Shown: positions 1 to 64,000, counted from the first letter of the stretch. The stretch: DNA of 64,000 nucleotides from Candidatus Aenigmatarchaeota archaeon (GCA_039000165.1 JAWBTW010000002.1:1-64000); one strand, 5' to 3'. Made by a program: numbers and translations. The notes: generated by a model from the letters alone, not told the origin.

Positions 1-174
1 CTTGACAGAGGAATACTTACAGGAAAAAGGCTTGGGATAAAAACAATATTTATAAAAAGGTTAGAACATAGCCATAAATATGTTCCGCTAAAAGAAAAAG
101 TTAAGCCAGACATTTCAGTTAAAAAGTTAAGCGAAGCTTACAAAATAATTAAGAGAATAAGCATGGGCCTGTAG
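1..174 (+). CDS. 3' end of a HAD-superfamily hydrolase (partial)
   Basis: Frame 1 reads LDRGILTGKRLGIKTIFIKR...KPDISVKKLSEAYKII...GL*, a typical HAD C-terminus; the stop TAG at 172-174 lies inside the tRNA-Lys 5' end. Confidence 0.6.
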   Translation, partial: LDRGILTGKRLGIKTIFIKRLEHSHKYVPLKEKVKPDISVKKLSEAYKIIKRISMGL

Positions 175-238
175 CTCAGCATGGTAGAGCAGCTGGCTCT
201 TAACCAGAAGGTCCCGGGTTCAAATCCCGGCAGGCCCA
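165..238 (+). tRNA. tRNA-Lys(CTT)
   Basis: Acceptor GGGCCTG/CAGGCCC, D-arm GCTC/GAGC, anticodon loop CT-CTT-AA, T-arm CCGGG-TTCAAAT-CCCGG; no encoded CCA. Confidence 0.97.
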
Positions 239-280
239 CAAAGTTTAAAAGTTTTACTTTCTTAATTATTGAAGGGGAAA

Positions 281-355
281 ATGCCTGCAGGCCTTGTATT
301 AAAAAGAAGTAAGGAAAAGGGAAAAATTAAAGCAAAAAAAAGTTGGGGACACTAG
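281..355 (+). CDS. Putative RiPP precursor peptide 1, 24 aa (MPAGLVLKRSKEKGKIKAKKSWGH)
   Basis: Hand-translated; purine-rich SD-like GAAGGGGA directly upstream, TTTAAAA box about 30 nt upstream; stops 4 nt before the radical SAM gene; homologous to the peptide at 38934-39011. Confidence 0.8.
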   Translation: MPAGLVLKRSKEKGKIKAKKSWGH

Positions 356-359
356 ATTT

Positions 360-1352
360 TTGATTAAACTGATGGAAAACGGTAGTATTCTCTACAACCC
401 ACTTTCATTTAGATTTTATTATTTAGATAAATCTCAAACAGAAAAATTCTTAAAAGAAAACAAAAAAGTTAAAGTTTTAACACCTAAAGTTTCTAATCCG
501 TTTATTCTCTGTTTTTTTGACTTAACATATAAATGTAACTTAAAGTGCATTCATTGTCATAATGCTTATGAAAATATAAGAGAACTTACTTATGAGCAGA
601 AACTAAACGCCTTGAATCAGATTTTTGATTTAGGGGTTCTCCACATAAGTTTTGGTGGCGGAGAACCAACCCTCTATGAACATCTACTTGATATCCTCAA
701 GTATACTTCAAGACATACAACTTGTTCATTTGTGACTAATGGTACTCTACTTGACAAGGAATTCTGCAAAAAATTAAGGGGTTTGGTTTCTTACGTAGGT
801 GTGAGTTTAGACGGATTTAGAGAAACTCATGCCAAAATAAGAAATGCCGACATTTTCGATAAGGTTATAGAATCCATACAAATGCTTATTAGATATAAAA
901 TACCAGTTAGGGTAACCACGACTCCGACAAAAATAAATTACAAAGAGTTACCAGCTTTAGGTCGGTTTGTGCTTAAGGATTTAAAAGTATCTGCTTGGAA
1001 AATAATGAAATATATTCCGGAAGGAGGAAAAGGATTAGAACTAGCTTTAACTGACGAAGAAGAAAAATGGCTTTATACACAAATTAACAAATTAAGTAAA
1101 GAAAAGATTGATTACTATTTGTGTATAAAATGCCCTGCAGGAAAATCAGTTTTTAGTGTGTATGCGAATGGAGATGTTTCTCCATGTGGTTTTGCTCCTT
1201 TTATGATTTCTGGAAATTTACTTAAAACCCCACTAGTTGAAATACTGCAAAACGGTACTTTTTTTAAACTTATGAGAATAGTGAAATCTAATAAATGCAT
1301 TTCTGCAAACTTTTGGAGAGAAAATAAATTTTACAAAACTCCCGGTTGGTGA
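360..1352 (+). CDS. Radical SAM protein with SPASM/twitch-type C-terminus (putative peptide maturase 1)
   Basis: CNLKCIHC (CxxxCxxC), GGGEPTL, TNG and SLDG motifs; C-terminal CPAG...ANGDVSPC...GN. Confidence 0.92.
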   Translation: MIKLMENGSILYNPLSFRFYYLDKSQTEKFLKENKKVKVLTPKVSNPFILCFFDLTYKCNLKCIHCHNAYENIRELTYEQKLNALNQIFDLGVLHISFGGGEPTLYEHLLDILKYTSRHTTCSFVTNGTLLDKEFCKKLRGLVSYVGVSLDGFRETHAKIRNADIFDKVIESIQMLIRYKIPVRVTTTPTKINYKELPALGRFVLKDLKVSAWKIMKYIPEGGKGLELALTDEEEKWLYTQINKLSKEKIDYYLCIKCPAGKSVFSVYANGDVSPCGFAPFMISGNLLKTPLVEILQNGTFFKLMRIVKSNKCISANFWRENKFYKTPGW

Positions 1353-1356
1353 AAAC

Positions 1357-2418
1357 ATGGAGAGATTTTACTTTGGTTCGGTTGTTTGGAATGGAGAAAT
1401 GCACAACATATACTTAGAAAAAAAAGTAATCAGGTACAGATACTTACAACAAATGAAAAATGTCACTTACAGGAACGAAGGTCTTTTAGAAATTGGTATA
1501 AGATCTATACTTAAAAAAGCAAAATTTGTCAATGTTATCAATCAGAATGATAATTTAAAAGAAATATTACTCTTACTAAACTTTGAAGACATAGGCGATC
1601 TTTGTAGGCTTTGCTATTCTGGCGATAACTTAAACGGAATTATAGACGAGAAAAGCAACGAAATTATTGGCTACACTTATAGAGGGGTGGAAACACCTAA
1701 ATCACAATCGAGAAAAGCATTTTATCCAAAGTATTTTAAAATAGAAAACGATGCATACTGTGGTTTAGAATTTAAGGGTTGTGGAAAAGAAGGAGAAACA
1801 ATCATTTTAGACAAATTCAGGAAAGTTGGTAACACAGAAAAAGATTATGGATGTGAGGGTGGACTATATCTTTTTGAAGCTTTAGATGAAACGAACATGC
1901 TTATAAGAATGAATAAAAAAAATCCTGTTTTAATCGCTTCATTTGAATTACCGATTGAAGTTAATTCACCATACTATCAAACACAAAAATTAGGGTTAAT
2001 GGTTAGGGGTGTGAAATCATCTATAAGGATTTCAGAAATGGTAGACACAGGAAAAGAAATCATAAGTAGTTTAAACATCAAACCTGAAGAATATTGTCAA
2101 GTAGTTAGTGAGAATATCTTCAAAGAAGCGAAACAACTATTTGAAATAGGATACGTACACGTATCACCAACAGAACAAAATACTGATGCTACAGGAAGCA
2201 TTACGGATTTATCCTTCTTACCAAAATTAGAAAAACTTACTGACATTTATTGTAACCTCCTTAATTATGTAAGAATAGCAAACTCTGTTTGGAAATATAC
2301 AAGTGGGAAGGAAAATAAAAAATCTGTTATAGAAACTGTAAAAGATGTTTTTGAAGTTGAAACCAACTCTTTAAAGAAAATTTCTGAAGAAATATACAGC
2401 AGGTTTCAACAGAGTTAA
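1357..2418 (+). CDS. Uncharacterised protein with SelO/YdiU-like kinase-fold motifs
   Basis: LEFKGCG, LMVRGVKSSIRISE and GYVHVSPTEQN...GSITD resemble SelO LKGxG, RxAxSxIR and GFxHGxxNxDN...TID; starts 4 nt after the rSAM stop. Confidence 0.5.
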   Translation: MERFYFGSVVWNGEMHNIYLEKKVIRYRYLQQMKNVTYRNEGLLEIGIRSILKKAKFVNVINQNDNLKEILLLLNFEDIGDLCRLCYSGDNLNGIIDEKSNEIIGYTYRGVETPKSQSRKAFYPKYFKIENDAYCGLEFKGCGKEGETIILDKFRKVGNTEKDYGCEGGLYLFEALDETNMLIRMNKKNPVLIASFELPIEVNSPYYQTQKLGLMVRGVKSSIRISEMVDTGKEIISSLNIKPEEYCQVVSENIFKEAKQLFEIGYVHVSPTEQNTDATGSITDLSFLPKLEKLTDIYCNLLNYVRIANSVWKYTSGKENKKSVIETVKDVFEVETNSLKKISEEIYSRFQQS

Positions 2419-2425
2419 AATCTGA

Positions 2426-3061
2426 TTAAATTATTTTTTGAACAATTAAACCTAAAGCGTAATCAACTCTTTTAATTCTTTTAAATCCTGTCTCTTTCAA
2501 CCTTCTTACTATCCCTTTCAAGTAATTTTTTCCTTGAAGTTGACCAGGTTTTCCTATGTAATGAAAAATTTTTCCATTATTTTTAAGAACTCTAAACAAT
2601 TCAGAGTAAAATTCTTTTGAGTAAAGCTCGGGAGCTAAAGAAATTCTCGGCGGGTCATGAATTACAAAATCAAAAAAGTCTTCAGGAAATTTTTTTATTT
2701 CCTCAAAAACATCTCCTTGAATTAAAAAAATTTTTGGATTTTCAAAAAGCTCTTTTGAATATGGGTTAAGCCTAGCAATTTTAATTACATTTTTATCCTT
2801 TTCTACTGTAAAGACCTTTTCAACTTTCCTTTTCCTTGCAGCCAGGATTGCAGTATAGCCTAAACCTGCGCAGGTATCTAAAATTTTTCCATGAATTCTT
2901 CCCAAACTTCTAACCTTTAGAATAGAATCAAGCTTAGGGTCGACTTCTTTTATTCTGTGCATGTGAATTCCTGAAATTTCTAGAGTCGGCCAAGTCTTTG
3001 TTTGAACAAGCCGATAAAACTTCTTGGTTTTCTTACTAAAAAACTTGATTTCTTCTCGCAT
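2426..3061 (-). CDS. SAM-dependent methyltransferase (archaeal COG2521-like)
   Basis: LDTCAGLGYTA motif I, IHDPPR, PTLEISGIHMHR. Confidence 0.85.
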   Translation of the reverse strand: MREEIKFFSKKTKKFYRLVQTKTWPTLEISGIHMHRIKEVDPKLDSILKVRSLGRIHGKILDTCAGLGYTAILAARKRKVEKVFTVEKDKNVIKIARLNPYSKELFENPKIFLIQGDVFEEIKKFPEDFFDFVIHDPPRISLAPELYSKEFYSELFRVLKNNGKIFHYIGKPGQLQGKNYLKGIVRRLKETGFKRIKRVDYALGLIVQKII

Positions 3062-3152
3062 AAGAATAATTTGAAACTTAAAAAGTTTAAGTTAAGTTTG
3101 CTTGTTTTTTAAATCATATTCTATTTTTAATACCTTAAATTAAAATGATAAT

Positions 3153-4133
3153 ATGTGGATTGTTGAAACTTTTAATCTGACAAAAGAATTTAACGGTCTT
3201 AAAGCTGTTAATAAAGTAAGTCTAAAAATTAAAGAAGGGGAAATTTTTGGTCTGCTTGGACCGAACGGAGCAGGAAAAACAACTTTTATTTCAATGCTTT
3301 GTACTCTATTGAAACCAACAAAAGGAACAGCAAAAGTTAACGGTTTTGATATAATTAAAGAGCAAAGGAATGTTAGAAAATCTATAGGTATAGTTTTTCA
3401 AGACCCTAGCCTAGATAACAGATTAACAGCAAAAGAAAACTTAGAAATGCATGCTCGCTTGTATAGCGTGCCAAAAGAAGAAAGAAAGAAGAGAATAGAA
3501 GAAGTTTTAAAATTAGTTGGACTTTATGAAAGAGCTAACGAGCTTGTTAGAAATTATTCTGGAGGAATGAAAAGAAGGTTAGAAATAGCAAGGGGTTTGA
3601 TACATTACCCAAAAGTTCTTTTTTTAGACGAGCCTACTTTAGGTTTAGACCCTCAGACAAGAGAACACATTTGGGAATACATAAAGAAACTAGCTGAAAA
3701 AGAAAACATTACAATTTTACTAACAACTCATTACATGGAAGAAGCTGATGCTTTGTGTGATAGAGTGGCTATAATGGATTATGGAGAAATAAAAGTTTTA
3801 GATACTCCTGAAAATTTGAAAAATAGTTTGGAAGGAGATGTCATAACCTTAGAAGTAAAAAATGCTGAAAAATTTTTGGAAAAAGTTAAAAAGTTAGATT
3901 CGATAAGGAAAGTTCAAGTTACAGAAAAGAAAATTAGTATGACCGTTAAAAATGCTGAAAAGTTTACACCAAAGTTATTAGAATTTGCTAGGAAGAATAA
4001 ATTTTTTGTCGAGTCTATAAGCATAAGAAAACCTAGCCTTGGAGACGTTTTTCTCCATTATACAGGAAGAGAAATCAGAGAAGAAACAGAAGAAAGCAAA
4101 GAAATGATGAAAAGGAGAGCGAGAATGATATGA
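3153..4133 (+). CDS. ABC-2/DrrA-type exporter ATP-binding subunit
   Basis: GPNGAGKTT, YSGGMKRR, LFLDEPT. Confidence 0.95.
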   Translation: MWIVETFNLTKEFNGLKAVNKVSLKIKEGEIFGLLGPNGAGKTTFISMLCTLLKPTKGTAKVNGFDIIKEQRNVRKSIGIVFQDPSLDNRLTAKENLEMHARLYSVPKEERKKRIEEVLKLVGLYERANELVRNYSGGMKRRLEIARGLIHYPKVLFLDEPTLGLDPQTREHIWEYIKKLAEKENITILLTTHYMEEADALCDRVAIMDYGEIKVLDTPENLKNSLEGDVITLEVKNAEKFLEKVKKLDSIRKVQVTEKKISMTVKNAEKFTPKLLEFARKNKFFVESISIRKPSLGDVFLHYTGREIREETEESKEMMKRRARMI

Positions 4134-4873
4134 GTGAGCTTGAAGGAATTTACACAATATGGCTAAGAGAAATTAAAAGGTACTTGAGAGATAGAGCAAG
4201 AATTGTTAGTTCTATAGTTCAACCTTTGCTTTTCTTGGTTGTTTTGGGTGGTGGCTTTTCTTTTGTTAGGATAAGCGAGTTAAACTATCAAACTTTTTTG
4301 TTTCCTGGTATAGTTGTAATTTCCTTAGTTGGTGTTTCAATAGCTTCAGGAATTTCTGTTATATGGGATAGAGAATTTGGCTTTCTAAAGGAAATTCTCG
4401 TTTCTCCTATTTCAAGAACTTCCATATTTGCTGGAAAAGCTTTGGGAAGTTGTACAGTAGCTTTAATTCAAGGTATTATCATCCTAAGCCTATCATTTAT
4501 CTTAGGAATTCATGTTACTTTCTACTCATTCTTAATTACCATAGCTCTAATGGCTGTAATTTCCTTAGGCTTAGTAAGTGTTGGTTTAATAATAGCTTCT
4601 TTGATAGAAACGATGGAAAGTTTTGGGTTGATAATGAATTTCATAATATTTCCGTTAATTTTCTTAAGTGGTGCTTTTTTCCCTATACAAGAAGCTCCTG
4701 AGTGGCTTAAGTTTATCTCTTATTTAAACCCTTTAACTTATGGAGTAGAGGCTGTAAGGTTTATTTTAATCGGTTTATCTTCTATTCCATTTTATACAAG
4801 CTTAGTTGTTATTTGTACTTTTTCTTTTACCATGATTTTACTAGGTGGAGTTGCGTTTAGCAAGCAAAAATAA
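4130..4873 (+). CDS. ABC-2 type exporter permease
   Basis: Multiple TM segments, DREFGFLKEILVSP, NPLTY; ATGA overlap with the ATPase gene. Confidence 0.93.
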   Translation: MSELEGIYTIWLREIKRYLRDRARIVSSIVQPLLFLVVLGGGFSFVRISELNYQTFLFPGIVVISLVGVSIASGISVIWDREFGFLKEILVSPISRTSIFAGKALGSCTVALIQGIIILSLSFILGIHVTFYSFLITIALMAVISLGLVSVGLIIASLIETMESFGLIMNFIIFPLIFLSGAFFPIQEAPEWLKFISYLNPLTYGVEAVRFILIGLSSIPFYTSLVVICTFSFTMILLGGVAFSKQK

Positions 4874-4883
4874 CTTTATTTGT

Positions 4884-5303
4884 TTAACTTTCTATTCTTA
4901 TTTTCTTCGAAACAGAAGCCAAAAGTGTGTTGTTGTAAACAAGCTGTACGTTTATTTCATGTTCTCCAGGAGCAATTCCTGTACAAGCGCTACAATAAGG
5001 TGCTCTAAAATAAAAATCGAACAAATTTTCTCCTTTTCTCAAATTAACAACCTGGTTTGAAGAAATATAGTCTCCATACCTTCCTTTAATTCCAAAAACT
5101 TTTATTTCCACATCTTCCAAATCCTTGGAAGAAAAGAATGAAACATTTACTTTAATTTCTTCGCCTTGAGTATAAGCTTCTTTATCAGTAAAGATTTCTA
5201 ACTTGTTTTCAAATTTTTCGGTTAAATTTTCTTCTGGCTTTAAAAAATACACTAGCAAAAAGAGCGAAACAAAAAATAAAAGTATTGTAGCTAAGACTTT
5301 CAT
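4884..5303 (-). CDS. Secreted/membrane-anchored Ig-like protein
   Basis: N-terminal hydrophobic segment, TDKxxYxxGE beta-sandwich start, CxxC. Confidence 0.6.
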   Translation of the reverse strand: MKVLATILLFFVSLFLLVYFLKPEENLTEKFENKLEIFTDKEAYTQGEEIKVNVSFFSSKDLEDVEIKVFGIKGRYGDYISSNQVVNLRKGENLFDFYFRAPYCSACTGIAPGEHEINVQLVYNNTLLASVSKKIRIES

Positions 5304-5308
5304 AAAAT

Positions 5309-6310
5309 TTATTTATCTTGAAGAGCTATTAAAGTTGGTTTTTCTTTTCTCAAAAAGCCTAAGCTACATTCTATATCTGTAAGCAAATCGCGTAAGTGAT
5401 TTTCCAAACTTTTTTCTTCCTCTTTTTCCAGTTCACTCAACTTTTCATTTACACCAAGAGCTTCTGAAAAGTTTTCAAAAATTTTTAAGGATTTTTCATA
5501 CAAATCCCTTAGCCCAAAATTTTTTAGAAGCTTGTTCAGAGGTTCCCAACTTAACTTGTACTCCCTAAAATTACTGTCAAAAGCTAAGGCTGACTTTAAT
5601 TTCTCGTAATATTCTTCAATTTCGCTTACATCTTTTGGCTTTACCAAAGCATACTCTCCTGACTCTAAGTAAAGGGAAAGAATCTCATCATAACCTAAAA
5701 ATTTCTGGCTTAACTTTCTTAAAAATAAGCTCGGGTTACTTTCTCTGCTTATATTCTTTATAAGAACTCTTATAACTTTTTGATGAATTTTTTCAAGCTC
5801 AAGAGGTTTACCACTTATGCCAAAAGTTTGTATGGTTAGTTTCTTTACATTTTCCCAAAGCTCTTGACAAACCTTAAATCCTTCTAAGCTTCTGTAATCT
5901 TCGAAGCTTGATTTTATCTCATGATCAAAAACATAGCCTAAATTTTCCAAGTAGTTTAAAGTCGTTCTTTCGACCCACTTTCCTATCCCAGTAAAAACTT
6001 CTCTCGTTTCTTTTAAATTTTCATCTTCTCTAAAAGGGTTTTCAACATTCTCAAGGTAGAACGCATAAGGCTGAAAAAAAGAAATTACACAAGCGCTATA
6101 CTGTTTTAATCTTCTCTCATCCAAGCTGTAAGAATTTATAAAAATTTTAAACTCTCTCTCGTCGAAGTAACCAAAAGTATTTTCAAACTCGCTATTACTT
6201 AAATCAGCAAGAATTACTTTTGAAGTATTGGTAAGAGAAAGAATGCCTGAAGTAAATGAAAGAACATCATTCTTCACTTTATTTACTAGGTCTTCCGTAA
6301 AACTCACCAT
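5309..6310 (-). CDS. Hypothetical protein
   Basis: 333-aa ORF in an overlapping operon with the HAD and TrmB genes. Confidence 0.7.
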   Translation of the reverse strand: MVSFTEDLVNKVKNDVLSFTSGILSLTNTSKVILADLSNSEFENTFGYFDEREFKIFINSYSLDERRLKQYSACVISFFQPYAFYLENVENPFREDENLKETREVFTGIGKWVERTTLNYLENLGYVFDHEIKSSFEDYRSLEGFKVCQELWENVKKLTIQTFGISGKPLELEKIHQKVIRVLIKNISRESNPSLFLRKLSQKFLGYDEILSLYLESGEYALVKPKDVSEIEEYYEKLKSALAFDSNFREYKLSWEPLNKLLKNFGLRDLYEKSLKIFENFSEALGVNEKLSELEKEEEKSLENHLRDLLTDIECSLGFLRKEKPTLIALQDK

Positions 6311-7583
6311 CTATTTTACTTTTTGTTAGTTCTTCAATTTTATCCAAAAAATTTTTCTTTACTACTTCTTTCTCATCCAACTCAGGAACTTTTTCTTTCA
6401 ACCTAAGATAGATAGAAGAAGCTAAACTTTTAATTTTTTCTTCCTCAGTTGCGAGTTTAAGCTTCAATACATACTCGTCTAAACCAAAAAAGCTTTTAGA
6501 ATAGATTGGAGAAAGGATTGAAAGCAGACTTTCTACATAATTGAGAAACTTTAATTTATTTCCAACCAGATCTTTCCCTTTTTGGATTTCTCTTTCTGTT
6601 TCACTTAAACTTAAGCACAGTTTAATAATTTCCATCTCATTTTCTGGTACCCTTAAGAAATAAGTTATATTCAATAAATCCCATCTTTTAAGGAAGTGTG
6701 CAACTATCTTCATGCCCTCGTATCCATTGTAATTCTCTCCCTTTCTTCTAACCTCAGGTAAACAAACAAAAAATTCATCAAAAACTTCAGGTTTATCAGA
6801 AACAAAAATTCTAAAACCAGCTTGTGAGGAAGGAGCTGAATCGCTTCTTGGATTATCTGTCATAAAAATTGAAAACTTACTTTTGCACCTATAAAAATTT
6901 AAAAATTTTTCAAAAGCTTCGGCTTTCTTAAAGTTAAGTCTTGGTAAAATTATTCCTGTAAACCTATTGTTCTTGTCAAAATTGTAAACAGAACCGAAAC
7001 AATTTTCTTTTAAAATTCCCAACCTTTCAGCTAAGTATCTCACAGCTTCTAAGTAAGCTCCAGAGTTAAGTCCTACAGAATAACCTAAGTCTTTGATTTC
7101 ATTCAAACCTTCAAAAGAATAAGGAATTTTTTCAAATTCTTTTGCAGCATTTTTTGCAGCCTCGTTCAAATCTTCTTTTTTTAAGTTAAGCTCAGCTAAC
7201 CTTTTGCCGAATTTTTTGACTAACTTTTTAATGTCTAATTCGCTTACGTTTAAAAAAGAAGAAACTTTGCCGATTTGACCCATGAGCTCTTTCAATTCGT
7301 TTATTTCTTTGCTTTGAAGTGGTAAGCCTTCCAACCATAACGTTGAAAGATTTTTTGAACCTTCTGGGTTAAGTGTATCATCAACGTCAAACATTATTGC
7401 TTTTAAAGAGTTTGAAAAAGTCCCACCCCAACTCTTTTCAATAAAAAATACAGAACTTAAACTTGGGTCAAAAAATAAGTCTTTCTCAAGATAAAGCTCG
7501 CTTAAGACTTTTTTATAATTTTCTCTTTCATTAAAACTTGAAAGGCTCTGCATTTTTCCACAAACTTTTGAGGTAAACATCAA
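6279..7583 (-). CDS. HAD-family hydrolase (phosphoserine phosphatase-like) with helical C-terminal extension
   Basis: FDVDDTL motif I, LNSGA motif II, K, TDNPRSD motif IV; start uncertain. Confidence 0.75.
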   Translation of the reverse strand: MMFTSKVCGKMQSLSSFNERENYKKVLSELYLEKDLFFDPSLSSVFFIEKSWGGTFSNSLKAIMFDVDDTLNPEGSKNLSTLWLEGLPLQSKEINELKELMGQIGKVSSFLNVSELDIKKLVKKFGKRLAELNLKKEDLNEAAKNAAKEFEKIPYSFEGLNEIKDLGYSVGLNSGAYLEAVRYLAERLGILKENCFGSVYNFDKNNRFTGIILPRLNFKKAEAFEKFLNFYRCKSKFSIFMTDNPRSDSAPSSQAGFRIFVSDKPEVFDEFFVCLPEVRRKGENYNGYEGMKIVAHFLKRWDLLNITYFLRVPENEMEIIKLCLSLSETEREIQKGKDLVGNKLKFLNYVESLLSILSPIYSKSFFGLDEYVLKLKLATEEEKIKSLASSIYLRLKEKVPELDEKEVVKKNFLDKIEELTKSKIDGEFYGRPSK

Positions 7584-8319
7584 AAACTTTAACTAAGGAG
7601 GCATCACTAGACCATACTGAAGTAAACCTAAAACTTTCTTTTTTCATTTCGGTATCAAGTCTTAGCAAAATTTCCCTACCATCTATATCAATCATTCTTG
7701 GGTGCAAATTTGTCTTAAAAACTCTTATCTCTACTCCATGATCGTTAAACCATTTTGCTCTTCTGTAGTTTGACTCGTTTATTCCCCCTATCGCAATAGT
7801 TCTAATTTTTACTCCTCTTCTTATACAAGAATCAACAGCCTCAGCAAGGTTAGAAGTCCAAGAAAAATCTCTGCTTACAACATAAGCATAACTTTTTGCT
7901 CTATCAAACATATCACAAAGCCTATCTATGAAATCTTTCCATCCTTTTCCTTGAGAAGTCCAGATTCCATTCAAAACTTGACTCTCAATTCTTGGCTTAA
8001 GAATAAAAGAAATTTTTTCTACTTTTTCTTTAGCTTCTCTTATTTTTCTTTCGTTCTCTTCTATTAAATTTCTAAGCGAAACTTCTGGACTAACTGCCTT
8101 AAATTCTTTCGGTCTTATACTATAAACTTCTACCAATTGCCTTTCGGCTAGCCTCTCAAGAACTTCATAAATTTTTGATTGAGGAACTTTTGACTCTCTA
8201 CTTATCTCACTTGCTTTAGAAGGACCAAGAAAAACTAAAGCGGAATAAACTTTGGCTTCATAATCGTTCATACCAAAGTTTTTAAGTAAATTCACAAGTT
8301 CTTCGCTACTTATCTCCAC
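7531..8319 (-). CDS. TrmB-family transcriptional regulator
   Basis: FGMNDYEAKVYSAL...VPQSKIYEVLERL wHTH plus C-terminal effector domain (HPRMIDIDG). Confidence 0.9.
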   Translation of the reverse strand: MEISSEELVNLLKNFGMNDYEAKVYSALVFLGPSKASEISRESKVPQSKIYEVLERLAERQLVEVYSIRPKEFKAVSPEVSLRNLIEENERKIREAKEKVEKISFILKPRIESQVLNGIWTSQGKGWKDFIDRLCDMFDRAKSYAYVVSRDFSWTSNLAEAVDSCIRRGVKIRTIAIGGINESNYRRAKWFNDHGVEIRVFKTNLHPRMIDIDGREILLRLDTEMKKESFRFTSVWSSDASLVKVFDVYLKSLWKNAEPFKF

Positions 8320-8479
8320 AAATTAAAAGTAAACTCAAGAATATAAAAATCTTTTGAATTTTACCACTTGAGTGGTGAATCTAAGAAAACTACAGAAGTG
8401 GTAAATTCCACGAGTTTTTGTCAAACTATAGTACCATAACTATATCATACTTCTTCTTTCAAGCTTAAGTCGTGAGAAA

Positions 8480-8782
8480 ATGAAAGTTGTCAAATTTTTG
8501 AAAGGCTACTTTAAACCTTTACCATTATTGGGTGGACTTCTTGGGTCTGGAGCACTTTACTGGGCAGGTTTTTGTGTGGGCTTTTTGAAAGAAAGTATAC
8601 CAAACCTTTTACCAAGTTTGGCTAGCGGAAACTATCATCAACTTTTTTATAATTCCTTTCAAACTGCTTACAACTACGCTGCCCAACTTGGCTTGATTGG
8701 GGGAATAAGCGGAACCATTCTCACAAGACATGGTTTGGATTATCTTGGCAAAAAAATTTGGAAGAAAAAGGAGGTGAAATAA
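8480..8782 (+). CDS. Small glycine-rich membrane protein
   Basis: Two hydrophobic Gly-rich segments; first gene of an operon divergent from the TrmB gene. Confidence 0.6.
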   Translation: MKVVKFLKGYFKPLPLLGGLLGSGALYWAGFCVGFLKESIPNLLPSLASGNYHQLFYNSFQTAYNYAAQLGLIGGISGTILTRHGLDYLGKKIWKKKEVK

Positions 8783-9087
8783 TGGGAATAATTGATTGGT
8801 TAAAAACTCCTGAAGGAGCTTTTGTTATTGCTTTGCCTATAGGCTACTTTGGAGGGAAATGGCTAGAAGGAAAAATTACAGATTACTTACAAAAAAACAG
8901 AGAAGTGATGAGAGAAAATATAAAACAGGCTATAAGAGAAGGTTTAAGTGGTAACCCTGAACCAACCTATTCTTTAATCACGAAAGAAATCCAAAAATTG
9001 GAAAACAAACTTGAAAACTTGATTTTAAGCCAATACCAAGAGCTTAGCTCAAGAATTTCGAAACTTGAAAAATATAAGAAAGAGTGA
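8782..9087 (+). CDS. Small membrane-anchored coiled-coil protein
   Basis: ATG at 8782 preceded by a GGAGGTG SD; single TM followed by coiled coil. Confidence 0.65.
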   Translation: MGIIDWLKTPEGAFVIALPIGYFGGKWLEGKITDYLQKNREVMRENIKQAIREGLSGNPEPTYSLITKEIQKLENKLENLILSQYQELSSRISKLEKYKKE

Positions 9088-9449
9088 TAAAATTGAACAA
9101 AAACTTGAAAGATCTAGAAAAAACTCTTTATGTTTTTTCTAGGATAAAGGAAATTTTGCCCCAAGTAATAAAAGAATTTGAAGAAGATAAGACAAACTAT
9201 AACCTAACAGAAGATTTCAAGAAAAACTTTGACTTTTCTTTAGATGGCTTTATTGATTTTTTCTTCCCGAATAGCGAAGTTAGCAATTATCTGAAAGCTA
9301 TGAAAAATGTAGAATGGCCTATTGCCATAAAATTCCTTTCACAATTTCTTGAAGGCTATCTAGAAGCTAAGTACAGCAAAGAAAAAACTGTAGAAGAAGT
9401 TGTTAAGGACTTTATTGTTAGAAAATTTTTTGATTACATAAAGGGATAA
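9084..9449 (+). CDS. Hypothetical protein
   Basis: GTGA overlap with the upstream gene. Confidence 0.6.
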   Translation: MIKLNKNLKDLEKTLYVFSRIKEILPQVIKEFEEDKTNYNLTEDFKKNFDFSLDGFIDFFFPNSEVSNYLKAMKNVEWPIAIKFLSQFLEGYLEAKYSKEKTVEEVVKDFIVRKFFDYIKG

Positions 9450-9451
9450 AG

Positions 9452-9844
9452 TTGAATTTCTTTAAAGAGCTAAGTTACGAAGAAGAATTAATTAAGTTAA
9501 GATTAACCGATAACCTAATCAAATACTATCAAGAAAACCCAGAAAAAAGAGAAGAAGTAGTTAACAAACTTAAATCGCTTAGGAATAAAATAGTGAGCGA
9601 TGACGAGATTAGAAGCTTCTACAAAGAAAACTTTCTAGCATGGATAGAAAAAAATATTAAACGCTTAGAAAACGATAAAAACTTAAGCCTTTTAGAGTTT
9701 GGCATTCCGTTCTTCACTTTTCTCCTCGGTTTTGAAACAAGAGATAAGCTTGGGAATTTTCTCGAGAAGTATAACAGAGAAATTGCTGCAGATGTTGCTC
9801 AAACTATAAAGGAAGAATTAGGTAGAAAGTATGGACAAAGGTGA
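9452..9844 (+). CDS. Hypothetical protein
   Basis: Operonic spacing, coding-like composition. Confidence 0.6.
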   Translation: MNFFKELSYEEELIKLRLTDNLIKYYQENPEKREEVVNKLKSLRNKIVSDDEIRSFYKENFLAWIEKNIKRLENDKNLSLLEFGIPFFTFLLGFETRDKLGNFLEKYNREIAADVAQTIKEELGRKYGQR

Positions 9845-10295
9845 AAAGTTCGAAATCTTAATCGAAAAACTCTACAGAAAAATGGGCTATAAAGTTGAGA
9901 GAAGAAAAGTTTTAAGAGGAATGAGCGGAGCTTATCATGAAATTGACTTATACGCTTACAAAAATTTTTTGAGCAAAAAAATAGCAATAGAGTGCAAATG
10001 GAGAGAAAACTTAGAAGTTGGTAAAAAAGAACTTGCGAACTTTTTCTTAGTTTTACAAGACACAAAAATTAAAGAAGGGCATATGGTAACAAACTCTTTC
10101 TACTCTAAACAAGCAAAAGTTTTGGCAAAAAGTTATGGGATAAAACTTATTGATGGGGGAATGCTGAAAAAACTCTTGAAGAAATATTCGCTAGATGCTG
10201 AGCTTCCCTTACAAGACTTTTCCTTCACAAAAATTTTAGAGAGTTTAATTTTTCCTGCGATTGATTTTCTTAACTACAACGGAATAATCTACTAA
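9831..10295 (+). CDS. Mrr-like PD-(D/E)xK restriction endonuclease domain protein
   Basis: G.KFE, G.SG..HEID, IAIECK, IKLIDG. Confidence 0.85.
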   Translation: MDKGEKFEILIEKLYRKMGYKVERRKVLRGMSGAYHEIDLYAYKNFLSKKIAIECKWRENLEVGKKELANFFLVLQDTKIKEGHMVTNSFYSKQAKVLAKSYGIKLIDGGMLKKLLKKYSLDAELPLQDFSFTKILESLIFPAIDFLNYNGIIY

Positions 10296-10726
10296 GCAAT
10301 ACTTTTGAAAGACTCTTCTAAACTTTCTATCTTTTTCTTTATAACATTCATTTGTTTTTGGACTTCTGACTTTCTCTGAAGCAAAGCTGCTTTTTTCTCT
10401 TCTAACGTTTTAATCGACTGTTCTACTTTTGCTTTTTCGTTTCTTAATTTTTTTAGCTCTTCTAGCGTTTGATTCAAGTTTTTAAGTATGTCAGAAGAAA
10501 GTTCTTTTTCCAATTTTTTCCCTGTTTCTTTCAGAACTTTTATTTGCTTTTTTATTTCCTTAACAAAAGTTTCCATACCTTTTATTTTTTCTACTTTTGG
10601 TTTAGCCACTTTCTTCTTCTCTTTTTTCTTCTCTGTTTTTTTAACTTCTGCTTTCTTTTCTTCTTTAACCTCTATTTTTTCTTCTTTCTCCTCCTTTTTT
10701 AAGGAAGGAGCTGGAATTTCAAACAT
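10292..10726 (-). CDS. Lys/Glu-rich coiled-coil protein
   Basis: GGAGGTGA SD upstream; heptad-rich; overlaps the upstream gene. Confidence 0.7.
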   Translation of the reverse strand: MFEIPAPSLKKEEKEEKIEVKEEKKAEVKKTEKKKEKKKVAKPKVEKIKGMETFVKEIKKQIKVLKETGKKLEKELSSDILKNLNQTLEELKKLRNEKAKVEQSIKTLEEKKAALLQRKSEVQKQMNVIKKKIESLEESFKSIA

Positions 10727-12173
10727 TTTTCACCTCCTTAATCTCCAGATACTTTCTTCCATCCTCTTCTTTAACTACAGCTTCAACCCAATAAGTGCCT
10801 CTATCAATTAGTTTATCATAAGTTCCGTAAATTATTGCACTATCATCTTCTAACTTGTAAATATGAGGAATTCCGATAGCATGAAGTGCAACGCTAGCTT
10901 TTACTCTTACTATATCTCCAACGTTAAACTTCTTAACTATATCTTCTATTTTCTTTACTTTTATTTTCTTTGGAACAGCCAACTTAAGAACTTCAGGCTT
11001 AACTTCCACTTTTGGAACTTCAAGCCTAACCTCTTCAGGTTTAATTTCAGGTTTGGTTGGCTTTTCTTCTAGCACAACTTTTTCCTTCAAAGCCTCTTCT
11101 GGCCTGACAATTCTCGGTTTTTCCTCTTCCTCTTTTGGTCTTGGTGGTTTTGGCTTTGGAAGTTTTATCGGCTTAAAAACAACTTTTTGCTTAACAAAAA
11201 TTCCTATCAAAGCAATTGCTAGAGCAATTACTACTCCTAAGTAAATGAAAGTGAAATCCAAAGCTCTTTCTACTTCGCAACTTCTTTTTTCAACTATTGG
11301 CAAGCAAACATAACCAGTTTCATTCCCGCAAACGTACCTTATTCTGCTTTGCTCATTATTCACGCAAGCAGTCCAATCAGTATCGGAAGGACAAAGAGGA
11401 CAAGAGGGAATTGGTATAGCCACTTCTTCTTTGTAAGTTCCTATTGAAAATAAACTTAAACCCCAACATTGTGAATAGTAATAATAGTAATCAGAATCTT
11501 CGTGAATTAGCATTGTAAAAAGTTTTTCCCAACTTTTTTCCTTGAATTTAAACATAGAAATAATAGAAGCGTTATTTATTCCTTTTTCTCTGAACCAACT
11601 CTTTTCAACCTTGAACTTAAACTTTAGCCTGAAAATATCTTGAGAACTTGAAATAATTTGAATGTAAGTGTAATCGTTTTCGGAAGAAGAGTTAACGTAA
11701 GCTGGTTTTTCAAAAAGTCTTTCTATAGTAAGGTTAAGCTCGTTCAAGTTTGTTTTTGTTTCGACTATTAGAGCAATTATGCTTAGACTTTTTTCAGAAG
11801 GAATTTCAACATAAACTGGAATAAAAGAGGAGAGATTTTTAAGGACTAAGGAAAAATTGTAAGGCGAAATTGAAATGTTGGGAGGAATATAAATTGTTGG
11901 TCCTCCGCCTCCTGGTGGACCTGGGCAAATACCACAGTCTTGTGGACAATTGCTACAAGTTTCTCCATTTTCACAAACCTCATTGCCACACACATTTGGT
12001 TCGAAAACTTTAACGTTTATAGGTGTTTGACCTGAATGAAAAAGTTGAGCGTAAACTGAAGATGGTACTGTAAGAAATAGTATCAAGAAAAACAAAATGG
12101 TTTTTTTCATAATTATATTTTCTCCTTTGAGGTTAAAATAATTAAAAAACCAAAACGCATATAAGCTACTCAT
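10719..12173 (-). CDS. Cell-surface protein with Cys-rich repeat, PGF-pre-PGF-like domain, TM and C-terminal OB-fold-like domain
   Basis: Signal peptide at MKKTILFF (probable true start), CGNEVCENGETCSNCPQDC, FKVEKSW...GLSLFSIG, TM, Pro/Lys linker. Confidence 0.7.
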   Translation of the reverse strand: MSSLYAFWFFNYFNLKGENIIMKKTILFFLILFLTVPSSVYAQLFHSGQTPINVKVFEPNVCGNEVCENGETCSNCPQDCGICPGPPGGGGPTIYIPPNISISPYNFSLVLKNLSSFIPVYVEIPSEKSLSIIALIVETKTNLNELNLTIERLFEKPAYVNSSSENDYTYIQIISSSQDIFRLKFKFKVEKSWFREKGINNASIISMFKFKEKSWEKLFTMLIHEDSDYYYYYSQCWGLSLFSIGTYKEEVAIPIPSCPLCPSDTDWTACVNNEQSRIRYVCGNETGYVCLPIVEKRSCEVERALDFTFIYLGVVIALAIALIGIFVKQKVVFKPIKLPKPKPPRPKEEEEKPRIVRPEEALKEKVVLEEKPTKPEIKPEEVRLEVPKVEVKPEVLKLAVPKKIKVKKIEDIVKKFNVGDIVRVKASVALHAIGIPHIYKLEDDSAIIYGTYDKLIDRGTYWVEAVVKEEDGRKYLEIKEVKNV

Positions 12174-12187
12174 TCGAATTATAAAAA

Positions 12188-12778
12188 GTGAGAGATGTTA
12201 AAAAGTCTATTTTTTTACTATTAACTTTCTTTTCTTTAATAAGTTATCCAGCAAAAGCAGGGCTAATGGTTGTTAAAGGAAGTTTACAACTTAAACCCTT
12301 AGATTCCATAGAAGTTTGTGATGCTGCTTGCGTGTTCTCAACCTATTCTTCTCCAATAAGTTGTAGAGTAGAAGGAAGTAAAGAAATAAATAAATTTTTA
12401 GAACCTTTAGAGTCTTTTCAGTTAACCGAAAATATTCTGGATTGTCCTTCGGAGCCTGAAGCAAGAAGGGAATGTATAGCTTCAAATTGCTCTTTAACTT
12501 CAAACAAAGCAAGGCTTGTTTGCTTAAAGTTTAAGGGTCCTCTTGAGTTCACTTTCAAGCCTAGCTTTGAACTTTACCCAGAAAAAATAGAATACAGAGG
12601 GGCTATAAAAGCAGTTTGTCAGGCTGGAGCTGCCACAACAGTAGAGCCTTTAGATTTTTGGGTTAATTTCTATCCATTAAATTTATTCCCACTACTTTTA
12701 GGAATATGTACAATTGTTTTAGTGTTAATTCTACTATTCTTTTTAGTAAAAAAAGGTAAAGTAAAAATTGTTCCTTAA
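12188..12778 (+). CDS. Secreted Cys-containing protein with C-terminal membrane anchor
   Basis: Signal peptide, several Cys, C-terminal TM plus basic tail. Confidence 0.65.
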   Translation: MRDVKKSIFLLLTFFSLISYPAKAGLMVVKGSLQLKPLDSIEVCDAACVFSTYSSPISCRVEGSKEINKFLEPLESFQLTENILDCPSEPEARRECIASNCSLTSNKARLVCLKFKGPLEFTFKPSFELYPEKIEYRGAIKAVCQAGAATTVEPLDFWVNFYPLNLFPLLLGICTIVLVLILLFFLVKKGKVKIVP

Positions 12779-12784
12779 GTTATC

Positions 12785-13360
12785 TTACTCACAAATAGCG
12801 TTTCCTGCTGTTGCGTTGACACAGTACCAATATGTAGTCTCGTAAGTTCCGCTTGGAATTCCTGCAGGCACATCTAACCAAAACGCTAAGTAACAAGCAT
12901 CGTTTTGGTTAAGTCCATGACAAGGTGTAGAAGCTCCACCGATAGGCTCATAGGTAGTTGTTAATGGATAGTTCCCATCTGTGTTGTAAAGATTTTCTCC
13001 GCTTTGAGTGGTATTTGCTTCGTGTGTCAGATTGCCCAAACCTATCTTGTAGGTATTAAAGGATAAATCTCCGGTAGCTTTATGCCACAGGTTCACAGGA
13101 CTTGTAGCGGCAGTAATAGTGATAGAATAATTTGTTGGTGTTCCAGAATTACCAATAGCTTTATTGTTGTTTGTGCCAGGAGAAACTTGACCGAACCTTA
13201 TTCCGCCTCCAAGCTCGGGAGATAAGGTTATCGAAATGATTTGGCCTACTGTTGCATTTATTTTTACACTACTTGAATATACGTCGGATTTTACTGCATA
13301 AGCTAGTACCAGAAATACAATTGCTGGAATAATATATCTAAGTTTTATTTCTACTACCAT
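12785..13360 (-). CDS. Secreted beta-rich protein, putative donor-strand-type pilin
   Basis: Signal peptide; SSVKINATV..ISITL...IRFG.V.PG and VPAGIPSGTYETT pattern; paralog of 13405-14265. Confidence 0.55.
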   Translation of the reverse strand: MVVEIKLRYIIPAIVFLVLAYAVKSDVYSSSVKINATVGQIISITLSPELGGGIRFGQVSPGTNNNKAIGNSGTPTNYSITITAATSPVNLWHKATGDLSFNTYKIGLGNLTHEANTTQSGENLYNTDGNYPLTTTYEPIGGASTPCHGLNQNDACYLAFWLDVPAGIPSGTYETTYWYCVNATAGNAICE

Positions 13361-13404
13361 GAATAAAATTTGGTTTTTTTATCTTATAAGGATTATCACT
13401 AATG

Positions 13405-14265
13405 TTAACAATCACCACAAATGGAAGAACCTCCTCCTTCATAGACAGCACAAAAACAATACCTTCTTTCAAAGTATTGGGAAGAAGTACCTTGTTCTAC
13501 ATCTATAAAATACCTCACCCAGCAACTATTTCCTGGAAATATTGCACTACAATTTACCGAAGAATTACCCATAATTTTCCATTCACTTGATAAAGTAGTG
13601 TTGGAAGAAAACCCTTCAAGCTCGCTTGTTCTACTTGAAGATTCATTTATGTATATACTTGAATGAGTTTCGTTTATTCTGTGGTAAAAATCAGCGTTTA
13701 TGTTTGAGGAAGTACCAAGTGTTAGGTTATACTGCGTTCCGCCATTAGGCAAACCTGAGTTGTTCAAAGCAGGTTTACCCACAGTTCCAGGATTAACCAA
13801 ACCAAAGGATATGCCTTCTATCAAAGCTTGGGAAATTGTTAGCTCAATATACTTGCTAACATTAAAAGTTGTTGAATTGGTAGCAATATTTCCAGAAGTA
13901 TCGTTTGCTGTAACATTAATAACCCAGATTCCAGCAGGCTCCCCTCCAGCTAGAGTATAATTTTTCTCCCAAACAGAACAATTTTCACCACAAGATATAA
14001 GAGTATTAAACATAAGTTCATTTGTTAAAACCAGTGTTCCATTACTAGCGGTTAGGTTTAACCAAACGTATTGAACATCATTTTCTGTATCACTAACATT
14101 TACTCTTATTATAACTTTTTCATTTATTTTGAAGACTGAAATCTCTACCAAAGATTCGTTAAACGTTAGTGGGATTTCAACAAAAGGAATAGCGTTTATG
14201 CTTACAAAAAAAATAAATGAAAAGAATAAGACGAAAAATAAAAGCTTTTCTTTCATACCACTCAA
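13405..14265 (-). CDS. Secreted two-domain glycoprotein (Ig-like plus pilin-like domain)
   Basis: Signal peptide, many NxS/T sequons; C-terminal domain shares IELTIS..L..GISFG.V.PGT and Cys spacing with its neighbour. Confidence 0.55.
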   Translation of the reverse strand: MSGMKEKLLFFVLFFSFIFFVSINAIPFVEIPLTFNESLVEISVFKINEKVIIRVNVSDTENDVQYVWLNLTASNGTLVLTNELMFNTLISCGENCSVWEKNYTLAGGEPAGIWVINVTANDTSGNIATNSTTFNVSKYIELTISQALIEGISFGLVNPGTVGKPALNNSGLPNGGTQYNLTLGTSSNINADFYHRINETHSSIYINESSSRTSELEGFSSNTTLSSEWKIMGNSSVNCSAIFPGNSCWVRYFIDVEQGTSSQYFERRYCFCAVYEGGGSSICGDC

Positions 14266-14362
14266 TTTTAATTATTTTTTTGCTCAGAAATATATTTGCG
14301 TTTTAAACTCCAATAAATATATGAGAGTTATTCAGGTTATTTAACTTATAAAGTGAAAAGTA

Positions 14363-16846
14363 ATGACTTGTATAACAAGACTAACTTTACAAGGTTTTAA
14401 AAGTTTCAACAAGAAGATTTCAATTCCTTTTCTTAGGGGTTTCAATATAATTTGTGGCCCAAACGGAAGCGGAAAATCTAACATAGTAGATTCTGTATGC
14501 TTTGTTTTAGGAAGAATTTCGGCTAAAAGTTTAAGAGCAGAAAGGCTTCATGAACTTATTTTTCACGGTGGAAATGGAAAGGCTCCTGCTCAGTACGCTT
14601 CTGTAACTTTATACCTTGACAATTCAAATAAAGAATTTCCTTTTGATGAGCCAGAAATTTCTATAACAAGAAAAGTTAACAGAAAAGGAGTTTCCGTTTA
14701 CAAGCTTCAGGGAAGAACTACAACAAGAGAAAAAATTCTAGAAATTCTTTCAGCAGCAAGAATTAGACCAGATGGACATAATATAATACTGCAAGGTGAT
14801 GTAACAAATATAATAGAAATGAGCCCAATAGAAAGAAGATTTATAATAGACGAAATTTCTGGCATAGCCGAATATAACGATAAAAAAGAAAAAGCTCAAA
14901 GAGAATTGGAAGCTGTAGATCAAAAGCTCAAGGAAGCAGAAATAATAATAACAGAAAGATATGAGATTTTTAAAAAGCTAGAAGAAGAAAGAAATACTGC
15001 CATAAAATATCAAACTTTACAAAAACAGCTACAAACTCTCAAAGCTTCCTTAATTTTTAGAAAAATAAAGAATTTTGAAGAAATGATAAAAACTTTAGAT
15101 CAAGAAATAGCAAAAGGGGAAGAAGAAAATAGAAAAGTTCAGGAAGAACTTGAAAGAATAGAGGAAGAGCTTGAGAAAAAAGAAAGAAGTATAAGAGAGC
15201 TTGCTGACAAGCTAATTCAGTTATCAAAAAAGGTTGAAATAGAAAAAGAAATTTCTTACCTGAGAACGAAAATTCTTTTCAACAAGGATAAGCTTGACTC
15301 AAACTTGAAAGAAATCGAAAGGTTGGATAGATTAATAGAGAAGCTACAGGCTTTTGAGGTTAGAGAAGAAGAAATACCCGCAAGTATAAAAGCAATTTTA
15401 AGTCTTAACTTGAAGGGAGTGCTCGGAACCTTGAGAAACTTAATAAAAACTTCTCAAGAATATCAGCTTGCTGTAGAAATTGCAGCAGGCCATCATCTTA
15501 ACGATATAATAGTAGAAAATGACGAGATAGCAAGTTTTTGTATAGACTACCTTAAAAGGGAAAAAATAGGAAGAGCGACTTTTATTCCTTTGAATAAAAT
15601 AAAACCGAAAAAGCTTGATGAAAAATCTTTTAAAATAAAAGGAGTTTTGGGAAGCGTTTCAAAAGTTGTTAAATGCGATCAAAAAATTTTACCTGCGATA
15701 GAATTTGTTTTTGGAGATACCCTTCTAGTTGAAAATTTAGAAGTTGCGAAAGCTGTGGGAATAGGAAAAGTTAGAATGGTAACTCTAGACGGTGATTTGA
15801 TAGAAAGAAGTGGAGCGATGACAGGAGGTTATTTGATAAGAAAACATCCTAGAATAGCTGTAGAAACTGCTAAGGAAGAGGTTGAAGAATATATCAAACT
15901 TAAAAAAAAGTTGGAAGAAGAAAATGAAACCTTAAAAAAAGAAATAAAAGAACTGGAAGAAAAATTGAAAAACTATTCTCAAGCGGAGGAAACCAAAGAA
16001 ATAATCAATTTAGAAAAAATTAAAATAGATTCCGAGTTTGAGCTCGACAAGCTTAGAAACGAAAGAAAAAGAGCTTATGAAAAAAGACTTAATATCCAAA
16101 CAAAGCTAAACAAACTAAAAATTCAAAAAGCAAAGGTTGAAGCTGAGCTTGAAACTCTAAAAGTAGAAGCTTTACAATATGGTGATATCAAACCTATAGA
16201 AAAGGGAATAAAAGCTTTAGAGGAAGCTATAGAACAAACCATAAGGGAACTTAACTCTTTGGGCGCAGTAAACTTTAAAGCCATAGAACAATACGAGAAA
16301 TTTAAAGCTGAGTTCGACGAATATAAGAGAAAGTACGAGAAGATACTTGAAGAGAAAAAAGCTGTTTTGGATATGATTGAAAAGATAGAAGAAAAAAGAA
16401 GAGAAGTTTTTAATAAATGTCTAAAAGAATTGAGCGAGAAGTTTAATCAAATATTTAAGAAAATGACAGGTGGTAGCGCAAGTCTTGAGTTAGAAAATCC
16501 TTTAGACCTAGAGTCAGGACTTATAATTCAAGCAAACCCAGGAGGGAAAACCTTACTGAACATAGACTCGCTTTCAGGAGGGGAAAAGACCCTAACTGCT
16601 TTAGCTTTTATCTTTGCAATTCAAAGCTATAGACCTGCTCCTTTCTACATTTTAGATGAGGTTGATGCTGCTTTGGATAAAGAGAATTCTAAAAAAGTTG
16701 CTGAACTCATAAAATCTCTTTCAAAAGAAGCTCAGTTTATTGTTATAACTCATAACGATGAGACTATTAAATATGGTGATAGGGTTTATGGTGTGACTAT
16801 GGACAAGGGAGAGTCAAAAATATTAGGGTTGGAGATGCCAGGATGA
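14363..16846 (+). CDS. smc: Chromosome segregation protein SMC (short-armed, 827 aa)
   Basis: GFKSF, GPNGSGKSN, hinge GRATFIPL/VTLDGD..GAMTGG, LSGGEK, LDEVDAALD. Confidence 0.95.
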   Translation: MTCITRLTLQGFKSFNKKISIPFLRGFNIICGPNGSGKSNIVDSVCFVLGRISAKSLRAERLHELIFHGGNGKAPAQYASVTLYLDNSNKEFPFDEPEISITRKVNRKGVSVYKLQGRTTTREKILEILSAARIRPDGHNIILQGDVTNIIEMSPIERRFIIDEISGIAEYNDKKEKAQRELEAVDQKLKEAEIIITERYEIFKKLEEERNTAIKYQTLQKQLQTLKASLIFRKIKNFEEMIKTLDQEIAKGEEENRKVQEELERIEEELEKKERSIRELADKLIQLSKKVEIEKEISYLRTKILFNKDKLDSNLKEIERLDRLIEKLQAFEVREEEIPASIKAILSLNLKGVLGTLRNLIKTSQEYQLAVEIAAGHHLNDIIVENDEIASFCIDYLKREKIGRATFIPLNKIKPKKLDEKSFKIKGVLGSVSKVVKCDQKILPAIEFVFGDTLLVENLEVAKAVGIGKVRMVTLDGDLIERSGAMTGGYLIRKHPRIAVETAKEEVEEYIKLKKKLEEENETLKKEIKELEEKLKNYSQAEETKEIINLEKIKIDSEFELDKLRNERKRAYEKRLNIQTKLNKLKIQKAKVEAELETLKVEALQYGDIKPIEKGIKALEEAIEQTIRELNSLGAVNFKAIEQYEKFKAEFDEYKRKYEKILEEKKAVLDMIEKIEEKRREVFNKCLKELSEKFNQIFKKMTGGSASLELENPLDLESGLIIQANPGGKTLLNIDSLSGGEKTLTALAFIFAIQSYRPAPFYILDEVDAALDKENSKKVAELIKSLSKEAQFIVITHNDETIKYGDRVYGVTMDKGESKILGLEMPG

Positions 16847-17529
16847 ATCAAGAAGAAAATATTTTGGAGTTAATTCTTAAGAAAGAAAGTTGGGAAGAAG
16901 TTATTTACCACATAGTGAGCATAGAAAATCTTAATCCTTGGGATATAGATTTGGTTAGACTTGCGGATAGCTTTTTAAGGTATATCCAAAAGATTCAGGA
17001 ACTTGATTTCAGAATTCCTGCGAAAATTGTTTTTGTCGCTGCAGTCCTCTTGAGACTTAAAGCTGATTACTTATCATTATTCGAAGAAGAAGAAAGTGTA
17101 GAAGAGATTGCTAAAGCCGAACCTTTCGTTGACTTAGGGATAGATCCAAATTTAATTCAATTAGGTTTACCTATGAAAAGAATACCAAAGAGACAAGTAA
17201 CGCTAGAAGAACTTATCAATGCTTTAAGGAAGGCTTTAGCGGTAAGGGAAAGAAAGATTGAAAGAAAGATTATGTGGAGAGCTAGAATTCAGGCCCAAAT
17301 AAGCGAAGAAGACATAACAAAAAAGATTAATCATGTAATGAACGAAATCGACGAGCTTATCCAGAAATTAAAAGTTAATAAAATAAAGTTTAGCCAGATA
17401 GTTGAAGATTGGAACAGAGATCAAATAATCGACCATTTTGTTCCCTTGCTTCATTTAGAGCAAAATGAAAAAGTAGTTACTGAGCAAGAAGATTTTTTTA
17501 AGGATATTTTCATAACCAAAAAATCATGA
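16843..17529 (+). CDS. scpA: Kleisin ScpA
   Basis: LNPWDIDL, RQVTLEELI.AL, F..LLHL; overlaps smc. Confidence 0.92.
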   Translation: MNQEENILELILKKESWEEVIYHIVSIENLNPWDIDLVRLADSFLRYIQKIQELDFRIPAKIVFVAAVLLRLKADYLSLFEEEESVEEIAKAEPFVDLGIDPNLIQLGLPMKRIPKRQVTLEELINALRKALAVRERKIERKIMWRARIQAQISEEDITKKINHVMNEIDELIQKLKVNKIKFSQIVEDWNRDQIIDHFVPLLHLEQNEKVVTEQEDFFKDIFITKKS

Positions 17530-17591
17530 GTAAGCTTAAGTTAGTAAGTTAATTTAAGCTTAAAGTTCATTATATAAGTTCAGGTGAGCAA

Positions 17592-17879
17592 ATGAGTTTT
17601 CTTAAAGAATTCATCGATTTTATGAAAAAACAAAACGTAATAGCAGTAGCTTTAGCTTTTGTCTTAGGTATTGCAACAGCCCAACTAGTTCAAGCACTAG
17701 TAACAGACATAATAACTCCAATATACGCTCCGTATCTTGATTTTTTAAACCCAGAATTGGCCATAGAGATAGGAAAATCTAAGTTTTTAATAGGAGATTT
17801 TATAAGACAGCTAGTTAATTGGGTTGTTATTTTGCTAGTAGTTTTCATAATAGGAACAAAAATAGCAAAAACTAAGTAA
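17592..17879 (+). CDS. mscL: MscL-family mechanosensitive channel
   Basis: LKEFIDF...NVIAVALAFVLG...LVTDIITP...GDFI. Confidence 0.85.
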   Translation: MSFLKEFIDFMKKQNVIAVALAFVLGIATAQLVQALVTDIITPIYAPYLDFLNPELAIEIGKSKFLIGDFIRQLVNWVVILLVVFIIGTKIAKTK

Positions 17880-18058
17880 TTTTTTCTTGTTTTTTTAATT
17901 TTTTTGAAAAAAAATCAAATAACTCTACCAGTTTCAAGTTCCGAGAAAAAAGCTTCCTTTTTTTGCTTATTGGATTTACTTTAAATATTAATTAATTATC
18001 CAAAAAAGGAGAAAACAATTATTTTAATTTTATATTAATTGACTCATATAAAAAATCT

Positions 18059-19213
18059 TTAATTTTTAAGAATTAAGGAGATTTGCCTTCCTCTAATTGC
18101 TTGAAACTTTTCTTCTGCCTCTTTATTTAATTTTTTAATCTTTTTTGTCATTTCTTTCACCATTTGCCGGATTTGTTCTGCCGCCTCTTTCATTTGTTTT
18201 TCTCTTTCTTTCTCTATTTCTTTTGTTAACATTTCAGTTTTGTATCTTAATCCATATTCTTTGAGTAATTTTGGGAAACTAGTGTATTCGCTATCTATAT
18301 GAGCTCCACCAACAATAACCATAGATCTAGCTTTAGGATTATTCGCATGAATTTTTGCTATCAAACGAGCCCAATGTTTTTCTCTTTCGTTAAAATAAAT
18401 ATTCCTAAGTTCTTCATTCTCGTAGAATTCTAACTTTTCCTCTAATTCTTTTCTCTTTTTATCAGCTAAACCATAAATCTTCTCTAAATTTTCAGGACTA
18501 ACTTCCCCTACTCCTAAAAGTTTCGAAAGATAAATTCTTCCTACTCTTTCAAATTCATAAATAGGTATAGGTTTGTAAAACAACTCTCTAACTCTTTCAA
18601 GTTGTTTTTCAGCTATGTCTACATAACCTCTATCCAAGTAGTGCTTAGCTTGTATCATTAAGAAAAGAAACTCATTAATTCTTTGGATAATCATTTTTAA
18701 ACTTATAGTTTTTTCAAAAATTTTAACAGCATTCTGTAACGAATAAGGTTCCTCCATAGGCACAATTTTACAGCCAACTTTTCTTGCTAGTTCATAAATT
18801 TTTTTAAACTTCTCACTTATTTCCTTATCTTCTTCGAAACCTTTTTCGTCAATTTCCAAAAAAAGATAATCAGGTTTATTTTTTTCAATTAAGTACAATT
18901 CCTTTTCTATTTCTTTTTGGTACAGTTGTGGTGGACCACTGAAAGACATATCTTGAGCATACTCGTGAACCTCTCCTACAAGTAGGATATCATAAGGCTG
19001 AGAATACTTAAATACCTTTTTAGCTTTTCCAACAATTTTTGAACTTTTTGAAAGAATCCCAACAACAAAAAACAAGAAAAACACAAAAATGCTCAAGATT
19101 AGGTTTTGATTTTGAAAAAAACTATTATGAAGAACAAAAAAACTTGTAAAGCTAGAGAAAAAAACTATAAAAATCAAAAAGAAACATAACAAAACTAGTA
19201 GAACTTTTTTCAT
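18059..19213 (-). CDS. Membrane-anchored protein with TraB/ChaN(EreA)-like motifs
   Basis: Two N-terminal TMs; LLVGEVH, LFLE, RE, VIVGGAH. Confidence 0.55.
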   Translation of the reverse strand: MKKVLLVLLCFFLIFIVFFSSFTSFFVLHNSFFQNQNLILSIFVFFLFFVVGILSKSSKIVGKAKKVFKYSQPYDILLVGEVHEYAQDMSFSGPPQLYQKEIEKELYLIEKNKPDYLFLEIDEKGFEEDKEISEKFKKIYELARKVGCKIVPMEEPYSLQNAVKIFEKTISLKMIIQRINEFLFLMIQAKHYLDRGYVDIAEKQLERVRELFYKPIPIYEFERVGRIYLSKLLGVGEVSPENLEKIYGLADKKRKELEEKLEFYENEELRNIYFNEREKHWARLIAKIHANNPKARSMVIVGGAHIDSEYTSFPKLLKEYGLRYKTEMLTKEIEKEREKQMKEAAEQIRQMVKEMTKKIKKLNKEAEEKFQAIRGRQISLILKN

Positions 19214-19217
19214 TTTT

Positions 19218-19439
19218 TCACTTTTCTATTCCAAACCTTTCTAAACTTTTGTAATTTTTGATTATTTTTTCAGCTTCGCAACAAATTTTTTCTGCTTTTT
19301 TATAAAAATGTTCACTTCCAAAGAGAAATTTTTCAATCGAATGTAACTTCTCGTAGAAAATTATCAAGAATTTGTAAACTCTCAGTTTTGTTAGTTCCAT
19401 CATAATTAAAATTTTGATTTCTATGCTTAAATTTTTCAA
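19218..19439 (-). CDS. Small hypothetical protein
   Basis: ORF ending 4 nt before the next gene; start uncertain. Confidence 0.4.
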   Translation of the reverse strand: MKNLSIEIKILIMMELTKLRVYKFLIIFYEKLHSIEKFLFGSEHFYKKAEKICCEAEKIIKNYKSLERFGIEK

Positions 19440-19463
19440 AAAAAATTAAATATTTAAGAGAAA

Positions 19464-19970
19464 ATGAACCTAAAAGCTTTACTTGAAGCTGCACTATTCG
19501 TTTCTGACAAACCTTTAAGCCTGGAAAAACTTTCAAAAGTAGTTGGAATATGCTCAGAAGAAGAAGTTAAAAAGCTTTTAGAGGAGTTAAAAAAAGAGTT
19601 AAGTAAAGAAGAGAGAGGTATAGAATTGGTTGAAACACCAGAAGGCTTTGAGTTGAGAGTTAAAAAAGAGTATAGGGAAAAAGTTGCTAAGCTTGCTCCT
19701 TTTGCTGATTTAAGTAATGGAATGATGAGAACTTTAGCAATAGTTGCTGTGAAGCAGCCTATAAAACAGTCTTTAATAGTAAAGTACCAAGGAAACAAGG
19801 CTTATGGTTATGTAGAAGCTCTAGAAAAAAAAGGTTTAATTAAAACAGAAAAAGCCGGAAGAACAAAAATTATCACAACTACACCTGAATTTGAAAGATA
19901 TTTTGGAAAAAGTACAGAGGAATTAAAAAAGATTCTAGAAGAAAAAGTTTTAAGGGAAAAGAAAATATGA
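19464..19970 (+). CDS. scpB: SMC-Scp complex subunit ScpB
   Basis: LEAALFVSDKPLS, TLAIVAVKQP, TTPEFERYFG. Confidence 0.93.
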   Translation: MNLKALLEAALFVSDKPLSLEKLSKVVGICSEEEVKKLLEELKKELSKEERGIELVETPEGFELRVKKEYREKVAKLAPFADLSNGMMRTLAIVAVKQPIKQSLIVKYQGNKAYGYVEALEKKGLIKTEKAGRTKIITTTPEFERYFGKSTEELKKILEEKVLREKKI

Positions 19971-19974
19971 AAAA

Positions 19975-20466
19975 TTATTCTTGGTCTGGATACTTTTCCA
20001 CTTCTTTTTTCTTTATTTCAAGCTTAACTCCTGCTTTTTTAAAGAATTTTTTTGTCAAAGCTGAGTCGTGATAGTCTTTTTCTGCTACCACTCTTTTAAT
20101 TCCTGCATTTATTATCATCTTTGCGCAGGTAAAGCAAGGTACAAATTTCACGTACAGAGTTGCATCTTTCGTGGAAACACCATGCAAAGCAGCTTGAACT
20201 ATTGCGTTTTGTTCAGCATGAGTAGTTCTTATACAATGTTTTTTCTTTTTCCCTGTTACTGGATCTATAGTTTCAGTTAATAAGTGCCCAACATCATCGC
20301 AATGTGGTAAACCAGAAGGTGCCCCTACATAGCCTGTAGTTAAAATTCTTTTATCCTTGACTATAACTGCCCCGTTTCTTCCTCTATCGCATGTTGCTCT
20401 TGTGCCAACAACTTTCGCAATCTCCAGAAAATAATCATCCCAGCTTGGTCTTTTATATTTCTTCAT
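19975..20466 (-). CDS. dCMP deaminase
   Basis: RPSWDDYF, HAEQNA, PCFTC. Confidence 0.93.
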   Translation of the reverse strand: MKKYKRPSWDDYFLEIAKVVGTRATCDRGRNGAVIVKDKRILTTGYVGAPSGLPHCDDVGHLLTETIDPVTGKKKKHCIRTTHAEQNAIVQAALHGVSTKDATLYVKFVPCFTCAKMIINAGIKRVVAEKDYHDSALTKKFFKKAGVKLEIKKKEVEKYPDQE

Positions 20467-20545
20467 AATCTTTTTTTAAGAAAAAAGAATTATTTAAAAC
20501 TTTGCTTAGGTCAAAGCTTTAACTTTATTTTTTCTCAAATTTTAT

Positions 20546-22444
20546 TTGATTAAAATGAGTGGAGAAATAACAAGTTTGGATTTGAGGTTTTTGGTAAAAG
20601 AGCTTAAAGAAGCCTTAGAAGGAGGAAAAATTCAAGGGATTAAACAAGAAGGCAAAACATTTTTATTCGAAATATACAAAAAAGAAAGGTTTTTTCTTAA
20701 AGTTTTGCTTGATAAAGCAATTTATTTAACCAAAAAGAAGGAAAAATTCGAAAAAGCAACGAGTTTTTGTATGCAACTTAGAAAACATTTGTTAGGAAAA
20801 ACTATAAGGAACGTTTTCCAAGTTGGTTTTGATAGAATTGTTGAGTTGGAAATTGATGGCTTAAGCTTAATTTTTGAAATTTTCGGGAATGGAAACTTAA
20901 TTTTAGCAAATTCTTCTGGCTTGATAATAACTGCTTTCGAAAAAAGAGAGTGGAAAGATAGAAAAATAATACCAAAAGCTCTGTACAAGTACCCACCTTC
21001 TTGTATAAATCCTTTCGATAAAAACTTTTTTGATTTCCAAAAGTTTTTGAAAGAAAAAAAGAGCGAAATAGTCAAGGTTTTAGCTTCGGATTTTGGTTTA
21101 TCAAGAAAGTACGCAGAAGAAATTTGTGAGAGATTAGGGTTTAAAAAAGAAAAAATCTGCTCAGAATTGGATCAAAGTGAAATTGATAAGCTGTTTAGAT
21201 TTTTTGAAGAACTTAAAAATGTTGAGATTAAGCCACATGTTATTCTAGAAAATAAAAAAATTATCGATTTTTTTCCTTTTGAAACAGAGAAATTTAAAAA
21301 AAATGAAAAAATTTACTTTGAAAACTTTAACCAAGCTATCGAAAGTTATTTCGAATTTTCCTTAGAATCTAAAAAGTTGGAAGAAAGATTAGAAGAATTT
21401 ATGAAAAAAGAAGAAAAAATTAGAAGAATTTATGAAAAACAAGTAGCTCAGCTTGAAAAATTGAAAAAAAATTACGAAAAATACAGCAAAATTGGGAAAA
21501 TCCTTTACGAAAAATATCAGTACTTCGATGTTTTTCTAAAGAAAATCGCTGAATTTATAGAAATGAAGCTAGGTTGGGAAGAGATTAAAGCAAAAATTAA
21601 GGCCTTCGATACAGAAAAAATTCTAAAAGAAATCGATGAAACCAAAGCTACCATAAACTTTTTAATCGATGGAAATGAAATCCAGCTCGATTTTAGAAAA
21701 AGTTTAGAGGAAAATGCAAACTTTTATTTTGAAAAAGCAAAAAAAGTGAAAGAAAAGATTGAAAAATTGAAAAAAGCTCTTGAAAAAATAGAAATTGAAA
21801 AAGGGAAAAAAGAGGAAGAGAAGAAAAAAGAATGGTATGAAAGGTTTAGATGGTTTATAAGTAGTGATAATTTCTTAGTTATAGCCGGTAAAGATGCTAA
21901 AACTAACGAGGAAATAGTGAAAAAATACGCTAAAGAACAAGATATAATCCTTCATGCAGACATTCATGGAGCACCTTTTGTTCTGATAAGAAATGAAAAG
22001 AAAAAAGAAGTACCATTAGAAACTATAATGGAAGCAGCAGAGTTTGCTGCCAGCTATTCAAAAGCATGGTTTTTGGGTTTGGGTAGCACAGATGTTTTTT
22101 ATGTAAAGCCTGAACAAGTTGTAAAGGAAGCTTTACCCTTAGGAAGTTTCAAGATTAGAGGAAAAAGAGAATGGCTTAAGAAGGTTCCACTCAGGGTTTC
22201 GATTGGGCTAAAAATTGAAGATGGTATAAAAATCATAGCCGGACCAGTAACAGCAATAAAAAAACAAACTCCTTATATAGTTACTCTTTGTCCAGGAGAT
22301 ATTAACTCAGAGAAGTTAGCTAAGGAAATAAAGAGGGAGTTTTTATTAAAAGTTCCTTTTGAAGTAAAAAGCTTGGTTGAAAAAATAGATCTGGAAGAAA
22401 TTAAAAGGCATATTCCTTACGGAAAGGGAAAATTGGTTCTATGA
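20546..22444 (+). CDS. rqcH: Ribosome rescue protein RqcH (NFACT family)
   Basis: F.M.LRKHL, FDRI, EIFGNGN, WYERFRWFISS, HADIHGAP. Confidence 0.92.
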   Translation: MIKMSGEITSLDLRFLVKELKEALEGGKIQGIKQEGKTFLFEIYKKERFFLKVLLDKAIYLTKKKEKFEKATSFCMQLRKHLLGKTIRNVFQVGFDRIVELEIDGLSLIFEIFGNGNLILANSSGLIITAFEKREWKDRKIIPKALYKYPPSCINPFDKNFFDFQKFLKEKKSEIVKVLASDFGLSRKYAEEICERLGFKKEKICSELDQSEIDKLFRFFEELKNVEIKPHVILENKKIIDFFPFETEKFKKNEKIYFENFNQAIESYFEFSLESKKLEERLEEFMKKEEKIRRIYEKQVAQLEKLKKNYEKYSKIGKILYEKYQYFDVFLKKIAEFIEMKLGWEEIKAKIKAFDTEKILKEIDETKATINFLIDGNEIQLDFRKSLEENANFYFEKAKKVKEKIEKLKKALEKIEIEKGKKEEEKKKEWYERFRWFISSDNFLVIAGKDAKTNEEIVKKYAKEQDIILHADIHGAPFVLIRNEKKKEVPLETIMEAAEFAASYSKAWFLGLGSTDVFYVKPEQVVKEALPLGSFKIRGKREWLKKVPLRVSIGLKIEDGIKIIAGPVTAIKKQTPYIVTLCPGDINSEKLAKEIKREFLLKVPFEVKSLVEKIDLEEIKRHIPYGKGKLVL

Positions 22445-22576
22445 ACTCTTCTTGGATTCTAAGAATAGAGGTCCTCTATAGCCACATTTTCTACATTCAT
22501 AGACTTGACCTAACCAAGGCAAATAGTTTAACTCTTTACTTTTACAAAAAGCACATCTCAAAACTCTTTTAAGCAT
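22439..22576 (-). CDS. Small zinc-ribbon protein, 45 aa
   Basis: MLKRVLRCAFCKS...YECRKCGYRGP with two CxxC pairs; ATG at 22576. Confidence 0.7.
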   Translation of the reverse strand: MLKRVLRCAFCKSKELNYLPWLGQVYECRKCGYRGPLFLESKKSS

Positions 22577-22604
22577 ATTTATTAGTTGAAAGTTAAAGAT
22601 TAAT

Positions 22605-23435
22605 TTGATGGTTTTCGTAGTAAAAGCTGATGGAAGAAAGGAAGAGTTCAAAAAAGAAAAAGTTATAAGAACATGTTTAAGGATGGGAGCTTCTCAAGAA
22701 CAGGCAGAAATAATAGCTAGAGAAATCGAGAAAAGAATCCGTGAAGAAATAGAAACAAGAAAAATCCTTAAGATGATTTTCAAGTTCTTACAAAAATTTA
22801 AACCAGAAATAAAGCATCAAATAGACTTGAGAGAGGCTATTTCTCTACTTAATCCTAAACCCGATTTTGAGAGGTTTGTTCAACTTCTTTTAAAAGAGCA
22901 CGGTTATGAAGTTATTCCAAATCAAATAGTTGAAGGATATTGCGTTGACCATGAAATTGATGCTATAGCAAAAAGAGACGGTCAAACATTCTTAGTTGAG
23001 ATTAAACATCATGTTAACCACCATGGTTACACTGGAAAAGATGTTTTTCTTGAGGCCCAAGCTATTCTTGAAGATTTGAAAGAAGGAAGAAAAGTAGGCA
23101 AAAATTCTTTAGATTTAACCAAAATTTTAATAGTTTGCAATACTAAATTTTCTGACCATGCAAAAAAGTACGCTTTATGCAAAGGGATTGATTTTATAGG
23201 CTGGAATTATCCAGAAGAAAAAGGCCTTGAAAGGCTTATAGAAGAGAAAAAACTTTATCCTATAACCATTCTGAAAGGCCTGGATGAAAGGACAAAAGAA
23301 AAAATAACAAACGCAGGAATAATTTTGCTCAAACAACTCATTGAAGAAAGAATAGAAGAGCTTAGAAATAAAACAAAAATACCCAAGAAAAAATTGCTAG
23401 TTTTAAGACAGAAAGCTAAGGAAATCTTAACTTGA
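22605..23435 (+). CDS. ATP-cone plus Mrr-like restriction endonuclease domain protein
   Basis: VVKADGRKEEF ATP-cone; FE...HEID...VEIKHH. Confidence 0.88.
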   Translation: MMVFVVKADGRKEEFKKEKVIRTCLRMGASQEQAEIIAREIEKRIREEIETRKILKMIFKFLQKFKPEIKHQIDLREAISLLNPKPDFERFVQLLLKEHGYEVIPNQIVEGYCVDHEIDAIAKRDGQTFLVEIKHHVNHHGYTGKDVFLEAQAILEDLKEGRKVGKNSLDLTKILIVCNTKFSDHAKKYALCKGIDFIGWNYPEEKGLERLIEEKKLYPITILKGLDERTKEKITNAGIILLKQLIEERIEELRNKTKIPKKKLLVLRQKAKEILT

Positions 23436-23470
23436 TAAATTTTAATTTAACTTAAAAAAATAATTAAATT

Positions 23471-23932
23471 ATGGAAAAAAGCTTCTATCTGGTAATTATT
23501 TTAACCATAATTATTACCGCCTTTTTTGAAATAATATTTCAACTAACCTATAAAACGAATCCTGCCATTTCTTATATACAATTCTACTCAACTTTTACGG
23601 TCCTTGGTTTTTTAGCTTCCTTTACATCTTTGAGGATGTATAAAGTTTTTTTCAAAACTAAAGAAATTTCTACAGTTAACTTTATGCTAGAACCTAAAAA
23701 GCTAAAGGAAGAAATTAAATTTTTACGTAGTTCGCTAATCGTAGTTTTTATAGGTTGGATTTGTTATGTTGTAGAAATGTGTGTAGAGAATGTTTTCCCA
23801 GAGTTATTTTTTAAGTACGAAATAGTTTTTTCAATCTTGTACAATTCCTACATTTTTTCCTCTATTTTGCTAGCTCTTACTCTTATTGCCATCTTAAACA
23901 ATTGGAGGAGGAGGATTTCGGCTTATGCTTGA
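23471..23932 (+). CDS. Four-TM membrane protein
   Basis: Four hydrophobic segments; architecture like the next ORF. Confidence 0.7.
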   Translation: MEKSFYLVIILTIIITAFFEIIFQLTYKTNPAISYIQFYSTFTVLGFLASFTSLRMYKVFFKTKEISTVNFMLEPKKLKEEIKFLRSSLIVVFIGWICYVVEMCVENVFPELFFKYEIVFSILYNSYIFSSILLALTLIAILNNWRRRISAYA

Positions 23933-24368
23933 AAAAGTAAAGAGTTTTACTTTTTTCAACTTAATTTTTATGCTCGCTATTATTGTGATAAGCGCATTGA
24001 TAGAATATTACAATGTTCGGTATTTTTTCAACTTCTTAGCTTCTTTTGCCATTATAATTATTTCAAGTATAGCAGCATACTTCGGTAAAAAGTTTTTAGA
24101 AAATTTTGAAAAAAATGAACAGTATGTAGCTACTCTAATATTCATACACCCAAAGATTAGAGAAAGTTTTAAGATAATGTTTTTAGCTACTTTTGTTTTC
24201 GGAATAATGTGGAGCTTTTTACTATTGAGATTTGTTTTTTCCTTACAGAACATTTTTCAACATTTAATTGTGATACTAGATATAGCTCACCTGTTTTCAA
24301 CTTACTTTGTGCCTCTTTCTATAGCTTATTTTTTCAAAAACCTTTATGAAATAACAAAAAGTGATTGA
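23925..24368 (+). CDS. Four-TM membrane protein
   Basis: Four hydrophobic segments; overlaps the upstream gene. Confidence 0.7.
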   Translation: MLEKVKSFTFFNLIFMLAIIVISALIEYYNVRYFFNFLASFAIIIISSIAAYFGKKFLENFEKNEQYVATLIFIHPKIRESFKIMFLATFVFGIMWSFLLLRFVFSLQNIFQHLIVILDIAHLFSTYFVPLSIAYFFKNLYEITKSD

Positions 24369-24740
24369 ATGGAATTAAAAAGCGAATTAGAAGGGGTGTT
24401 AAAGGAAATAAAAATGATAGAAGGAGTTAGAGGAGCAATAATAGCTAAAAATGATGGACTACTGATAGCTTCTTACCTTCCTTCTGGTCTTAACGCTAAG
24501 CTTCTAGCTGCTTTGGCTGCAGCAATAACAAAAAGCTCTTTCGTATCGACAAAAGAACTTGGAATGGGAAGCTTTACTCATACAATAGTAAAAGCTTCTA
24601 ACGGTTATTATGTGTGTTTCCCTGTTGATAGCGAGATGATTTTAGCATGTTTACTTGAAAAAGATGCTAACTTAGGGATGGTTTTGATAAAGATGGAAAA
24701 GAGTATAAAGGAAGTGGTGAATGTACTAAGAAGTATTTAA
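24369..24740 (+). CDS. Roadblock/LC7 (MglB-like) domain protein
   Basis: GVRGAIIAKNDGLLIAS...ANLGMV. Confidence 0.9.
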   Translation: MELKSELEGVLKEIKMIEGVRGAIIAKNDGLLIASYLPSGLNAKLLAALAAAITKSSFVSTKELGMGSFTHTIVKASNGYYVCFPVDSEMILACLLEKDANLGMVLIKMEKSIKEVVNVLRSI

Positions 24741-24916
24741 TAAACTGAAACATTTACACTTGCTATTTTTCCTTCTTCTATCTTAACTTTTCCAATAAAA
24801 TAAAAATTTTCTCTTTGGTTTGGAGAAATTTTTGGGAAAAAGGCTGTGAGGGAAGAAAAAAAGTTTAGTATTAGTAAAAAAAGAAAAACAAACAAAATTA
24901 CGAGCAAGAGTTTCAT
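24737..24916 (-). CDS. Small secreted/membrane protein, 59 aa (not in ORF track)
   Basis: MKLLLVILFVFLFLLILNFFSSLTAFF...SVNVSVY*; starts 7 nt after the upstream ORF stop. Confidence 0.55.
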   Translation of the reverse strand: MKLLLVILFVFLFLLILNFFSSLTAFFPKISPNQRENFYFIGKVKIEEGKIASVNVSVY

Positions 24917-24923
24917 GTTATCA

Positions 24924-25328
24924 CTAGAACTTTGCTATAACATCATAGCTCCCAGCATAAGCTAAGCCGCAGAAGCTTCCGTTTTCTTGTATTTGAGAAG
25001 GAAGTACTTTGAAAGCATAGCCCCAAGTGTCGTTGTAGTAAACAGAAGTTTTACAAGTGCTGAAAGTAATGTTTTCTGGGATCTCAAGATAAGTCCCAGT
25101 TGATTTGTAGTAGCTAGGTAAAGTGCCTTCTGGAACTAACCATATTTCTTTTGGTGGCCATACGTATTCTCCAAGCTTAAAATTTATACTCCCTCTTATC
25201 ATTCCAAAAGAAGCTAACAATTCCTTGTTCCCTATCTCTACTATTTCGCCTTCCCTTATGCTAGCTTTAAGGGAATGTACCGCTGGTATCAACAAAAGAA
25301 AAAACAAAGCCAAACTTATCCTTTTCAT
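24924..25328 (-). CDS. Secreted hypothetical protein
   Basis: Signal peptide MKRISLALFFLLLIPAVHS. Confidence 0.65.
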   Translation of the reverse strand: MKRISLALFFLLLIPAVHSLKASIREGEIVEIGNKELLASFGMIRGSINFKLGEYVWPPKEIWLVPEGTLPSYYKSTGTYLEIPENITFSTCKTSVYYNDTWGYAFKVLPSQIQENGSFCGLAYAGSYDVIAKF

Positions 25329-25372
25329 ACTTTATGAGTTTATTGGAAAATGGATAAAAGTTTCTTACCTCT

Positions 25373-25999
25373 TTAAGTAGTAAATTTCAAATTTTTTGAT
25401 TCATACTTACAAAATTTCACGATTGGACACAAATAGCATCTTGGTTTTGCTCTACAAATTTCTTTACCAAATTCAACAAAAAGACTATTTATTATTAGCC
25501 TATACTTTTGGGGAACAATTTTGTGTAAATCTTCCCTTATTTTTTCTGGTTTATCATTTTTTGTCCATCCTAATCTTTTTGAAATTGTAGCTACATGCGT
25601 ATCAACAGCAATTACTGGCATACCGAAAGAATAAGAAAGAACAACATCAGCAGTTTTTGGACCAACTCCTGGAAGTTTCATAAGTTCATTTCTTGAAGAA
25701 GGAACCTTTCCCTCATACTTTTCAATAATAATCTTGCTCACTTCCTTGATTCTCTTTGCTTTTTGTCTGTAGAAACCTACTTCTTTAATCAAATTTGCAA
25801 TTTCTTTTTCATCCAACTTCAAAATTTTTTCTGGGGTATCTGCTTTTGAGAAAAGTTTTCGCCAGGCTTGAGAAGTTTTCTCATCCCTAGTTCTTTGTGA
25901 AAGAATAGTACCGATAAGAAGCTTAAAAGGCTCTTCTCTCCAAGGCTTAATCTTGTATTTTTCGTTGAGTATGGTAATTATTTTCTCAACACTGCTCAC
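25373..25999 (-). CDS. nth: Endonuclease III
   Basis: LSQRT, HhH LPGVGPKTA, VDTH, Cx5Cx2Cx5C Fe-S-type motif. Confidence 0.95.
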   Translation of the reverse strand: MSSVEKIITILNEKYKIKPWREEPFKLLIGTILSQRTRDEKTSQAWRKLFSKADTPEKILKLDEKEIANLIKEVGFYRQKAKRIKEVSKIIIEKYEGKVPSSRNELMKLPGVGPKTADVVLSYSFGMPVIAVDTHVATISKRLGWTKNDKPEKIREDLHKIVPQKYRLIINSLFVEFGKEICRAKPRCYLCPIVKFCKYESKNLKFTT

Positions 26000-26007
26000 A
26001 AGAATAA

Positions 26008-26298
26008 TTATTGTTCAGAATATAAAATTTGCATCATTTGATGATATATCTTGAGAAATCTTTTTCCTTTTTCTGTTATTTGGTAAGTTATAGGTGAATT
26101 TTTCTGCTCGAGTAAACCACAGCTTAAAACCCTTCTAAGGTAACGTTCAAGTTGAGTAAAGCTTAAGTTGGCCTTGTACATTATATGTGTTTTGTTTATT
26201 GGTCTTGAGGCGAGAGATAGTATATCTGCTATTATTTTAAATTCTTCTCTACGCGTTTCTTTCTCTTCTTTTGCAAGATTGTTTTTTAAATAAAGCAT
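26008..26298 (-). CDS. Winged-helix regulator (archaeal HTH_45-like)
   Basis: IIADIL...KTHIMYKANLS...YQITEKG. Confidence 0.85.
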   Translation of the reverse strand: MLYLKNNLAKEEKETRREEFKIIADILSLASRPINKTHIMYKANLSFTQLERYLRRVLSCGLLEQKNSPITYQITEKGKRFLKIYHQMMQILYSEQ

Positions 26299-26423
26299 TT
26301 TTTGAATTTGGGTTCAAAGATTTTTAAGCTTTTTGGGTAAAAAAGATTTAAGAGCAAGACTTATTTTATTATTATTGTTTTTATGGTTAAGCAAATCTAT
26401 ATTATATTCTCCAGAAATGTTTA

Positions 26424-29231
26424 GTGGTAATTATGGTTTTTGAGCTACTCAATCCCCAACTGAGAAAAATTATAGAAAAAAGGTTTAAGCAACCAACCTT
26501 ACCACAAAAACTTGCAATTCCACCTATTTTAGAAGGAAAAAATGTCTTAGTTATTGCGCCTACAGGTACAGGAAAAACTGAAAGTTGCATGCTTCCTTTA
26601 TTTCATTTTCTTATGGAAAAAAAACCTAAGCCTATAAGTATTCTTTACATTACTCCCCTAAAAGCCCTTAATCGAGACCTCCTTGAAAGGCTTTTATGGT
26701 GGTGTAATGAAATTGGAATAGAGGCTTCTGTTAGACATGGTGATACAAGCTCTTATGAAAGAAAGTTGCAAGTAGAGTTTCCTCCTTCTCTACTTATAAC
26801 AACTCCGGAAACTTTACAAGCAATTTTGCCTGGGAAAAAAATAAGGGAACATTTGAGTAATGTAAAATGGGTAGTAATAGATGAAGTGCATGAAATAGCT
26901 GACTCAAAAAGAGGAACGCAATTGAGTCTAGCCCTAGAAAGATTGAGAGAAATTTGTAAAGACTTTCAGGTTATAGGGTTAAGCGCAACCGTAGGTTCAC
27001 CAGAAAAAGTTGCAAAGTTCATATCGCCTAACAAACCGATAGAAATTATAAAAGCGACTTTTCCAAAAGGGATGAAAATAAAGGTAGTATATCCAAAGCC
27101 TGAGCTTAAAGACAAAAAAATAAGCGAGAAAATAGTTGCTTCTCCAGAAACTGCTGCAAGACTTAGGTTTATAATGGAAATGATCAAAAAATCACGTTCA
27201 GCTTTGACCTTTACTAACACAAGAGAGTTTGCTGAAATTTTAGCATCAAGAGTTAAAGCAATAGATAAAAACTTTCCCGTAGGTGTTCATCATTCAAGCC
27301 TGAGCAAAGAAGTTAGAATCAAAACTGAGAAAGAATTCAAGCAAGAAAAAATAAAAGCAATAATCTCAACAAGCTCTTTACAACTTGGAATAGATGTGGG
27401 TAGCGTGGATTTAGTTCTTCAGTACATGAGCCCTAGACAAGTAACACAACTAATTCAAAGAGTTGGAAGAAGCGGACATGAAGTTGAAAGAATGGCTAAA
27501 GGTATAGTAATTTCAACAGATGAAGATGATATTTTTGAGTCTGCAGTAATAGCAAGAAAAGCCTTAAAAGAAGAGCTTGAAGAATTGAAGTTTTATGAAA
27601 ATTCTTACGATGTTTTAGCTCATCAAATAGTTGGCCTAACCCATGATTTCTGGAAAATAGAAGTAGAGAAAGCTTACCAAATAGTAAAAAGAGCATTTCC
27701 TTACAGGAATTTGAGCTACACAGAATTTTTAGAAGTTTGTAAGCAACTTCAACAACTCGGTTTGATATTCTTAGATAAAGAAATAAGGAAGAAAAGAAGA
27801 GGTTTTGAATATTACTTTTCACAACTTTCAACGATTCCTGACGTGAAACAATACAAAATATTTAACGCCTTAGACAACAGTTTTGTTGGAGTCTTAGACG
27901 AGGAATTTGTTGCCTTGCATGCTCAAGTCGGGAATAGTTTTATAGTTAAAGGTGAGGCTTGGAGAATTCTTGATATTAAAGAGGATAAGATATTGGTAGA
28001 GCCAACTGTTGATGTAGAAGCTGCCATTCCTGCATGGGAAGGTGAGCTGATTCCTGTACCTTTTGAAGTTGCTCAAGAAGTTGGAAGGTTAAGAAGCCTA
28101 ATTGCAAACCTGCTTGAAAAAGGAGAAGAAGAAACAACCAAAAAAATTTTGGAGCTTTATCCTGTGGATGAAAATTGCGCTAGGGAGATGATAGAAACAA
28201 TAAAAAAACAGCTAAATTATGGTGTTATTCCAGATGATCGAACAATTCTTGTAGAAGATTATGAGAATACTATAATAATTCATGCTTGTTTTGGTTCCTT
28301 AATTAACGAAACTCTTGGTAGGTTTATTTCTGCCTTATTAGCACCAAGGATTGGCTCGGTAGGTTTGAAAACTGATCCGTACAGAATAATCCTTCAGCTA
28401 CAGATTAAAAATCTTGAAGTTATTAAAGAAATAATTTTCAATTCCAATCCGAAATTATTAAGAAGTTACCTAGAAATTAGTCTGACAAAAAGTGATTTGT
28501 TCGAGTGGAAGTTTGTTCACGTGGCAAAAAGGTTTGGTGTAATAGCAAAAGATGCAGAATATGGAAAAACTACAATAAAAAGAATAATAGAAGATTATGT
28601 TGGTTCACCTATATTCAAAGAAACATTAAAAGAATTGGAAACAGAGAAGCTTGATATAGAGAAAACCAAAGAAATACTCAAAAAAATCCAAACTGGAGAA
28701 ATAAAAGTGGTTTTTAAGCAAGGATTATCATTCTTAGGAAAAGTTGGTTTAAGACATAAGTATTTGGAAGTTCTTGGTCCCTCAAAACCCGAGCAAGAAA
28801 TTTTTAGACTTTTTAAACAAAGACTTCTAAGCACCAAATTAAGATTTGTTTGTTTGAATTGTGGAGAATGGAGCCAAACTTTTGTTTTAAAGAATGTTCC
28901 TGAAGACTTGAAATGTAAAAAATGTGAAGCTAGATTGCTTGGAATAACTAGAAGTACTAATCAAAAAATATTGAAGATAGTAAAGAAAAAGTTAAGAAAC
29001 CTTGGGATAACAAAAGATGAGGAAAAACAACTTGAAAGAATAAGAAAAACTGCAGATTTGTTCTTAACTTATGGTAAAAAAGCTGCTTACTGTTTGGCAG
29101 GGAAAGGTATAGGTCCGGACACCGCAATAAAAATATTGTCAAAGTTTCATAAAAATGAAGAGGAACTTTTCAAAAGCATATTGGAAGCGGAAAGGAATTA
29201 CTTAAAGACAAGAAGGTACTGGAGTGTTTAA
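26424..29231 (+). CDS. lhr: Lhr-family DEAD/DEAH-box helicase
   Basis: APTGTGKT, DEVH, SAT, QRVGRSGH, C-terminal CxxC-CxxC. Confidence 0.93.
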   Translation: MVIMVFELLNPQLRKIIEKRFKQPTLPQKLAIPPILEGKNVLVIAPTGTGKTESCMLPLFHFLMEKKPKPISILYITPLKALNRDLLERLLWWCNEIGIEASVRHGDTSSYERKLQVEFPPSLLITTPETLQAILPGKKIREHLSNVKWVVIDEVHEIADSKRGTQLSLALERLREICKDFQVIGLSATVGSPEKVAKFISPNKPIEIIKATFPKGMKIKVVYPKPELKDKKISEKIVASPETAARLRFIMEMIKKSRSALTFTNTREFAEILASRVKAIDKNFPVGVHHSSLSKEVRIKTEKEFKQEKIKAIISTSSLQLGIDVGSVDLVLQYMSPRQVTQLIQRVGRSGHEVERMAKGIVISTDEDDIFESAVIARKALKEELEELKFYENSYDVLAHQIVGLTHDFWKIEVEKAYQIVKRAFPYRNLSYTEFLEVCKQLQQLGLIFLDKEIRKKRRGFEYYFSQLSTIPDVKQYKIFNALDNSFVGVLDEEFVALHAQVGNSFIVKGEAWRILDIKEDKILVEPTVDVEAAIPAWEGELIPVPFEVAQEVGRLRSLIANLLEKGEEETTKKILELYPVDENCAREMIETIKKQLNYGVIPDDRTILVEDYENTIIIHACFGSLINETLGRFISALLAPRIGSVGLKTDPYRIILQLQIKNLEVIKEIIFNSNPKLLRSYLEISLTKSDLFEWKFVHVAKRFGVIAKDAEYGKTTIKRIIEDYVGSPIFKETLKELETEKLDIEKTKEILKKIQTGEIKVVFKQGLSFLGKVGLRHKYLEVLGPSKPEQEIFRLFKQRLLSTKLRFVCLNCGEWSQTFVLKNVPEDLKCKKCEARLLGITRSTNQKILKIVKKKLRNLGITKDEEKQLERIRKTADLFLTYGKKAAYCLAGKGIGPDTAIKILSKFHKNEEELFKSILEAERNYLKTRRYWSV

Positions 29232-29262
29232 AGATAAATACCTAGTTTGATTAAATTAAATT

Positions 29263-29667
29263 ATGGAAGAACTTGAGATGATACTTAAGTTGCTTCTCTC
29301 TGTTTTTCTTGGTAGTTTGATTGGTTATGAAAGACAAATAAGGGCAAAGCCTGCAGGTTTAAGAACTCATATGCTGATTTGTTTGGGTTCAACTCTTTTA
29401 ACGATAATGTCTTTAACTGCTTTTCCTAATGCTGACACTTCAAGAATGGCAGCTTATATAATAGTTGGAATAGGTTTTATCGGTGGTGGCACAATTTTCC
29501 AGTTCAAAGATAAGGTTATTGGTCTAACCACAGCAGCCTCTTTATGGGTTGTTGCTTCGATAGGAATAGCTGTAGGTGTGGGTTATTATTTGTTAGCAAG
29601 TATATCCACTTTGATAGTTTACATAATTCTAAGACTTAGTGTGATAGAAAACGGAATAAAAGGATAA
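29263..29667 (+). CDS. MgtC/SapB family membrane protein
   Basis: IGYER...AGLRTH...GIGFIGGG...GLTTAA. Confidence 0.93.
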   Translation: MEELEMILKLLLSVFLGSLIGYERQIRAKPAGLRTHMLICLGSTLLTIMSLTAFPNADTSRMAAYIIVGIGFIGGGTIFQFKDKVIGLTTAASLWVVASIGIAVGVGYYLLASISTLIVYIILRLSVIENGIKG

Positions 29668-29698
29668 AAATTTATTTATCCCATGCCTTAAAAAAAAT

Positions 29699-30343
29699 AT
29701 GGCTGTTTTTGTTGTAAGCATAGATGGACCAGACTTTTGTGGAAAAACTACTATAGCTAATATAGTCACTGAACTTTTGAGAAGGAAGTATAAGAACTTG
29801 AAGATAAAAAGAACCGAATTACCAACAAGCTTTGTTACGGGAGCTTTTACTGATATCTTAAGAAGTATGAAAGAAACTCCTGCCCAAGAAGTGTTCGCAT
29901 TAATATATGCAGCAGACCACCTATTTCACTACTTAAACACGATCAAACCTTTAGAAGAGTTGAAAGAAAATTTTCTTGTCATTCAAGAAAGATCTTTACT
30001 CACTACTTATATCTATCAAGGAATTTTAGGAAAAGTAGATTTTTCTTGGTTGGACGAGATAAATAAGTATGACAAGAATTTACCAATCTTAACTCTAATA
30101 CTTAAAGTTCCTACAGAGGAGCTTAAAAACAGAAAATACTTGAGTAAAAGGTTATTCGACTTTTTTGAGGAAGTAAATTATCTTGAAAAACAAGCTGAAA
30201 TTTACTACAACCTTCCAGAGGAATTGGTCAAAAAGTTTAACGTAGAGTATGTAGAAGCTAATGTTGAACCCTTAGAAGTAGCAGAAAGATGTACAAAAAT
30301 AATAAGCGAAAAAATTGAAAAATTATTTAACTTCAAGGCTTGA
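29699..30343 (+). CDS. tmk: Thymidylate kinase-like protein
   Basis: IDGPDFCGKTT P-loop, LIYAAD, ERS...YQG. Confidence 0.78.
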   Translation: MAVFVVSIDGPDFCGKTTIANIVTELLRRKYKNLKIKRTELPTSFVTGAFTDILRSMKETPAQEVFALIYAADHLFHYLNTIKPLEELKENFLVIQERSLLTTYIYQGILGKVDFSWLDEINKYDKNLPILTLILKVPTEELKNRKYLSKRLFDFFEEVNYLEKQAEIYYNLPEELVKKFNVEYVEANVEPLEVAERCTKIISEKIEKLFNFKA

Positions 30344-30757
30344 CCAAAAAGTTCTTTTCTTTTTCAACCATTTATAGTAATCCTTGATAATTTTTGCATG
30401 ATCAAAAGCGAGGTTTTTTAAGTTTATTTTTTTAAGTTCGTACCAGTCAACATCTTGAGCATCTCCTCCTGCTTCTAGTTCGCCACCGGCAACTTCAGCA
30501 ACAAAAACTATTGAAACTGTATGTCCTCTAGGATCTCTTTCTGGATCTGAATACACACCTAAAATCTCTTTCGGTTTGACAACAAGAGAAGTTTCCTCCT
30601 CAACCTCTCTTATCAAAGCTTGTTCAACTTTTTCTCCCTCTTCAACCAATCCGCCAGGAAGAGCGAGCATTCCTTCAAAAGGTTCTGAAGCTCTTGTTAT
30701 CAAAAGAATTTTATTTCCTTTTTCAACTATCGCATCAACTGCTAAATTAATTCCCAT
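30323..30757 (-). CDS. NUDIX hydrolase
   Basis: PGG.VE.GE....A..REVEEET, RDPR, LAFDH. Confidence 0.93.
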   Translation of the reverse strand: MGINLAVDAIVEKGNKILLITRASEPFEGMLALPGGLVEEGEKVEQALIREVEEETSLVVKPKEILGVYSDPERDPRGHTVSIVFVAEVAGGELEAGGDAQDVDWYELKKINLKNLAFDHAKIIKDYYKWLKKKRTFWSSLEVK

Positions 30758-30779
30758 ATTTTATATTTTGATTTTTAAT

Positions 30780-31136
30780 TTAAAATCGTTTAGTTTCGAA
30801 CTTCTTGAATTTTTTTTCATTTTTCATCATTTTTTTCAGGTACTCCTTTTCAATGTCTAGGTTTAGAAGTTGGTCCGCAAGTTTAAGGAAGTAGACGAAA
30901 ACATCTATTATTTCTTCTTTCAATTTGTTGTATTCTTTTTTTGGGATTTCTTTTGAGAAGTTGAACTCTCTTAAAATTTTTTTAACAGTATTAGCAAATT
31001 CCCCAACTTCTCCTGCTAAAGCTATTGTACCATACTGCAAATGCTTAATTTTTTCTTCTTTCAAAGATTTAGACCAGTCCCAGCCATGTTTTCTATCAAA
31101 ATCTCTTTGAAACTTTGCAATTTCTTTCAAATTCAT
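30780..31136 (-). CDS. MazG-like nucleotide pyrophosphohydrolase
   Basis: LAGEVGEFAN...EEIIDV; ATG 1 nt downstream of the tRNA-Val 3' end. Confidence 0.88.
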   Translation of the reverse strand: MNLKEIAKFQRDFDRKHGWDWSKSLKEEKIKHLQYGTIALAGEVGEFANTVKKILREFNFSKEIPKKEYNKLKEEIIDVFVYFLKLADQLLNLDIEKEYLKKMMKNEKKFKKFETKRF

Positions 31137-31137
31137 A

Positions 31138-31208
31138 TGGGCCCGAGGAGAGTCGAACTCCTTTCTTCGCCGCGTCAGGGCGACGTCCTACCGTTAGACT
31201 ACGGGCCC
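31138..31208 (-). tRNA. tRNA-Val(GAC)
   Basis: GGGCCCG/CGGGCCC acceptor; TCGCC-CT-GAC-GC-GGCGA; AGGAG-TTCGACT-CTCCT. Confidence 0.95.
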
Positions 31209-31265
31209 ATAATATCTCTTAATTATTCATAATCGCGATTCTTTAAAAAAATTTCTATGACAAAT

Positions 31266-32090
31266 TTAAACAAAATTTTTTATTAGCATTCCTTTCTTCT
31301 TTCTTTTATCATAACAGTAAATTTTTTTAAACCCAACTTCTTTCAATCTTTCTAAAGCTTCTTTTATCCTATCTCCAGTCCTTTCTGGTAAATGAGCATC
31401 TGAACCTATTGTTACAATTTTTACACCAGAATCTAAACAAAGTTTGAGAAATTCGTAACTTGGAAAGAAATCGTTAACTCCATGAAAAAACCCAGAAGTA
31501 TTAATTTCAATTCCTGTATCGTTAGTAAGTAAAGCTTCTATTACTTTCTCTACAAACTTTCTGTATTTCTCAAAAGGTAACTCTTTTCCGAAAAATTTTG
31601 TTGCATTTTTTCTTATGCAATCTGGATGAGCTAAAACATCGAAAAGATTACTTTCCACAGTTTCGATAACCCTATCGAAGTATATTCTATAAGCTTCTTG
31701 TAAGCTCTTGTTCTTAAAAAACCTAATAGAATCTTCAAGACTACCAGCTATTAAAATATTGCCAACATAATGAACAGAACCCAAAAGAAAATCGAACTCA
31801 TGCTCGCCCAAAACTTTTTCTATTTTTTCATGTTCAGAAGCCCAATAATCCACTTCTAACCCAAATTTTATTTTCACTCTAAATTCTTTTTTTGCCTTTT
31901 CTATGTTCTCAAAATGTTCTGGTATTTGATGAAGAAGTATGCTTTCCCCTGGAGAGTTAAGTTTAAATATGTTGAAATGATTCGTGAAAGCGATTTCCTT
32001 AAGATTCTTTTCATTAGCGACTTTGCAGTAATCTTCAACTTTGCCTTTGGCATCTTGAGTATAATCTGTGTGAATATGATAATCTATCAT
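31266..32090 (-). CDS. PHP-domain phosphatase (HisJ family)
   Basis: DYHIHT, GSVH, AHPD, EINTSG, GSDAH. Confidence 0.9.
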   Translation of the reverse strand: MIDYHIHTDYTQDAKGKVEDYCKVANEKNLKEIAFTNHFNIFKLNSPGESILLHQIPEHFENIEKAKKEFRVKIKFGLEVDYWASEHEKIEKVLGEHEFDFLLGSVHYVGNILIAGSLEDSIRFFKNKSLQEAYRIYFDRVIETVESNLFDVLAHPDCIRKNATKFFGKELPFEKYRKFVEKVIEALLTNDTGIEINTSGFFHGVNDFFPSYEFLKLCLDSGVKIVTIGSDAHLPERTGDRIKEALERLKEVGFKKIYCYDKRKKKGMLIKNFV

Positions 32091-32132
32091 TAATTATTTC
32101 TGCTGATTAAGAAATAATAAAACTTATAAACA

Positions 32133-32218
32133 CGCCCGGGGCGGGATTTGAACCCGCAAGAGCCAAAAGGCTCCCTAGCTTAGCAGGCTAGTGCACTACC
32201 AGGTTGTGCGACCCGGGC
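32133..32218 (-). tRNA. tRNA-Ser(GCT)
   Basis: GCCCGGG/CCCGGGC acceptor; CTAGC-CT-GCT-AA-GCTAG; long variable arm; G discriminator. Confidence 0.96.
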
Positions 32219-32340
32219 TTAAACGATATTTACCTAATTCAATTTTTAATTTTTTCACTGAAATTTAAATTTGTTTAAGCTTTTTAAAAATAAGAATCCT
32301 TATATTATTTTAAATACAAATTTTATAAGGAGGAATAAAA

Positions 32341-32643
32341 ATGCCTATAACAGTTAAAGATATTCAAGAGATGTTTGGAAAGGATGTTTTCACAGGAAAG
32401 GGTTTTTATTGTGGAAAAGTTTCAGACGTTGAGCTTGACCTTTCAAGGTTCAAGATTAGAGCTTTAGTAATAGAAGCTGCAAAAGAATCTTTTCTTGCTA
32501 AATTGGTTGGGAGTAAAAAAGGCTTAGTAGTTCCTTACAGTATGGTTCAAGCAGTTGGTGACATAGTAATTATCAAGCACATTCAGACACCAGAAGTTAG
32601 CGAAGAAGGAGAGATGGCCGAAACACAAACTGGAGCTGTATGA
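32341..32643 (+). CDS. PRC-barrel protein (CdpB-like cell division protein)
   Basis: GKDVFT..G.Y.GKV.DV...VPYSMVQAVGDIVII; GGAGG SD; close to ftsZ. Confidence 0.88.
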   Translation: MPITVKDIQEMFGKDVFTGKGFYCGKVSDVELDLSRFKIRALVIEAAKESFLAKLVGSKKGLVVPYSMVQAVGDIVIIKHIQTPEVSEEGEMAETQTGAV

Positions 32644-32906
32644 ACGAAGGAAAAAAACCACAAAGAACAAAGGATTTAATTTGGAGTAAAGCTGGAGATG
32701 TTTATCTCCTTCTTGATAAGGATACTAACGAAACTTATACTCTTGATCCAATAGCTTTTCTTGTTTGGATTCAGTGTGATGGAAAATCCGACATAGAGCA
32801 AATAGTTGACGTTTTCTCAGTAAACGGAAATAGAGATATAGTTAAGGCTGCTATTCTCGGGATTTTGGAAAAATTACAAAAATCTGGTTTAATCAAGTGG
32901 GTTTAA
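32640..32906 (+). CDS. Stand-alone PqqD-family / RiPP recognition element protein
   Basis: LLLD...YTLDPIAFLVWIQCDGK...I...LEKL...GLI; ATGA overlap with the PRC-barrel gene. Confidence 0.85.
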   Translation: MNEGKKPQRTKDLIWSKAGDVYLLLDKDTNETYTLDPIAFLVWIQCDGKSDIEQIVDVFSVNGNRDIVKAAILGILEKLQKSGLIKWV

Positions 32907-32931
32907 AAAAAATAAAAAGAAAAAGGAAGAA

Positions 32932-33003
32932 TCACCAAAACTCTTCTTCCTCTTCCTCATCCCAGTCGGCATCTTCTAATGGGTCTGGTATATCCTCGTC
33001 CAT
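32932..33003 (-). CDS. Acidic micropeptide, 23 aa (MDEDIPDPLEDADWDEEEEEEFW)
   Basis: Hand-translated; AGGGG SD-like motif upstream; GC-richer than flanks; follows ftsZ on the same strand. Confidence 0.6.
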   Translation of the reverse strand: MDEDIPDPLEDADWDEEEEEEFW

Positions 33004-33019
33004 ACCATCGCCCCTTTTT

Positions 33020-33043
33020 AAATGCACCAAAAAAGGTGCATTT
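33020..33043. other. Perfect 9-bp stem-loop at the ftsZ stop codon
   Basis: AAATGCACC-AAAAAA-GGTGCATTT. Confidence 0.55.
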
Positions 33044-34191
33044 TATCTAATTATATCGATTCCCAATGTTTCGCTGACTTCCTTGACAACTGGTCTTTCG
33101 TAAGTTACTGGACCTAGAATGTAAGGTGATTTTACTCCTGTAATTATTGCAATAACTTGAACCTTTCCTTCAAATTCTGGTAAAATTCTAGCTCCCCAGA
33201 AGACTTGGGCGCTTGGGTCTAAGTGTTGAGAAACAGTTTCTCCTATTATGTTTACTTCTTCTAGCTTAAGATCTGGCCCACCTGTGATGTGAATCAAAGC
33301 TCCGGTTGCTCCTGTGTAATCAACTTCTAACAAAGGATTGAGCAAAGCTTTTGTTATAGCGTCTCTTGCTCTATCTGAGCTGTTACTTTCACCAACACCT
33401 ATTGCAGCAACTCCTCCTGTGTGCATTACTGCTTTAACGTCTGCGTAATCTAAGTTCACTAGGCTTGGTAAAGTAATGGTTTCGGTTATTCCTTTGACCA
33501 TGCTTGCTATTAGTTCATCAGCTACCGCAAAAGCTTGCTGTATGGATAAGTTACCAGCATACTTCAAAAGTTTATCGTTCTCTATTACTATAACGGTATC
33601 TGTAACTTGTCTAAGAGCAGCCAAGCCTTGCTCTGCTTTTGAAATTCTTGCCCCTTCTAGCTTGAAAGGCATAGTAACTACTGCTATAACAATTGCCCCC
33701 ATACTTTTAGCAATCTCACAAACTACTGGTATACTTCCTGTACCTGTTCCTTTTCCCAATCCTGCTATGGCAAAAACTAGGTCGGCTCCTTCCAAAGCTT
33801 CTTTAATTTCGTTTCTTGATTCTTCTGCACACTTTCTTCCAATTTCTGGATAACCACCACAACCTAAACCTTTTGTTAACTCCTTTCCTATCAAAATTTT
33901 CTTGTCAGCTTTTCCTACTGCTAAATGTTTTGCGTCTGAATTTAAAGAAACAGTTGTTGCTCCTTCTATTCCCATTTCTGTTAATCTTGTCACAGCATTT
34001 TGACCTGCTCCTCCGCATCCTACTACAACAATTTTCGCTTTCTTAACTGAAAATCCAAACTCTTGCTCTGCTAGTTTATAATAATCAACACTAGAAAACG
34101 TTGCTCCTGAAGTTGATTCTAACCTAAACCTGGTTTGAGGAGAATCCTCGCCGAATGTTCTCTTCAAAGCGCTTTGAACAATACTTTCCAT
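33043..34191 (-). CDS. ftsZ: Cell division protein FtsZ
   Basis: VVGCGGAGQN, GLGCGG.PEIG, GKGTGTG, T7 loop NLDYADV. Confidence 0.96.
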   Translation of the reverse strand: MESIVQSALKRTFGEDSPQTRFRLESTSGATFSSVDYYKLAEQEFGFSVKKAKIVVVGCGGAGQNAVTRLTEMGIEGATTVSLNSDAKHLAVGKADKKILIGKELTKGLGCGGYPEIGRKCAEESRNEIKEALEGADLVFAIAGLGKGTGTGSIPVVCEIAKSMGAIVIAVVTMPFKLEGARISKAEQGLAALRQVTDTVIVIENDKLLKYAGNLSIQQAFAVADELIASMVKGITETITLPSLVNLDYADVKAVMHTGGVAAIGVGESNSSDRARDAITKALLNPLLEVDYTGATGALIHITGGPDLKLEEVNIIGETVSQHLDPSAQVFWGARILPEFEGKVQVIAIITGVKSPYILGPVTYERPVVKEVSETLGIDIIR

Positions 34192-34301
34192 TCCAATCCT
34201 CCCATTTTCAACAAAATATATTTTGTTTCATCGAAAACCATTTATAAAGGTTTTCCACTATTTTATCTTAGAATTAGTCAAGTCTAAGTTGTAACTAATT
34301 C

Positions 34302-34359
34302 AAACCCGTACAAGACCCGTAATTTAACCCGTAAATTTTAACCCGTGTTTAAACCCGTA
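34302..34359. repeat. Five direct repeats of (A)ACCCGT(A)
   Basis: ACCCGT at 34304, 34315, 34327, 34341 and 34353. Confidence 0.85.
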
Positions 34360-34727
34360 AAATTCTTTTATTCTAAGTTATTTAAATTGATTATTGTAGA
34401 ATTTTCTATATTTTTTTGTAACTATTTTTGTTAAACTTTTATGTTAAGCAAAAATTTTTTTGAAAAAATTTCCCACATAAGTTTAAAGATTTTTGAGGAG
34501 GAAAATCTAAAAAAGGTGAGAAGGTTGGGCAACCGTCAAAACTTTGAAGCAAGAGGATGAAGATTTCTTTAGTTTTATCGCTATTCTTGACGATCGCGGA
34601 AGAATTGATGCAATTTGTTTGCGAAGAAGTGAAAAAATGCAAGAAAGAACTTAAAATTTTTGGGAGGGAAAGGGGTTCAAATCTCCCCCAGAGCGTAAAA
34701 ATTTAACTATATTATTAAAAAAATTAA

Positions 34728-36035
34728 GTGATGGAGATGGAATTTACTGAGATAGAAGAAGTGTTGAAAAAGGGGAAGGAAGGAAAAGTTTTTATTAGAG
34801 GTTGGGTTTATGGAAAGAGAAGCTCTGGAGGGATACTGTTTTATATAGTAAGAGATGGTTCTGGCTTCATTCAATGCACTCTTAAAAAAGAAAAGTTTGA
34901 TGAAAAAACTTTTAAAGATTTGGAAAAACTAACTTTGGAATCAGTAGTTGAAATAGAAGGAACCTCTAAAAAAGAGCCAAGAGCACCTGGAGGTTATGAA
35001 ATTGCTGTTGAAAAAGTTAAGGTTATCCACAAATCCTTAGAGGGATTTCCTATCGCAAAAAAATACCACGGGCCAGAATTTTTGCTTGATTATAGACACT
35101 TATGGTTAAGAAGCGAGAAAATGCAAACGATTCTTAAAATAAGGTCAAAAGTCTTACAAATAGCAAGAGAGTGGCTTCTTTCTCATGGCTATAAGGAATT
35201 TCATTCACCAAGTCTAACAGGAGCAGCATGCGAAGGAGGAGCAACACTCTTTGAGGTAAATTATTTTGGAAAGAAAGCTTACTTAACTCAAAGCTGGCAA
35301 CTTTATGCTGAGGCTGCAATCTCAAGCCTAGGAAAAATTTTTACTGTAGCTCCTTCATTTAGAGCTGAAAAGTCAAGGACAAGGAGACATTTAACAGAGT
35401 TTTGGCATCTTGAAGTTGAAGAGCCATTTTGTGATTTGGAACAAATTATGAAAGTACAAGAAGAATTTATAACCCATATTTGTCATACTCTTGCAAAGGA
35501 AATGCCTGAAGAGTTAAAGAAGCTTGGAAGAGACCCTCAAGACTTACTTAAGATCAAACCACCTTTTCCAAGGATAACTTATGATCAGGCAATAGAAATG
35601 CTTCAAAAAGATGGAGTTAAAATTAAGTGGGGTGATGACATAACATGGGTTTTGGAAAAAAAGTTAGCTAGCAAGTTTGATGTTCCTTTCTTCTTAACTC
35701 ATTTTCCGAAAGGAGTTAAAGCTTTTTACCATAAACCTGATCCTAAAAGGCCTGAAGTTACTTTAAGTGCAGACATGCTTGCTCCAGAAGGTTATGGAGA
35801 AATTATTGGAGGTGGCCAAAGAATTCATGATTTAGAAGAATTGATTCAAAGAATAAAAGAAGAAAAACTTGACCCAAAAGCCTACGAGTGGTACATAGAT
35901 TTAAGAAGATACGGCTCAGTACCGCATGCAGGTTTTGGTTTGGGAATAGAAAGGTTTATAATGTGGATCTGCAAGCTCAAACATATAAGAGATGCTGTAC
36001 CATTTCCAAGGTTAATAAACAGAATTTATCCTTAA
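34728..36035 (+). CDS. asnS: Asparagine--tRNA ligase
   Basis: OB-fold GWV..R, LLDYRHLWLR, AYLTQSWQLY, FRAEKSRTRRHLTEF, GEIIGG, PHAGFGLG.ER. Confidence 0.95.
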   Translation: MMEMEFTEIEEVLKKGKEGKVFIRGWVYGKRSSGGILFYIVRDGSGFIQCTLKKEKFDEKTFKDLEKLTLESVVEIEGTSKKEPRAPGGYEIAVEKVKVIHKSLEGFPIAKKYHGPEFLLDYRHLWLRSEKMQTILKIRSKVLQIAREWLLSHGYKEFHSPSLTGAACEGGATLFEVNYFGKKAYLTQSWQLYAEAAISSLGKIFTVAPSFRAEKSRTRRHLTEFWHLEVEEPFCDLEQIMKVQEEFITHICHTLAKEMPEELKKLGRDPQDLLKIKPPFPRITYDQAIEMLQKDGVKIKWGDDITWVLEKKLASKFDVPFFLTHFPKGVKAFYHKPDPKRPEVTLSADMLAPEGYGEIIGGGQRIHDLEELIQRIKEEKLDPKAYEWYIDLRRYGSVPHAGFGLGIERFIMWICKLKHIRDAVPFPRLINRIYP

Positions 36036-36070
36036 ATTTTCTTTAATCATAAAAACAAATTGATAATTAA

Positions 36071-36154
36071 GGGCTCGTCCGGTAACCTGGATAGCCGACT
36101 GCGCTTCGGTTTTGAGGAAACGCAGTAGTGAGGGTTCAAATCCCTCCGAGCCCA
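36071..36154 (+). tRNA. tRNA-Arg(TCG) with 10-nt intron (36110-36119)
   Basis: GGGCTCG/CGAGCCC; CTGCG-CT-TCG-G[TTTTGAGGAA]A-CGCAG; A20 present; CTTC pairs with intron GAGG. Confidence 0.9.
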
Positions 36155-36999
36155 CTTTTTATTCTTTCTTTCAACCTGCAAAAGCTACATATTCTCATGC
36201 TTGTTGGTTCTTTGCAGATTTCACACTCTTTTAAATCAAAAGATAAGTTATTCTGTAAAATTCCTGCAACTGAAATTACGCTTTGTAAAAAGTTTTCTCT
36301 AAAGTTTGGTTGCCAGCTTGAAATTTCTTTAATAAGCTTGTACCATTTTTCTCTTTTTCTGTCCATTTTTTGTTTAAGGATTACGTAAGGACAAACATCT
36401 TCTTCAACAAAAGGGATTCCTTCTTTCTTGCAAAAATCTTTTGTTTCTTCTTGGCTAACAAAGAACAAGGGTCTTATTCTAGTTAATTGCTTATTTCTGC
36501 CTTCAAGCTTAGGTAAAAACTTTGAAATCCAAAAGATGTTTTTGCTTAGCATGTTTTTAAAGAAGAAAACCAAAAAATCATCTGCATTATGTCCTGTACA
36601 AAGCTTTGTTGCTCCTTCCTCTCTTGGAATTTTGTTCATAAGATATCTTTTAACCATTCCGCAAAAGCTACAAATTGGTCTTTCTAAATTTGTTAATTTT
36701 TCGAAATCTATCCCAAAATTTTTAACATTATAAACCTTGAGCTTAACCTTGCATATGCTTGCTTGTTTTTTCACTATGTTAAGAACAGTTTTTGGTATAA
36801 AATCGCCAAGAATTAAATGAAAAGCGTTTATCTCACAATCTATTTTATTTTCTTTTACGTATTTTGAAAGCAAAAAGCAAACAGTAGCGCTGTCTTTTCC
36901 TCCGCTTAAAGCAACAAAAATTTTGTCTTTGTTCTCGATTAGCTTGTATTTTGAAATTGTTCTGAAAACCTTTTTCTCTATTTCAAGCATAACTCTCAT
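36136..36999 (-). CDS. tRNA 2-thiolation protein (TtuA/Ncs6/TtcA-like PP-loop ATPase)
   Basis: SGGKDS, CSFCG..KR, TGHNADD, RPL, CPY, C-terminal CxxC-CxxC. Confidence 0.88.
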   Translation of the reverse strand: MRVMLEIEKKVFRTISKYKLIENKDKIFVALSGGKDSATVCFLLSKYVKENKIDCEINAFHLILGDFIPKTVLNIVKKQASICKVKLKVYNVKNFGIDFEKLTNLERPICSFCGMVKRYLMNKIPREEGATKLCTGHNADDFLVFFFKNMLSKNIFWISKFLPKLEGRNKQLTRIRPLFFVSQEETKDFCKKEGIPFVEEDVCPYVILKQKMDRKREKWYKLIKEISSWQPNFRENFLQSVISVAGILQNNLSFDLKECEICKEPTSMRICSFCRLKERIKSGLGGI

Positions 37000-37092
37000 A
37001 ATAAATTACAGACAAAGAAATTAATGTGTTTAAGTTAGATTATAAAAGGGGAGCTTAAAAATTTTAAAAAATCTTTTTAAATTATAAGTAAG

Positions 37093-37167
37093 GCCCCTGT
37101 AGTCTAGCCCGGTCAAGGATACTGGCCTCTCGAGCCGGAGACCCGGGTTCAAATCCCGGCGGGGGCA
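37093..37167 (+). tRNA. tRNA-Glu(CTC)
   Basis: GCCCCTG/CGGGGGC; CTGGC-CT-CTC-GA-GCCGG; CCGGG-TTCAAAT-CCCGG. Confidence 0.96.
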
Positions 37168-37198
37168 TTTAAGATAACAAAAAAACTAATTCTAATTA

Positions 37199-37765
37199 AT
37201 GAAAAAGAAAGATAGAAGGAATGTTGCTGGTATCCTAATTTTTGTAGCAAGCGCGCAATTCATCATAGCTCTAAAGATTGCAGAAGCTTTATACCCTAAC
37301 TATAACGTTTCTTCAAATTATATCAGTGATTTAGGAGTTGGGCCTTCTGCTTTCATTTTTAACTCTTCCGTTTTTCTGCTCGGCTTTTTAGCTTTAATTT
37401 CTGCTTATTTTCTTTTAATAGAAAAAGAACGAAAAGATTTTCTATTTTGCTTAGTTTTGGCGGGAATCGGTGCTATGGGGGTTGGAATTTTTACTGAAGA
37501 CTTTGGCTTATTACATACCATCTTTTCTTTCATCACATTTTTCTTTGGAGCTCTAGCTTCTATCTTTTCTTACAAAACCCAAAAATCAACCTTTTCTCTC
37601 CTATTTTTATTGCTTGGTTCTATTTCCCTTATTTCCTTGATTCTTTTTGGTTTAGGAGCTGACCTTGGTTTAGGAAAAGGTGGAATGGAAAGGATGATAG
37701 CCTATCCTATTTTAATCTGGGCTTTAGGTTTTGGTGCTTATACAGCTAAGGAAAAATACTTTTGA
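37199..37765 (+). CDS. DUF998-like membrane protein
   Basis: YP.Y...NYISDLG, GVGIF.E, GGMERM..YP. Confidence 0.8.
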   Translation: MKKKDRRNVAGILIFVASAQFIIALKIAEALYPNYNVSSNYISDLGVGPSAFIFNSSVFLLGFLALISAYFLLIEKERKDFLFCLVLAGIGAMGVGIFTEDFGLLHTIFSFITFFFGALASIFSYKTQKSTFSLLFLLLGSISLISLILFGLGADLGLGKGGMERMIAYPILIWALGFGAYTAKEKYF

Positions 37766-37839
37766 AGAAGTTTAAATTTTTTGACAAAATATTTTTAAAG
37801 GATAAAACGATTTATTAATTTGACTTGAGTTAGATTTAG

Positions 37840-37935
37840 GCAGGGGTCGCCTAGCCTGGTCGATGGCGCAGGGCTTAGAAAATTAGGAAACCCTGTGGCT
37901 TAGTGCCTTCCTGGGTTCAAATCCCAGCCCCTGCA
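37840..37935 (+). tRNA. tRNA-Leu(TAG) with 10-nt intron (37880-37889)
   Basis: GCAGGGG/CCCCTGC; CAGGG-CT-TAG-A[AAATTAGGAA]A-CCCTG; long variable arm; CTTA pairs with intron TAGG. Confidence 0.9.
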
Positions 37936-37969
37936 CAAAAATAAGATTAACAGTAAGAATTAACTACAC

Positions 37970-38953
37970 TTAGCTACTAAAACTTCTCCAGTATTTTATG
38001 GCTATGCATTCGTTTAGTTCAAAATTTTTAAAAACTTCAAAAGTTTCCAATAGTTTTCTTAGTGGTGTTTTTAAACAATTTCCAACAACCAACTTTGGAA
38101 AAAAACCGCAAGGACTAACATCCCCATTCGCATAAATTGAAAAAACACCATCGCCCATAGGACATTTGAGACGATAAAACTGATCCATAACATTTCCGAA
38201 CCTTAATTTTTTTAACTTACGATAAATCCATCTTTCTTCTTTAGGGCTAAGCATTATCTCCAAACTTTCTTTGTTTTCTGGAATAAACCTCATTATTTTC
38301 CAAGCGCTTGGTTTAATTTTTTTCTTTATAAACTTAGCAAGTTTAGGAATCTCTCTGTAATTTAACTTTGTAGGGACGGTTATTATTCTTACTCTTATTC
38401 CATTTTCTTTAAGTATTTTAATACTTTCCAAGACCCTATCCCAAATATCAGCATTTCTCATCAAGTTATGTCCTTTTTTCATCCCATCTAAACTGACACT
38501 TACATAACTTACACAATTTTTTAGTTGGTTTGCCAACTCTTCGGTCATAGTAGTTCCGTTAGTTGTTATGGAACATGAAGCTCTTTTATAAGTGTATTTC
38601 AGAATTTTAATCAAATCTTTTCTTAAAGTTGGTTCACCACCACCAAAGCTTATGTGTAGTACACCAACCCCAAATACTTGATTAAGGATTTTTGAGAAAG
38701 AATTGAAAGGTAGTTCAAAAGGTCTATACCTGTTATGACAATGTCTGCATTTTAAGTTACACTTATAAGTTAAATCGATAAAAGCTTCGAAAAAATTATT
38801 TTCAAATTTAGGCTTAATTATCTTCACTCTGTTTGTACGAAGAAATTTAATTAGTTGGTTTTTGTTCAAAAGAAAAAATTCAAAACAGGAGGGGTCATAG
38901 CCAATTCCCCCTTCCTTTAAAAGTTTTACCCATTTAGTTTCCCCATTTTTCAA
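37970..38953 (-). CDS. Radical SAM protein with SPASM/twitch-type C-terminus (putative peptide maturase 2)
   Basis: CNLKCRHC, GVLHISFGGGEPTL (identical to 360-1352), CPMG...YANGDVSPCGF. Confidence 0.92.
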   Translation of the reverse strand: MKNGETKWVKLLKEGGIGYDPSCFEFFLLNKNQLIKFLRTNRVKIIKPKFENNFFEAFIDLTYKCNLKCRHCHNRYRPFELPFNSFSKILNQVFGVGVLHISFGGGEPTLRKDLIKILKYTYKRASCSITTNGTTMTEELANQLKNCVSYVSVSLDGMKKGHNLMRNADIWDRVLESIKILKENGIRVRIITVPTKLNYREIPKLAKFIKKKIKPSAWKIMRFIPENKESLEIMLSPKEERWIYRKLKKLRFGNVMDQFYRLKCPMGDGVFSIYANGDVSPCGFFPKLVVGNCLKTPLRKLLETFEVFKNFELNECIAIKYWRSFSS

Positions 38954-39011
38954 CAGCTTTCACCTTGCTCTTTTTCTCTTTGAAAACAAGCGGCGAACAA
39001 CATCTCTTCAT
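38934..39011 (-). CDS. Putative RiPP precursor peptide 2, 25 aa (MKRCCSPLVFKEKKSKVKAVEKWGN)
   Basis: Hand-translated; GAGGT SD; ATG 1 nt after the nucleotidyltransferase stop; overlaps the rSAM TTG start by 20 nt; homologous to 281-355. Confidence 0.8.
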   Translation of the reverse strand: MKRCCSPLVFKEKKSKVKAVEKWGN

Positions 39012-39012
39012 T

Positions 39013-39648
39013 TTACCTCACCTGTTTTTTAAATTTTTTAAGGTCATCGAAAGTATCTATCTCCAATATTGTATGGGGAGTATAAAAATAAAAAATGCTA
39101 TAGTTATGCGCTAGCAACAGGATTGCTAAGTCTGAATATTCAAAATTATCTTCTATTTTCTCTTCTATTTTTTTCAAAATACTTACGTTCCATATGGAAA
39201 GTGAAGTCGTAGGTTTAATATATTTCAGAGAACTTACTTTAACAGTTCTTCTCCTACCTTTTGCATGAAACAAGCAAGCTGGCTGGAGCTTTTTGTAAAC
39301 TTTTATGCTTTCTCTTATTACCTCACTTGGTTGGATTATGTCAGAAGGTAGGACTAAAACATCTTTCCCAGACTTAATATTTATTATTTCAAGCATATTA
39401 CGAACACAATAATCAGAACTTCCTACAAAATAGTTTATCTTTTTTTGTTGTAAGTAGGGAATGAAAGCTTCATGCCTATATCTGAGGCAAACTACTATGT
39501 TTGATTTTTTAATTCCACTTTCTAACAAACTATCAAGAGCATAATCTATCAATTTTTTGTTGTTGATTTCAATTAAAGGCTTTGGTATTTCATAAGTAAG
39601 TGGTCTTAATCTTTCCCCTTTTCCACCTGCCATTAAAATTGCCAGCAT
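39013..39648 (-). CDS. Nucleotidyltransferase (NTP_transferase family)
   Basis: AILMAGGKGERLRPLT...PKPL, PSD, EIDTFDDL. Confidence 0.88.
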   Translation of the reverse strand: MLAILMAGGKGERLRPLTYEIPKPLIEINNKKLIDYALDSLLESGIKKSNIVVCLRYRHEAFIPYLQQKKINYFVGSSDYCVRNMLEIINIKSGKDVLVLPSDIIQPSEVIRESIKVYKKLQPACLFHAKGRRRTVKVSSLKYIKPTTSLSIWNVSILKKIEEKIEDNFEYSDLAILLLAHNYSIFYFYTPHTILEIDTFDDLKKFKKQVR

Positions 39649-39662
39649 AACTTATCTTAACC

Positions 39663-40133
39663 CTATTTATACACTACTATTTTTGTTGTCTCAAAAGCAT
39701 CTTCCACAACTTTTTTGGGTTCTATTCCCCATTCTTTAATTAAGTCATGCGTTATATAGATGAAATATCCTTTATCCATTAGGTTTAGAGCTATAGTTAC
39801 AAGATAGTAGGGATTAAAATTCACCAAAATTGCCTTGTTTAAAAGTTCTCCTGCGTATTCAGTAGGAAAGATTATTAGTTTCAACCTGTGCTTTGAGTAT
39901 GGTGCAGGGATTTCAATTTCTTTTATGAAATCATCTATTGCCTTCTTCAATTTTTTACCTTCAAACACATCGATATAAATCTTAGCAACGTTTACTCTAA
40001 ACCAATAGCCTTTCCATTCAGCATCAAAATGTGTCTTGCTTATATCTTCGAACCTTATTCCTGGGAATTTTTTTCTTAAATTTTTTTTAACAAGATTTTT
40101 AATTAACATCTTCCCAATTAAAGTTAGATACAA
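39663..40133 (-). CDS. Hypothetical protein (weak DUF1444/YtpQ-like)
   Basis: YIT..LIKEWGI....V...A pattern; probable start at ATG 40109. Confidence 0.55.
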   Translation of the reverse strand: MYLTLIGKMLIKNLVKKNLRKKFPGIRFEDISKTHFDAEWKGYWFRVNVAKIYIDVFEGKKLKKAIDDFIKEIEIPAPYSKHRLKLIIFPTEYAGELLNKAILVNFNPYYLVTIALNLMDKGYFIYITHDLIKEWGIEPKKVVEDAFETTKIVVYK

Positions 40134-40229
40134 AAAAAGATAAAAAATTTTCTTTTGATTTGAGAGTTAAACTTAAATCTCAATCTTTAAGTTAAATTAT
40201 TTGTTTACCAATTTATTAGAGGTGAGAAA

Positions 40230-41000
40230 TTGCCAAGAAGAAAGGGCTTGCCTGAATGGGGAGAGCTCGTTTTATGTACTGTTCAAAGAATCTCACCTTA
40301 TGCTGCTTGGTGCAAGCTTGAAGAGTATCCAGAAGCTGAAGGGATGATTCATGTCTCTGAAGTTAGCGGAAAATGGGTTCATGATATTAGAGAATTTGTC
40401 AAAGTTAATAAGCAATATGTTGCTAAAGTTGTGAAGATAGACTATCAAAAAAAGTTTGTAAATTTAAGCCTGAAAAGAGTCAGCGATGAAGAAAAAAAGG
40501 AAAAAATGAATTCTTACAGAAAAGAACAAAGAGCAGAAAAAATTTTAGAACAAGTAGCAAAAGAGTTTGGAAAAACTCTGGAGCAAGCTTATCAAGAGGT
40601 TGGATTTCTTTTGCAGGAAAAGTTTGGCAGCATTTATTCTGCTTTTGAGGAAGCAAGAAAAACACCTGAAATTCTTGAGAAAAAAGGAGTAGCTAAGGAA
40701 TGGGTAGAAGCTTTAACTAAAGCTATAGAGAAGAGTTTCAAGGAAAAAGAAGTTAAGATAAAGGCTGAGCTTGAACTCAAAAGCTATGCAAGCGATGGAA
40801 TAAAAAGAATTAAGGAAATTCTTTTGAACTTACAAAAAAACGGAATAAAAGTGAAGTACATAAGCGCTCCTCGCTATAGAGTTGAAATTGAAGGCAAAAA
40901 CCCGAAAAATCTTGAGAAAAAGCTTGTAGAAAACTTGGAAAACGCTTTAAGGGAAATAAAGAAAGCAGAAGGAGAGGGGAACTACAGGTTAATAAAATGA
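40230..41000 (+). CDS. eif2a: Translation initiation factor 2 subunit alpha
   Basis: LPEWGELV, S1 domain IHVSEV, LSLKRV, APRYR. Confidence 0.93.
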   Translation: MPRRKGLPEWGELVLCTVQRISPYAAWCKLEEYPEAEGMIHVSEVSGKWVHDIREFVKVNKQYVAKVVKIDYQKKFVNLSLKRVSDEEKKEKMNSYRKEQRAEKILEQVAKEFGKTLEQAYQEVGFLLQEKFGSIYSAFEEARKTPEILEKKGVAKEWVEALTKAIEKSFKEKEVKIKAELELKSYASDGIKRIKEILLNLQKNGIKVKYISAPRYRVEIEGKNPKNLEKKLVENLENALREIKKAEGEGNYRLIK

Positions 41001-41152
41001 AGATGAGAAAGTGTAATTCTTGCAAAACCTATACTTTTAAGGAAAACTGCCCAAAATGTAATCAAAAAACTGTTTCGCCTCTACCGCCTCCTTATTCGCC
41101 AGATGACAAGTATGGAAAATACAGAAGAAGGTTAAAGAGTGAAATGATTTAA
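40997..41152 (+). CDS. nop10: RNA-protein complex protein Nop10, 51 aa (not in ORF track)
   Basis: MRKCNSC.TYT...CPKC...P.YSPDDKYGKYRR; conserved aIF2a-nop10-PAC2 order. Confidence 0.93.
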   Translation: MKMRKCNSCKTYTFKENCPKCNQKTVSPLPPPYSPDDKYGKYRRRLKSEMI

Positions 41153-41184
41153 ATATATTTGTTAAAAAGAAAATATGTGATATT

Positions 41185-41979
41185 ATGGCAACTTGGATAA
41201 GAGAACTTGAAAAACCAAAGCTGAAAAATCCTTTGTTTATCGAAGGTCTGCCAGGAGTAGGTAATGTTGGAAGAATCGCAGCAGGTTACTTAGTAGAAGA
41301 ATTGAAAGCAAAAAAATTTGCAGAACTTTATTCTTCACATTTCATGCCTTTTGTTCTGCTTCATCAAAGCTCTGCAGTGCATGTTTTAAAAAACGAATTT
41401 TACTACTGGAAGGCTAAGGAAAAAAACCAAAGGGACTTGATAATATTAATAGGAGATAGTCAAAGTGTTGACCCAGAAGGACATTATGAAATTGTTAACA
41501 CTATCCTAGACTATATTGAGAAGTTTGGGGTAAAAGAAATAATAACTTTGGCAGGCCTAAGCATAGGAGAAATGGTAGAAAAACCAAAGGTTGTGGGAGC
41601 AGTAAGTGATGAGGAAATGATTAAAAAATATCGAAAGTACGAGATTGACTTCGAGGCAGGAAGTAGAATCGGAACAATAGTTGGTGCTTCTGGCTTGATG
41701 ATAGGTTTGGGAAAAATAAGAGGGATGAAAGGGGTTTGTCTTTTGGGAGAAACAGTAGGCTTCCCCATAATTCCAGACCCGAAAAGCGCAGAAGCTTTGT
41801 TAAGAGTTGTAGTTAAAATACTGAACGTAAAAATAGACACGAGCAAAATAGAGAAGAAAGTGAAGGAAATGGAAGAGTTTATAAAGAAAATTGAAGATGT
41901 GCAGAAAAGGGCTTTAGGACAACTTCTTAAGCCTATGGAAAAACCAGGAAAAGAAGAGAAGCTTAGTTATATAGGTTAA
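41185..41979 (+). CDS. Proteasome assembly chaperone PAC2 family
   Basis: EGLPGVGNVG, GDSQ, CLLGET, PDPKSA. Confidence 0.9.
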   Translation: MATWIRELEKPKLKNPLFIEGLPGVGNVGRIAAGYLVEELKAKKFAELYSSHFMPFVLLHQSSAVHVLKNEFYYWKAKEKNQRDLIILIGDSQSVDPEGHYEIVNTILDYIEKFGVKEIITLAGLSIGEMVEKPKVVGAVSDEEMIKKYRKYEIDFEAGSRIGTIVGASGLMIGLGKIRGMKGVCLLGETVGFPIIPDPKSAEALLRVVVKILNVKIDTSKIEKKVKEMEEFIKKIEDVQKRALGQLLKPMEKPGKEEKLSYIG

Positions 41980-41983
41980 GAAA

Positions 41984-42574
41984 ATGGCAACAAAACTTTT
42001 AATACCTAGAGAGCAATATTTGGCATCTGGAATTCATATAGGAATGAAGCAAAAGACTAAGGATATGAAGGAGTTTATATACAAAATAAGAGAAGATGGT
42101 CTATGCATTCTAAACCTAAAAAAGGTTGATGAAAGGATAAGAGTTGCCGCAAAATTTCTAGCCAGGCATAGAAAAATTCTTGTAGTAAGCAGAAAATCTG
42201 CAGTCCAAGAAGGAATAAAGAAGTTTGCAGAAATTATAGGAGCAAAAGCCATTGTTGGAAGGTTCATGCCAGGAACTTTAACGAACCCTTCTTACAAAGA
42301 ATACTATGAAGCAGAGGTTGTTTTTATTTTTGACCCTTTGATAGACTATCAAGCTTTGAAAGAAGCAGTAAAGGCAAGAATTCCTGTAGTTGCTCTTTGT
42401 GACACTATAAACGAAACTAAGAATATTGACTTAGTAGTTCCTGCTAACAACAAAGGGAAGAAGGCCTTGGCAACTATTCTTTGGCTTTTGGCAAGAGAAA
42501 TACTCAAAGAAAGGAAGGAGATAAAAGCTGACTCAGAGTTTACTTACAAAGTTGAGGATTTTGCCAAAGCTTAA
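41984..42574 (+). CDS. rps2: 30S ribosomal protein S2
   Basis: YLASGIHIG, GRFMPGTLTNP, PANNKG. Confidence 0.96.
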   Translation: MATKLLIPREQYLASGIHIGMKQKTKDMKEFIYKIREDGLCILNLKKVDERIRVAAKFLARHRKILVVSRKSAVQEGIKKFAEIIGAKAIVGRFMPGTLTNPSYKEYYEAEVVFIFDPLIDYQALKEAVKARIPVVALCDTINETKNIDLVVPANNKGKKALATILWLLAREILKERKEIKADSEFTYKVEDFAKA

Positions 42575-43284
42575 ACTCTTAGAACTTCTATCCCGTTTTC
42601 TCTTATAACAAAAGGGTGAATCAAAGTAGAATGCTTGCTTCTTCTCATCTTTCTTATGGTCAAAGTTCTTTGATACTCTTTTGCGATATAAACAAAATCA
42701 AGCTTAATTATAGTATCGACAACAAATTCTAGAAATTGCAACCTGCTTACTCCTGCTTCTGACTCTGGAACTTCTGAGATAAAAATTGTGGTCACACCTC
42801 TTTCTTTTAAAGCATCTACTAGCGAAACAACTTCAGAGCGTATCATATATTTATCTTTAAACATCATCTCTATTGCTGAGATGGAATCTATAACAAGTCT
42901 TTTCGCCTTAATTTTATCCACAGCCTCAAGAATTTTTTGAACTATTTGATAAAACCCCATTGAAAGAACTTCCTTTTTCTCCACAGGATGCCAAACCCTT
43001 TTTATTCTTAAAGGAAGCCATAAAAGCTTGTTCTTTTTTTCAAAAGGCTCTAAATCCCAGCCAAAAGTTTCTTCTATATCTTTTTTTATATCCTCGACTC
43101 TCTCCTCAAAAGTTACGTAGACTGCAGGCTCGTTTTTTAGCAAGCCATCGTACAAAAATTGAACTGAAAAAAGAGTTTTACCGCTTCCTGTTTTTCCACT
43201 AACCATTATAGAAGAAGAGCGAATAAAGCCTCCTCCCATTAGTTCGTCCAAACCTTTAATTCCTGAGGAAACTCTTTCTGCCAT
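42571..43284 (-). CDS. KaiC/RAD55-family ATPase
   Basis: SGIKGLD, GKTGSGKT, VIDS, IRKMR. Confidence 0.9.
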   Translation of the reverse strand: MAERVSSGIKGLDELMGGGFIRSSSIMVSGKTGSGKTLFSVQFLYDGLLKNEPAVYVTFEERVEDIKKDIEETFGWDLEPFEKKNKLLWLPLRIKRVWHPVEKKEVLSMGFYQIVQKILEAVDKIKAKRLVIDSISAIEMMFKDKYMIRSEVVSLVDALKERGVTTIFISEVPESEAGVSRLQFLEFVVDTIIKLDFVYIAKEYQRTLTIRKMRRSKHSTLIHPFVIRENGIEVLRV

Positions 43285-43361
43285 AATATTAATTTCTTTT
43301 TCCTTTCTCTTATTTTTAAACTAAAAGAAAAATTTATAAGTTGTTGGGCTAATAAAAATAT

Positions 43362-43621
43362 AGGCGAGCTAGCCAGGTAGCTTCGGCTTTGCATCAAAGC
43401 AAAGCTGAGGAAGTTCCCTCCATCCCTTAAGGTGCTGCGCAAGCAGCAGGCTGAGAAGCCTCTGCCAGAATCAGAAACGAGACCTTTTAGCTTCGCTAAC
43501 CATGATGCGAAAGCTGAGTTGGGGCTAAAAGGATGAAACGGTCTGGCAGGCCTGGGATGCAAGTTTGAAACGCTTAGACAAATGCTACCAAAACATAAGA
43601 GGGGCTATGGCTAGCACGCCT
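43362..43621 (+). ncRNA. rnpB: Archaeal RNase P RNA
   Basis: GC-rich island; P1 AGGCG.GCTAGCCA/TGGCTAGC.CGCCT; GAGGAAGTTCCC, CAGAAA, TGAAACG, GATGCAAG, AAACATAAGAGGGGCTA. Confidence 0.93.
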
Positions 43622-43710
43622 TTCTTTTTTCAATTTTAAAAAGAAAAAAAGCTAAAAATTTTTAAATTCTTTAAAAAACCTTTTTAAACTCATTTTTCCT
43701 ACTCATTTTA

Positions 43711-44367
43711 ATGAGTCTTTCGATAATGGGAATACTTTACGATTTTGACGGAACCATAGTAAAATCAGATAAGTTTATAAGAGAAACTTATTACGAGATT
43801 TGTAAAGAAATGGGAATAAAACCTAGCTTGAGTTACAGAATGTTGCAACGCTTACACTATGACTGGAAAAAATTTTTGAGAAGGCAAAAAATAGATCCAG
43901 AAAAAGCAGAAGAAGCTTATAAAAATAAAACTGATAAAATAAAAGTCATACCAGAAGTGAAAAAGGTTCTGAAGTACAATAAAAAACATGGAAAAATTCA
44001 AGGTATAGTAACTCATTCTCCAAGAAGTGCTGTTGAGGAAATAGCCAGAAAAAATAAAATTGAAGAGTATATAGACGGAATGATAACTTGGGATGAAATA
44101 GAGGAAAGAAACTTAAGACCAAAACCTGAGCCTGATGCTTTGGTTTGCTTGGCAAGAGACTTAAATTTAGAAACAAAAAAATGTCTTTATGTGGGAAACA
44201 GCAAGGAAGATATTATCGCTGGAAAAAGGGCTGGCATGTTAACCTTAGGGTTTTGTTGTGAACGTGATTTAAGAGTTATAGCAAGATTAAGAGCAGCAAA
44301 CCCGTACTTTGGTGTTATAACTTCGCCTCAACATCTTTATATATATTTCCAACGTCTAATTTTTTAG
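43711..44367 (+). CDS. HAD-family hydrolase (phosphoglycolate phosphatase-like)
   Basis: YDFDGT, VT, KPEP, YVGN...DI.AG..AG. Confidence 0.88.
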   Translation: MSLSIMGILYDFDGTIVKSDKFIRETYYEICKEMGIKPSLSYRMLQRLHYDWKKFLRRQKIDPEKAEEAYKNKTDKIKVIPEVKKVLKYNKKHGKIQGIVTHSPRSAVEEIARKNKIEEYIDGMITWDEIEERNLRPKPEPDALVCLARDLNLETKKCLYVGNSKEDIIAGKRAGMLTLGFCCERDLRVIARLRAANPYFGVITSPQHLYIYFQRLIF

Positions 44368-44486
44368 TATGAAAAGAAAAAATTTGGAAGAACTTGAGTT
44401 TGTAAAGTTCCTGAGAATTTCTGAAGAATTCATCCAAAACTTTATGGAGGAAGAAAACGTTTATTATTACCCAAACTAGTGGTGCT

Positions 44487-44651
44487 ATGGCAAGAAGAGA
44501 AAAACTATACATGCCTATGGGGGCAGGAGGTTTACTCAGATATCCTGAAGAGGAAAAAGAAGTTATAAAGATAAAACCTGAACATGTTGTTTACATAGTT
44601 ATTGCTATAATTCTTATGGAAATAATTCTCAGGATTGTTTTTCCAATTTAG
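44487..44651 (+). CDS. secG: Preprotein translocase subunit Sec61-beta/SecG, 54 aa (not in ORF track)
   Basis: MP.GAGGLLRY.EE...IKPEHVV followed by a TM. Confidence 0.88.
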   Translation: MARREKLYMPMGAGGLLRYPEEEKEVIKIKPEHVVYIVIAIILMEIILRIVFPI

Positions 44652-44689
44652 CAAAAATTAATTCTTTTAAAACTTGAAAATAAATTAGT

Positions 44690-45520
44690 ATGATTTGGCT
44701 TGGTCCTGCTGGAATTCCTACAGTAGCAAAGGATAGAAGCACACTAGGAGGAATTAGAACTGTTTCTGAGCTTAAGCTTAACGCTATGGAAATAGAGTTT
44801 GTTAGAAACGTTTATTTGAGCGAGAAAGCTGCAGAAGAAGCTGGAGAATTAGCAGAAAGCTTAGGAATAAAGCTTTCTGTTCATGCTCCTTACTTTCTTA
44901 ACCTTTGCTCAGCAAAAAAGCAAACTGTAGAAGCGAGCAAAAAATTTATTCTTGATTCCATGGATAGAGCTGAAAGGCTTAAAGCTGAGGTTGTGGTTGC
45001 TCACTTAGCTTATTATTCTGGTTTAGAAAAGGAAAAGGCTTTTGAAATAGTAGAAAGAGAAGTTAAAGATATTTTGGAAAAAGCAAAAGAAAAAGGAATA
45101 AAAAAAGTTTTGCTTGCAGGAGAAACTACAGGAAAAGTAAGTCAGTTTGGAACTTTGGAAGAATTGGTTAAGTTGAGCAAAAGAGTTAAAGGTTTCACTT
45201 TAGTTCTAGATCCTGCTCATATATTTGCGAGAAATTGCGGAAAAATAGATTACAAGAGAATTTTTGATGAAGTAGAAGAACTAAAACTTAAGCACTTGCA
45301 CATGCATTTTTCTGGCATAAAGTTCACTCCTGTTAAAGCGACAGGTTTTGGTAACGAGAAAGAGCATGTTCCTATGGATAATTCACCACCTTTTGAGCCT
45401 TTAGCAAAAGAAATTTTGAAAAGAAAGCTTAACGTTACCATAATTTCTGAATCGCCGATATTAGAGCAAGACAGCTTAAAGATGAAAAAAGTATTTGAAA
45501 GTTTGGGTTATAAGTTTTAG
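44690..45520 (+). CDS. Endonuclease IV-like TIM-barrel protein
   Basis: GPAGIP, EIEFVR, SVHAPYFLNL, ETTGK..QFG, HMHFSG, ISESP. Confidence 0.9.
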   Translation: MIWLGPAGIPTVAKDRSTLGGIRTVSELKLNAMEIEFVRNVYLSEKAAEEAGELAESLGIKLSVHAPYFLNLCSAKKQTVEASKKFILDSMDRAERLKAEVVVAHLAYYSGLEKEKAFEIVEREVKDILEKAKEKGIKKVLLAGETTGKVSQFGTLEELVKLSKRVKGFTLVLDPAHIFARNCGKIDYKRIFDEVEELKLKHLHMHFSGIKFTPVKATGFGNEKEHVPMDNSPPFEPLAKEILKRKLNVTIISESPILEQDSLKMKKVFESLGYKF

Positions 45521-46031
45521 TATGAAAAGTAAGCTAGAAGAATTGATTGAGAGATTTAGCGAAGAGGTTTTTAAACCATCTCTTTATGATAGCAAGTTGG
45601 TAGAAGAAATAATTGAAAAATCAAGAAGCGAAAGTTTTGATAAATTTTCAAAGTATTTTGAAAAGAGTGGATTAAAAAAAGAGGAGAGAAAAGCAGTAAA
45701 AGATTTTCTTGAAAAATTTTGTAAAAAAACTGGCTATGCTTGGAAGCCTGGGTTATGTAGATACATTCCGAAAGTTGTTGAGCTAGCAAAACAAACTTTG
45801 AAAGAGTCTTGTGCAAAAAATTATTTTTATGAAATTGTCTTGAAAAATTATGATGATAGGCATTTCTTCTTGCTGATGCTTTCTTTTGAAGGAAAAAAAT
45901 TTGTTGTTGACCCTACAGGAGTTCCTGAAAAAGAAAGGACATGGGCTTTTCCAGACGATATAAAACCTTATTTTGGTTTAATAGAAAAGGCAAAGGGTTT
46001 TCATAAAGTAGTTTATCAAAATTCACTCTGA
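45521..46031 (+). CDS. Hypothetical protein with possible papain/transglutaminase-like C-H-D triad
   Basis: GLC...HFFL...VVDPTG; probable start MKSKL. Confidence 0.55.
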
Positions 46032-46715
46032 GAATTTTTTGAGAATTAAAGTGAAAAGAAAGCCGAAGATAAAGCCACCAACATGGGCAAAAAATGCTAT
46101 ACCACTTCCTATTCCTCCAAGAAAGCTTATAGTACCAAAGAGAAACTGAATAAAAAACCAAAAGCCTATGACTATGAAAGCTGGGATTCTTACAAACATA
46201 TAGCCAAACCTTGTTAAAATCGTTTCTCTTGGGAAAAGAAGCAAGTAAGAGCCTAGAATTCCTGAAATTGCTCCGGAAGCTCCTATTGCAGGAATTTCTG
46301 AGTTTAAGTTTGTTATGTAGTGAAGGAAAGTTGCTCCTATTCCTGAGAGAAAGTAGAGCAAAAGAAACTTTATTTTTCCTAGCTTATCCTCAACGTTATC
46401 ACCAAAAATCCAAAGGTACCACATGTTTCCAAAAATGTGGTCTATGCCGCCATGCAAAAACATAGAAGTGAAAATCATTGCTATCGATGAAAAAGAGAAA
46501 AAAGAAAATTTTGCTGGAATAAAACCATACCTTATGTAAACTTCTGGAATTAATACACGCTCGCCTTCAATAACATAAGGAACTTCTTCTGAAGTTAGGC
46601 TCCAGATAAAAATCGAAACGTTTAGAATTATTAAAAGAATTGTTAAAATTGGGAAAGTTTTTCTTGGAGCTGAGTCTGCAAAAGGAAAGAATTGACCTTT
46701 TTTGCTTTTAACCAT
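46023..46715 (-). CDS. Rhomboid intramembrane serine protease
   Basis: SMFLHGG..H..GNM, GASGA, AHVGGF. Confidence 0.95.
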   Translation of the reverse strand: MVKSKKGQFFPFADSAPRKTFPILTILLIILNVSIFIWSLTSEEVPYVIEGERVLIPEVYIRYGFIPAKFSFFSFSSIAMIFTSMFLHGGIDHIFGNMWYLWIFGDNVEDKLGKIKFLLLYFLSGIGATFLHYITNLNSEIPAIGASGAISGILGSYLLLFPRETILTRFGYMFVRIPAFIVIGFWFFIQFLFGTISFLGGIGSGIAFFAHVGGFIFGFLFTLILKKFSE

Positions 46716-46856
46716 ACTGTAGATTTGCTTTTCAAAAATAAAAATTTTAAAAATTTGTTACAAGTTTGCGTCGTAAGAATTTTAAAGTAAAAGGAAGTTA
46801 ACCTTAAAAAAAGAAAGATTTTAATACATTTTTTTTAAAATTATTTTAGGGAGAAA

Positions 46857-47378
46857 ATGTCGATAAGAAGTACTTTTTACGAGGAATTAGTAAGATACGG
46901 AATAGATCCTTTAGAAGTGGTTAAAATCGAGTTTAAGAAAAGTAGGAAAGGAACTAAAGTAGTTGTTCATACAACGAACAAACCGATTAATATATCCGAC
47001 CCCTATTTTGTAACGCTAGCTAAAGCGACAGCCTTACAAGTTCCGTTAGAAAAACTTTTTTCCAGGGATTACTTACTTAAAAGGCTTTACGGAATAATCA
47101 CCGTTTTTGAAGGAAAGGAAATGCCGTTTTCTGAATTTCTCCTTTTGAACGCAAAGGTATCAACAGAAGAAATAGCCAAAAGGTTGGAAGAGTTAGAAAG
47201 AAAGTATTCCGTGGATAAGCATTTGAAAGATTACAAGGAAGGGTTGAAAATAAGAATTTATAAAAAATTAGCCTTAACTTGCGGTATATCCTTTAGAGAT
47301 TTCGAAAAAGATAACGAAGACAGCACTACTGAAAACCTGATAGATGTTTTAGCCCATTACTATTATCAAAGCACGTAA
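46857..47378 (+). CDS. Hypothetical protein
   Basis: 173-aa ORF with GGGAG SD. Confidence 0.65.
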   Translation: MSIRSTFYEELVRYGIDPLEVVKIEFKKSRKGTKVVVHTTNKPINISDPYFVTLAKATALQVPLEKLFSRDYLLKRLYGIITVFEGKEMPFSEFLLLNAKVSTEEIAKRLEELERKYSVDKHLKDYKEGLKIRIYKKLALTCGISFRDFEKDNEDSTTENLIDVLAHYYYQST

Positions 47379-48241
47379 GACAAATAATCCAAGAAACCGC
47401 TAAGCTTAAGGATTTCTTCGATATAATTTTTAAAATTCTCTCTTTCGGCCCTTATTTTCAAGGAATTCCCCACACTTAGAAGTTCTCTGTATGTTCTTTT
47501 CATCAAAGACTCTTCTATTTTCTTTTTTTGGCCGTTTGAGGCAAGCACTATTCTTTTTATTCCCTCTTCTGGAATCTCGTTCAATAAAATTTGCTTTGTT
47601 TCTTTATTTCTTAGAAGTTTTTGTAAGATTGAAGGATCGTTATAAGAGTCAATAACGCAGAAAGTTAGGAAACCAAGCTCCTCACTAGAATTTGGAGAAT
47701 ACTTAAATTCCCAAGCCTTTGTGAAAGTTATCAAAGCTTCTTTAAAACTTTTAACCAAATTCTTCATTTGCTCGTTGTTAACAAAGTACCAATACCTGAG
47801 AAGGTTTGCTCCGTTCCTGTAATCAAGGTAGGTTTTAACTCGAGAAAGGCTGTCGCTTACTTCAATCCATTCCTGAGGCAGAAAAATTAACTTGTTTTCC
47901 CTTTGATTTTTGATGCTTGGAATCGTTTCGTAAATCATTTTCTTTACTGGTTGAAGAAAGTTTTCATATAAGTTATGCATTACAAAAAGTTCTTTTTGCA
48001 TTGCTGGAATCTCTGTTACAAGTTGGGATGTTAGTTCTTCCAACTTTTTGAACTGAGTTGAAATGCTTTCGTACAAGGGTAAAGAGACTTCATAGCCTCT
48101 ATCTTCGCTTAGGTAAGCGTCAAGCCATGTTCTGTCCCAAAAAACATCCAAAGAAGAAATTATCTGGTAAAAGCTTCTTTCATCTTCCAAGTATTTCTCC
48201 AGCAAACCCCAATTTTCAAACTTTATTTTTTCTTCTTTCAT
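47366..48241 (-). CDS. Hypothetical helical protein
   Basis: 291-aa ORF. Confidence 0.7.
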   Translation of the reverse strand: MKEEKIKFENWGLLEKYLEDERSFYQIISSLDVFWDRTWLDAYLSEDRGYEVSLPLYESISTQFKKLEELTSQLVTEIPAMQKELFVMHNLYENFLQPVKKMIYETIPSIKNQRENKLIFLPQEWIEVSDSLSRVKTYLDYRNGANLLRYWYFVNNEQMKNLVKSFKEALITFTKAWEFKYSPNSSEELGFLTFCVIDSYNDPSILQKLLRNKETKQILLNEIPEEGIKRIVLASNGQKKKIEESLMKRTYRELLSVGNSLKIRAERENFKNYIEEILKLSGFLDYLSYVL

Positions 48242-48336
48242 TCTTTAACCTTTTTTAAAATGAAAAAGATAACTCTTTTTTAACTTATATAAGGAAGTAA
48301 GTTTTTTAAAAGTTTCTGTTTGCTGACTTTTTTTAA

Positions 48337-48352
48337 TGTTAGACGTCTAACA
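48337..48352. repeat. 16-bp perfect palindrome TGTTAGACGTCTAACA, copy 1
   Basis: Exact copies also at 52084, 53584 and 54954. Confidence 0.95.
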
Positions 48353-48386
48353 GAAAAGCAGCCAACAAACATTTCATAGATTTTTT

Positions 48387-48432
48387 TGGAATATTCCATA
48401 CATAACTTATAAATACTTTATGGAATATCCTT
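48387..48432 (+). promoter_or_regulatory. Promoter with TGGAATATTCCA-type operators flanking a TATA box
   Basis: TGGAATATTCCA at 48387, TTATAAAT at 48407, TGGAATATCCTT at 48421. Confidence 0.6.
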
Positions 48433-48437
48433 AAATT

Positions 48438-48734
48438 ATGGAAAAAACCTTTGAAGAAATGCTTGAAAGCGTAAGAGTAAAGAAAGTCTCTCAACTTACA
48501 GCAAAAGTTTTTGAAATTATTCATTCTAGATGGCCCACAAATCCGCTAGAAGTTGCTGAGATTTTAGGAGATAAAGGAAAAGAGAAAACGCTTTCTGCAA
48601 AGTACCTTTACCATTTTCGCAAGCTTAAGGAAATGGGGTTAATAGACATGAAAAAAGTTGGAAACACTTACATAGCATGGCCTACTGAGATTGAAAAGCT
48701 TAGGGTTGTGCATGAATTATTAAAAGGGTTGTGA
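48438..48734 (+). CDS. Winged-helix DNA-binding protein
   Basis: PTNPLEVAE.LG...YHFRKL.EMGLI..KKVG. Confidence 0.8.
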   Translation: MEKTFEEMLESVRVKKVSQLTAKVFEIIHSRWPTNPLEVAEILGDKGKEKTLSAKYLYHFRKLKEMGLIDMKKVGNTYIAWPTEIEKLRVVHELLKGL

Positions 48735-48743
48735 GGTGAGAGA

Positions 48744-49280
48744 ATGGGGATAGCTGTTATGTTGAAAAAACTTTTGCTTGGAAGGGCTTTTTCTGCTGAA
48801 GAAGGAAGGGTTACGATTTTGGGAAGATATAACGTAACTTTAGTGGAAAGTTGTGGATTTGCGTATCTTCATCAGAAAATATTTGAAGAACTTGGAGAAA
48901 AAAAGGCTTTTAAAATTTTAATGGAAGCTACAGAAATTGCAATCGAAAACGCAACAAAAGCATTTGGACTAGTACCTTTTTTTATGAGCATAGAAAAACT
49001 TTTACCTTTAACAGATTTTTATGGATTAGGGAAATTTAGCGTAATTCACAAAGAAGAAAATGAAAAAAAAGTTGTATTGTTAATTAAAGTTGAAAATTCT
49101 CCACTTACAGAATATGCCAAACAAAAATGGGGAAAGAATTCAAAAATATGTAAAATAGTAGAAGCAAATTTAATTGTGACGGCTAAACTTATCTACAAAA
49201 AAACACCAAAAGTAGAGGAAATTTCCTGCTACACTAAAGGTGCTCCTTATTGTACATTTCGTGTAGAAATAGAAAAGTGA
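48744..49280 (+). CDS. V4R (4-vinyl reductase) domain protein
   Basis: YGLG, NSP, C...E.SC..KG.PYCTF. Confidence 0.85.
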   Translation: MGIAVMLKKLLLGRAFSAEEGRVTILGRYNVTLVESCGFAYLHQKIFEELGEKKAFKILMEATEIAIENATKAFGLVPFFMSIEKLLPLTDFYGLGKFSVIHKEENEKKVVLLIKVENSPLTEYAKQKWGKNSKICKIVEANLIVTAKLIYKKTPKVEEISCYTKGAPYCTFRVEIEK

Positions 49281-50737
49281 TTTCTATGATTGAAAAAATA
49301 GCATCTTGGTATGTTAAAAGAAAAAGAAATGAAATAGCAAAAAAAGTGAGAAAAGCAATGCTTTCCATTCCATTCTACAAACAACAAATTAAAAAAAATT
49401 CAATCGATTTACATGAAGTAAGAGAAATCAACTCAATAGAAAAACTTGATAAATTTCTTCAAAAACATAAAATAAATTGGTTAGAATCTACCGAACTAAT
49501 GAGAAATGATTTTTCTTCTCATTTAAGTCTCGCTCCTACAAATAAAAGAATATGGGTGCAAGTATCTTCTGGCTATAGTTTGGTAGAAAAATTGAGAAGT
49601 GGAGAAAATTTTTTAGAAAGTGTACAAAAATTTAAAAGAAAAAAAGTAGCCTTTACTCAAAAAGATTTAGAACTTGTGATAAAAGAAGTTTATCTACGTG
49701 GGGCTAAAAGAATAGCCTCAAATGATTCGATACCAACTATTTCTATTTTTTCCAGAATGTATATTTATGGTGGTTCAGGAACATATCCTTTTGCAGCTCT
49801 TGTAAGAGTATCACAGAAGTTTCCTTTAAGAATTTTACCCTACGGTGAACCGTTAAGCCAGGAACAACTTTGTGATTATGTACTTGATTCCGTAGAGAAT
49901 AACACTAACTGGATAATCACTACACCATCAATTTTAAGCGACATAGGTAGATTTATGGTAGAAAATAATCTAAGGTACAGGAATCTAAGGTATGTAGGTA
50001 TGGGTGGATTTAAACCAAGTAAAGAAGTTGTAAATCTAGGACATGAAATAGGAGCTAAAATAATTATAGACGCTTACAGTGTTCAAGAATGTATGCCACT
50101 CGGTTGTATAGCCTCTGGAACTATATCAAGTGAAGACAAAAATTGGGAAACTAATGAAGGATTAATGGTTATGGGAAATTTGTGTCATGTAAGAGTAGTC
50201 GATAAAAATGGGGAAAACGTTAGTGAAGGTGAAGAAGGAGAAATAAGAATAACTTCACCCTTTGAAGGAACGTTTTTAATTGACTATGCTCCTGGTGATA
50301 TCGGTAAACTTTTAAGTTATACTTCTAGTGTCAGTTTAGATAGTTCTAGGGTAAATCTTCCTTTTCCTTTACTTTCCTATGACATAAGAAGAAAAGAAGA
50401 AAATGAATATGTAAAGATAAAAGAGTATCCAGTTTCTGTTGGCATTCTAAAAGAAATCTTAACATCTTATGTTGATTATAATTTTGCGATTTGCAAGCCA
50501 CAAACAAAGGGAGAACTGCTAATATTAATTCCAAGTAATATTGAAGAGAGAAATTATGAAGAAATGTGTAAAAAGATAAGATATACAGTTTGCCCTTTAC
50601 GATATAGCCTCCTTAGATTCAAAAAAATAGACGAGAGTAAACTTAAAAAAATTGTTTTCCCAAGTTTACACCACAAGCCACACAATCTTATCCTCTCGCC
50701 CTCAAAAGAACTAGAAAGTGAGCTCTATGCCAGCTAG
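49250..50737 (+). CDS. Divergent phenylacetate-CoA ligase (PaaK)-like adenylate-forming protein
   Basis: PFY, SSG, TTPS, DAYSVQE, GEEGEI.IT, YAPGD; probable start at MIEKI. Confidence 0.7.
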   Translation: MYISCRNRKVISMIEKIASWYVKRKRNEIAKKVRKAMLSIPFYKQQIKKNSIDLHEVREINSIEKLDKFLQKHKINWLESTELMRNDFSSHLSLAPTNKRIWVQVSSGYSLVEKLRSGENFLESVQKFKRKKVAFTQKDLELVIKEVYLRGAKRIASNDSIPTISIFSRMYIYGGSGTYPFAALVRVSQKFPLRILPYGEPLSQEQLCDYVLDSVENNTNWIITTPSILSDIGRFMVENNLRYRNLRYVGMGGFKPSKEVVNLGHEIGAKIIIDAYSVQECMPLGCIASGTISSEDKNWETNEGLMVMGNLCHVRVVDKNGENVSEGEEGEIRITSPFEGTFLIDYAPGDIGKLLSYTSSVSLDSSRVNLPFPLLSYDIRRKEENEYVKIKEYPVSVGILKEILTSYVDYNFAICKPQTKGELLILIPSNIEERNYEEMCKKIRYTVCPLRYSLLRFKKIDESKLKKIVFPSLHHKPHNLILSPSKELESELYAS

Positions 50738-51431
50738 CTTAACTGATTTGCTCTGGGAAATCTATCCATTTTTTTACGACTCCCTAAACAACTTTGCTCC
50801 ATACAAAAAAATGATAAGAGATACTGCTGAAAGCTTAAACTTTAGTAAAGGGAAGAAATTTCTTGACGTTGGTTGCGGAACAGGAAATTTGATTCAATAT
50901 CTAGTTAAAAATTCTAAGGAAATCGAGGTTTGGGGTATAGATGCTTCAGAGCAAGCGCTTAAAATTGCCTCAAAAAAAATTAAAAATTCAAACGCTAACG
51001 TCAAGCTTTGCCAGTACTATTTTGAAGAAAAGCTTCCTTTTAATGATAACTACTTTGACGGAATCGCTGCTGTTAACTTTATAAACTACTTAAGCCCAAG
51101 CTCTTTACAAAATTTTGTAAGGGAAGCGAGGAGAATTTTAAGAAAGGGGGGAAGGCTAAGCTTAGTCTACACAAGCGAAGTAGAATACTTTAAGGGAAAA
51201 AGCGGCTTTAAGTACTCTTTAAAAGAAAAACCGAAACAAACGATTTTATCCCTTCCTTTCTGCGTGGCTGTTGGCTTGATGAACATTCCCATGAAATTAA
51301 AAGTCAACCTTATCCCTTATTCTAAAACTTATGTAGAAAAACTTCTTGAGGAAAACAACCTCAAGATCCTTAACACAAAAACAACTTATTATTCTCATAG
51401 TACCTTGCTAACAACTAGCGAAAAAATTTAA
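50718..51431 (+). CDS. Class I SAM-dependent methyltransferase
   Basis: LDVGCGTG, GID.S, LPF.DNYFD, RILRKGG. Confidence 0.9.
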   Translation: MSSMPASLTDLLWEIYPFFYDSLNNFAPYKKMIRDTAESLNFSKGKKFLDVGCGTGNLIQYLVKNSKEIEVWGIDASEQALKIASKKIKNSNANVKLCQYYFEEKLPFNDNYFDGIAAVNFINYLSPSSLQNFVREARRILRKGGRLSLVYTSEVEYFKGKSGFKYSLKEKPKQTILSLPFCVAVGLMNIPMKLKVNLIPYSKTYVEKLLEENNLKILNTKTTYYSHSTLLTTSEKI

Positions 51432-51480
51432 AAAACTTTTGGAATATTCCAATTTATCTTTTAACAAACAAATTAATTAT

Positions 51481-52071
51481 ATGTTTGAACCTCCAAAAGG
51501 TTATGAAAAATATTGCGAACCAACTTTTTTGTGCGAATCTAACCTGCCAGAAATAAAAGAGCTAGCCCAAGCTTTAGCAAAAGATAAAAAAACTCCTGAA
51601 GAAGCTGCTAGAGCATTTTTTTATTGGGTAAGGGATAATGTTGCTTGGAAAGTAGAAGAGATAGTTGGTGCTAAGGAAACGCTAAAAAGAAACCCTATGC
51701 ATGGAGTATGTGCAGATAAAGCTAATCTCTTCATAGCTCTTTGCAGAGCTGTTGGAATTCCTGCAAGGTATCTTTTAATATTTAGATGTCAGCTTAACGC
51801 TAAGGTAAAGGATTTTCCAAAAAAAGTTGGGCATGTAGCTGCTAAAGTTTACTTAAACAATGAATGGAAAGTTGTAGATCCAACTTTTGGAAAGGATACG
51901 GAAAAGCTAATTCCTTTAAGTGAGTTTGACAGACCAAGCTGGAAAAGAATTGCTGGAGTCTTGAGAGTAAGAGAGCTTTCTGTTTCCTTAGCTTTATTTT
52001 CCATGCTTATTCTAAGGTTTAGTCGCTCTAGCCTAAAGATGAAAGAATTGATAGAAAGTTTGAGAAAATGA
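51481..52071 (+). CDS. Transglutaminase-like protein
   Basis: WVRDN, GVC.DKA.L..ALCRA.GIPAR, H, W..VDPT; ATG 51481 preferred over TTG 51439. Confidence 0.88.
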   Translation: MFEPPKGYEKYCEPTFLCESNLPEIKELAQALAKDKKTPEEAARAFFYWVRDNVAWKVEEIVGAKETLKRNPMHGVCADKANLFIALCRAVGIPARYLLIFRCQLNAKVKDFPKKVGHVAAKVYLNNEWKVVDPTFGKDTEKLIPLSEFDRPSWKRIAGVLRVRELSVSLALFSMLILRFSRSSLKMKELIESLRK

Positions 52072-52083
52072 AAAGGTTGTTAA

Positions 52084-52099
52084 TGTTAGACGTCTAACA
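52084..52099. repeat. 16-bp palindrome TGTTAGACGTCTAACA, copy 2
   Basis: Exact match. Confidence 0.95.
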
Positions 52100-52103
52100 A
52101 TTT

Positions 52104-52228
52104 CTAAACTAACCACTTCCACAAAGGTTTGAAAACAATTTTTTTGTTTTCTATTTTTAATTGATCTTCATAATCCCAGGTTATCACTAGCAAATCCTTG
52201 CATTTAAGCAAGGAGGATGCTTTAAAAT
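52104..52228 (-). pseudogene. 3' remnant of an AAA_14/DUF4143 ATPase paralog
   Basis: Reads FKASSLLKCKDLLVITWDYEDQLKIENKKIVFKPLWKWLV*, matching the C-terminus of 53600-54883; no 5' part. Confidence 0.85.
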
Positions 52229-52244
52229 TGTTAAATGTCTAACG
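52229..52244. repeat. Degenerate palindrome copy TGTTAAATGTCTAACG
   Basis: 13 of 16 positions match the consensus. Confidence 0.65.
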
Positions 52245-52254
52245 TATAAAAAAC

Positions 52255-53535
52255 TCATTCACCCAAAACCTCAATTCCGTTCATGTAAGGAACCAAAACT
52301 TTTGGAATTTTCACGCTCCCGTCTTTTTGCTGGAAGTGTTCGAGAATGGCTAGCATGGTCCTGCTTGTCGCTAAGGCAGTAGAGTTTAAAGTATGGACAA
52401 AACCTTTTGGTTTTTCTCCTTCCTTTTCTCTAAACCTAATGTTAAGCCTTCTTGCTTGGTAATCTGTGCAATTAGAGTTTGAGCCTATTTCCCTAAACTT
52501 TCCGTCAACCATCCAAACCTCTGTATCGTACTTTTTTGCCGCTACTGTTCCTATATCTCCTGTGCAAACGTTTACTACACGGTAATGCAAACCTAAAGCT
52601 TGATAGAGCTCCTCACAATTTCTTTGCAGCTCTTCGTGCAAATCCCAGGAATCTTCTGGCAAGCAAAAAATGAATTGCTCAACCTTGTTAAACTGATGCA
52701 TCCTGAAAAATCCTTTCGTGTATTTTCCGTGCGTACCTATTTCTTTTCTAAAACATGGACTTATTCCAACAAACTTCAAAGGCAAGTCTTTTTTATTTAA
52801 AATTTCATTCATGAACATTGCTCCTATAGGATGCTCAGAAGTTGCTATCAAGTATAAATCTTCATTCTCTATTTTGTAAGTTACCATTTCAAAATCGCTT
52901 GGGTCTATCATTCCTTCGTAAGCTTTTCTGTTTATCATGAAAGGAGGCTCTACAGGAATATAGCCTTTTTTAATCATAAAATCTAGAGCAAACTTTTGAA
53001 TGGCTAGATCGAGCAAAACCAATTCTTTTTTTAAGTAGAAAAAGCCTGCCCCAGCAACTTTTGCTGCCCTTTCTTGATCTACCAAACCCAACTCTAAAGC
53101 AATTTCTAGATGATTTTTTGGTTTAAAGTTAAACTTTGGTGGGGAACCAACTCTTCTTATTTCAACATTATCGTTTTCATCTTTACCAAAAGGTACAGAA
53201 TCGTGCAAAATGTTCGGTAGCTTGAGCAAAATATCCCTTACTTCTTTTTCCAGTCTGCTCGACTCTTCTTCCATTCTTTTTATTTCGTCATGGATTTTCT
53301 TAGCTTCGTTTAAGATTTTGCTTGTATCCTTGTTTTCTTTCTTCAACCTTGAAATTTCTAAAGTAAGTTTGTTCCTTCTGTTTCTCAGCTTGTTTATTTC
53401 TGTTTTGAGGCCACGCAATTTCTTGTCAAGCTCTAAAAGCCTTTCGAACATTTTCAATTTTTCCGGGTCTTGCCTCTTTTCCAAATTTTTCCTTACAAAC
53501 TCTGGCCTCTCTCTTATCAATTTAATGTCAAGCAT
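52255..53535 (-). CDS. serS: Serine--tRNA ligase
   Basis: MLDIKLIRE, LIATSEHP, FRKE.G, HQFNKVEQ, SNCTDYQARRL, HTLNST. Confidence 0.97.
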   Translation of the reverse strand: MLDIKLIRERPEFVRKNLEKRQDPEKLKMFERLLELDKKLRGLKTEINKLRNRRNKLTLEISRLKKENKDTSKILNEAKKIHDEIKRMEEESSRLEKEVRDILLKLPNILHDSVPFGKDENDNVEIRRVGSPPKFNFKPKNHLEIALELGLVDQERAAKVAGAGFFYLKKELVLLDLAIQKFALDFMIKKGYIPVEPPFMINRKAYEGMIDPSDFEMVTYKIENEDLYLIATSEHPIGAMFMNEILNKKDLPLKFVGISPCFRKEIGTHGKYTKGFFRMHQFNKVEQFIFCLPEDSWDLHEELQRNCEELYQALGLHYRVVNVCTGDIGTVAAKKYDTEVWMVDGKFREIGSNSNCTDYQARRLNIRFREKEGEKPKGFVHTLNSTALATSRTMLAILEHFQQKDGSVKIPKVLVPYMNGIEVLGE

Positions 53536-53583
53536 GTTTTTACCTTAATTTCAATTAATTAAAGGTTGCTCAAATATTTTCTT

Positions 53584-53599
53584 TGTTAGACGTCTAACA
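53584..53599. repeat. 16-bp palindrome TGTTAGACGTCTAACA, copy 3
   Basis: Exact match, abutting the ATPase stop codon. Confidence 0.95.
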
Positions 53600-54883
53600 T
53601 TAAAAAAAGTCAACCAATAACCATTTCCACAAAGGCTTAAAAACAATTTTTTTGTTTTTTATCTTTTGTTGACCTTCATAATCCCAGGTTATCACTAGCA
53701 AATCTTTACATTTAAGTTCTTTGCTTGCCTTTATTAAAGACCTAATTTCCCTTTTCTCAACCTCATCTTTACTAGAAGCATAAGTAACTTGAATTAGTTG
53801 ATTGATTTTTAAACCTTTTTTCACGGCAAAATCTACCTCAAAATCGTTCGATTTGAAGTAAAAAATTTCATCAACTTTTCCTTCAAACTTTTTTCTCAAA
53901 AGAGAAATAGCTACCAAGTTTTCCATTTTTTTCCCAAAATCTTTTGAAAACCTTGGTTCAATCGCAAAGTAAACATTATCTACCAAATAAATCTTTGCAG
54001 GATACTTTGCTCTTTCTCTGTACTTTAAAGAAAATCTTTTTATCGGAAAAACAAACAAAGCCTCTTCCACATACCTCAAATAATTCGCTAAGGTTTTTTT
54101 GCTAACTTTCAAGCCGATCGATTTCAATTCTTTTTCAATTTTTGTTAATGAGATATAGGAGGAAGAGTTTGCTATGCAATACCTAACAAAATAATCCATA
54201 AGTGTAACATTTTTTATTTTAAACCTTTCTATCAAATCCTTAAAAAATACGGTAGTAAAATAGGTTCTTGCTATTTCAATTTTCTTGTTTTTCTCGTCAG
54301 CAAGAAGAATTTCAGGATACCCTCCAAAATCAAGAAATTCTTTCAAAAGCATTAAAATTTCACCAACCTTTGCCTTAGAAATTTCTTCCCTAACTACAAA
54401 CTTTTTTAGCTTAAGAAACTCTTTAAAGGTAAAAGGAAAAATTATATAAGGAATACACCTTCCCCTTAGCTCGGTTGAAATCTCTCTGCTTAAAAGTTTT
54501 GAAGAAGAACCAGAAATTATTATTTTATATTTTTGGAAATTGTGCAAAGTTCTAACGAACGAAGGCCATTCTTCTAACTCTTGAATTTCGTCCAAGAAAA
54601 GAAAAACTTGATTTTTAAACAGTGAATTTACTTCCTTTAAAAACTCAGAAACACCAATTTTTCTTACTCTTGGGTCGGTAAAATCTATGTAAACAACATT
54701 ATCTTTGGAATTATTCTTTTCAAAGAGCTCTTTTATTAGCTGGAACATAAAATAGGTTTTACCAGCTCTTCTTGGTCCTATAAGGGAAACTATGTGCTTG
54801 TTTATCCATACCTTTAAATCTCTCTCGATTATATCTTGCGGTAGTTCTTTCTCTTTCCACTCTAGTAAAACCTCTCTTAGCAT
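53600..54883 (-). CDS. AAA_14/DUF4143-family ATPase with wHTH and PD-(D/E)xK-like C-terminus
   Basis: GPRRAGKT, LDEIQ, SGSSS, GGYPE, EVDF...IQV. Confidence 0.92.
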   Translation of the reverse strand: MLREVLLEWKEKELPQDIIERDLKVWINKHIVSLIGPRRAGKTYFMFQLIKELFEKNNSKDNVVYIDFTDPRVRKIGVSEFLKEVNSLFKNQVFLFLDEIQELEEWPSFVRTLHNFQKYKIIISGSSSKLLSREISTELRGRCIPYIIFPFTFKEFLKLKKFVVREEISKAKVGEILMLLKEFLDFGGYPEILLADEKNKKIEIARTYFTTVFFKDLIERFKIKNVTLMDYFVRYCIANSSSYISLTKIEKELKSIGLKVSKKTLANYLRYVEEALFVFPIKRFSLKYRERAKYPAKIYLVDNVYFAIEPRFSKDFGKKMENLVAISLLRKKFEGKVDEIFYFKSNDFEVDFAVKKGLKINQLIQVTYASSKDEVEKREIRSLIKASKELKCKDLLVITWDYEGQQKIKNKKIVFKPLWKWLLVDFF

Positions 54884-54895
54884 AAAAGAAATATA

Positions 54896-54924
54896 GGAAA
54901 CAAAAATATATATTTTTTGTTTCC
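54896..54924. promoter_or_regulatory. Inverted repeat centred on the ATPase TATA box
   Basis: GGAAACAAAAA-TATATAT-TTTTTGTTTCC. Confidence 0.65.
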
Positions 54925-54953
54925 CTTAGGGAAATTTTAGAAAGTTGGTTTTT

Positions 54954-54969
54954 TGTTAGACGTCTAACA
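54954..54969. repeat. 16-bp palindrome TGTTAGACGTCTAACA, copy 4
   Basis: Exact match. Confidence 0.95.
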
Positions 54970-54998
54970 CAAAAAATCCTTATTTATACTTTTAAATG

Positions 54999-55235
54999 CT
55001 AACTTTCGTTTAAATTTTCATAATTTTTATTCTCTCCAAATTTCTTTTTTCCTAATAAATAGCCTAGAATAGCTCCATAACAAAAAGCAAAATCTTTTTC
55101 TTTTCCTTCTGCTAGCTTTATTCCGAACTTTAAGCCTTTGATAAAAGAATCCAAGTATTCTTTTCCTTCTGCCTCTTCAAAAAATTTTTCCATCAAAACT
55201 TTTGTAAAATTTAAGTATCTTTTTTCTTCTTCCAC
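54999..55235 (-). CDS. Small hypothetical protein
   Basis: 78-aa ORF, GTG start. Confidence 0.55.
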   Translation of the reverse strand: MEEEKRYLNFTKVLMEKFFEEAEGKEYLDSFIKGLKFGIKLAEGKEKDFAFCYGAILGYLLGKKKFGENKNYENLNES

Positions 55236-55284
55236 AAAGAAAAAATGAAAGAAAAAGTATTTAAGTACTTGAAAAAACTCAAAA

Positions 55285-55590
55285 TTATTCCATCTTTTTC
55301 CCTTCTTTATATCCTCTTAAAAGCTTCTCCATCTCTTTTTCATATTCTTTTCTAAGCTCAGAAATCTTGCCCAAATAATCTAGCGTTAAAGACCTTATTT
55401 TTTCCTGAGCTTCGCTTCTACCTTCTAAAAACTCCCTAAACAAAGAATAAGCTATGTTACCAGCCAGAAGAGAAGAAATCAGACTTTCCCAATTCCTCAC
55501 GTAATCCAAATCCTTCTTTATTTCTTCAAAACTTCTCATACTTTTAAAATAAAGAATAAATTTTAAAAAACTATTCTTTCTTAACAACAA
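55285..55590 (-). CDS. Small hypothetical protein
   Basis: Probable start at MRSFEE. Confidence 0.55.
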   Translation of the reverse strand: MLLRKNSFLKFILYFKSMRSFEEIKKDLDYVRNWESLISSLLAGNIAYSLFREFLEGRSEAQEKIRSLTLDYLGKISELRKEYEKEMEKLLRGYKEGKKME

Positions 55591-56299
55591 TTCCTTTATT
55601 AGTAATTTCTATGGGATAAATGTCAGTTCCATGCTTAGTGTGACGCATCTTTCTTATAAGCAAGCTTCTTGGTGTTCCTCCTCCTGTAAATTCCAAATAA
55701 TGCAAAACTATTACTGCATCTACTATAAATTCCTCAAAACCAAATCTTGATAAGGCTTTTGTTGCTTCTGGTATCTCTCCAACTATCAAGCTTGTTACTC
55801 CATACTGTTTTAACCTCATTATTAGCTCGAAAACCTTTGCCCTTAGCTCAGTAGGGTCAGAAGCCTTTGCAGCAAAAGCTACCAAGCTTAAACCATCTAG
55901 AACAAAACGAGTAGCGTTTACTTCCTTTATCCTCTTAAAAATTTCATAATCCAAATCATCACAAGATTTAGGAAAAACATACTCTATTATACATCTTCCT
56001 TGTTGAATGTAAGGCCTGAAGTCCATCCCAAACTGCAAAGCTTGCGAGATTATATCTTCTGCTGGCTCTTCCAAGGTTATGTAAACTACATTTTCACCCT
56101 TTTGCAAGCCATGCCAAATGTATTGAGTACAAAAAATCGTTTTTCCTGTTCCTGTTTCTCCTGCTATCAAAACTGCTGAGCCTTTAACAAAACCTCCTTC
56201 TATTAGTCTATCCAAACCAGGAATTCCTGTTTCTACCCTTTCAGGTTTTCCTTCCTCTTTTGGTTTTTCAGAAACTTTTTTCATCTTTTTCTTCATCAA
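55571..56299 (-). CDS. KaiC/RAD55-family ATPase
   Basis: TGIPGLD, GETGTGKT, SRFGFEEF, IRKMR. Confidence 0.9.
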   Translation of the reverse strand: MMKKKMKKVSEKPKEEGKPERVETGIPGLDRLIEGGFVKGSAVLIAGETGTGKTIFCTQYIWHGLQKGENVVYITLEEPAEDIISQALQFGMDFRPYIQQGRCIIEYVFPKSCDDLDYEIFKRIKEVNATRFVLDGLSLVAFAAKASDPTELRAKVFELIMRLKQYGVTSLIVGEIPEATKALSRFGFEEFIVDAVIVLHYLEFTGGGTPRSLLIRKMRHTKHGTDIYPIEITNKGIVVKKE

Positions 56300-56395
56300 A
56301 ATAAAATTTAGTTTTTTGGGTTAATAAATTTAAAGAAAAAAGAAAAGAAAGATAATCTTGATTATTTATTTTTAGGCTTTGGATAATTCAACTGT

Positions 56396-56887
56396 TTATG
56401 CTGATTCTACAGGACCTGTAATTCTTGCTGTAAAGTCGTGAGATACGTCACCTGTAGTATAATACTTCCCTGATACGTCAATTGTGTAGCAATCACCAAC
56501 AGCTACGGAATCTGGATCTGCGCTGGTTATGTCTACTGTTATCTCTGCGGTTTGACCTGTCTGTAAAGTTGTATCTGCACCTGGCCAAGTTGCTGTATCA
56601 CCTGTTGGCGACATACTAAAAGTTAGAGGAGAAGCAGCCTTAAAAGTTATAGCCTCTGGCAAACCATTCGTTATTCTCATCTGCAATCTATTTCCGTTTG
56701 CTATCTGTGTTACTTTTATATAACTTCTATCAGTAGAAAAACCTCCTGGAACAGTTACTTGTGTTCCTGTCCATCTGCAAGGCTTTGTTAGCCCTAGAGC
56801 ATACAAAGCAGCTACTACGATTATCACTATTAGGATTGCCCATCCATAAGTCATCAAATACTCCAAAGCGGTTTGTCCTTTCCTCAT
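56396..56887 (-). CDS. Type IV pilin (class III signal peptide)
   Basis: MRKG|QTALEYLMTYGWAILIVIIV. Confidence 0.92.
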   Translation of the reverse strand: MRKGQTALEYLMTYGWAILIVIIVVAALYALGLTKPCRWTGTQVTVPGGFSTDRSYIKVTQIANGNRLQMRITNGLPEAITFKAASPLTFSMSPTGDTATWPGADTTLQTGQTAEITVDITSADPDSVAVGDCYTIDVSGKYYTTGDVSHDFTARITGPVESA

Positions 56888-56929
56888 TTTCTCACTAAAA
56901 TTGAATTTCTTTTTCTTTAAATATAAGCT

Positions 56930-57928
56930 TTATGCTGGCAAGAAAAACAGGTTTGCTAACAAAAGCCTTGCTCCAATAAAAACCAAAAGCCCTACAGCGA
57001 TTAAAGCAAAAACAAATTTTATTCCTGCCTTTTCCTTTCCTGCCTCTATTAAACCAATAATTATTCCTCCAAAAGTTGTTGTTATGATAATGGCTGCCAT
57101 GGAAAAGTTAAAGATAAATTGAGGATCAATAGAAGGAGCAGCAAATTTAATTATGCTTAATCCTCCTACTGCAGAAGTTTCAGGCATCTCTATTCCTGCG
57201 CTAACCCTTATTATCATCTCTACTAAATGAGTTGAAATTGCATAAAGCAAAGGAGCACCAATAGCTACAGCAAAAAGAATAAACATTCCGTACATAGCAA
57301 CATTAGCCCTTACTTCTTTTCTTAAAGATTGAGTTTGTCTTGCATCGTTTGCAGTTTCATCAAGCAAAGTAGCTAGTTCTCCTCCTGAACGCAAGCCTTC
57401 AACTATAAGCCTTATAGCTCTGTTAAGCATTTTCGACTCAATCCTCTTAGGAATTTCAAGCAAAGCGTCCTCTATGGTTCTTCCTGTTAAAGCTTCCTTT
57501 GCCGCCCTTTTTATTTCTATTTCTAAGGGCCCAAACTCAGGTCTTGCAGCAAGAAGCAAAGCTCGATCAGGAGTAATTCCTGCCCTAATGTTTGCTGCCA
57601 TTAGTTGCAAGGCATCTGGTAAAATTTCATCAACAAAAGAAGCCTTCCTGTCAGCTATTAGAATTAGAATAGCATGCTCAACCAAAACAAAAACACAGAG
57701 AAAACCAAGAAAAGCAATTATAAAGTAGAGAAAATTTATGAAACCGATCAAGAAAAGGGAAAGGCTTATTATGAAGCTGAGGAAAATTTCTACCAATAAA
57801 GTAAAGCCGATAAAAATATCAACGCTAGTTGGAATTCCACAACAAACAAGTTTTCTTTCTAGATATTCTCTATAACCTTTTGGCATCGCTCTTCCGATTT
57901 TCCTGTAAATCTTAACAAAACTTATCAT
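56930..57928 (-). CDS. T2SS F / TadC-like pilus assembly membrane protein
   Basis: LPDALQLMAANIRAG.T, EFGPL, SGG.LA.LL. Confidence 0.9.
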   Translation of the reverse strand: MISFVKIYRKIGRAMPKGYREYLERKLVCCGIPTSVDIFIGFTLLVEIFLSFIISLSLFLIGFINFLYFIIAFLGFLCVFVLVEHAILILIADRKASFVDEILPDALQLMAANIRAGITPDRALLLAARPEFGPLEIEIKRAAKEALTGRTIEDALLEIPKRIESKMLNRAIRLIVEGLRSGGELATLLDETANDARQTQSLRKEVRANVAMYGMFILFAVAIGAPLLYAISTHLVEMIIRVSAGIEMPETSAVGGLSIIKFAAPSIDPQFIFNFSMAAIIITTTFGGIIIGLIEAGKEKAGIKFVFALIAVGLLVFIGARLLLANLFFLPA

Positions 57929-57929
57929 C

Positions 57930-58838
57930 TTATACCTCCAGGCTTGGCCTCCTAACTTTTATCAAACCAATAAACATGAATTGGAAGATTATCAAGAATC
58001 CCAAAATTAGGTATAGGAAAATGTCTAAGGGCAGGAATGAAAGACCAAAGAAAGAAGAAAGAATTATTATGAAAGTTATTCCTAGAGTTGGAATAATAAC
58101 TGCAGTCATCAAATACATCAAAGCCATAGGATTAAGCTGAGCTCCATACCTTCTAATCTCAATTCTCTGGTCTATTGCTAAGCCATTAACTATTTCTCTT
58201 AAAGTTGTTGCTATGTCTGAGCCAGCTCTCATTCCATTAACTAGTTGCCAAATAACCCTTCTAAAGTAGAGAGAAGGATTCCTAAAAGACATGTTTTCCA
58301 AAGCTTCTATCTCAGAAACTCCTGCGTTTATTTCCTTTACTGCTTCTTCAAATTCTTCTGAAACCAAACCATAATCTCCTGCAGCAACAGAAACCATAGC
58401 GTTAAAAAGAGTAACTCCTGACCTAACTTGAATCAGCAAATGCCTTAAAGCATAGAGCAAATCTCTTTCCAAAAGCCTTATTTTCTTAATCAAGAGCATT
58501 TTTGGGTAAAGAATTACGTAATAAAAAACAAAGAAAGTTATTCCTATATCTAGGGAAAGCATGGTAACAAGATAAGTTGGAGTAAAGGCAGCTAAAGGAT
58601 TTAAAGGATTAGAAATTATCCCCAAGAAAATTGTTATGAAAATCATTAGAGCAAAATAAAAAAATGCGGTAAAAATTGCTAAGGCAATGTATTCCCTAGG
58701 GTTCAAATCAACCTTTGCTTGTTTAAGCTCATAACTTAAAGAAGGAAAAAGCTTTGCCATCTCTTTGCTTACTCCAAAAAACTTCCTTGCATAATTCAAA
58801 GCTACTTCTGTTTTGAAAGGAAGTAGGGGAATCCTCAA
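57930..58838 (-). CDS. T2SS F / TadB-C-like pilus assembly membrane protein
   Basis: LLYALRHL...SG, YG.VSEEF, AVIIPTLG. Confidence 0.9.
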   Translation of the reverse strand: MRIPLLPFKTEVALNYARKFFGVSKEMAKLFPSLSYELKQAKVDLNPREYIALAIFTAFFYFALMIFITIFLGIISNPLNPLAAFTPTYLVTMLSLDIGITFFVFYYVILYPKMLLIKKIRLLERDLLYALRHLLIQVRSGVTLFNAMVSVAAGDYGLVSEEFEEAVKEINAGVSEIEALENMSFRNPSLYFRRVIWQLVNGMRAGSDIATTLREIVNGLAIDQRIEIRRYGAQLNPMALMYLMTAVIIPTLGITFIIILSSFFGLSFLPLDIFLYLILGFLIIFQFMFIGLIKVRRPSLEV

Positions 58839-61800
58839 GTTTTCAACTCCTTCATCAAATCTCCTAACAATCTCTCTGGACTAATATTAGCTTTTATTGC
58901 ACTTATTATTTTTTCTGGTTCAGAATAATACTCAGAAATAACAAAACCAACAGTATTGACAGTATTAATATTGTGCCTAACTAACCAATCAAGAACCATT
59001 TGCCTTTGAGCAAGCTCTTGAGCTATTTCTTGATCTGTCATTCCTGTGTAAAGCCTTAAGTCGTCCATTATTCTCATGCTTGTCTTGAAAGGAATAATTT
59101 CATCCTTATCTGCTCTCCACCTAAACAAAGTGTTAAGCTGAACTCCTCTTTCACTTGGAATAATTTCAGAAACTTGAAAAACTCTCCTTATTCCTTTTCT
59201 TCTGTCTCTGTGCATTGCTAGTATAATATGCAAAGCTTCTAAGAGCATTTCTGGCACGTTTATCGGTGGATTAACTAATCTTCTAACAGTTTGCTCTGCA
59301 GTGTCTGCATGCAAGGTTGAATAAACTGAATGACCAGTGTGCATAGCTTCGAACAAAACTTCTGCTTCCCTTGCCCTTCTTATTTCTCCTACTATTATTC
59401 TGTCTGGCCTCATTCTCAAAGCGTTTACCATTAAATCTAACATAGAAACTTCTCCCTTTCCTTCAGGGTTCGGCTCTCTTGTTGTTAGAGGGACCCAGTG
59501 CAAGAAATCTGGCAACTGAATTTCTCTTGTGTTGTGCGCTATTATATTGTTACAAACAAAACTTTCATTTCCTGGAACACTTATATCATAAACATAACCT
59601 TCAAACTCTCTTTCCTTTATTTCCTTTACTCTATCCCAAAAGATGTCGTTACTAGCTAACTTTATTAAAATTTCATTTCCACCATCGTTTGCAATCTTAC
59701 TCACAATTTCTTTCAACAATTCTCTCCCTATGTTAGATTTCATGTAATTTCTGTGCCAAGATTTCCATCCCTTATAACTTCTTTTTACTCCAACCTCTTC
59801 TTTTAACAATTTTTTAAGTCTGAGATAAAAGTGCTTTGGCAAAGGAACTACATCAGAAACATCATGGACTTTTTTATGCAACAAACTAAAAAGTTTTTCG
59901 TTGTTTTTCTCTTGCAAAAATCCAACTTCATAAAAGAAAGTTTTTAAAAATTTTGAACCAGAGATTGTTGCTTGATAAGTATTATCCTTAAACTTTTTTC
60001 CTATTCTTAAAGGAATTCCAAACCTTAGCAAAAGTGTTTGAATATCTTTTAGAAGATTGAATGAAACAGAAGAAACTGCAACATCCTTTGACCTTACCCA
60101 ACCATCTCCTGAAAAGTATCCTTTTAAAAATGCTGCTAGCTCTTCTTTTTCCAGACCAAAAACCCAACTTGGAACTCTTTTAGTATAGACATTTCCTTCT
60201 AACCCTAAAACTTCTTTGAAAAATGTTTTAAACAGTTTTGAATTAAGCATCAAGGAAATTTTATCACTATGCAATTTACAACCCATTCTAAACCTTTTTG
60301 CAATTTTCCTAATAATTTTTTTACTTTCCTCATCAGTAACAGAAAAAATAACAGAATTTCTATCGTAACAGCCATCTGCAAGCCAAAGCCCAGCTACTAA
60401 TGCTAAATCTTTATTTACGCTAACTTTTAAAGGTAAGAAAGAACCGCTTCTAGATTTTATTTTTCCTTTTCTTGGTTTAACGTTTAGCTTCTGCAGCACT
60501 TCAGCTTTCAAAACTCCTTTTTTTAAGTAATAGTAAGCTTGTTGCTTTGATAAAAGTTTTGATTCTACCAGCTTTTTAAAGTTTTTTCTAATAAATTCTT
60601 TGTCCACTTCAACAAAACATCCTTTGAATTTCTCAAGCTCTAAGGAAAGGTCAAAAACTTTCTTTTTTCCTTCATAAGGGAGTATTCTTGGTACTGCAAT
60701 AAAACTTCCAACTTTTATTTCTTTTCCAGGAATTGGCACTATTTCACCGTTTTCGTTCAAACCAAAAAGAGAATGATCTTCTGTAACTGAAATCTTTCTT
60801 CCGCTAGCTAAAATTATATCTAAAACTTTCTTTTTTACTTTATGCCTAATAAAGTGGGAAGGTAGAGCAAGCTTAATTTTTCCATCTTTATCCATGGAAA
60901 AAATTTTTATGTTATCTTTGTTTTCAACTTTTTCTTCACCATCGGGGAGTAAAGAATCTATTAGTTCGCCAATAGCCTTTCTAAAGATTTCTCCTTTCCT
61001 TTCAAAAAGGATTTCACAATCGCCAGTGACGCTATCCTCTATCGAAACAATTCTATGGTTTGGTGGAATGAAAGTTGTTAAAACGTTCAGAATAGAAGTT
61101 TTTCCTGTTGCAGTCCCCCCAGAAACTATTATGTTCATTTCATAATGAATGGCAAGCCAAAGCAAGGAAGCTACCTCTTTGTTTATTGTATTGTTTCTTA
61201 TCAAGTCAGTTATCGTCCAAGGTTTTCTCGCAAATTTTCTTATCGTAATAGTATTTCCTTTTGTTGAAATCGGGAATAAAGTTGCGTTAACTCTGTCTCC
61301 TGTTGTTAGGTGCGCATCCATCAAAGGGTTTAAACTAGTTATTTGCCTTCCAACTTTCCTTCCTATCATGCTTGCATAGTTGTAAATTTCCAAATCACTT
61401 TTTATTACTATGTTAGTCTTAAGCCAACCATACTTTTTATGATAAACCCACAAAGGCTCTTGAGAATTGTTTATAACTATTTCTTCCAGATTTTCATCCT
61501 TAAGCAAAACTTCAACTTTTCCCAAGCCTAGCATCTCATGAACTAAAGTACCTGCCAAAATTCTTTTTTCTTCCTCAGAAATTCTTGGTAATTGTCTTTG
61601 AATTAGTTCTAAAGCCTTGTTGAAAAACCTTTGCTTCAAATCTTCCATCACTCTTGGGTCAAGAATTTCCTGAACTTTCACTCCAACTTCAGTTATTAAC
61701 CTTTCCCTTATAGCAGATAAAACTGCTAGGGTTGCTTCCTCAAACTTTGGTAAAGAAACTTCATAAATGGGAACAAATTCACCTTCTATTTTAACTATGT

Positions 61801-61855
61801 TAACCTCTGCAGGCACACCTTCTGCAACAAGCTTATAGCTATCCAATATTCTCAT
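58835..61855 (-). CDS. Pilus assembly ATPase (VirB11/CpaF-like), intein-containing
   Basis: TIRKF, GGTATGKT, IED|T.E, ALRMRPDRIIVGE.R, TGH...T.HA. Confidence 0.94.
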   Translation of the reverse strand: MRILDSYKLVAEGVPAEVNIVKIEGEFVPIYEVSLPKFEEATLAVLSAIRERLITEVGVKVQEILDPRVMEDLKQRFFNKALELIQRQLPRISEEEKRILAGTLVHEMLGLGKVEVLLKDENLEEIVINNSQEPLWVYHKKYGWLKTNIVIKSDLEIYNYASMIGRKVGRQITSLNPLMDAHLTTGDRVNATLFPISTKGNTITIRKFARKPWTITDLIRNNTINKEVASLLWLAIHYEMNIIVSGGTATGKTSILNVLTTFIPPNHRIVSIEDSVTGDCEILFERKGEIFRKAIGELIDSLLPDGEEKVENKDNIKIFSMDKDGKIKLALPSHFIRHKVKKKVLDIILASGRKISVTEDHSLFGLNENGEIVPIPGKEIKVGSFIAVPRILPYEGKKKVFDLSLELEKFKGCFVEVDKEFIRKNFKKLVESKLLSKQQAYYYLKKGVLKAEVLQKLNVKPRKGKIKSRSGSFLPLKVSVNKDLALVAGLWLADGCYDRNSVIFSVTDEESKKIIRKIAKRFRMGCKLHSDKISLMLNSKLFKTFFKEVLGLEGNVYTKRVPSWVFGLEKEELAAFLKGYFSGDGWVRSKDVAVSSVSFNLLKDIQTLLLRFGIPLRIGKKFKDNTYQATISGSKFLKTFFYEVGFLQEKNNEKLFSLLHKKVHDVSDVVPLPKHFYLRLKKLLKEEVGVKRSYKGWKSWHRNYMKSNIGRELLKEIVSKIANDGGNEILIKLASNDIFWDRVKEIKEREFEGYVYDISVPGNESFVCNNIIAHNTREIQLPDFLHWVPLTTREPNPEGKGEVSMLDLMVNALRMRPDRIIVGEIRRAREAEVLFEAMHTGHSVYSTLHADTAEQTVRRLVNPPINVPEMLLEALHIILAMHRDRRKGIRRVFQVSEIIPSERGVQLNTLFRWRADKDEIIPFKTSMRIMDDLRLYTGMTDQEIAQELAQRQMVLDWLVRHNINTVNTVGFVISEYYSEPEKIISAIKANISPERLLGDLMKELKT
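59531..61033 (-). mobile_element. Intein with LAGLIDADG homing endonuclease, 501 aa
   Basis: Starts SVTGD, block B VTEDHSLF, GLWLADG and FLKGYFSGDG, ends VYDISVPGNESF...AHN followed by Thr. Confidence 0.93.
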
Positions 61856-62502
61856 TTTCTCATCCTTAGCTCAGGTTCGCCTATTGCAGGATAAAAAATT
61901 TCAGCCAAACCATGATCTTCCAAAATCTTTGCCCATTCTTCTATAACTTCTTTGCTTACATTAAACATTTTTTCCAGCTCGCTAAACTTTACTCTTTTCT
62001 TTTCCTTTATAACAGCAAGTATTCTGTCTATATCAGTTTCCATCATGCTCGGAACTTTTTCCACAGTAGAGACTTTTTCAGAAACTGCTTCTGCCATGAG
62101 CTTAGCAAGAGATTTTATTATATCGTCTCGAGCAATTATTCCTACAATATTATTCTTTTTATCAACTACAGGAAGCCTTTTAACTTTGTATAAACTCATC
62201 AATAAAACAGCTCTATCTAAACCATCCTCTTCATTAGCTACTATAACAACTTTTTTCATTATTTCCTTTACTTTTGTCACACCTTTTTCTTTTAAGGCTC
62301 CTTCATCTATTGCTAACAAATTTTTCTTTCCTACCAAATCCAAAATGTCTGCTTCTGTTATTATTCCAACTATTTTTCCTTCTTTAACAACAGGTAAGCC
62401 TGAAACTTTTGATTCTGCAAGAATTTTTACAACTTCCATTATGCTTTGTTCAGGAGAAACTGTAATAACATTTTTTGACATAACATCCTTTACTTTAAGC
62501 AT
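61852..62502 (-). CDS. CBS-pair protein with C-terminal wHTH-like domain
   Basis: Two CBS repeats; ETDID...EEWAKILE.HGL. Confidence 0.85.
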   Translation of the reverse strand: MLKVKDVMSKNVITVSPEQSIMEVVKILAESKVSGLPVVKEGKIVGIITEADILDLVGKKNLLAIDEGALKEKGVTKVKEIMKKVVIVANEEDGLDRAVLLMSLYKVKRLPVVDKKNNIVGIIARDDIIKSLAKLMAEAVSEKVSTVEKVPSMMETDIDRILAVIKEKKRVKFSELEKMFNVSKEVIEEWAKILEDHGLAEIFYPAIGEPELRMRK

Positions 62503-62540
62503 ACTTATCTAATAATTAATTTGATTTTCTTAATTAAAAT

Positions 62541-63554
62541 TTAGCAAGGATTAAGCAAAGGATTCCCAAAAAGTTGATATTTCATTAAACGTTGCTGATC
62601 GTCAATTTCATTATCAATTCTAAACCAGTTTGGTACATCTGGGTTGTTTATCCAATAACAACTCAAATCTTCTGACCGAATCGAAGAGTTCCAGTAAAGA
62701 AAATCTACAACAGTCCTGTTTGGCTGAGGTTCTATACCTAAAGCTTTTAACTTTTGAATATTAACAAAACTTTCCAACCCTATTAACATTGAACTCTGAT
62801 AATTTGCTACCAGCCTTCCTTCCAGTCTATCTAAAAAGCTTGGCCCGTATAGCGAAGAATGAAAATACCCATTTTCTGCATCGTTAGCTAAATTTTCGAA
62901 ATGATAGTTTCCTGAAGAATCTTGATAAGTATGATTGCTTTCAAAAGGACACTTCCAAATTGTTTTTCTATATCTTCCATTGGTATATAAAGGTGCTAAA
63001 GGATCCTCTAAACCTTCAATAGAAATCAAAACTTCCTTTTGCCCATTTCTATAAATCCTTATTGTTTCAGTGTTATCAGAAATGTTTATCGTGAAATTTA
63101 TTCTGAAAAGGATGTTGAAACTATCAAAAGGCTTTATTTCTATTTCGCTTGTGTTTAGCTTGAATTTAAAAGTTTTGTTTGCTTTTTTCTCTATTTCTTC
63201 CATCCAGTAGGTTATGCTATTATTGTACATGATATCATTTCTGCTTCCTTCTAGGGTTCCATTTTGAGCTAGTTCAAAAATTTTTTCTATAGCTTTACCT
63301 TGTTCAAAAGGTTTTCCTCCTAAAGTAACGTTATCAACAGCTGCGATCAAAGCCCTTTTTGCTGAAATTCTTAAAGCTCTTTCTATATCCTCTTCTATAT
63401 TTTTTGCAAAATAGTGCAATTGGTCAGAAATAATTTTTTCTGCTGCATCTTTCCTTAAGGAATAGGAAATGTTTAAGTAAGTGAGTAGAATTGCTACTAC
63501 CGAAGCTACAATCAAAACTGAAATTATAGTATAGATTAAACCTTTCATGCCCAC
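62541..63554 (-). CDS. Pilin-like secreted protein of the pilus locus
   Basis: MKG|LIYT class III-like N-terminus; SIEGLEDPL, GPSFLDRLEG, GLESFV. Confidence 0.7.
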   Translation of the reverse strand: MGMKGLIYTIISVLIVASVVAILLTYLNISYSLRKDAAEKIISDQLHYFAKNIEEDIERALRISAKRALIAAVDNVTLGGKPFEQGKAIEKIFELAQNGTLEGSRNDIMYNNSITYWMEEIEKKANKTFKFKLNTSEIEIKPFDSFNILFRINFTINISDNTETIRIYRNGQKEVLISIEGLEDPLAPLYTNGRYRKTIWKCPFESNHTYQDSSGNYHFENLANDAENGYFHSSLYGPSFLDRLEGRLVANYQSSMLIGLESFVNIQKLKALGIEPQPNRTVVDFLYWNSSIRSEDLSCYWINNPDVPNWFRIDNEIDDQQRLMKYQLFGNPLLNPC

Positions 63555-64000
63555 ACCTTTATTTCAAGATTAGTCAAACCCCAAAGAGAAGGAACTGCTG
63601 CAACGTACAAAGTTTCGAACAAAATCTCTGGAGTTATCATTATGTCTATTGGGTTATTCTCGGTTCCTGGCCACCAATTTCTATCACTAATATCTAAGGG
63701 ATTTTCTGGCAAGTCAGGTGGTCTGATAAAGTTCAATTGGTTTAAAAGCATAAGAAAAGCATAGTCAACTGCGTTATGTGTAACGTTTAAATCTTGAACT
63801 CTTCCCAAAGTTGCGTTAAATTTAGGAACGTTTCTTCCTATTACTACCGCATAAGAACCGTCTGCAGTTCCATCATGATCTCTATCATAGTAAACAGTTA
63901 TGTTTCTCCCTTCTATGTAAGGAAAAACGATTGAGGAATAAGCTGTATAAGACTTAAAGCTTGCTGTATAAATTACTCTATCACGAGAGGAGCAAATGCT
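63545..64000 (-). CDS. Partial CDS (C-terminus), probably pilus-associated
   Basis: Frame open to the window edge; ends VPSLWG...EIKVWA and overlaps the next gene. Confidence 0.6.
   Translation of the reverse strand, partial: SICSSRDRVIYTASFKSYTAYSSIVFPYIEGRNITVYYDRDHDGTADGSYAVVIGRNVPKFNATLGRVQDLNVTHNAVDYAFLMLLNQLNFIRPPDLPENPLDISDRNWWPGTENNPIDIMITPEILFETLYVAAVPSLWGLTNLEIKVWA

Follow-up and report, generated by a model that had tools for sequence, protein, structure and literature searches.

The window, a 64,000-nucleotide stretch of the genome of a Candidatus Aenigmatarchaeota archaeon from a hot spring, carries on its minus strand four closely packed genes, which we call locus 2. They encode, in reading direction, a 148-aa protein not assigned to a family (39663 to 40109), a cassette-specific nucleotidyltransferase of the sugar-1-phosphate type with 211 aa (39013 to 39648; Pfam PF00483), a precursor-like peptide of 25 aa, MKRCCSPLVFKEKKSKVKAVEKWGN (38934 to 39011), and a Pfam-supported radical SAM enzyme (rSAM) of 327 aa with a TTG start codon (37970 to 38953). 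A preliminary description had proposed a minus-strand operon with very tight junctions, and an ORF listing recovered all of its ORFs and spacings. A 14-nt gap separates the first gene from the transferase gene; the ATG of the peptide lies 1 nt past the transferase stop codon, with the Shine-Dalgarno motif GGTGAGGT directly 5' of it, and the rSAM gene starts 20 nt within the peptide ORF. Apart from the TTG at 38953, no canonical start codon precedes the conserved N-terminal block of the rSAM. The ORF of the first gene stays open to a TTG at 40133 (39663 to 40133, 156 aa); judging from the sequence, the ATG at 40109 is the better start, because the database protein P0158 and the DNA homology to a metagenomic locus (L012) both begin there.

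These four genes are exactly the content of an insertion/deletion block of 2,252 bp (37937 to 40188). At the empty site in a genome of the same genus (G001), the tRNA region (window positions 37777 to 37936) and the aIF2-alpha region (40189 onward) are about 72 bp apart. DNA homology to the metagenomic loci L012 and L011 extends from 40108 or 40085 down to 37982 only. The genes that flank L012, one Cdc6/Orc1-like and one for a DNA methylase that contains a LAGLIDADG domain, bear no relation to the flanks of the block in the window (aIF2-alpha, Nop10 and a tRNA). The block has a GC content of 30.8%, compared with 33.8 to 35.1% in the flanks. Because the empty site and the homology to L012 and L011 are confined to exactly four genes, and also because the transferase and the 148-aa protein fall into so few sequence clusters and gave no orthologue in 36 relatives, we consider the four genes to be one unit. 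We think it fairly probable, as part of the joint reading given below, that locus 2 is a self-contained four-gene cassette that moves horizontally and sits beside a tRNA gene. The block ends were searched for direct repeats and for att-like duplications, and only AT-rich repeats at chance level came up.

The tRNA gene that borders the block (37840 to 37935, plus strand) has a 12-nt insertion after the anticodon and matches the Rfam tRNA model with 44.3 bits (E 1.2e-8). It presumably encodes tRNA-Leu with the anticodon UAG and a long variable arm. ARAGORN missed this gene.

The rSAM family comprises 14 loci, two in this genome and 12 in metagenomes. The second locus in the window is a sister cassette, locus 1 (269 to 2418, plus strand), which encodes a peptide of 24 aa, MPAGLVLKRSKEKGKIKAKKSWGH (281 to 355), a paralogous rSAM of 330 aa (360 to 1352) and a 353-aa protein with a predicted protein-kinase-like fold (1357 to 2418). 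For the locus 1 peptide we favor the ATG, which is preceded by a GGGG motif, over a TTG at 269. The paralogy of the two rSAMs had been recognized in the preliminary description; they share 50% identity over 320 aa (E 1e-114), and the common motifs quoted there are present in the alignment. Loci that resemble locus 1 are referred to as type 1, and those with the transferase as type 2.

Conservation of the small peptide

The peptide ORF has no Pfam family match. A short ORF lies directly 5' of the rSAM gene in all 14 family loci, and in 12 of 13 cases a GGTG, GGAGG or GGGG motif is found 5 to 9 nt 5' of its start codon. The peptides end in (W/F)-G-(H/Q/N)-stop at 13 of the 14 loci, the remaining one (L018) ending in W-S-Q-stop. 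The N-terminal block, P-A-G-L-V-I-K or (C-C-)S-P-L-V-F-K, is as conserved in the alignment as the C-terminus. The locus 2 peptide can be aligned with the type-1 peptides, with M1, K11 and G24 invariant and W23 present in nine of ten sequences. When the 783-kb genome is translated in six frames, the C-terminal motif by itself turns up 25 times and the N-terminal block twice, both times directly 5' of the rSAM paralogues. The pairing of peptide and rSAM thus exceeds chance, because genome-wide the N-terminal block stands only before the two paralogues and the ORF is found 5' of all 12 metagenomic members.

The pattern of nucleotide changes adds to this picture. The peptide genes of L010 to L012 differ from that of the window at 14 to 15 of 78 nt, and from one another at just 1 to 2 nt. 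Between the window and L010, nine codons differ synonymously and four non-synonymously, and these latter four belong to the central linker. L013 has F in place of W; the two base changes behind this keep the aromatic residue and turn V-G into F-S in the overlapping rSAM frame. The conservation of W-G in the peptide is partly common to this overlapping frame; in the overlapping rSAM codon, the third position is invariably T, which matches the need of the peptide stop codon. The reading of the small ORF and the rSAM as a single frameshifted gene can be rejected: a Shine-Dalgarno motif and a start codon are present for each of them, and in every case the peptide stops exactly one residue past W/F-G. 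Together, the sequence comparisons support the view that the small peptide gene is conserved and coupled in translation to the paralogous rSAM.

The radical SAM enzyme and its predicted complex with the peptide

With 92.2 bits against Pfam Radical_SAM PF04055 (cut-off 29.5; E 5.4e-26), the locus 2 rSAM belongs to the radical SAM superfamily. The first 55 or so residues form an N-terminal domain, which is followed by the cluster motif CX3CX2C (C64/C68/C71) and by a C-terminal domain with C264, G-X4-C282 and C316, which matches SPASM PF13186 with 23.7 bits (cut-off 21.5). Beyond the cluster motif, C127, C264, C282 and C316 are invariant. A full SPASM domain is defined by CX9-15GX4C followed by CX2CX5CX3C...C and holds two clusters, whereas a twitch domain has fewer cysteines and one cluster. 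Here C264-X12-G277-X4-C282 and C316 are invariant and the CX2CX5CX3C block is absent; the domain reads as twitch-like, which would mean one cluster. The solved structure nearest in sequence is that of SkfB (6efn; 62.8 bits, residues 56 to 320), the maturase of the sporulation killing factor and a peptide maturase with a twitch domain. However, the similarity is low, and the type-1 peptides are devoid of Cys. The product of SkfB is a Cys-to-Met thioether.

The W-G-N end had been noted to fit the aromatic-x-Asn motif of triceptides. It does so, but the models of the founding triceptide families give the cassette rSAMs only 14 to 26 bits against cut-offs of 310 to 450: for the locus 2 and locus 1 enzymes, respectively, XyeB (TIGR04496) scores 14.0 and 16.4 bits (cut-off 450), GrrM/OscB (TIGR04261) 25.9 and 24.3 bits (cut-off 310), and FxsB (TIGR04269) 17.8 and 16.5 bits (cut-off 370). 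Because the enzyme scores so far below these cut-offs, and because its C-terminal domain is twitch-like and presumably holds one cluster, we use the term triceptide as an analogy and not as a statement of membership. The WgkB model (NF050035; cut-off 650) gives 56.3 bits for locus 2 and 65.2 bits for locus 1, on par with the 60.5 bits of an unrelated rSAM on another contig (C10) of the same genome. Searches of the N-terminal 60 to 65 residues for a PqqD or RRE domain gave no Pfam match at an E-value of 10 or below in any of six segments. Judged by Pfam for the peptide and by the models of XyeB, GrrM/OscB, FxsB, WgkB, the mycofactocin maturase and viperin for the rSAM, neither of the two appears to belong to a described family.

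A predicted complex of the peptide with the rSAM scored 0.66, compared with 0.02 for the best of three controls. This mark was attained by 116 of 157 solved complexes and 2 of 215 mismatched pairs, counts that apply only roughly here because we used our own alignments and the partner has fewer than 30 residues. The runs agreed in at least 54% of contacts, with a partner pLDDT of at least 63. The main predicted contact pairs the W-G-N end (peptide residues 17 to 25) with the N-terminal domain of the rSAM (residues 18 to 37), and the contacts of lowest error join peptide residues 19 to 24 to rSAM residues 24 to 33. Peptide residues 5 to 15 lie against rSAM residues 214 to 222, and the interface also includes positions near 56, 100, 264 to 265 and 316. 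The model supports the binding of the peptide by the rSAM.

The same contacts raise the question of which end is modified. The modified site could be the N-terminal block, with the C-terminal W-G-X serving as a follower-type handle held by the N-terminal domain of the rSAM. The two sets of contacts are arranged as this would require, the interface residues 56, 100, 264 to 265 and 316 adjoin the cluster motifs, and the N-terminal block is no less conserved than the C-terminus. We nevertheless regard an N-terminal site as distinctly unlikely: known rSAM ring-formers use aromatic-x-X motifs, the N-terminal block of the type-1 peptides contains neither Cys nor an aromatic residue, and the complex was modeled without SAM or clusters, at a peptide pLDDT of just about 64.

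A very improbable alternative is a viperin-like defense module, in which the rSAM acts on an NTP, the partner proteins supply or process nucleotides and the small ORF is a coupling or regulatory leader. PADLOC pVip models, 'viperins associated with kinases' among them, score 95 and 94 bits, but the match is confined to the common rSAM core (positions 9 to 187 of 262), and the NCBIfam viperin model (NF038283) gives the two cassette rSAMs 83.0 and 81.7 bits (cut-off 180). Viperins are also found among the solved relatives of the rSAM (about 51 bits); however, in its C-terminal part the cassette enzyme resembles SPASM/twitch proteins and keeps invariant cysteines, features that are not known from viperins. 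In favor of a defense module, the folds assigned to both partner types are nucleotide-using ones and the islets are mobile and lie beside tRNA genes. Against it, the two ends of the peptide are conserved as protein sequence, and the predicted complex passes its controls.

Partner proteins of the two cassettes

The nucleotidyltransferase matches Pfam NTP_transferase PF00483 with 57.6 bits (cut-off 21.2; E 1.8e-15), which places it in that family; no NCBIfam equivalog reached its cut-off, the best one scoring 59 bits against 292. The signature G-G-x-G-x-R-L-R-P-x-T-Y-x-x-P-K-P-L, D103 and E196/D198 are invariant in all four transferase clusters, and by this measure the catalytic signature is intact. 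These four are the only ones among 5.8 billion clusters (100, 84, 58 and 58% identity), the next scores falling to 63 bits. No orthologue was found in 36 relatives, where the best match had 38% identity over residues 3 to 121. Distant NTP-transferase matches in relatives (L041, L042) were rejected; they lie in ordinary contexts, with no rSAM or peptide. The proposed synteny of the transferase with this rSAM subtype held at all four type-2 loci (the window, L010 with its 3' end only, L011 and L012), and in L010 to L012 the transferase frame overlaps the start of the peptide gene. Because L010 to L012 are near-identical in the peptide gene, the four type-2 loci represent about two lineages only, and the linkage of the transferase has to be read as resting on these two.

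The 148-aa protein has no match in Pfam, NCBIfam, PADLOC or PHROGs. It forms two of the 5.8 billion clusters, that of the window and another with 74% identity, and it was not detected in the 36 relatives searched. In L011 and L012 it is 75% identical to the window protein, and it is always found upstream of the transferase. Its structural model is poor (pLDDT 54.6), with fold matches of Z 5.0 or below over about 55 to 64 residues. Atlas leads for this protein, at most 0.90 and with no common family, were set aside; they include PD-(D/E)XK rows at 0.86 to 0.87, flagged as often due to chance. The neighborhoods of the family loci hold no conserved protease, transporter or immunity gene as part of the cassette.

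Are the transferase and the 148-aa protein part of the pathway at all? The functional pair could be the peptide and the rSAM only, with the other two proteins being passengers of the islet, engaged for example in activating sugars for surface glycans. This is unlikely in our view, yet it deserves serious weight. The transferase signature is that of an ordinary sugar-1-phosphate nucleotidyltransferase, we know of no action of such enzymes on peptides, and to our knowledge no peptide-modifying enzyme has the PF00483 fold. Moreover, type-1 cassettes work without a transferase, and two lineages are a narrow base. On the other hand, passengers would hardly be expected to be so tightly packed, with gaps of 14 nt and 1 nt and an overlap of 20 nt, or to be delimited as exactly four genes both by the empty site in G001 and by the extent of the homology to L012. 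Neither protein occurs in any other context among the 5.8 billion clusters, and at three loci the transferase frame runs over the start of the peptide gene.

In locus 1, the 353-aa protein holds the place of the transferase and the 148-aa protein, and it is kept downstream of the rSAM in six of the eight type-1 metagenome loci that have downstream sequence. It has no Pfam match even at an E-value of 10, and its best PDB sequence match has an E-value of 0.69. In a fold search, nearly all of the top 50 hits were kinases (Z 8.2 to 9.9), with Z 9.9 for a Csk complex and Z 9.8 for SelO (6eac; rmsd 3.1 over 126 residues); the model has a pLDDT of 48 overall and is confident at residues 223 to 353 only. 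This modeled kinase-like fold fits the idea, put forward in the preliminary description, of the same core chemistry with a different NTP-dependent tailoring enzyme.

Comparison with known systems and proposed pathway

Triceptide rings join Trp or Phe to the C-beta of Asn, Arg, Asp or Ser, from residue i to residue i+2 (PMC11002830). As this source describes for the triceptide systems XncB/XyeB, OscB/GrrM and MscB/FxsB, the cassettes have a short precursor directly 5' of an rSAM that looks like one of the SPASM/twitch group and an aromatic-x-X motif in the precursor, W-x-N and F-x-N being known ring motifs (PMC11002830). They differ from triceptides in that the motif is not repeated but stands once, at the very end of the peptide, and also in the presumed one-cluster C-terminal domain of the rSAM, the archaeal host and the nucleotidyltransferase or kinase-fold partner. 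In tryglysin, the ring is made in W-G-K near the C-terminus of a 21-aa precursor (PMC8092268). The WgkA/B/C system as described (PMC8092268, PMC9389541) resembles the cassettes in precursor length (21 to 25 aa) and in a W-G-x one to two residues from the C-terminus, with the core VNSWGKH, and WprB is a cyclophane maturase of the twitch type whose cluster is said to hold six archaeal sequences (PMC11851443). In contrast to tryglysin and WprB, the cassette peptides have N, H or Q, and not K or R, as the last residue of the motif, and, unlike in the tryglysin system, a separate RRE protein was not recognized at our loci.

Tailoring of a peptide at its C-terminus by a nucleotide-using enzyme is known from MccB of microcin C. 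In the pseudomycoidin system (PMC6993621), the genes of the kinase PsmK and the NTP-transferase-like PsmN provide another case of an enzyme gene beside a peptide whose C-terminal residue is decorated. PsmN was modeled on aminoglycoside nucleotidyltransferases, a fold other than PF00483, and we do not put the likeness forward as homology. The siderophore microcins likewise have a kinase-fold gene of the SelO family (MchC/MceJ) beside a C-terminally decorated peptide (PMC3281104, PMC6071977); the likeness of the 353-aa protein to MchC/SelO consists of an atlas lead at 0.91 and a generic kinase-fold match. The alternation of a kinase fold in locus 1 with a transferase in locus 2 matches these C-terminal tailoring partners of the PsmK/PsmN and MchC types.

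Mycofactocin (MftA/MftC) and PQQ (PqqA/PqqE) start from a very short precursor that is modified in its C-terminal region by an rSAM of the SPASM group, much as we propose for the cassettes. By this logic, the tripeptide would be cross-linked and excised and would receive a nucleotide handle from the transferase, giving a small redox or signaling molecule in place of a peptide product. Conserved residues at the extreme C-terminus of a very short peptide and a maturase that seems to share the SPASM/twitch group with MftC and PqqE would suit such a cofactor, as would the MobA- or CobY-type relatives of the transferase, which put nucleotides on cofactors (NF045495, 1.7e-13, below cut-off). However, the MftC model (TIGR03962) gives the two cassette rSAMs only 64.7 and 77.3 bits (cut-off 265), and the loci lack MftB or PqqD and a conserved peptidase or user enzyme. 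For a single cofactor, the variation at the cross-link positions (W or F; H, Q or N) would be unusual, and the cassette is an accessory islet absent from congeners. We regard a peptide-derived cofactor as quite improbable.

We hypothesize instead, and with fair though by no means full confidence, that locus 2 is a mobile cassette in which the rSAM closes a ring at the C-terminus of the peptide, and the transferase and the 148-aa protein tailor the peptide. The peptide would be translated from its own Shine-Dalgarno site, and the start of the rSAM gene within the last codons of the peptide would couple the translation of the two. The peptide is the presumed substrate of the rSAM, which is predicted to grip it by the short N-terminal domain and by a face of the barrel and the twitch-like domain. 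A SAM-derived radical, together with a presumed single auxiliary Fe-S cluster, would then most probably introduce a carbon-carbon cross-link in the C-terminal aromatic-Gly-(Asn/His/Gln). By analogy only, the product would be a three-residue ring, as in triceptides, tryglysin and the WprB products. Judging from their linkage to this peptide and enzyme subtype, the other two proteins are most likely tailoring factors that would attach, for instance, a nucleotide or a sugar-phosphate group to the C-terminal end of the peptide or close to it; in locus 1, the kinase-fold protein may fill this role.

A more specific form of this hypothesis, which we consider improbable as it stands, is an archaeal counterpart of the 'Trojan horse' compounds of the peptide-nucleotide and siderophore-microcin kinds: a Lys-rich DPANN peptide of about 25 aa with a W-G-N/H/Q ring, capped at the C-terminus with a nucleotide or phospho-sugar (PF00483) or, in the sister cassette, with phosphate or AMP (SelO-like). 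If true, 'Trojan horse'-like peptides would be encoded on small islets adjacent to tRNA genes, for use by a symbiont against competitors or on its host. We know of no characterized archaeal peptide modified by a radical SAM enzyme, and a literature search found none. A 25-aa peptide and one 327-aa enzyme make a small system, in which a new kind of ring formation at the C-terminal end of a peptide could come to light. If the transferase tailors the peptide, it would be the first such role of the sugar-nucleotidyltransferase fold; if it is a passenger, the locus would still hold a new family of peptide and maturase with clean evidence of horizontal mobility.

The genomes of DPANN archaea are tiny and each accessory gene is costly; the 0.78-Mb genome studied here nonetheless retains two versions of the cassette. 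For the stretch from 37900 to 40200, the run listing contains no RNA data set; all eight runs are DNA metagenomes of hot springs, from two studies, and five of the runs may be sources of this DNA. Elsewhere the rSAM family is very rare. A phylum survey recovered it from one of 371 genomes, the window's own, and no member was present in 60 relatives, six of which gave generic rSAM matches of 35 to 37% only. Scans of viral contigs and of 185,579 species genomes returned five loci, all with at most 31% identity, and three loci, all with at most 27%, respectively.

Layout and mobility of locus 2

Locus 2 consists of four close-packed minus-strand genes, and ORF reading agrees with the preliminary description on their layout. 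They encode a 148-aa protein (start ATG at 40109, or 156 aa from a TTG at 40133, to which the frame also stays open), a 211-aa nucleotidyltransferase (39013-39648; Pfam NTP_transferase, 1.8e-15), a 25-aa peptide (MKRCCSPLVFKEKKSKVKAVEKWGN; 38934-39011) and a 327-aa radical SAM enzyme (37970-38953; Pfam Radical_SAM, 5.4e-26; SPASM, 23.7 bits against a cut-off of 21.5). The ATG of the peptide lies 1 nt past the transferase stop, with GGTGAGGT just ahead of it, and the radical SAM gene starts at a TTG 20 nt within the peptide ORF. Neither the 148-aa protein nor the peptide has a Pfam match. The sequence comes from a hot springs metagenome (host genome, 783 kb in 25 contigs), and the locus is flanked by archaeal housekeeping genes (aIF2-alpha, Nop10, PAC2 and ribosomal protein S2).

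These four genes form a single unit. In G001, a genome of the same genus, the flanks of the site are 83-91% identical to those of the window, and only ~72 bp separate the tRNA region (window 37777-37936) from the aIF2-alpha region (40189 onward), compared with 2,252 bp in the window. DNA homology to two metagenomic loci with the same cassette type (type 2) runs from 40108 to 37982 for L012 (70.9%) and from 40085 to 37982 for L011, with none beyond in either case. The synteny of the transferase with the radical SAM enzyme, on which the preliminary description depended, holds throughout this subtype: the transferase gene lies ahead of the peptide in every type-2 locus (the window, L011 and L012, and L010, where its 3' end stands at the contig edge), and in L011 and L012 it is itself preceded by the 148-aa protein gene. 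The transferase has 4 clusters in 5.8 billion (100, 84, 58 and 58% identity) before a drop to 63 bits, the 148-aa protein has 2, and no orthologue of either was found among 36 relatives. The transferase keeps the signature G-G-x-G-x-R-L-R-P-x-T-Y-x-x-P-K-P-L, D103 and E196/D198. The cassette surroundings in L012, a Cdc6/Orc1-like gene (1131-2381), small ORFs and a DNA methylase with a LAGLIDADG domain (7254-8975), are unrelated to those of the window and resemble an integrated element or a plasmid-like stretch.

The bordering tRNA gene (37840-37935; Rfam, 44.3 bits) has a 12-nt insertion 3' of the anticodon, and we read it as a probable tRNA-Leu with an intron; ARAGORN missed it, as it did a second tRNA found by Rfam (36071-36154; 46.6 bits). 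The DUF998 membrane protein gene just past the bordering tRNA (37199-37765) is kept in G001 and therefore lies outside the insertion. In G005, another genome of the genus, two copies of the 3' portion of this tRNA-Leu region stand ~750 bp apart upstream of aIF2-alpha (L056 on contig C30, 1336-1478 and 2235-2292), which looks like a trace left by a further insertion at this hot spot.

A conserved peptide gene

The preliminary description hinged on conservation of the peptide, and the peptide is indeed a real, conserved gene. Six-frame reading revealed a short ORF ahead of all 12 metagenomic radical SAM genes of the family and both window copies, ending within a few bases of the enzyme start or overlapping it, and 13 of these 14 ORFs end in [W/F]-G-[H/Q/N]-stop. 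The type-2 peptides (window, L010-L012) end in W-G-N; those of type 1, the type of the sister cassette locus 1, end in W-G-H (window, L017, L019, L020 and L021), W-G-Q (L014-L016) or F-G-Q (L013). The remaining ORF, in L018, is different, with an unrelated N-terminus and the ending W-S-Q-stop. Conservation extends to the N-termini, which read M-P-A-G-[L/F]-[V/L/I]-[I/L/V]-K for type-1 peptides and M-K-R-C-C-S-P-L-V-F-K for those of type 2; the two types can be aligned, with M1, K11 and G24 invariant and W23 present in 9 of 10. A GGTG, GGAGG or GGGG motif stands 5-9 nt ahead of the peptide start in 12 of 13 cases, the exception being L021, whose radical SAM gene is broken.

Some of the C-terminal conservation is common to the enzyme sequence, because those codons partly overlap the radical SAM frame. 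Selection on the peptide frame itself is indicated by three observations: in L013 two base changes turn W into F in the peptide and V-G into F-S in the overlapping enzyme frame, the last base of the overlapping enzyme codon is T in every case, as needed for the peptide stop, and the N-terminal block lies outside any gene overlap. Between the window and L010, 15 of 78 nt of the peptide gene differ (9 synonymous and 4 non-synonymous codons), and all four non-synonymous changes fall within the charged middle of the peptide. Loci 1 and 2 are the only places in the genome with the N-terminal block, compared with 25 six-frame occurrences of the bare C-terminal motif.

Structure prediction supports binding between the enzyme and the peptide. 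The window radical SAM enzyme and the peptide (alignments of 9 and 10, respectively) were modeled as a complex without SAM or clusters, which scored 0.66, versus 0.02 for the best of three controls. Of 157 solved complexes, 116 reached the benchmark mark for this score, as did 2 of 215 mismatched pairs; these counts are only rough for the present complex, since it was built from custom alignments with a partner of fewer than 30 residues. Contact agreement between runs was at least 54%, and partner pLDDT at least 63. The contacts of lowest error run between peptide residues 19-24 and enzyme residues 24-33, and enzyme residues 214-222, the conserved W-K-I-M block, are placed against peptide residues 5-15; residues 56, 100, 264-265 and 316 are also listed at the interface, so the model is compatible with modification at either end of the peptide. 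The N-terminal domain of the enzyme has no PqqD/RRE match. We consider it likely that peptide and enzyme are a functional pair.

The radical SAM family and its possible chemistry

No NCBIfam model reaches its cut-off with the enzyme (best, TIGR04053, 96 bits against 395). W-G-N had been likened to the triceptide motif; as family membership this link fails, with XyeB (14-16 bits; cut-off 450), GrrM/OscB (24-26; 310) and FxsB (17-18; 370) all far below their cut-offs. Scores were also low with the WgkB (56-65; 650), MftC (65-77; 265) and viperin (82-83; 180) models, and the 95 bits obtained with PADLOC pVip models cover the common core only. A third, unrelated radical SAM protein of the same genome (contig C10, 5840-6433, in a 528-aa open frame) matches WgkB as well as both cassette enzymes do (60.5 bits). 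Among solved structures, the twitch peptide maturase SkfB is nearest in sequence (62.8 bits, residues 56-320). In the C-terminal domain, C264-X12-G-X4-C282 and C316 are present and a CX2CX5CX3C block is absent, a pattern that we take to mean a twitch-like domain with one cluster. WprB is a published twitch-type cyclophane maturase (PMC11851443).

The family is very rare. Among 5.8 billion protein clusters there are 9 matches at E 1e-20 or better, 2 of them the window's own, and 1.84 billion representatives hold 3 members (336, 294.5 and 170.8 bits), followed by a generic radical SAM protein at 156.5 bits. A metagenome scan returned 27 loci, 12 at 45-78% identity (L010-L021) and 15 at no more than 37%. 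No member was found in 185,579 species genomes, a set that may leave out the window's own genome (3 loci, all at most 27%), in 60 relatives or in the viral contigs scanned; within the phylum, 1 of 371 genomes carries one, the window's own. The family's database entries all lack a specific name and any source in NCBI or UniRef. Searches of the literature on triceptides and radical SAM enzymes in archaea, DPANN RiPPs and Aenigma- radical SAM precursors turned up no account of it, the six archaeal WprB-cluster sequences (PMC11851443) standing outside this comparison. We class locus 2 as a probable system for a radical SAM-matured ribosomal peptide, a known kind, in which the enzyme family, the precursor family and the set of partners are all undescribed.

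We hypothesize that the peptide, whose conservation and coupling are observed, is made and then held by the radical SAM enzyme, as the predicted binding suggests. The enzyme would then introduce a cross-link, most likely from the aromatic ring to the last residue of W/F-G-N/H/Q, by analogy with published i, i+2 ring motifs; such a C-terminal ring is a tentative assignment. Finally, given their gene linkage, the transferase with the 148-aa protein might add a group, although we are slightly more doubtful that the transferase acts on the peptide. Nucleotide-using enzymes that tailor a peptide end offer analogies, not evidence at locus 2. MchC/MceJ are described as SelO-family members required for siderophore attachment at the microcin C-terminus (PMC3281104; PMC6071977), the C-terminal serine of the lasso peptide pseudomycoidin as decorated by a kinase and an NTP-transferase-like protein (PMC6993621), and an uncharacterized radical SAM peptide cluster as containing two nucleotidyltransferase genes (PMC9389541).

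The sister cassette and its partner protein

Locus 1 encodes a peptide (MPAGLVLKRSKEKGKIKAKKSWGH; 281-355), a radical SAM enzyme (360-1352) and a 353-aa protein (1357-2418). Its enzyme is 50% identical to that of locus 2 over 320 aa (E 1e-114), bearing out the paralogy proposed earlier. Together with an adjoining 211-aa methyltransferase gene (2426-3061), locus 1 is an insertion (240-3159) beside a tRNA-Lys gene (165-239): the distance from this tRNA to the ABC transporter gene is 49 bp in G003, a genome of the same genus, versus 2.9 kb in the window. Other DNA occupies the same site in G001 (1,024 bp) and G005 (1,275 bp).

The 353-aa protein is encoded downstream of the radical SAM gene in 6 of the 8 type-1 metagenomic loci with downstream sequence, L014 being cut by a contig end. 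The two loci that lack it, L018 and L021, both have a disrupted radical SAM gene: in L018 (3992-5020) a frameshift near residue 55, and in L021 (3926-4831) an N-terminal-domain deletion and several frameshifts, with the peptide ORF intact. The protein has no Pfam match, and its model is confident in residues 223-353 only. Fold matches were almost exclusively protein kinases (Csk complex, Z 9.9; SelO 6eac, Z 9.8), among them the kinase domains of class III lanthipeptide enzymes at Z 8.4-8.7, and a protein atlas gave MchC/SelO as a lead (0.91). A second radical SAM/SPASM protein is encoded 3' of the kinase-fold gene in L017 (3648-5027; 459 aa) and, split, in L020 (2703-4052).
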